Shown piece after piece: positions 1 to 39,021 of a stretch of 39,021 nt of DNA. A program made the position numbers and the translations under genes. Source of the stretch: Octopus bimaculoides (taxonomy: Eukaryota); contig NC_068995.1 of NCBI RefSeq assembly GCF_001194135.2, positions 34,256,196-34,295,216 of the forward strand. The letters are read 5' to 3'. Within the stretch, counting starts at the first letter, position 1, and each line of letters begins with the position of its first letter. Below the pieces are notes generated by a model. It ran no database searches, was not told the DNA's origin, and saw nothing but the letters and a program-made list of their open reading frames with translations.

Positions 1-138
1 TATATATGTATGTATGTATGTGTGTGTGTGTGTGTATGTGTGTTTGTGTGTGCGTATTTGTGAGTGTGTGCATGCGTGTGTGTGTGTGATAGAGACAGAG
101 AGAAAGAGTGAGAGAAAAAGAGAAAGAGATAGATAGAT

Positions 139-174
<36 letters not shown>

Positions 175-195
175 TGAGAGAGAGAGAGAGAGAAT
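1..195. repeat. Compound microsatellite (TATG)n/(TG)n/(GATA)n/(GA)n
   Basis: Directly visible simple repeats. Confidence 0.95.
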
Positions 196-820
196 GAGAA
201 AGTAAGAAAGAGGAAGACTGAGGAAGACGCTAAATATTTCAAGCAGTTTTGTGTAAAAGAAAACTGGATAACTTGTATTTGATGTTGCTTTTATCTTTCC
301 TACAACTGTTGTTCCCGATCCCGTGTGGTTGTACTTACTTTTTTTCGCGTTGTTTTTAACTTGTTCTTTGCTTTGCTTTTTAACTTGTTTAACCTTCTTA
401 GCAATATCAAGGTAGAATGCAAGTGATGTTTAACAATGTATTTCTCTTAGTTTCCTTAAAGAAATTAGTTAAGCATCGATTATTTCAAAATTATCTTTTG
501 TTAATTTCGGTTTCTACATTCTGCATGTTATCATTTAAGTATCTGATATTACCTTACAAGAAGCTTGAATGAGAATAAAGTTTTAATTGCCAGTGGTAAC
601 TATTTGTGTGTTTATCGTAACTGTAGAATCAGTTGCAGCTATTGGATGGAATCTGGTTCTGCTGGCAAGTAGCCACTAATAAATATACTCTACTTGGTAC
701 TCTATTGAGATATACATTTACTTGATTTATACGGGGTCTTTGTGTTTAGCATTGTAGCAGTAATTTTCAGATATGCATACTATTCTTTAGCAACTGCTTG
801 TAGAGCAAGTTACTTATATT

Positions 821-1034
821 GGTTTCAAATTTTGACGCAAGGCCAGCAAGTTTTGAGGACGGGGTAAGTCGATTACATCAACCCCAATGCTCAATTGGTA
901 CCTATTTTATCGACCCCAAAAGGATGAAAAGCAAAGTCGATTTTGGCGGTATTTGAACCCAGAAGGTGAAGACGGGTGAAATGCTGTTAACCGTTTTGCC
1001 CGACGCGCTAATGATTCTGTCAGCTCACTGCCTT
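821..1034 (-). mobile_element. tRNA-derived SINE, family A, full length with target-site duplication
   Basis: Minus strand reads AAGGCAGTGAGCTGACAGAATCATTAG (A-box-like) ... TTCTGGGTTCAAATACCGCC (B-box) ... TTTCATCCTTTTGGGGTCGATAAAATAGGTACC (resembles Nin/Deu-type SINE core). TTACTTATATT is duplicated at 810-820 and 1040-1050. Homologous copies at 14085, 19318 and 28966. Confidence 0.85.
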
Positions 1035-1464
1035 ATAACTTACTTATATTAAAATATCTCACCTAAAATCCATATTGATCACCTTCGAAAAATCGTGTTC
1101 CTTTATCTGTTCTTTTTCCGTTGGTAATCTTAATTATATGAATTTACAATAAAAAAAATTATAGATGCATGTAACCGTGTTCCAATTATTCTGGTCTTAG
1201 TTTTTGTTCAGAATATGGAGAAAATATTAAGGATGAAGTCCATTCTATTAAGCTTAACAATATTGATGTTTTGCAGCTATTTATGTTGATATAATGTGTG
1301 CGCGGCAGATTCAATGTCTACTAATTAGATATCAAAACTACAGAAACGAGATGGATCTGCTTCATATTAAAAAGAAAAAAGAAGTTCTTGCCAAAACATA
1401 TGACTTCGGGTATTGTTTTAAAGATTTCCGCTAACGAAGAACAAAAAACTGAATCTTGCAGTAG

Positions 1465-1660
1465 AACAGGGAGGAGAGATAGAGATAGATAGATAGATAG
1501 ATAGATAAAGAGGGAGAGAGAGAGAGAGAGAAAGAAAAAGAGAGGAGAGAAAGGGAGGGAACGAGAGAAAAAGAGACAGAAAGAGACAGAGAAAGATAGA
1601 TAGATAAATATATATAGAGAGAGAGAGAAAGAAAGAGAAAGAGAGAAAGAGAGAGATAGG
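1465..1660. repeat. (GA)n/(GATA)n microsatellite
   Basis: Direct reading; explains the spurious minus-strand ORFs 1418-1706. Confidence 0.95.
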
Positions 1661-2585
1661 GGGGGAATGCATGGAAAAACCCCAGCGTTGCTGGATTAGG
1701 CTGCAAATAACGACATACGCTTCTTTCCAGAATTGTACTTTATTTCTTTTTACTCTTTTCTTTTTTTAAATTCAGGCTCTTATCAACTAAATACATTAAA
1801 AGTAACCTACAGCTTTTTTCTCATTTTGAGTTACTTTGAAATAAAGTCCCTAAATTTTGAAAACTTTTAGCTACTTTTTATAAAAATTTATATGGTAACC
1901 ATAAAAAAGACATGATTAAAATGGTGTTTGGTATTTCTAATATCGCAGACACAGGTACCGTACCGCGAAAACAAAAATCTTAAAAAATGCAATACAAGAT
2001 TGTCTTAAATATTAAAGTAAGCGTTGATGTATTAAACGTGGTAAGCACGGCCAGTTTAATGAATCAAGATTATACATGTAAAGCAGAGACGTTGAGGTTG
2101 CCGAACAGTATTTATGTGGCAACGGTAACAACTCAAAAGTTAATAAAATAACGTTTGAAATAGGTTGATACACGGAAGTCCAACTTGATGTGATGAAGAG
2201 AGAGTAGCCTGATCTTTGACAAATCTGGACATGTTTAAGATCTCCTCAGTAATTCATTGTCATTCTCGTATCTGACTTCAACTTTCAGAAAGACAAGCTT
2301 CTTATCTAAATAGTTTCCACATTAAGAGGATAGTTTTTTACACACCATCAATATGTTCCCAATATTTTCCTCCTTTTTCCCTTCTAGAAGCAACAAATAA
2401 AATCTTGCTCAAATAAGGCGCTATCGTTTTCGAAAGAAAGGACCCATTCACTAATATGAGGATGAGTTCACTATGTTTGGGAAACAGACAGTAGTCAGGG
2501 CAGGAATCCTTTTGATCAAAGAATTGTTCGAATAGGGTCGACCTGAATACATGGGACAACAAACGAATGTATTATATATTATATA

Positions 2586-3652
2586 CAGTAGCGACCATGT
2601 ATTGAAATAGTTATAAAAGATTAACAACATATTGAGACTATAGATATTTTACACATACTTAGATATATCTAATATCTAGCTCTCGTGAAAATTTCAAGTG
2701 AATGGAATAAATATTTCGTAAGTTATGAGGAAATAAACAAGCAATCTTCCAAATTACAGCGGCCAAAAGTTAAGGGTCACTTAGAAAAAACGAACTACTA
2801 ACCGAGGTATTTTTTGTTTAGAAGACTGTTAATGGGCTAACAGTTACTTCTTATGATCTTACATTATTGGAACATTCAACTGTCAACATGGTGGCTTGTG
2901 AGAGACGACCGGTGTCCTGTGATGAAAAACAAAGGATTGGGTACCTTCACCAAGAGGGTAAGTCAAATTCTGTTAGCAACTACTGTAGGAAGGTCTAGAA
3001 GTGTTGTACAACGAATAGTAACTCGTTTTAAGTCACCAGGATGGACATATGCTAAATCTAAAAAAAAAACGGTAGAGCCCCTGAAACTACACCAAGACAG
3101 GATCGTATTATGGTTAGAATGTCACTGAAGGATAGGTTTAAGAGTGCTTCTGAGATATCCCGCGAGTTTAGCCCCACTTCCGATGTCAACGTATCGCGCA
3201 AAAACAGTTTCTCGGAGGTTACGAGGTTCTGAGTTGCTTCCTCGGACACCGGCAAAGAAATCTCTGATCTCCAAGAAGAATCAAAGAGCCCGTCTTCGTT
3301 TCGCTCACGAACATGTCATTTGGACGGAAGAACAGTGGTCGCTGGTTCACTTTAATGATGAATTGAAGTTTAATGTCATTGATTCCGAGAGCGGGATCTA
3401 CGTCCGACGAAGTGGTGAAAGGTTATCTCGTGCATGTGTGAAAAAAAAACAAAAAACAGTGAAATATGGAGGAGGCAGTGTAATGGTATGGGGAGGGATC
3501 TCTGCTGCTGGTCCTGGTTCACTTATTCGCCTACAAGGGACTGTCAATGCTGAGATCTACAAACATATTCTTAGACAGCATAACCCTTCCACATCACCGA
3601 TCGTCGTCAATTCAACCACCTATCTTCGTTCAGGACAACGTTCCCTGTCACA
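2586..3652 (+). mobile_element. Tc1-family DNA transposon remnant with frameshifted transposase, 3' truncated
   Basis: Begins TA|CAGT at 2584-2589. Translated pieces include TVSRRL, KKSLISKKNQRARLRFAHEH, WTEEQW..VHFNDELKFN (first catalytic Asp, FSDESKFN-like), KTVKYGGGSVMVWG and IFVQDNVPCHT (second Asp, QDNAPCH-like). Ends in (TA)n and an N-gap before the catalytic Glu. Confidence 0.92.
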
Positions 3653-3658
3653 CATATG

Positions 3659-3697
<39 letters not shown>

Positions 3698-4462
3698 NNN
3701 NNNNNNNNNNNNNNNNNNNNNNNNNNNNNNNNNNNNNNNNNNNNNNNNNNNNNNNNNNNNNNNNNNNNNNNNNNNNNNNNNNNNNNNNNNNNNNNNNNNN
3801 NNNNNNNNNNNNNNNNNNNNNNNNNNNNNNNNNNNNNNNNNNNNNNNNNNNNNNNNNNNNNNNNNNNNNNNNNNNNNNNNNNNNNNNNNNNNNNNNNNNN
3901 NNNNNNNNNNNNNNNNNNNNNNNNNNNNNNNNNNNNNNNNNNNNNNNNNNNNNNNNNNNNNNNNNNNNNNNNNNNNNNNNNNNNNNNNNNNNNNNNNNNN
4001 NNNNNNNNNNNNNNNNNNNNNNNNNNNNNNNNNNNNNNNNNNNNNNNNNNNNNNNNNNNNNNNNNNNNNNNNNNNNNNNNNNNNNNNNNNNNNNNNNNNN
4101 NNNNNNNNNNNNNNNNNNNNNNNNNNNNNNNNNNNNNNNNNNNNNNNNNNNNNNNNNNNNNNNNNNNNNNNNNNNNNNNNNNNNNNNNNNNNNNNNNNNN
4201 NNNNNNNNNNNNNNNNNNNNNNNNNNNNNNNNNNNNNNNNNNNNNNNNNNNNNNNNNNNNNNNNNNNNNNNNNNNNNNNNNNNNNNNNNNNNNNNNNNNN
4301 NNNNNNNNNNNNNNNNNNNNNNNNNNNNNNNNNNNNNNNNNNNNNNNATATATATATATATATATATATATATACGCATATATACACATACATACACGAG
4401 TGGTTGGGCAAATGAAATAGATGGAGACTCAATATAATGAGTAGGTGTTACATATATTATTT

Positions 4463-4577
4463 AAAACAGTTTGATTCGGATCTCTGCGGACTTTGGCAAC
4501 CCAAAGCCCGAAAGAGATGGGCTCCTGTTAGGGACCTGCGAAACTTGAAGTCGCACGGAACCGAATCAAACTGTTTT
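4463..4577. mobile_element. 115-bp fold-back/MITE-like element with 17-bp perfect terminal inverted repeats and a structured interior
   Basis: AAAACAGTTTGATTCGG (4463-4479) is the exact reverse complement of CCGAATCAAACTGTTTT (4561-4577). GC-richer interior has three hairpins. Confidence 0.6.
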
Positions 4578-6222
4578 GGATAAAATATATATACACACAC
4601 ACACGCGTAACTTGTAATCGACCTAATAACCTCAACTGACTGTTAACCCAAGGAATCAATTGTACCATAGAAGCAAAACCAAACTCCTTAAAAAATAGAA
4701 ACCAAACAACACTGAGAACTCGAAGAGCAACGGTTTCATTAAAGGGAATCAAAGCGGAGTTCTTTAAATAAAGTTGTGTTGAAGAGGACTTTAGTAAAAC
4801 CTCTCTTAAAAGAACGACCATTAACTAATTCCACATCATTCGAAATATAGTAAAGATATTAGGCATGACAAAATAGCGTTGTTGTTTGTAGCAAAAGTGC
4901 TACAAATAGAGAATAAACTAGTCGTACTTCATCTCTAATTTTGTGTGCATTTGTTCGAGAAAGAAAGACACTATGCAAGCTGATGGAACTAATAGAACCA
5001 AAGCTATAATAGAGCGTAAAAGACACTATTCTCAATAAACCAATATTTGGTTTCTTTCCATTTAATTAATTTCATTGATTCCATTATTACAATCGACTCT
5101 AGTAAATCTAATTGTGACTAAACTCAGATTTATCGTTTTAGAGTGATTGTTTTATATACAGTGCATATCTTGTACGCAGAAAGTATCGTATATACAATGC
5201 TTGTCTTATATACGATGATCATTAAGTAAATGTTTCTATTTTTGTAATAAAAAAATTCAACAACATTTGGGATCAATCTAAAATTAAAATAAAATCTTTA
5301 AAATTTACTGTATATACATTATGAAGTTCAATTCTGAAGAATACCTAAAATCCACGACTCGCTCTCTGCGGCTCTTAGTTACTGCCATCACCTCATCTTT
5401 TTTTTTGTCTTAATCTTTAAACTTAAGTTCACTTCTTCGACCTTTTCGGTCACCTGTCAAAGTTTATCTCATTTTCATAGAAAATGGCAATATTGTTATA
5501 GTAATTGTAATGCTAAAGAAATTAAGGAAGTTTTTCACGTATAGCAAGTGTAGAAAATCAAAGTAGTTACATTGCCTTTTTTTCTATCCTTCATCTTTTT
5601 GAGATTTATAAAATAGAGAAACAGTGAAATATTAGTTCCAAATTATTAAATACTAGCTGAACCAGAAACCGTTATTTTTGAAATGTTTAATAGTTACATC
5701 TTAAAAGGTACTTTTTAATATGCTGGCCACTGATACAGTTTTTTGAAAATTTTATCCTATATTAGATGTAAATTTATTACCATTCACTTCCGGACTGTCT
5801 CATACTCTATGAGAATTTTCAGTCTGACCGCACGTGTCTCGAGGTATACTGCAAAATTTCTATTTGGATATATTTGGGGTACTTAAGTGTACACATGACT
5901 TTGCGTCTGCTTGTTCCATGGGTGCAAGTAAGTATTTCATTTATTTGTTAACGTATTTAACGCTGATTACGAGAAAAGTCTTTATGAATTAACTCAGAAA
6001 TTGGACAGATTCTGTAATAACGGAATTGTTTAGAAATGTCTGTCAGCTTGCTTCGAGACATATGCTTATAGTAATGAATTATATGTGGTTATTGACGATT
6101 TAAAGTCTATTGTCGGCATATTTAGCATCGAAATTTTTTTCATTTGCCCTTATTTATAAGTTATATANNNNNNNNNNNNNNNNNNNNNNNNNNNNNNNNN
6201 NNNNNNNNNNNNNNNNNNNNNN

Positions 6223-6253
<31 letters not shown>

Positions 6254-6529
6254 TTGTATCTGTATAGATGGTTCAAATGTACAGAAAAAAAAAACAAGTG
6301 TGACAGGTGAGGGAACAACAGACGAGGTGTACTTGTTTGAGGCTCAGGAAAAGTTTCGGTCCTACTCTCTTCGGCAGAAAGGAATAGGGAAGGAAAACAG
6401 AGAGAGCAAGAAAAAAAAAAGAGAGAGGGGGAAAAACGTGTCTGGATTAACAGTTTCACATGTCGAAATGACCAGAAGGACGAGGTCGAATGGAAGGGGA
6501 GATAACGGTGACCTGGCGAAACTATATGC

Positions 6530-7015
6530 GCGTAACCGCGTGCGTATATGTGAGGAAGATGTTTGTGAGTGTATATGTGTGTGTGGGCGAACGTGTATGT
6601 GTGCATGTGTGGGAAGCATAAGATTATGTGAGCCTGTGCATGTGTGTACGTATGGGAGCGTGTGAGTGTATGTGTGTGAGTAAACAAATATGTGTACTGT
6701 GTGGAGTGATGCGTGCGTGTGGGGGAACGTGTGTATATGTGTAGGGGTGTGTGAGATTGTGTAACGTATGTATACATGAGGCTATCAGATATGTCTGTGT
6801 GTGAGCAAACATGTCTGTAGCAGCTAATGTGCGCATGTATGCTTTGTACGAGTAGCGTGCATGGGTGTGTTCGTGCATGCGCGTGCGTGTTTATGCGCGT
6901 TGTGCTCGTGTGCATTTTGTGTGTTCATGCATAAACATTGTGTGTGTTTACGCGTGTATATGTATGTGAGCGAATGTGCGTGTTCCTGTTTTCAGTTGGT
7001 GTGTGTAAATGGGGC
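6530..7015. repeat. Degenerate (TG)n/(TGCG)n low-complexity tract
   Basis: Direct reading; explains His/Thr- and Cys/Val-rich spurious ORFs. Confidence 0.9.
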
Positions 7016-9908
7016 ATACACATATTCACTTTCACATTTCTTTCTCTGAGTTTTTTCAGTCTTAATTGGACTTAGAACGTCTCTTTGAACCTGTCACTTT
7101 CATGAATAACACACACACGTACGCGCGCACACACACAGAGTCATAAACATACAAAAACACCCAAACAAGGAGAAATGCTCTCTCAGTTTGTACTAATTTA
7201 ATTAATGTCAGAAGACTCTGATGTAAAATGCCATGAGAATTTCTTTTCTACTATTTGGCCAACAAAGAATTAATATTCCGATTATGAAGGAGTTGGAATA
7301 GCAGAACGTGTAAGAACGTGGAAAATGATGTCTTATGTGATTTCCTTAGTTTCCATTCTGATCTTCAGCCCTGTCCTAGCTTACTGTGTTTTTATAGCCT
7401 GTAAAGTTTATGAAATAAGCAGCAACTATGTTAAAATTCATCACAAAGCTACAACCTTTCTGTTCAAATTTCTAGGCTCGTGGTAGAGTAGCAATCTAAT
7501 GGTGATTTTCGCAACTGTATTTTAAATTAAATTGTACAAGTTTTTTGAAAACTAAAATTTAATTGAAAATTTTGAAAGTTTTAAGATAATATTCTTTCTA
7601 AATCCAAAATTCCTCGTTACTGCATATTCCTATTAAAATTAATTTCATGTTTCTATTAATATTAATTCCAATTTATTGATAAAATATGGCTTTGGGTAAA
7701 AGACCTTGTAATTTAGTCATAGACAATTCCGAAGGGAATGTTTTCATTTCTAATTGTGTAAAAAGATAATAGGATGCATTACTTTTTCTCTGTCATTACT
7801 GAACTTCTTCGTATATTTTCGATTAATGGGAAATTTTCCTGTTAACAGACATGAATTTACGTTATTAAAAAGTCCACTTCGCTATCGCAAAGCAGCTGGT
7901 TCAATTCAACTGCACAGCACCTTACGAAAGTTACATCTGCCGTATCCTCAAGGTCATCAATGCTCCGAGAATGAAATTTGTTAGACGGAGACTATTCGGA
8001 AAACGTTATTTACACGTGCACACACACACACACACACATGGAAATAAAACATTGCGTCTGGCAAAGATATTTTACGGTATTCAATCCGATCTATATAGAT
8101 GTTCTCTTGCCATAGTTAACATCGGAGATTAAGCGAAGTGGATATTGGCTGGTTGGTAACTTATAACCCACAACACTGTCGTTCACAAATGCATGACATA
8201 AAGAACAAATAAACAATAAGTGAAGATATGACTGTGATTAGAAAGCCTTCTTTGCAGTCACGTGGTTTGAGGTGTGTTTACCAAAGTATCGGGGAGAGTA
8301 ATGTTTTGTAAGAGGAATTGGTCGCTGGAAACTGCGGAAGTCTGTCTAAAATACATATACATATAAGCGAGTTATCTCGCTTGTTTATGACTTCCAGATG
8401 TTTTAATACCAGGCGAATTTGTGAGAACTCGCGGGACCCGTGAATATTTCACAGAATTGATGGTAAATCCATTGGGTTATTTCTGAAAACTTTATCCAAA
8501 AATCTGAAAGTGTAGCCTGTGTTGTGTCTGTATAGAAAGATAGTCGCTCATCTGCTACTTATTGAAAAGTGGAAAAAATTGGAATACGATGATTTCATAA
8601 TGCACTTTATATATACACTTTATATATACACTTTATATATACACTTTATATACTTTATGCACAATTCTATAGACTTAATACACAGCACTCATAAAATAAA
8701 CATTCGCTCTTATTTTCCCACCTTCCCCATAAGCAAAAAAAAAGAAAAATATCCCGTACATATGATACAACCTTTAGTTAAATTGCATATATCTGCCACG
8801 TAAATATGCGTGAATATTTCACGGAATTGCACTTATGCGCATACGTTATGTGATTGGTGATATAAAAAACTTAGTTCAATTATGGAAATAATACACTTTT
8901 CATTATTCAACCACCACCACCTCTCCCCTCTCTCTCCACACCTTGTCCTTCTCATCCCCCCTCTCTCTCCTCTCTCTGCCTTTCTTTAACCTCGCCATCA
9001 GAACTTCATCCCTCTGCTAAAATTATATTTTTAACTCTCCTTCTCTAACTTCAACTAATTTTTTAAACCACGCAATAAATATTACGTTCCCTCTACCTCA
9101 CGTCATGCACGCTTCTCTCTCCCTCTTTCTGTCTCACTCTTCGCCTTATCCTCTTTTTCTCTCTCCTTTTTCTGCTCTCTTTCATTTCAATTTATTCACG
9201 TGAAAGCATTACAATTACATTCTGGCTACCTCACGCCATGGACACTTCTCTCTCCCTCTTTTTCTCTCCCCTTTTTCTTTCTCCCTCCCTCTTTTCTTTC
9301 TCACTTCCTCTTTTCTTCTCCCTTTTTTCATCTAATCACATGAAAGCGTTACCGATGGGCTAAGTAAGGCAATGACAAGCAGAATTATTATAAAATATAT
9401 TCTCTTACGCCTATAATCGCAGCTTGCCCACGAACTTACAACACACATACCTTGCGTATGTGTGTTCTATATTGTTTACATCCCTTGGGCTACTTCTCAT
9501 TCGCATTTGAATTTTTTCCGTGTTATGAAACGTCTGAACATACTTGCAGATGGTGCTTGCACCATTTTGTATGTAGTCATAGACAACGATTTAGCTTATA
9601 TCTGGCCACGTTTCAGGTATGCAGTATTGACAATTCACAAAGATGACGAAACATCGATGTCTATCACTCCTGTAAATGGGACCTGATGTGAGTCATCTCG
9701 CTTGTCTATAACTTCCTGGTGTTTTAACACCAGACGAATTGATGAGAATATGTTCTGCTACGCATACAATCGTAGCCTGCCACGATCTGTCAAAACACAT
9801 ACATTGTGTATGTGTGTTCGATATTGTTTATATATATATTTATATACACACATACATACATACATATACACACACACATACGCAACAACACACATATACG
9901 CACGTATA

Positions 9909-10670
9909 TATTGTCATCTCATAAATAATGCGGTTTTTTTCAATTAGTGCAAGTTTTGAAGAGAGCAGTTCGATTTCTAACAGTTTTTTTTTCAAAGCTA
10001 TAATGAACGTGACAAAGGAGTATATTCGGCATATTTTCTTTTATGAGTTCAATAAAGGCAACAATGCAACGGAAAGTGCGAGGAATATTAATGCAGTATA
10101 TGTCTATCTACCAGATAGACAATAAGCGTAAGCCAGTCTCAACTGTGGTTTCAGATATTTCGAGCCGGAAACTACAGCCTAGAAGACGAGCCTCATCCTG
10201 GAAGATCTATAGAGCTTGCCGAGGACGTTCTGAAAAGCCTGGTGGAACAAAATCCATTCGTAACTGTTGAGGAACTAGCAGAGAAGCTTGGATTAGGTCA
10301 TTCAACCAGTCATTCAAGTCAGCGCTAGAAGAAAAACGACCATTATTGGTTTAAGACGAAAAGTGTTCTTCCATCAGGATAATGCTCAGACACATAAAGC
10401 GAGGATTACATTCCAAAGGCTGGAGCAGTTTGAATGGGAAATGATGCCCCACCCACCATATTCGGCAGTCATTGACCCATCTGATTATCATTTATTCACA
10501 GTCTTGAAGATCATTTGGATGGAAAAAAATATGAATTCTGTAGACGAGGTCAGAACAGTACTGGAGGAGTATTTTTCGTCACGGACAAGTGAATTTTGGA
10601 AGAGGGGCTTTGCAAGTCTACCAGATAGATAGAAGAGCATTGTAGAAAATGAGGGAAAGTATATTTTATG
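9909..10670 (+). mobile_element. Mariner-family transposon remnant with internal deletion
   Basis: MNVTKEYIRHIFFYEFNKGNNATESARNINAVY (mariner N-terminal HTH), ..AGNYSLEDEPHPGRS, then joined directly to FFHQDNAQTHKA...MPHPPYS..IDPSDYHLF (HQDNA and YSPDLAPSDY-like DD34D motifs) and FWKRGFASLPDR. Confidence 0.93.
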
Positions 10671-10671
10671 T

Positions 10672-10740
10672 TTCCGTGCTCAATCCCAGTGCGTGGCACC
10701 TTGGGCAAGTGTCTTCCACTATAGCCTCAAGTTGACCAAT
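10672..10740 (+). mobile_element. Fragment of tRNA-derived SINE family B
   Basis: TCAATCCCAGTGCGTGGCACCTTGGGCAAGTGTCTTCCACTATAGCCTC matches the copy at 14865-15323. Confidence 0.8.
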
Positions 10741-11531
10741 ATTGATGGAAGCTTGAGAACTTGAATCATAATGAATTTTTCATCAACCGAATCTTTCAGT
10801 TAATGAATAATTCATTAGCTGATCACACAACCAAGGATACCACCCCCTATGGATGCATTGTAGTTACTCTTTTGATAGAGCTTGGTGATACTGACCTATT
10901 GATCTTCTAGGATTCTTTCGTTCAATATCACTCTCAGAAGCACTGTTGACTCAATTGAGCTCTTCTGCTTCCTCTTCACAACCCACCATGCTGCAGTCCT
11001 ATGAATTTGCCATATCCCTGACAGGGTGGCTGAACGGGCGCTATGCTTTACGAAAGGGCATCCTTAACTATGCAGGGCAAGGCAGTCATTCTGTGAGGTA
11101 TTTTGAAAGTACCAACTTTCAAACACATTTATCGTATGTACAACCGTATCGGTAAATAATTCAATTCGTAAACTACAACCAATTCTTAAATACGTAACTA
11201 AACATCAGCCAACCCATTAAGTCATACAAAAATTATAATCCATGTCGTCTTCCATAGTATAATATAAAAGTGAAAGCTGAATGATCACATTCATTCAATC
11301 AATCAATTTACAGGCAGGATTAAACGCTAACTTTAATAAACTACAACAAAGAAACATATAAACCAATGCACATTGTATCAGTATTAATAGTAAACTGCAA
11401 TAAGTAAATTAAATGCTAAATCGCGACCAATCTTTAAGTCCATACAAATAATAATCCCACCAGTCTTCCATCGTTACTACTATAATAAAAGTTAAAGCTT
11501 TATATAAATCTCTCCATATATATATATATAT

Positions 11532-12445
11532 ATGAAACAGGGACAGCTCACGAAGGGGTAGACTCTTTATGTTGCATGTCTCGTTTCTCTGTTTCTTTTT
11601 CGTTGTTCGAAAAATAGTTCGTTTTCTATGTTTTCGTTTCTCATTGTGTTTAACGTTTTTTTTATGTCCTGTACCCATTTATGCACGTATGTATACATAT
11701 AGATGTAGGTATGTACATATATGTATGGATATGTGCATATATTAATATACTATTTATATCATTATATGATCGAACGCCACGTATCCTTTTCCAAGTGAGT
11801 TTTATCTTAATAATTACGATGCACACTCTTCTACTATCTCTTCTCTGTCTATCTCTCTCCCTCTCTCCCTCTCTTGTTCTTCATCCTTTATGTTTTTCGC
11901 TTCCACTCTTTCCCTATTCTTCTCTCCGTGCCTTTTCCTGTCTCCTCATGTCTCGTCTACCTAGCGTTCATAATAATGTTCCTATGGTCTTGGCTCAACA
12001 GCCCTCACCGTTTGTTTTTACTGTCTTGTTCTCACTGTCCTGTTCTTGTTAACACTTACACCCTCCACAAAAAGTCAAAAATTTTATTTAATTTGCTTTG
12101 CGGGAAGGACTGTTTCAACGAAGTCGCGTATTGTCCTTGCCTTCGAAACGCGGAGTAGATGGAACAGGGACAACTGACGAAGGGGTGTACTCTTGATGTT
12201 GCATGTCTCGTTTCTCTGTTTCTTTCTTTCGTTGTTCGAAAAAAAGTTCGTTTTCTATGTTTTCGTTTTATGTTTTCGTTTCTCATTGTGTTTAACGGGT
12301 TTTTTTTATGTCCTGTACCCATATATGCATGTATGTATACATATATATGTAGGTATGTACATATATGTATGGATATATGCATATATTTATATATTATTTA
12401 TATTTTTATATAATCGAACGCCACGCATCTTTTTCGAAGTAAGTA
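11532..12445 (+). mobile_element. Non-coding partial tandem repeat (about 1.4 units of ~630 bp), pLTR/retrozyme-like, inserted in (TA)n
   Basis: 11532-11800 is a diverged direct repeat of 12159-12444 (offset 627 at the start). TA repeats on both flanks; contains a hammerhead core; no ORF. Confidence 0.75.
12124..12185 (+). ncRNA. Putative hammerhead ribozyme with non-circularly permuted strand order
   Basis: Stem III UCGCGU 12124-12129 / ACGCGG 12148-12153; cleavage triplet GUA (A12130); stem I UUGUCC 12131-12136 / GGACAA 12168-12173; GAA 12145-12147; CUGACGA 12174-12180; extra A 12181; stem II CUUC 12141-12144 / GGGG 12182-12185. Confidence 0.7.
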
Positions 12446-12629
12446 AATATATATATATCGGTACTTATTTGATCGATTCTGCGCTTGAAAGTATATAGAA
12501 CACATTTGTCCATTAGTCTCTATGGCAGATCAACGGGAAAGAAGGATGATCATATCTTTTAATGCGTTATAATTAATTGAAAAATCAAAACAATGCTAGA
12601 TAAATGTATTACAGCAAGCCATATCGTAA

Positions 12630-13643
12630 TTTTACTTAACAGTAAGAAAAAGCAGGAGAATTGAGAATGTGCAGTATAGAGATATGCCGAAATGGCATAT
12701 GAACTTAAAGAGGAGGGAGCCGAGGTAATCATCCATTCAGTAAGATTTTCATTCAGTTCTCCAAGAGACATTCCAACTTTCTGCTGAAAAACAATTATAT
12801 AGATGCGTCAGTACAAAAGGGGGGCATACTCGGGATCCCTATACACAGGTGTGCTGACCCAGCTCATCAGGGAAACAAGAAAAGGAAAAGAGGGCCTTGC
12901 TCTACTTGGGCCAGATCTGACCAATGCCTATGTGTCAGTACCATACAAGCTGATCGAGGTTACATTAGAAACATCATATACCACACCATATATAGGACTA
13001 TATAGACTATAACACCAACTTCAGTTCGAGGGTTTTCTCTGGTCAGCTGACATCTGACTGATATTTGCCAAAAGTGAGGATAATTACCAACTACATCATT
13101 GGGGTGTCCTTCCTTTGCATTTTTGGTAACGAACATGCTGGGCCAAGTCAGCAAAGGAAATTTGGGATCACTTCAGCAACTCGGGTGAGACAACTATCAA
13201 TCTGATCTTTAATGGATGACCTCACAATAAACAACAAAAGTACGGGATGCCAAGTGAAGCCCCCGGAAGTTAGGGAATCTCGTAGCGTGGATGGAAATAT
13301 GTTCAAACCCGGAAACCCTTAGTGTATGGTTTTGAAGAAAGGGAAGATTACTAACAAATTACGCTTGAAAATGAATGAAGACCAGACCCTATTTGTTTCA
13401 GAGAATACCGGTGAAGAAACCTGAAAAAGTCTTCAATTTGAAGGACAGAGATTCACTAGAGCTGACTTACACGACTGATTGAGAACTCTAGACAAGTTTG
13501 CGTTACCAAGAAGATTCAAGACCCTGGCCTACTGGAACAGGTTCCTCTGAATACATTTCTGGCCTCTGCTTATCTATGAAATCCCCATTACTGTAGCAGA
13601 AGACCTTGAACGTAAGGTAAGCAAACATCTTCACAGATGGCTC
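12630..13643 (+). pseudogene. Decayed reverse transcriptase of a Hero/R2-like (RLE) non-LTR retrotransposon
   Basis: KIF..FSKR..NFLLKNNYIDASVQKGGILGIP, GVLTQLIRE, DLTNAYVSVPYKLIE, MDDLT (catalytic), MFKPG...VLKKGK and WPLLIYEIPITVAEDLERKVSKHLHRWL, with stops and frameshifts. Family call is from recalled Hero-type motifs. Confidence 0.85.
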
Positions 13644-13644
13644 A

Positions 13645-13840
13645 TTAGCTTGCACCTGCCAACAAATCAACATTGTCTGAACAGACGCACAGTGAACCAA
13701 AGATCATGCGTCGAAAAGATCACAGGGAAACATGATATGCATTGCTTTGCTCAAGAACATAGCTTGCACCTCGGTTTAGGAATTGAAACCATGATCTCGG
13801 GATCGTGAGTGCAACACATTAATCACAAGGCCATGCGCCC
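13645..13840 (-). mobile_element. tRNA-derived SINE, family C
   Basis: Minus strand GGGCGCATGGCCTTGTGATTAATGTGTTGCACTCACGATCCCGAGATCATGGTTTCAATTCC (tRNA-like head with A/B boxes), followed by TGTTCTTGAGCAAAGCA (CORE-like). 3' limit approximate. Confidence 0.65.
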
Positions 13841-14084
13841 TCGACAAAAGTTGTGAATATTGTTTATCAGTTCAAAATACAACTTGAAGTTACTTAAGTG
13901 TATCAAAAGGTATGGAAGTTAAAACATACACGATAAGGTTTAAAAATCAACAAAAAGAAACACGGTATTTCATACTAAATTACGAGGAGAGACAAGATAC
14001 TTTCACTACCATTCCTTAGTTAACGTATTCTTTACAATTTGGTACCAATTCCTTATTAAAAATTGAACCTTTCAATGAAATAAA

Positions 14085-14145
14085 TATCGATTTCAAATTT
14101 TAGCACACAGCCAGTTCGAGGGAGGGAATAAGTCAATTACATCGA
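14085..14145 (-). mobile_element. 3' fragment of SINE family A
   Basis: TATCGATTTCAAATTTTAGCACACAGCCAG...AAGTCAATTACATCG matches the 3' tail of 821-1034 and 19318-19532. Confidence 0.7.
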
Positions 14146-14710
14146 AAATTAAACATCTCCCAATACATCGCATGTAACTTCGGAAATAAAATTCTATTTG
14201 ATCTTGCACACAAACCAGATACAACGACATATCTTGTAGGCAAAAATTTCTTCAAACTGATCGATATGCTCTTCTTTTAATGAGGCGATACACTTCTCTA
14301 CAGAAGATAATCTTGAAGAAAATGTTAAGCCCGTTTTCAACGGTCTTCATAAAACTAATTTTAGTTTTTGCTACAAGTTGCAATTCCGCATGACAGTACT
14401 AATATAAGATTAAGACAGCACTAATTACGCTACGACTTCAACCCGCTGTTGAGCCATTCAAACCCTGTTTGCACTACACATTTTAATTATCTCATATTAA
14501 AACAAATTTTGAATGATTATTTCATGTTGCACGTCTTTGTTCTAATATCTTTTATAAGAACCTGCTGCGTTCCACAGGGAAAATTCAACAACTGTGTGCT
14601 GAAGTCGTTTCAGCTACTTGGCTGAAATTGAAAAAGAACAATAATGTTGATAATATTATCAACAAATACAAACAATTGTGATGCGAAAATAACTATGAGA
14701 TATTGATTTC

Positions 14711-14746
<36 letters not shown>

Positions 14747-14864
14747 TTGATAAAAGAGTTCTTCTTTATAATTGAAGCCGCTTATAACCAATTAATTTCA
14801 AACTCAGTATGTTTATTTTAATAATATTAGTTTTTAAAATTTACATTAAAAATTATCTCATCAT

Positions 14865-15323
14865 AGACGCAGGCGTGGCTGTGTGGTAAGAGGCTTGCTT
14901 CCCAACTAGATGGTCCCGAGTTCAGTCCCACTGCGTGGAACCTTGGGTAAGTGTCTTCTACTATAGCCTCGGGCTGACTAGAGCCTTGTGAGTGGATTTG
15001 GCAGACGGAAACTGAAAGCCCGTCATGTACACACACATGCACACACATACACACACACATACACACGCACACACACACACACATACGTACATGTCTGCGT
15101 GTGTGCGTCTTTGTGTCTGTGTTTGTCCCCCCACCTGACAACCGGTGTTGATGTGTTTATGTCCCCATAACTTAGCGGTTCGGCAAAAAGAAACCGATAG
15201 AGTTAGTACCTAGCTTAAAACAAATTAAGTCCTGGGATTGCTTCATCCGACTAAAAATTCTTTAAGGTGGTGCCCCAGCATGGCCGCAGTCAAATGACTG
15301 AAACAAGTAAAAGATAAAAGATA
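14865..15323 (+). mobile_element. tRNA-derived SINE family B, full length with internal (CA)n/(TG)n
   Basis: Head GCAGGCGTGGCTGTGTGGTAAG...GAGTTCAGTCCCAC; CORE-like ACCTTGGGTAAGTGTCTTC; microsatellite; tail ending GACTGAAACAAGTAAAAGATAAAAGA. Confidence 0.88.
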
Positions 15324-16125
15324 GAAGAGCAAGACAGAATTGGTATTGCAATGAGTTTCACACATAAGCTTAGAAGAAATATGATGTTGCCCATAATAGT
15401 TATACCTCTCTGAGACGCATTTGTGACATAAAATCAGTTAAAAGGCTTTTAACCAGGAAACGAAATCGCATCAGTGGTATGTTTTACAAAAATATCATAA
15501 CTTGTTTGTGGTGTGCTTATCTAGGAGAACAAAATACTATTGGTTCGGTGTTGAAAATCGCAACATAGCAATAAAATATTGTATCAGGCAAGTGATCTAA
15601 TTTGTATCTCGGTTCACACTAATTGCATTATTAATGGTTTTGATAAAAGCAAGAAAGTTGTACAGTATCATTCCCGTTAGTAATAAATATAAGGAGTTGT
15701 TCCTATGTATAAAAGCACTATTGATTTGTTGGATGGGTGAGATGGGGAGAGTTGCAATGGCCAAGTGGATGATAGTGATGTCCTTGCAATGAAAAGTTTA
15801 TAACTTTGCATCTTATCATTGTGAATTGTTAGAGTGGAAAACAGACTCTTTCTGTGCCGATTATCAGCCATTAGAACTAATAAAACTCAATATGTTGAAA
15901 TGGATAATATAAAGGACTACCAGATCTTAGTGTCAAGTTTAAATTTCATTTAAGAATTTTTTTGCTGCTGTTTATTGTTTTACTCTGATATCAAAAATTA
16001 GCAAACTTTGAGCAAAGGATTTCTGGGCTATGACCATCCGTTCTTTATATAAGTCAAAACGTAGCTAGGATGACATTACCCAAAGTGAAATTTCTGTTGT
16101 AAGTCGATAGACTGTGATTGAAGAG

Positions 16126-16133
16126 AGAGAGCG

Positions 16134-16213
<80 letters not shown>
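16126..16213. repeat. (GA)n microsatellite
   Basis: Direct reading. Confidence 0.97.
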
Positions 16214-16215
<2 letters not shown>

Positions 16216-16723
16216 GGTATTTGGCTGCTATTTCTTGTAGATAGAGTAACCATACTGAAATACTTTTGCTCGCTGGAGCACAAGGACGTTTTATTTCGAA
16301 ATAGATGGAAATGTTAAATGAAGTTTTGGGGAATCGATAGACGATAATCTGGGAAATTGTAACTAAGATTCATTAATGTCAAATAAGAAACACTATGTAA
16401 TATGCAAACTATATGCACACTCATGCCGCATATACGCACAATCACAGACACAAACAAATACACGTACATGTGTGTATATATATATGTGTGTATGCATGTG
16501 TGCATGCATTATATTTGTATTATGTATGTATGTTTGCATATGTATGTATATATGTGTGTCATTTGGAGTGAGATATATTTGAACTGTATGTAATGCAAAT
16601 TTCAAGCNNNNNNNNNNATATATATATATATATATATAAAGAATAAAAAGTTTTGAATGGTACAACAATGCACTATAATACAAAAAAATGGACTATATAC
16701 CTGTTGTAATTTAGTTATCCATA

Positions 16724-16776
16724 GTCCGATGATATTTCGGAATACAATTCCTTCTTCAGATATTATTAGATGGAGT
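16724..16776 (-). ncRNA. Minimal type I hammerhead motif in the inverted pLTR
   Basis: Reverse complement of the 17524-17577 motif: CUGAAGA-A-GGAAU-UGU-AUUCC-GAAA-UAUC. Confidence 0.6.
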
Positions 16777-17523
16777 CGCTGCTATAATCGGTTTTGCAAC
16801 GGCTTTTCTTTTTTCTTTTCCGAAGAGCCATAAGAAGAGAAACGCTAGACATACAACTAGCACACTCCGGCCCCTCTCTGAGAGGACACCTCGCAAAGAA
16901 ACGAACAAGGGACAACAATCAATGCACACTAAAAAATTGTCCCATCTGTGACACAGATTTATGCCAACGAGTATAGAATACAATGTAACAAATGCAACAA
17001 GTTCTATGTGGGTAGCACAACAAGACCGTTACATGTCCACATCAAAGGACATCTGAACACGAGAGCCTCCTCCTTCAGAAAACATCTAAATACATGCTGG
17101 AGCACCGACAAAAGCATAACAGTCACAATTGAGGCCAATGAGAGAAATTTGGGTAATTTAAGAATTAAGGAAGCTATGCTCAAACACAGACTAGGACCCC
17201 AAATTAACAACAGGCTGGAGGTTGGTAATCAATATATTATTTAGCTACATCTGGATCCGTATAGGTTCCTTTTTGATATGCTCATCTATTGTTTATAACA
17301 AAAAAAAAAAGAGAGAAGAGGAAAAAAAGGGAAAACAAAAAAGGAAGCTGCAAGTATAATACATAACTTAGAAGCAGCGCTACAGATGTACCAACACACA
17401 CGAGATTGAAACATAGCCGACCTCACGCACTTCTCATGAGGAATTCCGGAAGGAGCTTCGTGAGATCACCGCTGAGACACTTCCGAAAAAAGAAAAGCCG
17501 TTGGAAAACCGATTATAGCAGCA

Positions 17524-17577
17524 ACTCCATCTAAGAATATCTGAAGAAGGAATTGTATTCCGAAATATCATCGGAGT
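17524..17577 (+). ncRNA. Minimal type I hammerhead motif in the 3' pLTR
   Basis: CUGAAGA 17541-17547, extra A, perfect stem II GGAAU/AUUCC, GAAA 17562-17565, palindromic AUAU stem III, AUC cleavage triplet. Stem I has only 2 proximal bp plus distal ACUCC/GGAGU. Confidence 0.62.
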
Positions 17578-17702
17578 ATGGATAACTAAATTACAACAGG
17601 TATATAGTCCATTTTTTGTATTATGGTGCATTGTTGTACCATTGAAAACGTTTTATTCTTTACAAGCAATACACAATGCTTCAAGCGAACTACAATACTC
17701 TC

Positions 17703-17705
17703 TTA

Positions 17706-17768
<63 letters not shown>

Positions 17769-17795
17769 ATTTATATATATCTATATATATATAGA
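17703..17795. repeat. (TATC)n/(TA)n microsatellite
   Basis: Direct reading. Confidence 0.95.
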
Positions 17796-18041
17796 GAGAG
17801 AGTTAAGTTAGAGGTTATAACAACTGTCTAAGGGATACTTGTAACCAGTGAATTAACTGGTGTCTTACCTATATGTGAATAGGAGTATTATGAGTATTAG
17901 TATTAATGCTCATAAACGATAGGTAAGGACAATAATAAACCGAAGTTTATCTATGTTTAAGGAAAAAAGAAAAATGGAGATAAAATCGATGTTTATCAAT
18001 TATCAATTTTATCTCCGTTTTCTTTCCTTACNNNNNNNNNN

Positions 18042-18069
<28 letters not shown>

Positions 18070-18076
<7 letters not shown>

Positions 18077-19900
18077 CTAAGCCTTATAAAAAATGGAATA
18101 AACTTTTAGAATATTGCACCAACCCTAAAATCCGCCCCGACTTGAAAGATCTTATTAAAGATACGGAATTTTGCAGAAAATTTCGTTTGCAAGAATTTTT
18201 CCAGAAAAGGATTATGAATGTCTATTACTATAAAACAAAACGGGATTAAATCTCTGATGAACAGGAATACGCACTGAAAAAAAATATCTAACCTGTTTTA
18301 AAAAAGATCAGTGAACTCCGTCATTGCAACAAATCGTACAAAATCAAACATCGCAAAGGAAGAGCAAAATACATTGGAATGTCTACATAAAAAATGAGTA
18401 ATTAAAGAATTAGAAAGAGGAAAAATTATTGTAATAACAGAAATAACTTATAATACAAAATAGTTTTAGAACAAGTAAATGATAGCATTTCTACTCCAAA
18501 TTGGAAATACACACCAATAAATACTGAAAATGAAATAGGAAATTAATAAATTTAAAAAGCAAATTAACAGAAGTCAAATAATCAAATTTTAAAGTAAAAC
18601 AAGTAGCTTGTATGGACTTCCGGAATTTCACAACGCTATTGCAATCCAAAAAGACGTACAGTTCCATATGTCATACTTAAAGATCTCCAAAACGATTTAA
18701 AATTAGATCCTGTTATTGTTTAAAATAACAAGCACGCAAAGATTAAGCAATGTGCATCACATCATTTTGAAACCATTATGCAAATTCGTTTCAGAGATGA
18801 CAGGGATTTTAATAATCATATTCCAGAAATTTTTAGATGACTGTTTTATACTTCCGGACCGAAATAAAGAAAATCTTACAAGATTTGAGAATTAATCAAA
18901 ACTATAAAATTCATTAATTCATCAAATTCTCAATGAAACTGAATGAAAAGGAATTTATTTCTACTTTTAAATATTCTAATAATGAAGGAAAATGATATCA
19001 TTACAAATGATCTCTACTGCTAAGACACAGATATACACCAGTACTTAAACTTTAGACCTTGCCTCCAGTTCACATAAAAAAAAAACAAAAAAAACATAAC
19101 GCATTAAACATGCCAAAACGAATATATGCGAGACAGACAACTAAAAATATTCAACCAGAGGTAAAAATTTCCGAAAGACTTAAGTAATTCGGTAACTAAT
19201 GATAAACAGTTCCCAAATCCTGAATTACGAAGAATCTCTCATAATCAGAAATATTCCATTTGTATATACCTTCAACCCCAGAAATCACAGTGGCTCTTAA
19301 ATCAGATGAAGAAATATCGATTTCAAGTTTTGGCACAAGGCTAGCAATTTTGGGGAAGGGCATAAGTTGATTGCATGGATCCCAGTGCTCAACTGATACT
19401 TATTTGATCAATCTAAAAAGCATGAAAAATAAAGTCGACCTCGGCGGCGTTTAAACTCAGAACGTACAGACAGACGAAATGAAGCTAACCATTTTGTCCG
19501 GTGCGCTAACAATTCTGCCAGCTCACCGCCTTTGGATGAACAAATATTACATGTAACAAAAAATGTGATAGCCTTTGTTTCGGAACAGTGATTTTGTTGA
19601 ACAATTCAAAAGCTTTAAGAAAAAAAAAGAATTCAAAGTTAATGCAAATATGAATTGCAAAATAAAAAAGAAAATATACATTACGGCATTATATGTTCAA
19701 AATCCAATATATTAGTAAAACAGAAACAAAATGAATCGAGTTAACGTACATAAAAAAACAAATCAAACATCCGTCTGTTACGAAGGTTATATGTAATAAA
19801 AGTTAGACATCCGTGAGATTGGGGAATTTATAATATTCTCTTTTTCTAAATATAAGAAGAAAATAAACATTAGGAAAAAACCTCAGAAGAATATTTTTTC
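18070..19900 (+). mobile_element. Heavily decayed Penelope-like (Neptune-type) element
   Basis: DLKDLIKDTEFCRKFRLQEFF (PLE N-terminus), YGLPEFH (YGLPKIH-like), LDDCFI at ~18833-18850, NDLYC*DTDIHQYLNF, IPFVYTFNPRN and NMNCK...YISKTE...RVNVHK..IKHP (GIY-YIG); many stops and frameshifts. Confidence 0.8.
19318..19532 (-). mobile_element. SINE family A nested in the Penelope-like remnant, with 13-bp TSD
   Basis: Homologous to 821-1034. GATGAAGAAATAT (19305-19317) and GATGAACAAATAT (19535-19547) flank it. Confidence 0.88.
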
Positions 19901-20323
19901 AACGGAGAGTAAAACTGGAGATAGTGACAACTGCTACTGAATACAGTTACTACTATACAATTAACAACAGAGAAAATTTTAGTTTAAATCATATGTCTAA
20001 AAACTGAAAAAGCGAAAGTGTTTGCACACAGAAATCCTCTTCCATCAGATATATATCAATTCATGTTTGTGAAGACACATTTTTAAAGATATTTTTTTAT
20101 AAATATTTTTCAAGCACACACATACACACACATACACACATACATGAATATGTATGTACCTATTTGTATATATACTTGTAAGTATATACTTATATATATA
20201 TTTAGTAGGAGTTATATGTACTATTTAAAACAGTTTAATTCAGTTACATGCAACTTAAAGTTTTGTGGGCCTCTAACGGAAACTTGTCTCTTTCAGGCTT
20301 TGGCCAAATAAAAGTGTTTTAAA

Positions 20324-20360
<37 letters not shown>

Positions 20361-21179
20361 NNNNNNNNNNNNNNNNNNNNNNNNNNNNNNNNNNNNNNNN
20401 NNNNNNNNNNNNNNNNNNNNNNNNNNNNNNNNNNNNNNNNNNNNNNNNNNNNNNNNNNNNNNNNNNNNNNNNNNNNNNNNNNNNNNNNNNNNNNNNNNNN
20501 NNNNNNNNNNNNNNNNNNNNNNNNNNNNNNNNNNNNNNNNNNNNNNNNNNNNNNNNNNNNNNNNNNNNNNNNNNNNNNNNNNNNNNNNNNNNNNNNNNNN
20601 NNNNNNNNNNNNNNNNNNNNNNNNNNNNNNNNNNNNNNNNNNNNNNNNNNNNNNNNNNNNNNNNNNNNNNNNNNNNNNNNNNNNNNNNNNNNNNNNNNNN
20701 NNNNNNNNNNNNNNNNNNNNNNNNNNNNNNNNNNNNNNNNNNNNNNNNNNNNNNNNNNNNNNNNNNNNNNNNNNNNNNNNNNNNNNNNNNNNNNNNNNNN
20801 NNNNNNNNNNNNNNNNNNNNNNNNNNNNNNNNNNNNNNNNNNNNNNNNNNNNNNNNNNNNNNNNNNNNNNNNNNNNNNNNNNNNNNNNNNNNNNNNNNNN
20901 NNNNNNNNNNNNNNNNNNNNNNNNNNNNNNNNNNNNNNNNNNNNNNNNNNNNNNNNNNNNNNNNNNNNNNNNNNNNNNNNNNNNNNNNNNNNNNNNNNNN
21001 NNNNNNNNNNNNNNNNNNNNNNNNNNNNNNNNNNNNNNNNNNNNNNNNNNNNNNNNNNNNNNNNNNNNNNNNNNNNNNNNNNNNNNNNNNNNNNNACTCA
21101 TGAGTTGATATGTAAAAGGAAAATAAGACAAGGTAGAAAATGCTAAAATAATTTTATTATGAAATACATTTTGCAATGG

Positions 21180-21217
21180 TTAGTACCAGTTTCTGTCTTT
21201 TCGACGTTTTCAACTAA
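21180..21217 (-). ncRNA. Decayed minimal hammerhead at the 3' end of the minus PLE arm
   Basis: UUAG-UUGAAAA-CGUC-GAAAA-GACA-GAAA-CUGGUA-CUAA: stem I UUAG/CUAA, core two transitions from CUGAAGA, stem II GUC/GAC, GUA triplet. Confidence 0.5.
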
Positions 21218-23211
21218 GAGTAAAACAAAGATGGGTATTGATTAAGAAGAAAAACAATTAAATTGAAGAAAAAAATTAAATGGAATCTTTTGTAAATATT
21301 TCCAGAGTTTTCAAATAAGTAGGACATTTTCCTTTTATCTGCCTGCCCCTCTTATCGTTAGGTAGGTAATGGCAGATCTGAAAAGTTGTGCTTATGGGTG
21401 CAAAGATATATTTGGTTTTGAAGCTTGATGGTTTAAGCAGCAGCAGCCGAAGAAGGAGAGGGCAAAGAAGAAGAAGATCTATGTAGATCATCCTGTTGCG
21501 TAGACTGTCTTTAATTTGCTCAATGTATTACTCACAACACCCTGAGCAAGTTAACACATATATCAGGTTTTCCGAAGTACATGTGAAGTTGGTTTCCACT
21601 GTAGAATGTTGACCCATTTTGAAGGAGAACTCTGATCCTTCAATTAGGTTGACACATATACCACAGTTAGGTCTTCCGTATTTCTTCTACTATCGATATC
21701 GATGTTATTGACGAGTGTACCGGGGGTTGTGTTAGAATACTTTTCATTGACTTGGGCCGTCTTTTGCTCTTTATGATGGTGTGCGTTTGGAGGATTTGAT
21801 TCATTCTATGGTCCCCTTTTAATAAAAGAATGTTTTGGAGGATGATGTTGAAGGTTTCATTGTTTAGGGAGTTGTGTGTGGATATGTTTGGTAGGGATTT
21901 TAGTCGTAATTCATTCTTTGCTCTGGGATGTCTGAGTTCGTGGACGTTGAGTTGTAAGGCACGTTGAAAACCTTTATCAATTATGATGTGGGTAATTCCT
22001 GCTGATGAGACTATCTTTTAGCTCATGTAGTCATGTGTCCCTGGTGCTTGTGTCAGATACTATAGTGCTAATTCTTTCGGCCAGGTTGAAAGGGATATTC
22101 CTTCTAGTGTGCCTGGGGTGGCATGAGTTGAACGGTAGATATTGCTTGGAATCCGTGGGCTTATAGTATATGTATGTTTCTATTTTGCTGTTGGATTTCT
22201 TAACGAGGATGTCGAGGAAAGGAAGTTGTTGATGGCTACATTTCATCGTAAATTGAATGTTTATGTCAAGCGCATTTAAAAGGGCTTGAAATTCTTTAAG
22301 TCTCTCTATACTTTCATGTTAAAGAATGAAGAAGTCATTTAGATATCTCTTCCAGTTATTTTCTATGTAGAGAGAGAATGGGTTTCCGTATTTTTAGTAC
22401 CTTACGATAAAGAGTGATTTTTTGGTATCCCATGACTAGGTTAGCAAAGGAGGGGGCCATTCTCGTACCCATCGCAGTCCCCGATTCATGTCGATAGAAA
22501 TTATCACTGAATACGAAGAAGTTATTTCCTAAACTGAACTTTAGCCCTTCTAACACGAATTCTTTTTTGATGCGGTGTGGGAGTTCATTGAAGTAATTCT
22601 CTAGCCAAAATTGGATTTCATCTATTCCAATGTTATAGAGGATATTAGAGTAAAGATTGACTTCGATGTAGTCAACCTATTTGAAGGGTCGGAGTTCTCC
22701 TTCAAACTTCACGTACTTCGGAAAACCTGATATATATGTTAACTTGCTCAGGGTGTCGAGAGTAATATATTGGTCAAACTAAAACAGTCTACGCTAGAAG
22801 ATGACCGTACATAAATCCCAGATTAAAATACGGGAATACAGAAAAATAACATTAAGTAAACACATCGATATTTGCGCCACCGATGAACAACCCAACATTA
22901 GAACTTCTCCTCTCTATAAATTTAGGGACAATGCAGCCTATAATCAGAGCTTTAGCAGATAATCATATCTTATTGCAAAATATAAATCTCTTTTGAATTC
23001 TTCCACCACAGCTGACAGTACTACAGGTTTCTTGGAATAACACCCACGGAAATATTAAAAACGATAGATATATTTAAAATAGTCGCTACCCAGGAATTTA
23101 GAACAGTTCCTACTATTACTGCCACTATAACCACAACAGGTCACTGTGAGGCCACTTGACTATTAAAGCAGATTTAACGGATAGCCTTTACTACTGGGTC
23201 ATAACACTCCC

Positions 23212-23338
23212 GTCTTCTTCTTCTTCTTCTTCTTCTTCTTCTTCTTCTTCTTCTTCTTCTTCTTCTTCTTCTTCTTCTTCTTCTTCTTCTTCTTCTTCTT
23301 CTTCTTCTTCTTCTTCTTCTTCTTCTTCTTCTTCTTCT
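23212..23338. repeat. (CTT)n microsatellite inside the PLE 3' UTR
   Basis: Direct reading; explains the poly-Ser ORF. Confidence 0.97.
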
Positions 23339-24270
23339 TTACCTTCTCCTTCTTCGGCTGCTGCTGCTTAAACCATCAAACTTCAGAACCAAATATATCT
23401 TTGCATCAATAAACACAATTTTTTTGATCTGCCACTATCAACCTAATGAGCCTTCAAAAAGGAAAGAGAGAGAGAGAGAGAGAGAGAGANNNNNNNNNNN
23501 NNNNNNNNNNNNNNNNNNNNNNNNNNNNNNNNNNNNNNNNNNNNNNNNNNNNNNNNNNNNNNNNNNNNNNNNNNNNNNNNNNNNNNNNNNNNNNNNNNNN
23601 NNNNNNNNNNNNNNNNNNNNNNNNNNNNNNNNNNNNNNNNNNNNNNNNNNNNNNNNNNNNNNNNNNNNNNNNNNNNNNNNNNNNNNNNNNNNNNNNNNNN
23701 NNNNNNNNNNNNNNNNNNNNNNNNNNNNNNNNNNNNNNNNNNNNNNNNNNNNNNNNNNNNNNNNNNNNNNNNNNNNNNNNNNNNNNNNNNNNNNNNNNNN
23801 NNNNNNNNNNNNNNNNNNNNNNNNNNNNNNNNNNNNNNNNNNNNNNNNNNNNNNNNNNNNNNNNNNNNNNNNNNNNNNNNNNNNNNNNNNNNNNNNNNNN
23901 NNNNNNNNNNNNNNNNNNNNNNNNNNNNNNNNNNNNNNNNNNNNNNNNNNNNNNNNNNNNNNNNNNNNNNNNNNNNNNNNNNNNNNNNNNNNNNNNNNNN
24001 NNNNNNNNNNNNNNNNNNNNNNNNNNNNNNNNNNNNNNNNNNNNNNNNNNNNNNNNNNNNNNNNNNNNNNNNNNNNNNNNNNNNNNNNNNNNNNNNNNNN
24101 NNNNNNNNNNNNNNNNNNNNNNNNNNNNNNNNNNNNNNNNNNNNNNNNNNNNNNNNNNNNNNNNNNNNNNNNNNNNNNNNNNNNNNNNNNNNNNNNNNNN
24201 NNNNNNNNNNNNNNNNNNNNNNNNNNNNNNNNNNNNNNNNNNNNNNNNNNNNNNNNNNNNNNNNNNNNNN

Positions 24271-24333
<63 letters not shown>

Positions 24334-24342
24334 TATCATCAT

Positions 24343-24700
24343 CATTATCATCATCATCACTGTCCAGTGAGAGAGTGTGTGTGTATTTTTTGTGCGTATG
24401 TGTACGTGTGTGTGTGTGCCTGTGTATCTGAAAGGAGTGTCAATGGAAAAGAGAAAGAAAGAAATCATTCTTTCCTTCTCTTTTCCATTGACACTCCTTT
24501 CAGATACACAGGCACANNNNNNNNNNNNNNNNNNNNNNNNNNNNNNNNNNNNNNNNNNNNNNNNNNNNNNNNNNNNNNNNNNNNNNNNNNNNNNNNNNNN
24601 NNNNNNCACACACACACACACACACACACGCACTCACACACACACACAAACACACAAAAACACACACACTCTCTCTCACTGAACAGTGATGATAATGATA
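24343..24700. repeat. Fold-back palindrome with a near-perfect ~48-bp central stem
   Basis: 24415-24463 is the reverse complement of 24468-24516 with one mismatch and loop ATCA. Outer (CAT)n-CACTG.CAGTGAGAGAG-(TG)n arms mirror each other. Confidence 0.85.
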
Positions 24701-24942
24701 AATAATAAGTCCAGGCAGTTTTTAAAAAAAAACAACTTTTATTATTCCTCATCAAAACAGACTCCCCTTGGAGTAGCCACCTGGTTTTGCCATTTTTAAA
24801 GACCAAGAGGCAAGACAAAATTTTCCTGTATTCATCGCCCGCAAACATCTCTGCTTGTAAACATTCAGTGACGCTCTACATAGTGCCGGTAACTTACTGG
24901 CTGCTATTTCTAACAATGATCGTACTTTGTGTGCATCCACTT

Positions 24943-24943
<1 letters not shown>

Positions 24944-25015
<72 letters not shown>
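24944..25015. repeat. (CTAT)n microsatellite
   Basis: Direct reading. Confidence 0.97.
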
Positions 25016-25017
<2 letters not shown>

Positions 25018-25206
25018 CTATATATAAATAATAAATGAGTATATGCATATATACGTACATGTATGTACATACTTACATCTACCTGTATATATAGATGCAT
25101 ATCTGGGTACAGGACATTGCAAACAATACGTAGACAAAGTGATAAACAGAGTACAGAAAACACACAGGCCACATAGAGAACATTTCCTTCATCAGCTGCC
25201 ACCATT
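25018..25206 (-). mobile_element. Truncated relative of the 11532-12445 pLTR-like repeat, carrying a CUGAUGA half-site
   Basis: Minus strand GGTGGCAG-CTGATGA-AGGAAATGTTCTCTATGT...TGTCCTGTACCCAGATATGCAT...GTAGATGTAAGTATGTACATAC matches blocks of 12174-12380; starts at a (GA)n tract. Confidence 0.65.
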
Positions 25207-25384
25207 ATCTCTCTCTCTATATATTTTATATATTATCATTATATACATTTAATATCTTTTAATATATNNNNNNNNNNACACACAGGCCACATAGAGAACA
25301 TTTCCTTCATCAGCTGCCACCATTCTCTCTCTCTATATATATTTTATATATTATCATTATATACATTTAATATCTTTTAATATA

Positions 25385-25408
25385 TTATGATTATTATTAT
25401 TATTATTG

Positions 25409-25468
<60 letters not shown>

Positions 25469-25525
25469 TAATCTGTCTATACCTATCTATCTATCTATCT
25501 ATCTATCTATTTATCTATCTATCTA

Positions 25526-25560
<35 letters not shown>

Positions 25561-25582
25561 ATCTGTCTGTCTGTCTGTCTAT
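25385..25582. repeat. (ATT)n/(CTAT)n/(CTGT)n compound microsatellite
   Basis: Direct reading. Confidence 0.95.
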
Positions 25583-25779
25583 TTATTTGATACGTTTGAC
25601 AGAGCTCCATATGACTTAAAGATTCACATGCGCACAAGATGTATTCCTTTCATTAGTCGATCGGACAAAAGCGAGAGAGTTGAGACAAATTCAGGACGGC
25701 TTCTAGATGCTGGTCAGTACAGGTCACGTGGTGTTAATGCTATGAAATCGACACAAGCTATTTTATATTTAGGCCAACG

Positions 25780-26945
25780 TGCTCGAACAAGATGCCGGCA
25801 TGATGCTGGCATCATTTTGTTTTCAGTGCCACATCTTTCGATCTTCTGTAAGGAATAGTGCACTGATCGTGCTAGGTAACTAAAACTGTCGACTTCCATG
25901 GGGACTTGCATATAATTCTTTGACAATTGTCCCAGAAATCAAGTCTTGATGTTTATCTTTCTCCAGTTGGCAAGAAATGTCAAGCCTGTCTTCCTAGGGC
26001 ACTGTGAATTCGGCTACCTTGATGGTTGCAGCGATGATGTTGTCACCTTTTCCAGAAATTTAAATATTTTCTTCAAATCCACTGGCATTTTCCACTCAGT
26101 GGATGCAAAGAAGAAACAGAATTCAGTGTTAATTCTGATACCTTGATGGTCGATGCGATGTTGCTGTCACTTTTTCCATAAATTCAAATATGTTCTTCAA
26201 ACCCGCTGGCATTTTCTACACAGTGGGTTGATGCAAAATAGAAATGGATCCCTACTGTTGCCTCAGCCTTAGGAGCTGTATAATATTTCCTTAAGAATTT
26301 AAATACTTTGGTTGGTGAACCCTGTTGCTTATTGACCTTAACTCTCCACAGGCAATTTGTGCAAGGACCTTGTCGTGTCTCGACTTGTCTTGTCCTTCTC
26401 CCATTGCCCTAAGACAACCAGTCAAATTGTAACTGAAAATGCATGAAGTTGCTCAATACTGTTTGCAAGATAGTTTCTCCTCTTTGACCCAGATTTCAAT
26501 GAGGTCATCTACAACAGGAAGGACAACTTTCTCTGGTCAGTACTGTAGAGTTATCTCCAATACAAAGGTCAATCAAGTGCCTGGACCCGTAGAGGTTTCT
26601 TCGCCTGGACAGTGAATACAGATTCACTGCTCAGGTCAAGAAATCTCTACGACTTTTACACTACCATCTTCTGTTGCCTTTCGGACACTTGCTCTCTAAG
26701 TTCATCAACGAACTCCAGCCTTTTGCTACTGACATGTCTTCCCTTTCTAGTATTTTAACCGCTACTACAAAAACCTTTGCATCGTGGAACTGATTGATCT
26801 CGTGCAACTATCACCCAGGTGTTCCTGACATAGTTCTTTTTGCTCTCGGGAATCGTATAGAATTCACTCAATAAGTTCCACATTAGCAGTTCATCCAATT
26901 TTTTCTCTCTCAGACGTTGGCCGTCTGCAAATCTCTACAAATAAA
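25780..26945 (-). pseudogene. Decayed C-terminal zinc-knuckle/RLE endonuclease region of a Hero/R2-like non-LTR element
   Basis: Minus strand VLP..DL..IW..EE..SC...LTGCLRAMGEG..KSRHDKVLAQIA, WKMPVDLKK, EFTVP*EDR (ELTVPWE-like) and PMEVDS (PVEVG-like). Confidence 0.8.
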
Positions 26946-26950
26946 TGCTT

Positions 26951-27114
26951 TATTTACATTATTTACATTATTTACATTTGACGGATATTTGTCCCCATCT
27001 TGCTTGTTGTTAACACAACGTCTTCGCTGATATACCTTCCGGCCTTCATCAGGTGTCTTGGGGAAATTTCGAACCTAGGTTCTCATTCCTAAGGTATTTT
27101 TCGATATCATCATT

Positions 27115-27179
<65 letters not shown>

Positions 27180-27551
27180 CATCATCATCATNNNNNNNNN
27201 NNNNNNNNNNNNNNNNNNNNNNNNNNNNNNNNNNNNNNNNNNNNNNNNNNNNNNNNNNNNNNNNNNNNNNNNNNNNNNNNNNNNNNNNNNNNNNNNNNNN
27301 NNNNNNNNNNNNNNNNNNNNNNNNNNNNNNNNNNNNNNNNNNNNNNNNNNNNNNNNNNNNNNNNNNNNNNNNNNNNNNNNNNNNNNNNNNNNNNNNNNNN
27401 NNNNNNNNNNNNNNNNNNNNNNNNNNNNNNNNNNNNNNNNNNNNNNNNNNNNNNNNNNNNNNNNNNNNNNNNNNNNNNNNNNNNNNNNNNNNNNNNNNNN
27501 NNNNNNNNNNNNNNNNNNNNNNNNNCTAAGGTATTTTTCGATATCATCATT

Positions 27552-27607
<56 letters not shown>

Positions 27608-27615
27608 CATCATCA

Positions 27616-27682
<67 letters not shown>

Positions 27683-27693
27683 AGTCACTGCCT
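26951..27693 (-). mobile_element. SINE-like element with hammerhead tail, minus copy of a head-to-head pair
   Basis: Reverse complement of 27708-27901; contains expanded (AAT)n/(ATG)n and a probable artefactual gap duplication. Confidence 0.8.
27012..27057 (-). ncRNA. Degenerate minimal hammerhead
   Basis: GACAC-CUGAUGA-A-GGCCGG-AAGGUAUA-UCAGC-GAAGA-CGUU-GUGUU; GAAA is disrupted and stem II is imperfect. Confidence 0.5.
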
Positions 27694-27930
27694 GAGTTCG
27701 ATTCCATGCAGTGACCTGAATAATAATAATAATGATAACAACAACAACAACAACAACATCGGAAAATACCTTAGGAATGAGAACCCAGGTTCGAAATTTC
27801 CCCAAGACACCTGATGAAGCCTGGAGGGTATATCAGTCGAAACGTTGTGTTAACAACAAACAAGATGTGGACAAATATCCGTTAAATGTAAATAATGTAA
27901 ACAATTCCGCATCTCTTAAATATAGAACTG
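27692..27930 (+). mobile_element. 5'-truncated SINE-like element: B-box, (AAT)n(AAC)n and hammerhead tail
   Basis: GTTCGATTC B-box at 27696-27704, simple repeat, then ATCGGAAAATACCTTAGG...GACACCTGATGAAG...CGAAACGTTGTGTT...GACAAATATCCG. Confidence 0.8.
27806..27851 (+). ncRNA. Minimal type I hammerhead ribozyme with intact core
   Basis: Stem I GACAC 27806-27810 / GUGUU 27847-27851; CUGAUGA 27811-27817; extra A; stem II GCCUGG/UCAGUC (one mismatch); GAAA 27839-27842; palindromic AACGUU stem III; GUU cleavage triplet. Confidence 0.72.
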
Positions 27931-28965
27931 TATTAAGTAAATGCTTTTCCCTACAGCTGTCGATTTGGAAGCGTTGAGAACAACATTAATCGCTCCAAAG
28001 GACCTGTGTAGTCCATAGATACTGCTACTTCTCCAAGAATAAACCAATGAAAAAATACATACACATATATCTAAGCTGTAATTCAGCTCAAATGATTTTA
28101 AGCAAGAAGAGAAGTATGTTGTAGATGGAGAGAGATCAGTGACAATTATAGGATACAAACTCACGGCTCTTTTCTGAAGAGGCCAATACATTATTTGTTC
28201 AACCATTACGATACGTCGCCCCATCACTCTTGATCTGTGACATTATTTATTATTCTCTGTGTGAATTTAATGAAATCAGATGGGAGGAAAGGAAGATAAT
28301 GATATAATAGATATATTTTTTAGCGTTCATATAAATGTGAAATATCGTGGCATTTGTAGACCGATCACAGACACATATGGTTGCGAAAATGTCAACATCA
28401 TCTTTGGCGCACAAAACACCATCAGCATCATTGTCATCATAGTCATCATTATTACCACCACCACCACCACCACCACCAATCACCACCACCACCACCACCN
28501 NNNNNNNNNNNNNNNNNNNNNNNNNNNNNNNNNNNNNNNNNNNNNNNNNNNNNNNNNNNNNNNNNNNNNNNNNNNNNNNNNNNNNNNNNNNNNNNNNNNN
28601 NNNNNNNNNNNNNNNNNNNNNNNNNNNNNNNNNNNNNNNNNNNNNNNNNNNNNNNNNNNNNNNNNNNNNNNNNNNNNNNNNNNNNNNNNNNNNNNNNNNN
28701 NNNNNNNNNNNNNNNNNNNNNNNNNNNNNNNNNNNNNNNNNNNNNNNNNNNNNNNNNNNNNNNNNNNNNNNNNNNNNNNNNNNNNNNNNNNNNNNNNNNN
28801 NNNNNNNNNNNNNNNNNNNNNNNNNNNNNNNNNNNNNNNNNNNNNNNNNNNNNNNNNNNNNNNNNNNNNNNNNNNNNNNNNNNNNNNNNNNNNNNNNNNN
28901 NNNNNNNNNNNNNNNNNNNATTATTATTATTATTATTATCATCATCATCATTATTATTATTATTG

Positions 28966-29137
28966 AAGGCAGTGGACTGGCAGAATGGTTTGCACATCGG
29001 ACATAATGCCCGGCAATATTACTTTCGGCTTTATGTTCTGAGTTCAAATTTCATGGAAGCCTTTCCGCCTTTCAGGTTCGAAAACTAAAAGTACCTGTCA
29101 AGTACAAGGGTCAACAGCATCGACTCAGCGCTCCCCT
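28966..29137 (+). mobile_element. SINE family A, diverged copy
   Basis: AAGGCAGTGGACTGGCAGAATGG...TTCTGAGTTCAAATTTC...CCTTTCAGGTTCGAAAACTAAAAGTACC. Confidence 0.8.
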
Positions 29138-29366
29138 TAATATTAGAGAAAATTCTTATTATTGTCTTTGTACCAGTAATACAGACACGAGGGCTTTTTT
29201 TGTAAGTTTGCTGCTTGTTTTTCTATTTTTAGATGATTTTCGTTACACATTTTATATTCAAGGTAACAACGAGAATAGTAGATTCGTCGTTTCCTTTGTT
29301 TCTTGCTTCTTTAGGCTTTAAATAATTTTGCAAAATTACCGAAATTCTTTCAAACACAATAGACGA

Positions 29367-29500
29367 GGTGCCGGAATGGCTGTGCAACCACGTGGTTTCC
29401 AGTTTAGTCCCACTGCCCAGCACCTTGGACAAGTGGCTTCTACTATAGCACTGGATCAACCAGTGCTTTGTGAGGGAATTTGATTGACAGAGACTTGTTA
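29367..29500 (+). mobile_element. SINE family B, diverged 5' part
   Basis: GGAATGGCTGTG..CAACCACGTGGTTTCCAGTTTAGTCCCACTG...CACCTTGGACAAGTGGCTTCTACTATAGC. Confidence 0.78.
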
Positions 29501-29564
29501 AGTGTGTGTGTGTGTGTGTGTTTTATATATAACGAAATGTTATCACCACGCAGTGTTTAGACAA

Positions 29565-30175
29565 GCAAAATTTAGGTTAGTTAAAATATGCTTGTGACAT
29601 ATTTCAAATGCTAAAAGGCAAGTTCACTGCAATTACCGTAGAGAAAATATCTTTCTTATGGTAAAAAGGTGTGAAAACACCCGGTTTGTTCAGTGTCACC
29701 ATCTATATTGTAATAACGAAATGTTAGCGCGAAATGACTTTTTTTTTTTACCATAAGAGAGATATTTTCTCCACGGTAACTTCAGTGAATTTGCTTTTCG
29801 CAGCTGAAATACGTCACATACATATTTTAACTAATCTAAATTTTTCTTATGCCTAAATACTGCTTGGCGCAAATATTTCGATATTTTACTCGATCAGGCG
29901 ATCTACCAGCAGAAATCAGTCAACGTTATTGAATGAATTTTACATAAAGCTATTGCTTTATAAGTTTGTTCAGAGTTGCCTCCTTTAGGTACATCCCATT
30001 GATAAGAGTAAAGAAACTCGAAACATCGCTGTCTGAGGTTCCTAGGAGATGGTGACACTACAAAAAACCGGATGTTTTCACAACTTTTTACCATAAGAGA
30101 GATATTTTCTCCACGGTAACTGCAGTGAATTTGCCTTAAAGCAGGTGAAATATGTGACAAGCATATTTTAATTGA
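29565..30175. mobile_element. MITE-like element with ~130-bp terminal inverted repeats and an extra internal arm
   Basis: 29575-29705 is the inverse of 30047-30175; 29745-29850 is a second copy of the right arm. Confidence 0.75.
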
Positions 30176-30327
30176 CTTGGGCTTGCTTACAGAGAATAAG
30201 TCTTAGGGTCTACGAAAAGAATGAAGCAAGTAAAAGAATAAAAAGAATATATATATATATATATATTGTAGAAGTCACTTGCCGAAGGTGCTACGCATAC
30301 ATACATACATACATACATACATACGTA

Positions 30328-30347
30328 CAACTGAAAGAAGCCTGTCG

Positions 30348-30387
<40 letters not shown>

Positions 30388-30855
30388 NNNNNNNNNNNNN
30401 NNNNNNNNNNNNNNNNNNNNNNNNNNNNNNNNNNNNNNNNNNNNNNNNNNNNNNNNNNNNNNNNNNNNNNNNNNNNNNNNNNNNNNNNNNNNNNNNNNNN
30501 NNNNNNNNNNNNNNNNNNNNNNNNNNNNNNNNNNNNNNNNNNNNNNNNNNNNNNNNNNNNNNNNNNNNNNNNNNNNNNNNNNNNNNNNNNNNNNNNNNNN
30601 NNNNNNNNNNNNNNNNNNNNNNNNNNNNNNNNNNNNNNNNNNNNNNNNNNNNNNNNNNNNNNNNNNNNNNNNNNNNNNNNNNNNNNNNNNNNNNNNNNNN
30701 NNNNNNNNNNNNNNNNNNNNNNNNNNNNNNNNNNNNNNNNNNNNNNNNNNNNNNNNNNNNNNNNNNNNNNNNNNNNNNNNNNNNNNNNNNNNNNNNNNNN
30801 NNNNNNNNNNNNNNNNNNNNNNNNNNNNNNNNNNNNNNNNNNNNNNNNNNNNNNN

Positions 30856-30904
<49 letters not shown>

Positions 30905-31030
30905 GCTTTTCAACCATTGTTAGCTTATGTCCCCGCAATTAAACGGTTCGTCAAAAAAAGTTCCATAGTTAAGAATACATGAACTAGGATCTATTTATTC
31001 GACTAAACCCTTCGACGTGGTCCATTCCAT
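30328..31030 (+). mobile_element. SINE family B, middle and 3' parts spanning an N-gap
   Basis: AACTGAAAGAAGCCTGTCGTATAT before the gap and TTATGTCCCCGCAATTAAACGGTTCGTC...CGACTAAA after it match 15010-15255. Confidence 0.6.
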
Positions 31031-33219
31031 GAAGCAAGAAGATGGCGGCAAGTTAGAATATCAACCAGAGTGAAGATCGCGAAAGANNNNNNNNNNAGAA
31101 CCGAAACAAATTTCCAGGAAAAAATGAAACTAATGTTCGTCCAGTGATATCAGCACTGCATACACAGCCATGATTGTAAGCGATAAGTCTCTGAAGGTAA
31201 ATAGAGATACTACCACTATTATCACCAATTCTGTTATTACTGTTGTTACTATAGTGACGATTGTAATAACACCATCGCCACTTTCAGTTCATAATACACA
31301 AACCATCTTTCACAGAACTACACACCATCGCAACCACAAGTCAATTATAATCAACGGGCGATGAAGAAAATGAAAGCTGTATCAAACTGTATTATTATAT
31401 GTGTTATGATGTTTTGGTCCAATATGATTAAGAGTTCGAATTTAATCGGAGTTAAATGTTCCGTTTATTTTGAAGGATTTGTATTTTATTTCTACTACAA
31501 AACTTTTGTGAAACGTAAAAATAGCAGCTCTAATTGATAATCTCTTTCATATTAGAAAATGTCATCCTTTATGCTTCTTAATTCTAGGGAATTAAGTTCA
31601 CTAAACTATCAAATATATTTCTTAACAATCCAATATCTCCTCCCTCATTCAATTACATCTCTCTAATACGTGATTTCACACCTTCGTCTCGGTGCATGAC
31701 ATATCCATTGATACAAGCGAAGCGCCATTGGCCCTTTATCTCTTCATCATGCACTCCTCTTATAGCCTCAGAGCACGTCACTCTTATATTTTTCTTCTTT
31801 ATATACATCTGACAAGCTTGCTATAGCCCTGGCTCTAAATGTTGTATGCGATATACAGCATGTCATTACTTGCTTAGCATGTAGCAAAGGTTATCTTAAT
31901 GATTCCATTCGTAGATATATTTCCTCTGAATTAAGCCATAGTCACCAAGTGCATTACCACAAAACCAAGTTGTGCTATTTATAACTTTCGTAGATCTTTT
32001 TATTCAATAATTTCTCATGCGTCAAACTTTTCATTGGCTCTTACGTTAATCGAAATATTCAATGCTATTTTATCGTCGTTCAACTTTTACTCAAGATCCA
32101 CAAACCATGTTTGGTAGTTCGCATCTAATCTGATGTTACCATTTCCTTTTAGCTTGAACATTCTCAGTGAAGTGAAGACTCATTTCCAGTACACAGAGTA
32201 TATAACAAGAACTAACATTTGTAGACGATAAAGAGATCAAACAAGAGAGAAACAATCAGTTTTCTCGAAGTCATTAGTTACGTTAATAAAATGAAAGAAT
32301 CCCAGTTACGAATTGGAATCGTATTACGGAATCAATTCGCGAAATAGTACTTCTTACTCTACAGCACATACCATTCTATCAATAAATACTTTCTACTGTG
32401 GATGCTCAATACAAATTATCATAGAGGAAGTATATTGTGGACTGGACATCAATAATAACATCTATTCTGTCATATTCTTTAGTTTAGGTCTAAATAATTA
32501 TGATTCTGGAACGAACAGACTTATTTCTTAACTAAAGACATTGTGTAAAAACTGAGGTCAAGTCAGCCTTGTGGAAATTCATATTTCCAAGACTATTGAT
32601 ATCAAACTTAAATTTATGTTTCTCATGTTTATAAAGTAAAACAGCTTAACCGGCGTTCGGAACCTATGTTGAAGATTCAATCTACTGAAACGTATATTGA
32701 CTGCAAAAAATGATAGATATTAATATAAGAATGTAAATTGGCATTATAATCACCATATGAACGTTTAACTATTCAGAGATCATGGCAAAATTATCTAAAA
32801 TGTTAACAAAAAAAAAAGGAACAACAAATCGCTCCTTCTTTGTCTATGTCTATATATANNNNNNNNNNNNNNNNNNNNNNNNNNNNNNNNNNNNNNNNNN
32901 NNNNNNNNNNNNNNNNNNNNNNNNNNNNNNNNNNNNNNNNNNNNNNNNNNNNNNNNNNNNNNNNNNNNNNNNNNNNNNNNNNNNNNNNNNNNNNNNNNNN
33001 NNNNNNNNNNNNNNNNNNNNNNNNNNNNNNNNNNNNNNNTTAAATTAAGTTTCACGGAATAAAATATATATAAATATATAGTATTAGGCAAAAGAACCAA
33101 GGTTTATGAACTCATCGATGAAAATCCACTGTCACATATAGAAAAAATTTATAATTAAAAGTACAATAAATAAGTATAATATAATACAAAGTAAATATCA
33201 TAAGATCAAGATAATAAAA

Positions 33220-33334
33220 TGACTACACGTGTTTCATAACCAATTTTCAAATAGAAAGAAATTTAAATCGATTAAAATCGATTAAAACTATCGAAAATCA
33301 ATTCTATTCAAAAATATAGCTAAACTTCAGGTCA
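33220..33334 (-). ncRNA. Decayed hammerhead with long AU-rich stem II
   Basis: UGAC-CUGAAG(U)...long imperfect helix (UAGCUA/UGGUUA, GAAUAGAA/UUCUAUUU)...GAAA-CACGUGUA-GUCA; palindromic ACACGUGU stem III; GUA triplet; stem I UGAC/GUCA; 3' end of core damaged. Confidence 0.55.
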
Positions 33335-34617
33335 AAATACAACAATAATAATAAATGAATGTATATATCAACCAACAATAAATAGCAAATGAATGTATAT
33401 AAAATACTTATTATATAAAGATAGAAAAATATTATTAACATATCAAAATAATAACCATTCCATAAGCAATCCTACATCCATTATAAAATAATCTAATAAG
33501 TATATTATTACAATCTAATATGGGGCCACAGTTACTGATGTATGTTAGTGAAAATACATATTAGAATTGAGAATTATGAAAATATTTGCAGAGTTATTGT
33601 ATAACAAAACTGGAAGGTGGAACTCTTTTGGTATTATACATATACATACATGTACACGCAAACACATACACAAATATATGTATAAATTTGGTTGTTTAGT
33701 ATCAGTGTAATCCGAGTTTGATAGATGTCGTGGTAATTAGAACAAGCTTTGACACAATACAGGTACTTTTCTGAATTACGTTTCCTGCAACTGGCTTTCA
33801 ACAATCTAATAATCTAGATCTGCTTTGCAACTTATATTAGAAGACAGCAACACCAAGGTTTTATATTCTGTTGAGAAAAATATATATGACATATATAAAT
33901 GTGTATGACAAGACATATTCACTGTAATTATTAAGAAACCAAACACAATGGCAATTTCTTTCTTTCTATTTGATATAACACCACGGGTTGAAAAGTACCT
34001 GTATTGTGTCAAAGCTAGTTTTAATTACCACGACATCTATCAAACTCGGATTACACTGATACTACACAACCAAGTTTGCTATGACTTTGTTTATCACCGT
34101 GTGAAGAATAGACAGTGTTCTATTGTTCTATTGTTTTCTTGATACTTTTATTTGCAATACTCTACTGACATATACAAAAATGGCCCATGTAGTTTACATA
34201 AATGAAACGAAAGGAAAATGAGCTGAGATACATAACTCTTAATGGTTGAACAACAAAGACGTATAAAAATGTATTAGATATTATACATGATAAATACTTG
34301 ATTTATTGAAAATATTTATGCTACTATAGAATGCAGAACAAGGCTATGTAATAATTGTACATTCCTCAATGGTATTAAGCTATGTTAGTGAAATAAAATA
34401 TCTCCAGTTACGAATTAGAATCGTGCTGCAGAGTCACTTCGCTTTAATGGTGCAGCTTACTCTACTGCATACTCAGTACAAATTATCGTATAGGAATTGT
34501 GGCAATTGGGACCGACTTCAAATGAGAAGAAGGGGAGATAATATATGTATGTGCCTTAATATATGTCAAAGTATATGGCTAAGTATTACATTCTCCTAGA
34601 GACAAGATAGGGCAACG

Positions 34618-34662
34618 GCTATGCTGACGACATCTATTGAGGCAGAAATATGCGTTTACAGC
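34618..34662 (+). ncRNA. CpG-decayed minimal hammerhead
   Basis: GCUAUG-CUGACGA-CAUCU-AUUG-AGGCA-GAAA-UAUGCGUU-UACAGC; stem I 5/6 bp; stems II and III restored by transitions only. Confidence 0.5.
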
Positions 34663-34695
34663 AGACCTCTTGTCTCCGGACAATCAGACTTAATG

Positions 34696-34756
34696 ACAAA
34701 TATCCGTCAAATGTAAATAATGTACATAATTTCTCATCTCTTAAATACAAAAATGT
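34696..34756 (+). mobile_element. Tail fragment of the hammerhead-SINE family
   Basis: GACAAATATCCGTCAAATGTAAATAATGTACATAATTTCTCATCTCTTAAATA matches 27870-27925. Confidence 0.75.
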
Positions 34757-35392
34757 ATATACCAAGGCTTGTATTCTATGTTTCGAAGGCGTCAATGTTT
34801 TTCAAGGTGGACGGCCGTGACATTGTTGAGTGATAGCCAACCATATTATATTGTGTTGTGTTGACGTTGTTGCGCCCGTGCGACTGAGTACTGCTTGTGT
34901 AGTTTTCTCGTATAGAACCCAGCATGCAGGATCTCTAGTGTTTAAGTATGTGTTTCGTCTGTAAATGTGCACGGGTGGGCATGGATATGCGCGTATTCTA
35001 ACGGATTTACAGGCATGGAAACTGGTCGAAAGGGTTTCTATATATTTACATATGGACACATACTTATAGACTTGAGTTTGTTTGTTATCCCAAGTGAACC
35101 CATGAAACGAATAATCTCGTTGTAGGGTTTCTTCTCTTGCTAATAATAAAATATACAATCAACACAATTTCTCTCTCTGTCTCTCTCTGTCTCTCTCTCT
35201 CACTATCTCCCTCTCTCTCACTCTTTCTCTCTCTCTCTCTCTCTCTCTCACACACTCTCTCTCTCTCTCAACAGGACATAAACAACAGGTGTCTTTCGAC
35301 TAAGGACGAATTAAATTAAGCTGACGTGTGAAGAAGTGAAGCCTTACGGCAGGGACATAAGGGTTGACAGGCATGGGAAGCAAATACATACA

Positions 35393-35426
<34 letters not shown>

Positions 35427-36117
35427 CATACATACATATATACATACATACACACACACACAAACACATGCATACACACACACACACACACACACANNNN
35501 NNNNNNNNNNNNNNNNNNNNNNNNNNNNNNNNNNNNNNNNNNNNNNNNNNNNNNNNNNNNNNNNNNNNNNNNNNNNNNNNNNNNNNNNNNNNNNNNNNNN
35601 NNNNNNNNNNNNNNNNNNNNNNNNNNNNNNNNNNNNNNNNNNNNNNNNNNNNNNNNNNNNNNNNNNNNNNNNNNNNNNNNNNNNNNNNNNNNNNNNNNNN
35701 NNNNNNNNNNNNNNNNNNNNNNNNNNNNNNNNNNNNNNNNNNNNNNNNNNNNNNNNNNNNNNNNNNNNNNNNNNNNNNNNNNNNNNNNNNNNNNNNNNNN
35801 NNNNNNNNNNNNNNNNNNNNNNNNNNNNNNNNNNNNNNNNNNNNNNNNNNNNNNNNNNNNNNNNNNNNNNNNNNNNNNNNNNNNNNNNNNNNNNNNNNNN
35901 NNNNNNNNNNNNNNNNNNNNNNNNNNNNNNNNNNNNNNNNNNNNNNNNNNNNNNNNNNNNNNNNNNNNNNNNNNNNNNNNNNNNNNNNNNNNNNNNNNNN
36001 NNNNNNNNNNNNNNNNNNNNNNNNNNNNNNNNNNNNNNNNNNNNNNNNNATATATATACATCTAGGGGGAACAAAGGCCAGCTTCATAAGGCTCAATTTG
36101 CCCCAATTCAAACGAGT

Positions 36118-36430
36118 GCCAGATTGTTCTAGTGTAGGTCTGCACCTCTGGAGCCGGCGATCCGGGTTCACACTTGGACCGTGAGAAAAAAAGAACCCTC
36201 ACACATGGGTCGTCTAAGTACCCAGCTGGGAACGGGTACTTAGCCCTTCTCAGGGCCGCAGTACACGTCACAGCAGTGCTAGAAACCAGAGAAACCAATC
36301 CCATCTAAGGCGTACTAAAACGGACAGCAGGTGGACATCCGGGAGTGTCAGGAGTTAAGGGCCGAAACATTTGCCTAAAGGGGGTTTTTCCTCTGAGGGC
36401 CACCTGCTGATACACTCTCCCCGAGTTTCT
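36118..36430 (+). mobile_element. tRNA-derived SINE, family E, with hairpin core and hammerhead-like tail
   Basis: Head GCCAGATTGTTCTAGTG (A-box-like) and GGGTTCACACTT (B-box-like, 36164-36175); perfect 10-bp hairpin CTAAGTACCC/GGGTACTTAG at 36214-36243; permuted hammerhead at 36343-36401. Limits approximate. Confidence 0.62.
36343..36401 (+). ncRNA. Second non-circularly permuted hammerhead, core with a 2-nt deletion
   Basis: Stem III GAGUGU 36343-36348 / ACAUUU 36367-36372; GUC triplet (C36349); stem I AGGAG 36350-36354 / UUCCU 36388-36392; stem II GGCC 36360-36363 / GGCC 36398-36401; GAA 36364-36366; core reads CUGAG only. Confidence 0.58.
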
Positions 36431-38849
36431 TTCCAATTATATATTTACATACATACATGCATACATACATGCATACATACATACATACATACATGCATAC
36501 ATACATGCATACATACATATATATTGTATATATATATATATATATATACACGCTGATACATATACATATCTAATGCATACATAAATGTGTGTGTGTATAT
36601 ACGTACATACACACACACATATATATGTAAAAATATGTGCCTATATATATATATATATGTACAAATACATCTATGTGTATGTATATACACAGGCATGATT
36701 AAATAACATTAAATCTATAGCTGGCTGTCATATCCAGCTTTTTCGTCACATTGTTTTAATGATTTTTTTTTTATTTATCTATTGTGGGAACGTCATATTA
36801 GTCCGTCTCCGCCTCCATCTTTTCATTATTACAATCATTATTTGAATAACAGCAGCAGTACCACCACCAATAACAGCATCAATAGTATTGCTCATAAAGC
36901 TGCCGCCTTATCTACTATGATAGTAAGTTTGTTAAAGTAGTCGAGGTGCACACTCCCAGACTCTCTCACTCCAACACTCTCTTTTATGTCTCTATCTCAC
37001 TTATTCTCTCTTTCGCTTTGTCTTTTATATATTTCTTCTGCTCAAACAATATTTGAATTTATCAACACACATTTCCTGTAGTTATTACATCAATAAACAC
37101 GTCACTAAGACCCGGCCCTTTAACGTAATTTTAGCAAAACATAGCACTATCACGTATTCTTTCAACGAAACAAGCATAGCTGTGTATCCAATTTTCTTTC
37201 AAACTAGGGATCCTGTTAGAACAAATCTCTTTAAATCATTTCGAATAATCACGACAAAGACAGTATTGACAAAAGCAAAGAAAAGAAAGAAAATATTCTT
37301 AACCAGAAGCAACAATAACAACCACAGCAACGGTTTAAGTATTATGGACGACAAAACACTTACAACCTGTTTTACATGTAGTAAGCATTTCCACTAACAA
37401 AATAAACCTTTATGATTACCTCTCTTATCTAAAGTGGTTTATAAATTGCCCCATCAGACCTAGTTGGATAAGAAATGCTGGGAGCAAAATGGCTTGTGGT
37501 TTTGCTGGGAGGTTATTCATAATGTTGTACTTTCCAACATTGAATAGAAACGAATAAAAGAAAAAAAAAAAGATATTTAGTGTATCCGATTTGTTTGCCA
37601 GGCACTATGCACACTACTTTCAAGTTTCCACAAATAATGCAAATGTGTTCGAAATATTTAAACTTTTCTGTACGACTCTCATGGCTTCGCTGCTCACAAG
37701 TTGTCTTTACCTGTATTATACTGTACAATTTATAGTGGTGTGCAAAAAAAGGCCTCTTACGTAGTACGAAATTCTTCACATCAGTTGGGAGTTTCTGCGC
37801 TATGTAGCTTTACAGTCTGAGGCTCAAATTATGTCCATTCATAAAACAAGTTCGCTGTGTGAAGGCGAATAATTGAAAGTGTAACAATATAGCCTTTGGA
37901 ACGAAGTTCAAGTTTCCTTTTAACCATAAAATGTCAATAGAGTTTCCGTCTAGTTTATTTCCAGAGTGTAACGAGGTATGTCTGAACTTGTTTTGTTTTA
38001 TCTCTAATCCCTCACCTATTTTTTCTATGACTCAAACAGCCATTTGGCTGAGCAGTGTAAATTGTTTGGCAAAGTTAATTACTATCAATCACAGGTGTTC
38101 TACTTTCTCTTCTGCTACTGGGAAAAATTTTCAGTTTATACATTGAAGAATAACAATTATATTTTATGAATGTAAAAACTAATTACGTTATCTTTTTGTT
38201 GCATACCAGTTGCCATGCCGAATGTTATTCTATCAACCAATAACTACTAGCATAAGTTTAGCTACACATCCCCATACTGACGTCTGGTTATTTCAGCCAA
38301 TCGTCATCAAGTATTTTGTCAGGAGACAAAGGTTAGAAACATCGATGTTTGTGTGTCCAGTGTTTGCATTACATCAAATGCTGACCTAAAATGAGTCAGT
38401 ATTTGCTCAGATTATCAGATAATGAAATATTGTGGACGGCAAACCAGGGAGAAAAAAACCGATTAAAACATTCATACACTTTTTAAATGTTTGTTACATT
38501 TATCTTGTAATAGATCATAGGCCGTCACTTACTTGATTCTAGTATCAGTTTAAAATAGAACATTTGAATGGAATTATGCAGGAACAAAATTGCAAATAAA
38601 TTCGTATTATTCCATATAATACGATTGAGATGATTTTTGCAATGTAAACAGTTAAAAGCATCATCATTTCGCTGAAAACATTCCGAGTTAAAAGAGCCAA
38701 ACGGCTGATGTGTGCTCTCTATGAACCAGCAGGATTTTGGAAATTCTTGGTAAAAATGACTTATCTGACAAATAGACCATACTAATTTGACAATACTTTC
38801 AATCTCACACAAAATATTTTCCTAAAAGCAGAAATATAGTGCATTTACA

Positions 38850-38933
<84 letters not shown>

Positions 38934-38970
38934 CATCTATCTATCCATCTATCTATCTATCTATCTATCT
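38850..38970. repeat. (CTAT)n microsatellite
   Basis: Direct reading. Confidence 0.97.
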
Positions 38971-39021
38971 CTTCTCACGGACGTGCTGTCACATCGGCTG
39001 CGAAGGTAAACGTTTTGTTGG

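What the first reader, a model, noticed from the sequence alone, without database searches (positions are those of the whole stretch)
12124..12185. Hammerhead ribozyme with intact core in non-circularly permuted, pseudoknotted order
Seen: all conserved hammerhead nucleotides (CUGACGA, GAA, A15.1-U16.1, GUA triplet) and all three stems can form. The linear order, however, is III5'-GUA-Ia-(4 nt)-IIb-GAAA-III3'-(14 nt)-Ib-CUGACGA-IIa, which is not type I, II or III. The CUGANGA strand lies downstream and pairs into both halves of the stem III loop. Established: stems I and II lie side by side in the hammerhead fold, so a short Ia-IIb link is sterically plausible. An extra A after A9 is tolerated, and rearranged hammerheads have been reported, so this should be compared with those models. 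Standard type I-III searches would miss it. Caveats: stem II has two G-U pairs, and a competing 6-bp helix (CCUUCG 12140-12145 / CGAAGG 12178-12183) could sequester the core.
Basis: partly seen in the sequence, partly recalled or inferred. Interest (0 to 1): 0.9.

Follow-up and report, generated by a model that had tools for sequence, protein, structure and literature searches.

The report
Likely fortuitous permuted hammerhead-like motif
The sequence really does contain every piece of a hammerhead self-cleaving RNA in the rearranged "type SGC" order published in 2023, but one third of it belongs to a dispersed repeat whose other copies lack the rest, one essential helix is almost without stability, and no relatives were found, so it is most likely a rare coincidence, not a working ribozyme.

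Summary
At 12124-12185 (+) all hammerhead core nucleotides and three core-adjacent stems are present in the order S (III5'-GUA-Ia), G (IIb-GAAA-III3'), C (Ib-CUGACGA-IIa).

This order is already published as the type-SGC hammerhead (Eckert et al. 2023, PMC10085705). The candidate also shares three of that family's features:
- a short Ia-IIb linker;
- one extra nucleotide after A9;
- a possible fourth helix (GAGUA 12153-57 / UACUC 12188-92), though its 5' strand lies 10 nt from Ib.

By my estimate chance gives such a match in only about 1e-5 to 1e-7 of windows.

Four results argue against a functional ribozyme:
- The C block lies inside a ~290-bp repeat. Its two other copies in the window have unrelated 5' flanks, and one reads CUCA.
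- Stem II has 0.0 kcal/mol, against -4.8 to -8.6 in published members. A register-shifted helix of -7.0 kcal/mol sequesters G8, A9 and G12.
- The nested MFE (-20.9 kcal/mol, z = 0.03) contains none of stems II, III or the bridge helix.
- Rfam gives no hit, and a model built from published type-SGC sequences scores 7.2 bits (E about 3).

No homologues could be retrieved. Best reading: a fortuitous motif at a repeat/flank junction. I put a selected ribozyme at about 0.08 and detectable in vitro cleavage at about 0.2.

The parts
12124..12129 (+). Stem III 5' strand (U)CGCGU, ending in G16.2 and U16.1
   Evidence: Pairs with 12148-12152(53); 5 Watson-Crick pairs plus an optional U-G wobble
12130..12130 (+). 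H17 = A; predicted cleavage is 3' of this base (GUA triplet 12128-30)
   Evidence: Read from the sequence; position assigned by analogy with the hammerhead core
12131..12136 (+). Stem I 5' strand (Ia) UUGUCC; pairing can extend through 12139
   Evidence: 6 Watson-Crick pairs with 12168-73, or 9 bp with 12165-73; duplex -6.4 kcal/mol
12137..12140 (+). 4-nt linker UUGC joining the distal ends of stems I and II
   Evidence: the published type-SGC linker is typically 3 nt
12141..12144 (+). Stem II 3' strand (IIb) CUUC, with C11.1 = C12144
   Evidence: Pairs with GGGG 12182-85 as G-C, G-U, G-U, G-C; duplex energy 0.0 kcal/mol
12145..12148 (+). G12 A13 A14 A15.1 (GAAA)
12148..12152 (+). Stem III 3' strand ACGCG
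   Evidence: duplex -5.8 kcal/mol
12153..12157 (+). GAGUA, possible 5' strand of the helix that bridges stems I and II in type-SGC ribozymes. It lies 0 nt after stem III but 10 nt before Ib.
   Evidence: 5 Watson-Crick pairs with UACUC 12188-92, -3.4 kcal/mol. In published members this strand abuts Ib.
12168..12173 (+). Stem I 3' strand (Ib) GGACAA; lies inside repeat copy B
12174..12181 (+). C3 U4 G5 A6 C7 G8 A9 (CUGACGA) plus the extra A12181; inside repeat copy B
   Evidence: The paralogues read CTCACGA (copy A) and CTGATGA (copy C).
12182..12185 (+). Stem II 5' strand (IIa) GGGG
12188..12192 (+). UACUC, possible 3' strand of the bridging helix, 2 nt after IIa
   Evidence: Inside the repeat and apparently ancestral there.
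12178..12183 (+). CGAAGG, the 3' arm of the competing helix with CCUUCG 12140-45. It sequesters N7, G8, A9, G10.1, C11.1 and G12.
   Evidence: 6 Watson-Crick pairs, -7.0 kcal/mol
12158..12444 (+). Repeat copy B (about 290 bp). It supplies the C block and everything downstream.
   Evidence: 87% identical to 11529-11800
11529..11800 (+). Repeat copy A. Its 5' flank is (TA)n, its C-block equivalent is GGACAG-CTCACGA-AGGGG, and it has no S or G block.
25022..25215 (-). Repeat copy C. Its 5' flank is (GA)n and AT-rich sequence, its C-block equivalent is GGCAG-CTGATGA-AGGAA, and it has no S or G block. Part of it is duplicated across the N gap at 25268-77.

Best explanation
This is a fortuitous hammerhead-like arrangement in the published type-SGC order. 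It sits at the junction between a dispersed ~290-bp repeat, which supplies Ib-CUGACGA-IIa, and unrelated unique flanking DNA, which supplies III5'-GUA-Ia and IIb-GAAA-III3'.

The paper pairing is real, but nothing indicates that it is maintained by selection. If the region is transcribed, the RNA should mostly adopt other folds:
- a long hairpin built on an extended stem I that also pairs C3-N7;
- or the CCUUCG/CGAAGG helix that pairs G8, A9 and G12.

Self-cleavage 3' of A12130 would then be absent or very slow.

Shown here: the motif, the repeat boundary, the state of the paralogues, the predicted energies and the lack of database relatives. Inferred: that the motif has no function and little or no catalytic activity.
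For: 1. Repeat boundary. Homology between copy B (12156-12444) and copy A (11529-11800, 87% identity), and with copy C (about 25022-25215, minus strand), starts about 10 nt upstream of Ib. Upstream of that point the three copies are unrelated: (TA)n, (GA)n with AT-rich sequence, and unique sequence.

2. Paralogues. Copy A reads CUCA where G5 is essential. Neither copy A nor copy C gives a hammerhead in any block order.

3. The interval that holds S and G. The stretch 11801-12157 resembles no flank of any copy and does not resemble the repeat's 3' end (12% of shuffles score as well).

4. Stem II. Its duplex energy is 0.0 kcal/mol, against -4.8 to -8.6 (median -7.5) in 21 published type-SGC sequences. 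The same bases form a -7.0 kcal/mol helix in another register. An upstream GGGAAGGAC/GUCCUUGCC helix of -11.5 kcal/mol competes for Ia.

5. Overall fold. The nested MFE of 12115-12200 is -20.9 kcal/mol with z = 0.03, and it contains none of stems II, III or the bridge helix. Published members usually fold into their native stem III and bridge helix.

6. Database models. Rfam gives no hit at gathering thresholds in the whole window, and no hammerhead family up to E = 10 locally. A covariance model built from 14 published type-SGC sequences scores the site 7.2 bits, E about 2.9, ranking sixth in the window.

7. Relatives elsewhere. None were found in the metagenome, prokaryotic-genome or viral collections. 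The 52 loci that share the G- and C-block strings all fail the descriptor.
Against: The coincidence is rare. I estimate 1.1e-5 per window for a relaxed descriptor, and about 3e-7 once total stem energy is required to match. No Markov-generated window out of 300 gave any hit with stems of at least 5, 4 and 4 bp.

Stems I and III are both G+C-containing and perfect.

There is one extra nucleotide after A9, as in all 21 published sequences my descriptor recovered. There is a 5-bp helix between the base immediately after stem III and the bases 2 nt after IIa.

A lone descriptor match without covariation, GCS-1, did cleave weakly in vitro in the 2023 paper. Only three repeat copies could be examined.
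Confidence: 0.75

Rival explanations
1. This is a genuine, biologically used type-SGC hammerhead ribozyme in a eukaryotic nuclear genome. Stem III forms first as a hairpin. The downstream C block then pairs into both halves of its loop, the GAGUA/UACUC helix and the 4-nt linker hold stems I and II side by side, and the RNA cleaves 3' of A12130.
For: - All core nucleotides and three core-adjacent stems are present.
- The site passes the same descriptor that recovers 21 of 26 published type-SGC sequences, including the extra nucleotide after A9.
- Stem I + linker + stem II sum to 6+4+4, close to the published 5+3+5.
- A possible fourth helix exists.
- Chance expectation is very low.
- A12173 at position 2.1 is derived in copy B relative to the G in copies A and C. 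It turns a U-G pair into U-A.
Against: - The C block belongs to a repeat whose other copies lack S and G, and one has lost G5.
- Stem II has 0.0 kcal/mol, and a -7.0 kcal/mol alternative register sequesters the core.
- The MFE lacks the native helices and has z = 0.03.
- The 5' strand of the bridge helix is 10 nt from Ib, not 0-2 nt as in published members.
- The covariance-model score is not significant.
- There are no homologues and no covariation.
- The published family comes from IMG/M metatranscriptome and metagenome contigs, not eukaryotic chromosomes.
Confidence: 0.08
2. This is an accidental but catalytically competent ribozyme. The junction was created by chance and has no selected role, but a minor fraction of transcripts reaches the active fold and cleaves slowly in vitro.
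For: The hammerhead core is small and evolves readily. GCS-1, a single sequence without covariation, gave partial cleavage. The core is intact, and stems I and III are strong (-6.4 and -5.8 kcal/mol). The topology ties stem II's strands close together.
Against: Stem II is not predicted to be stable, and the competing folds are at least 5 kcal/mol better before any pseudoknot penalty is added. In the published SGC-3, disrupting any of the four helices abolished cleavage.
Confidence: 0.15
3. This is a junction ribozyme of a tandem or rolling-circle (retrozyme-like) element. The 627 bp from the start of copy A to the start of copy B would be one unit, with S and G at its 3' end and C at the 5' end of the next unit.
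For: Copies A and B lie in the same orientation 627 bp apart. Animal hammerhead-bearing repeats are often tandem (abstract of bioRxiv 10.64898/2026.07.22.740005, listed).
Against: - The stretch 11801-12157 has no similarity to the sequence after copy B, after copy C, or before copies A and C.
- The S/G region is not significantly similar to the repeat's 3' end.
- Copy A has no S or G block upstream and a dead core.
- Rfam finds no ribozyme in the window.
Confidence: 0.02

Closest known systems
Type-SGC hammerhead ribozymes (HRIMA-1 motif and type-SGC variants; Eckert, Friedrich, Weinberg & Weinberg, NAR 2023, PMC10085705)
   Same: - The same block order, S-G-C, with two pseudoknots.
- The same conserved core.
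- Stem I of 5-6 bp joined to stem II by a 1-4 nt linker.
- One extra nucleotide between A9 and 10.1.
- Stem III followed directly by a strand that can pair with bases just 3' of IIa.
   Different: - Published stem II is 4-6 bp with almost no G-U pairs, at -4.8 to -8.6 kcal/mol. Here it has 4 bp with two G-U pairs, at 0.0 kcal/mol.
- The published bridge-helix 5' strand abuts Ib (0-2 nt). Here it is 10 nt away.
- The extra base is A, not U.
- Stem I is UUGUCC/GGACAA, not AUGUU/AACAU.
- The published examples show covariation across hundreds of sequences from IMG/M metatranscriptome and metagenome contigs, and were validated by cleavage assays. Here there is a single locus in eukaryote-like DNA, straddling a repeat boundary, with no significant covariance-model score.
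GCS-1, the lone type-GCS hammerhead candidate of Caballeronia peredens (same paper)
   Same: A single descriptor match in genomic DNA, without covariation and without a context that suggests a role. Its authors treat its biological relevance as unclear.
   Different: It has a different block order. It was tested and cleaved partially in vitro. The present candidate is untested and has a much weaker stem II.
Classical type I, II and III hammerheads of animal repeats and retroelements (Rfam Hammerhead_1, Hammerhead_3, Hammerhead_II, HH9, HH10)
   Same: The same catalytic core nucleotides, and a location among repeats in a eukaryotic genome.
   Different: The block order cannot be made type I, II or III by circular permutation. 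Rfam models do not match it. Paralogous repeat copies do not carry a complete motif.
CChMVd (+) hammerhead with an extra A between A9 and G10.1
   Same: An extra A at the same core position is tolerated in a natural hammerhead. This rests on my own knowledge of De la Pena & Flores 2001; 'CChMVd-A10' also appears in the kinetics table of the 2023 supplement.
   Different: It is a type III viroid ribozyme with a stable, loop-closed stem II.

Membership tests
Type-SGC hammerhead ribozyme | Block order S (III5'-UH-Ia), G (IIb-GAAA-III3'), C (Ib-CUGAnGA-IIa) | tested here: met
   It is the only type-SGC descriptor hit in the window.
Type-SGC hammerhead ribozyme | All invariant core nucleotides: C3 U4 G5 A6 G8 A9, G12 A13 A14, A15.1-U16.1, H17 not G, G10.1-C11.1 | tested here: met
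   CUGACGA 12174-80, GAAA 12145-48, U12129-A12148, A12130, G12182-C12144.
Type-SGC hammerhead ribozyme | Stable stems I, II and III adjacent to the core | tested here: inconclusive
   Stems I (-6.4) and III (-5.8 kcal/mol) are good. Stem II pairs on paper but has 0.0 kcal/mol, against -4.8 to -8.6 in 21 published members. It is outcompeted by a -7.0 kcal/mol alternative register.
Type-SGC hammerhead ribozyme | Short linker (typically 3 nt) from Ia to IIb, and one extra nucleotide after CUGAnGA | tested here: met
   The linker is 4 nt and the extra base is A12181. All 21 recovered published sequences have one extra nucleotide.
Type-SGC hammerhead ribozyme | [quoted passage not shown] | tested here: inconclusive
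   GAGUA 12153-57 / UACUC 12188-92 gives 5 Watson-Crick pairs at -3.4 kcal/mol, with the 3' strand 2 nt after IIa. The 5' strand is 10 nt from Ib, against 0-2 nt in published members. I estimate the chance of such a helix at about 0.1.
Type-SGC hammerhead ribozyme | Covariation or conservation of the stems across related sequences | tested here: not met
   The two paralogous repeat copies carry only the C block, and one has G5 changed to C. No relatives were found in the collections. Orthologues in related species could not be obtained.
Type-SGC hammerhead ribozyme | Detectable similarity to the published family by a sequence-plus-structure model | tested here: not met
   Model R1, built from 14 published sequences with stem III and the bridge helix, scores the site 7.2 bits with E about 2.9. 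Five other window sites score higher.
Type-SGC hammerhead ribozyme | Site-specific self-cleavage 3' of H17, abolished by mutating G5 | not testable with these tools
   Needs an in vitro transcription and cleavage assay.
Classical hammerhead types I, II and III | Three-way junction without pseudoknot, with a match to the Rfam hammerhead models | tested here: not met
   There are no Rfam hits at gathering thresholds and no hammerhead family up to E = 10 in 11900-12400. The block order is not a circular permutation.
Animal retrozyme or tandem hammerhead repeat | Tandem units that each carry a complete ribozyme | tested here: not met
   Copy A lacks S and G and has a dead core. The 11801-12157 interval is unique in the window.

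The most novel reading that the evidence does not exclude
A self-cleaving type-SGC (non-circularly permuted, doubly pseudoknotted) hammerhead exists in a eukaryotic chromosome. It would have been born de novo when a dispersed repeat carrying CUGAYGA landed next to sequence that happens to supply the cleavage-site and GAAA strands. This would be the first permuted hammerhead outside metatranscriptome or bacterial sequences, and a caught-in-the-act example of ribozyme origin by juxtaposition.
Probability: 0.08. Interest if true: 0.7.

Novelty: not a real feature. Interest (0 to 1): 0.25.

Why it matters
If the site were active, it would extend the 2023 discovery of non-circularly permuted hammerheads to eukaryotic genomes. 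It would also show how easily such ribozymes can arise from a repeat plus its flank.

As things stand, its main value is cautionary. A descriptor-perfect hammerhead in a permuted order can appear without conservation, and with a stem II that should not fold. Permuted-ribozyme scans therefore need helix-stability and paralogue or orthologue checks before a hit is called.

Tried and rejected
1. Classical hammerhead or another known RNA family. Rfam gave nothing at gathering thresholds. The only local sub-threshold hits are microsatellite-like hairpins that resemble miRNA precursor families at 12313-12394.

2. Tandem or retrozyme unit of 627 bp. There is no similarity between 11801-12157 and any flank of the three repeat copies.

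3. S/G region as a diverged copy of the repeat's 3' end. The alignment score is 18, and 12% of shuffles do as well. Many other window tiles score higher.

4. Local duplication as the origin of the stems. The direct repeat ACGAAGTCGCGTA / ACGAAGGGGTGTA and the 9-nt inverted repeats are each of a kind that I estimate occurs about once by chance in 130 nt. They explain nothing on their own.

5. Collecting more genomic copies. The repeat pattern ATGTCCTGTACCCANNTATGCA gave 0 hits in the metagenome, prokaryotic-genome and viral collections. The 108-aa ORF across the site is not on record. A Tc1/mariner protein search gave only 36-69% identical proteins, and the three loci fetched from two of them contain no copy of the repeat.

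6. Relatives of the G and C blocks. The pattern CTTCGAAACN{5,35}CTGANGAAGGGG gave 51 metagenome loci and 1 viral locus. None passes the type-SGC descriptor, and several form groups of near-identical sequences.

7. Homology to the published family by covariance model. The match is not significant. The two best window hits of that model, 27033-27084 (minus strand) and 36343-36405, are not hammerheads when read.

8. A second permuted hit, at about 17481-17622 in GCS order. Its stem III is an A-run against a T-run, and its stem I is A/U-rich with a G-U pair. I dismissed it as a low-complexity artefact.

Full report
**What is there**

On the + strand, 12124-12185 reads UCGCGUA UUGUCC UUGC CUUC GAAA CGCG GAGUAGAUGGAACAG GGACAA CUGACGA A GGGG.
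- stem III: C12125-G12152 to U12129-A12148, plus an optional U12124-G12153 wobble;
- the GUA triplet, with A12130 as H17;
- stem I: 12131-36 with 12168-73, six Watson-Crick pairs, extendable to nine;
- stem II: G12182-85 with C12141-44 (G-C, G-U, G-U, G-C);
- GAAA at 12145-48;
- CUGACGA at 12174-80, followed by an extra A12181;
- the competing helix CCUUCG 12140-45 / CGAAGG 12178-83.

The window itself looks eukaryotic. G+C is 21-39%, there are 14 N gaps, microsatellites are abundant, and a Tc1/mariner remnant is present.

**The order is a published one**

Eckert, Friedrich, Weinberg and Weinberg (NAR 2023, PMC10085705) divide the hammerhead into three blocks: S (cleavage site), G (GAAA) and C (CUGAnGA). 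They describe natural, experimentally validated ribozymes in the non-circular order S-G-C, called type SGC. The candidate has exactly this order.

Rows of their alignment read, for example, AGUAGUC^AUGUU-UA-CGCUC-GAAA-CUACU-GGAG-AACAU-CUGAUGA-U-GAGCG-A-CUCC. The family therefore has these traits:
- a 5-6 bp stem I;
- a linker of 1-4 nt;
- a 5-bp stem II;
- one extra nucleotide after A9;
- a fourth helix whose 5' strand precedes Ib and whose 3' strand follows IIa by about 1 nt. This helix is required for cleavage in SGC-3.

The descriptor I wrote recovers 21 of 26 published sequences, all with the extra nucleotide. It finds the candidate as the only hit in the window.

The candidate shares the linker (4 nt) and the extra nucleotide (A). 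The 5' strand of that helix is 10 nt from Ib, whereas in published members it abuts Ib.

**Chance**

- No relaxed descriptor hit occurred in 2 x 100 Mb of Markov sequence.
- Analytically, the relaxed descriptor is expected 1.1e-5 times per window, or about once per 3-Gb genome. Stems as good as those observed are expected 7e-8 times per window.
- About 2.7% of chance relaxed hits would reach the observed total stem energy. That gives roughly 3e-7 per window for this order and 2e-6 for all six orders.
- A very loose any-order scan gives 0.07 hits per shuffled window. The real window gives two: the candidate, and a low-complexity A-run/T-run artefact near 17481-17622.

The coincidence is therefore rare. 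Stems I and III are each in the top 3-4% of chance stems, while stem II is as weak as a third of chance stems.

**Evidence from paralogues**

The C block is not unique sequence. From about 12156-12160 onward, the region is copy B of a ~290-bp repeat. Copy A (11529-11800) is 87% identical, and copy C lies on the minus strand at about 25022-25215.

| Copy | C-block equivalent | Sequence 5' of the repeat boundary |
|---|---|---|
| B | GGACAA-CTGACGA-AGGGG | unique sequence holding S and G |
| A | GGACAG-CTCACGA-AGGGG | (TA)n |
| C | GGCAG-CTGATGA-AGGAA | (GA)n and AT-rich sequence |

Copy A has lost G5. The S and G blocks therefore lie outside the repeat, and the motif straddles a repeat/flank junction.

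I tested two ways to rescue a family-level ribozyme, and both failed:
- The 11801-12157 interval is not similar to any flank of the three copies.
- That interval is not significantly similar to the repeat's 3' end either.

More copies could not be collected. The repeat is absent from the three searchable DNA collections. The protein route reached only distant Tc1 relatives from other organisms.

**Folding**

| Helix | Duplex energy (kcal/mol) |
|---|---|
| Stem I | -6.4 |
| Stem II | 0.0 |
| Stem III | -5.8 |
| Bridge helix | -3.4 |
| CCUUCG/CGAAGG (same bases as stem II, other register) | -7.0 |
| Upstream GGGAAGGAC/GUCCUUGCC (competes for Ia) | -11.5 |

The CCUUCG/CGAAGG register pairs G8, A9 and G12.

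The nested MFE of 12115-12200 is -20.9 kcal/mol, no better than shuffles (z = 0.03). It consists of an extended stem I hairpin that also pairs C3-N7, and it contains none of stems II, III or the bridge helix.

In 21 published type-SGC sequences, stem II ranges from -4.8 to -8.6 kcal/mol. Their MFE usually consists of the native stem III and bridge helix. The active fold is thus predicted to be a minor conformer here.

**Database tests**

- Rfam 15 gives no hit at gathering thresholds in the whole window, and no hammerhead family up to E = 10 around the site.
- A covariance model built from 14 published type-SGC sequences scores 12124-12197 at 7.2 bits, E about 2.9, ranking sixth in the window.
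- A pattern made of the candidate's G and C blocks found 52 metagenome or viral loci. None has an S block with matching stems.
- In the held literature, type SGC is mentioned only in the 2023 paper. All its examples come from IMG/M sequences, except one bacterial type-GCS sequence.

**Verdict**

The order is a known one, however, and the functional claim is not supported.

The most likely explanation (about 0.75) is a fortuitous type-SGC-like motif created where a repeat abuts unrelated DNA, with little or no activity. Slow accidental cleavage in vitro remains possible. Summed over all readings I put detectable cleavage at about 0.2, and the purely accidental case at about 0.15. A selected ribozyme has about 0.08.

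The weighing behind these numbers is my own inference. The low chance rate and the shared secondary traits count in favour. The repeat boundary, the dead paralogue, the null stem II, the competing folds and the absence of any homologue count against.

The decisive tests are a cleavage assay with a G12176A control and a genome-wide census of the repeat's 5' flanks.

Noticed in passing
window 11529-11800 (+), 12156-12444 (+), about 25022-25215 (-): An unclassified ~290-bp dispersed repeat is present in three copies. Each has a conserved 5' part (…CAGGGACARCTSAYGAAGG…GTTGCATGTCTCG…), an invariant ATGTCCTGTACCCA, and then a TA/CA-rich microsatellite-like stretch. Two copies abut (TA)n or (GA)n at the 5' boundary. 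The pattern was not found in the metagenome, prokaryotic-genome or viral collections.
   Followed up: partly
window 17481-17622 (+): A second hammerhead-like hit, in GCS order: CUUCC-GAAA at 17480-88, CUGAAGA-A-GGAA at 17541-52, and UU at 17616-17. Its stem III is AAAA/UUUU and its stem I is A/U-rich with a G-U pair, and the blocks are spread over about 140 nt. I judged it a low-complexity artefact.
   Followed up: partly
window 2599-3697 (+): A Tc1/mariner transposase remnant runs into an N gap. Related proteins carry HTH_Tnp_Tc3_2 and DDE_3 domains. The DNA is about 75% identical to Logan contigs from SRR11869390 and SRR11869391, so a related element exists in another sequenced organism.
   Followed up: partly
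window 25216-25330: The same ~60-bp sequence (…aatggtggcagctgatgaaggaaatgttctctatgtggcctgtgtg) occurs on both sides of the 10-N gap at 25268-77. This looks like an assembly duplication at a scaffold gap.
   Followed up: no
window 12313-12394 and similar stretches (for example 11677-11742, 35384-35452, 36436-36524): TA/CA-rich imperfect palindromic microsatellite stretches give sub-threshold Rfam matches to mir-297, mir-466 and mir-3149 (49 bits against a gathering score of 90). These are almost certainly composition artefacts.
   Followed up: no
window 27033-27084 (-): The best window hit of the type-SGC covariance model (10.6 bits, E about 0.4) contains GGUUCGAAA and CUGAUGAAGGCC next to an (ATG)n run. 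It has no cleavage-site strand, so it is not a hammerhead.
   Followed up: yes
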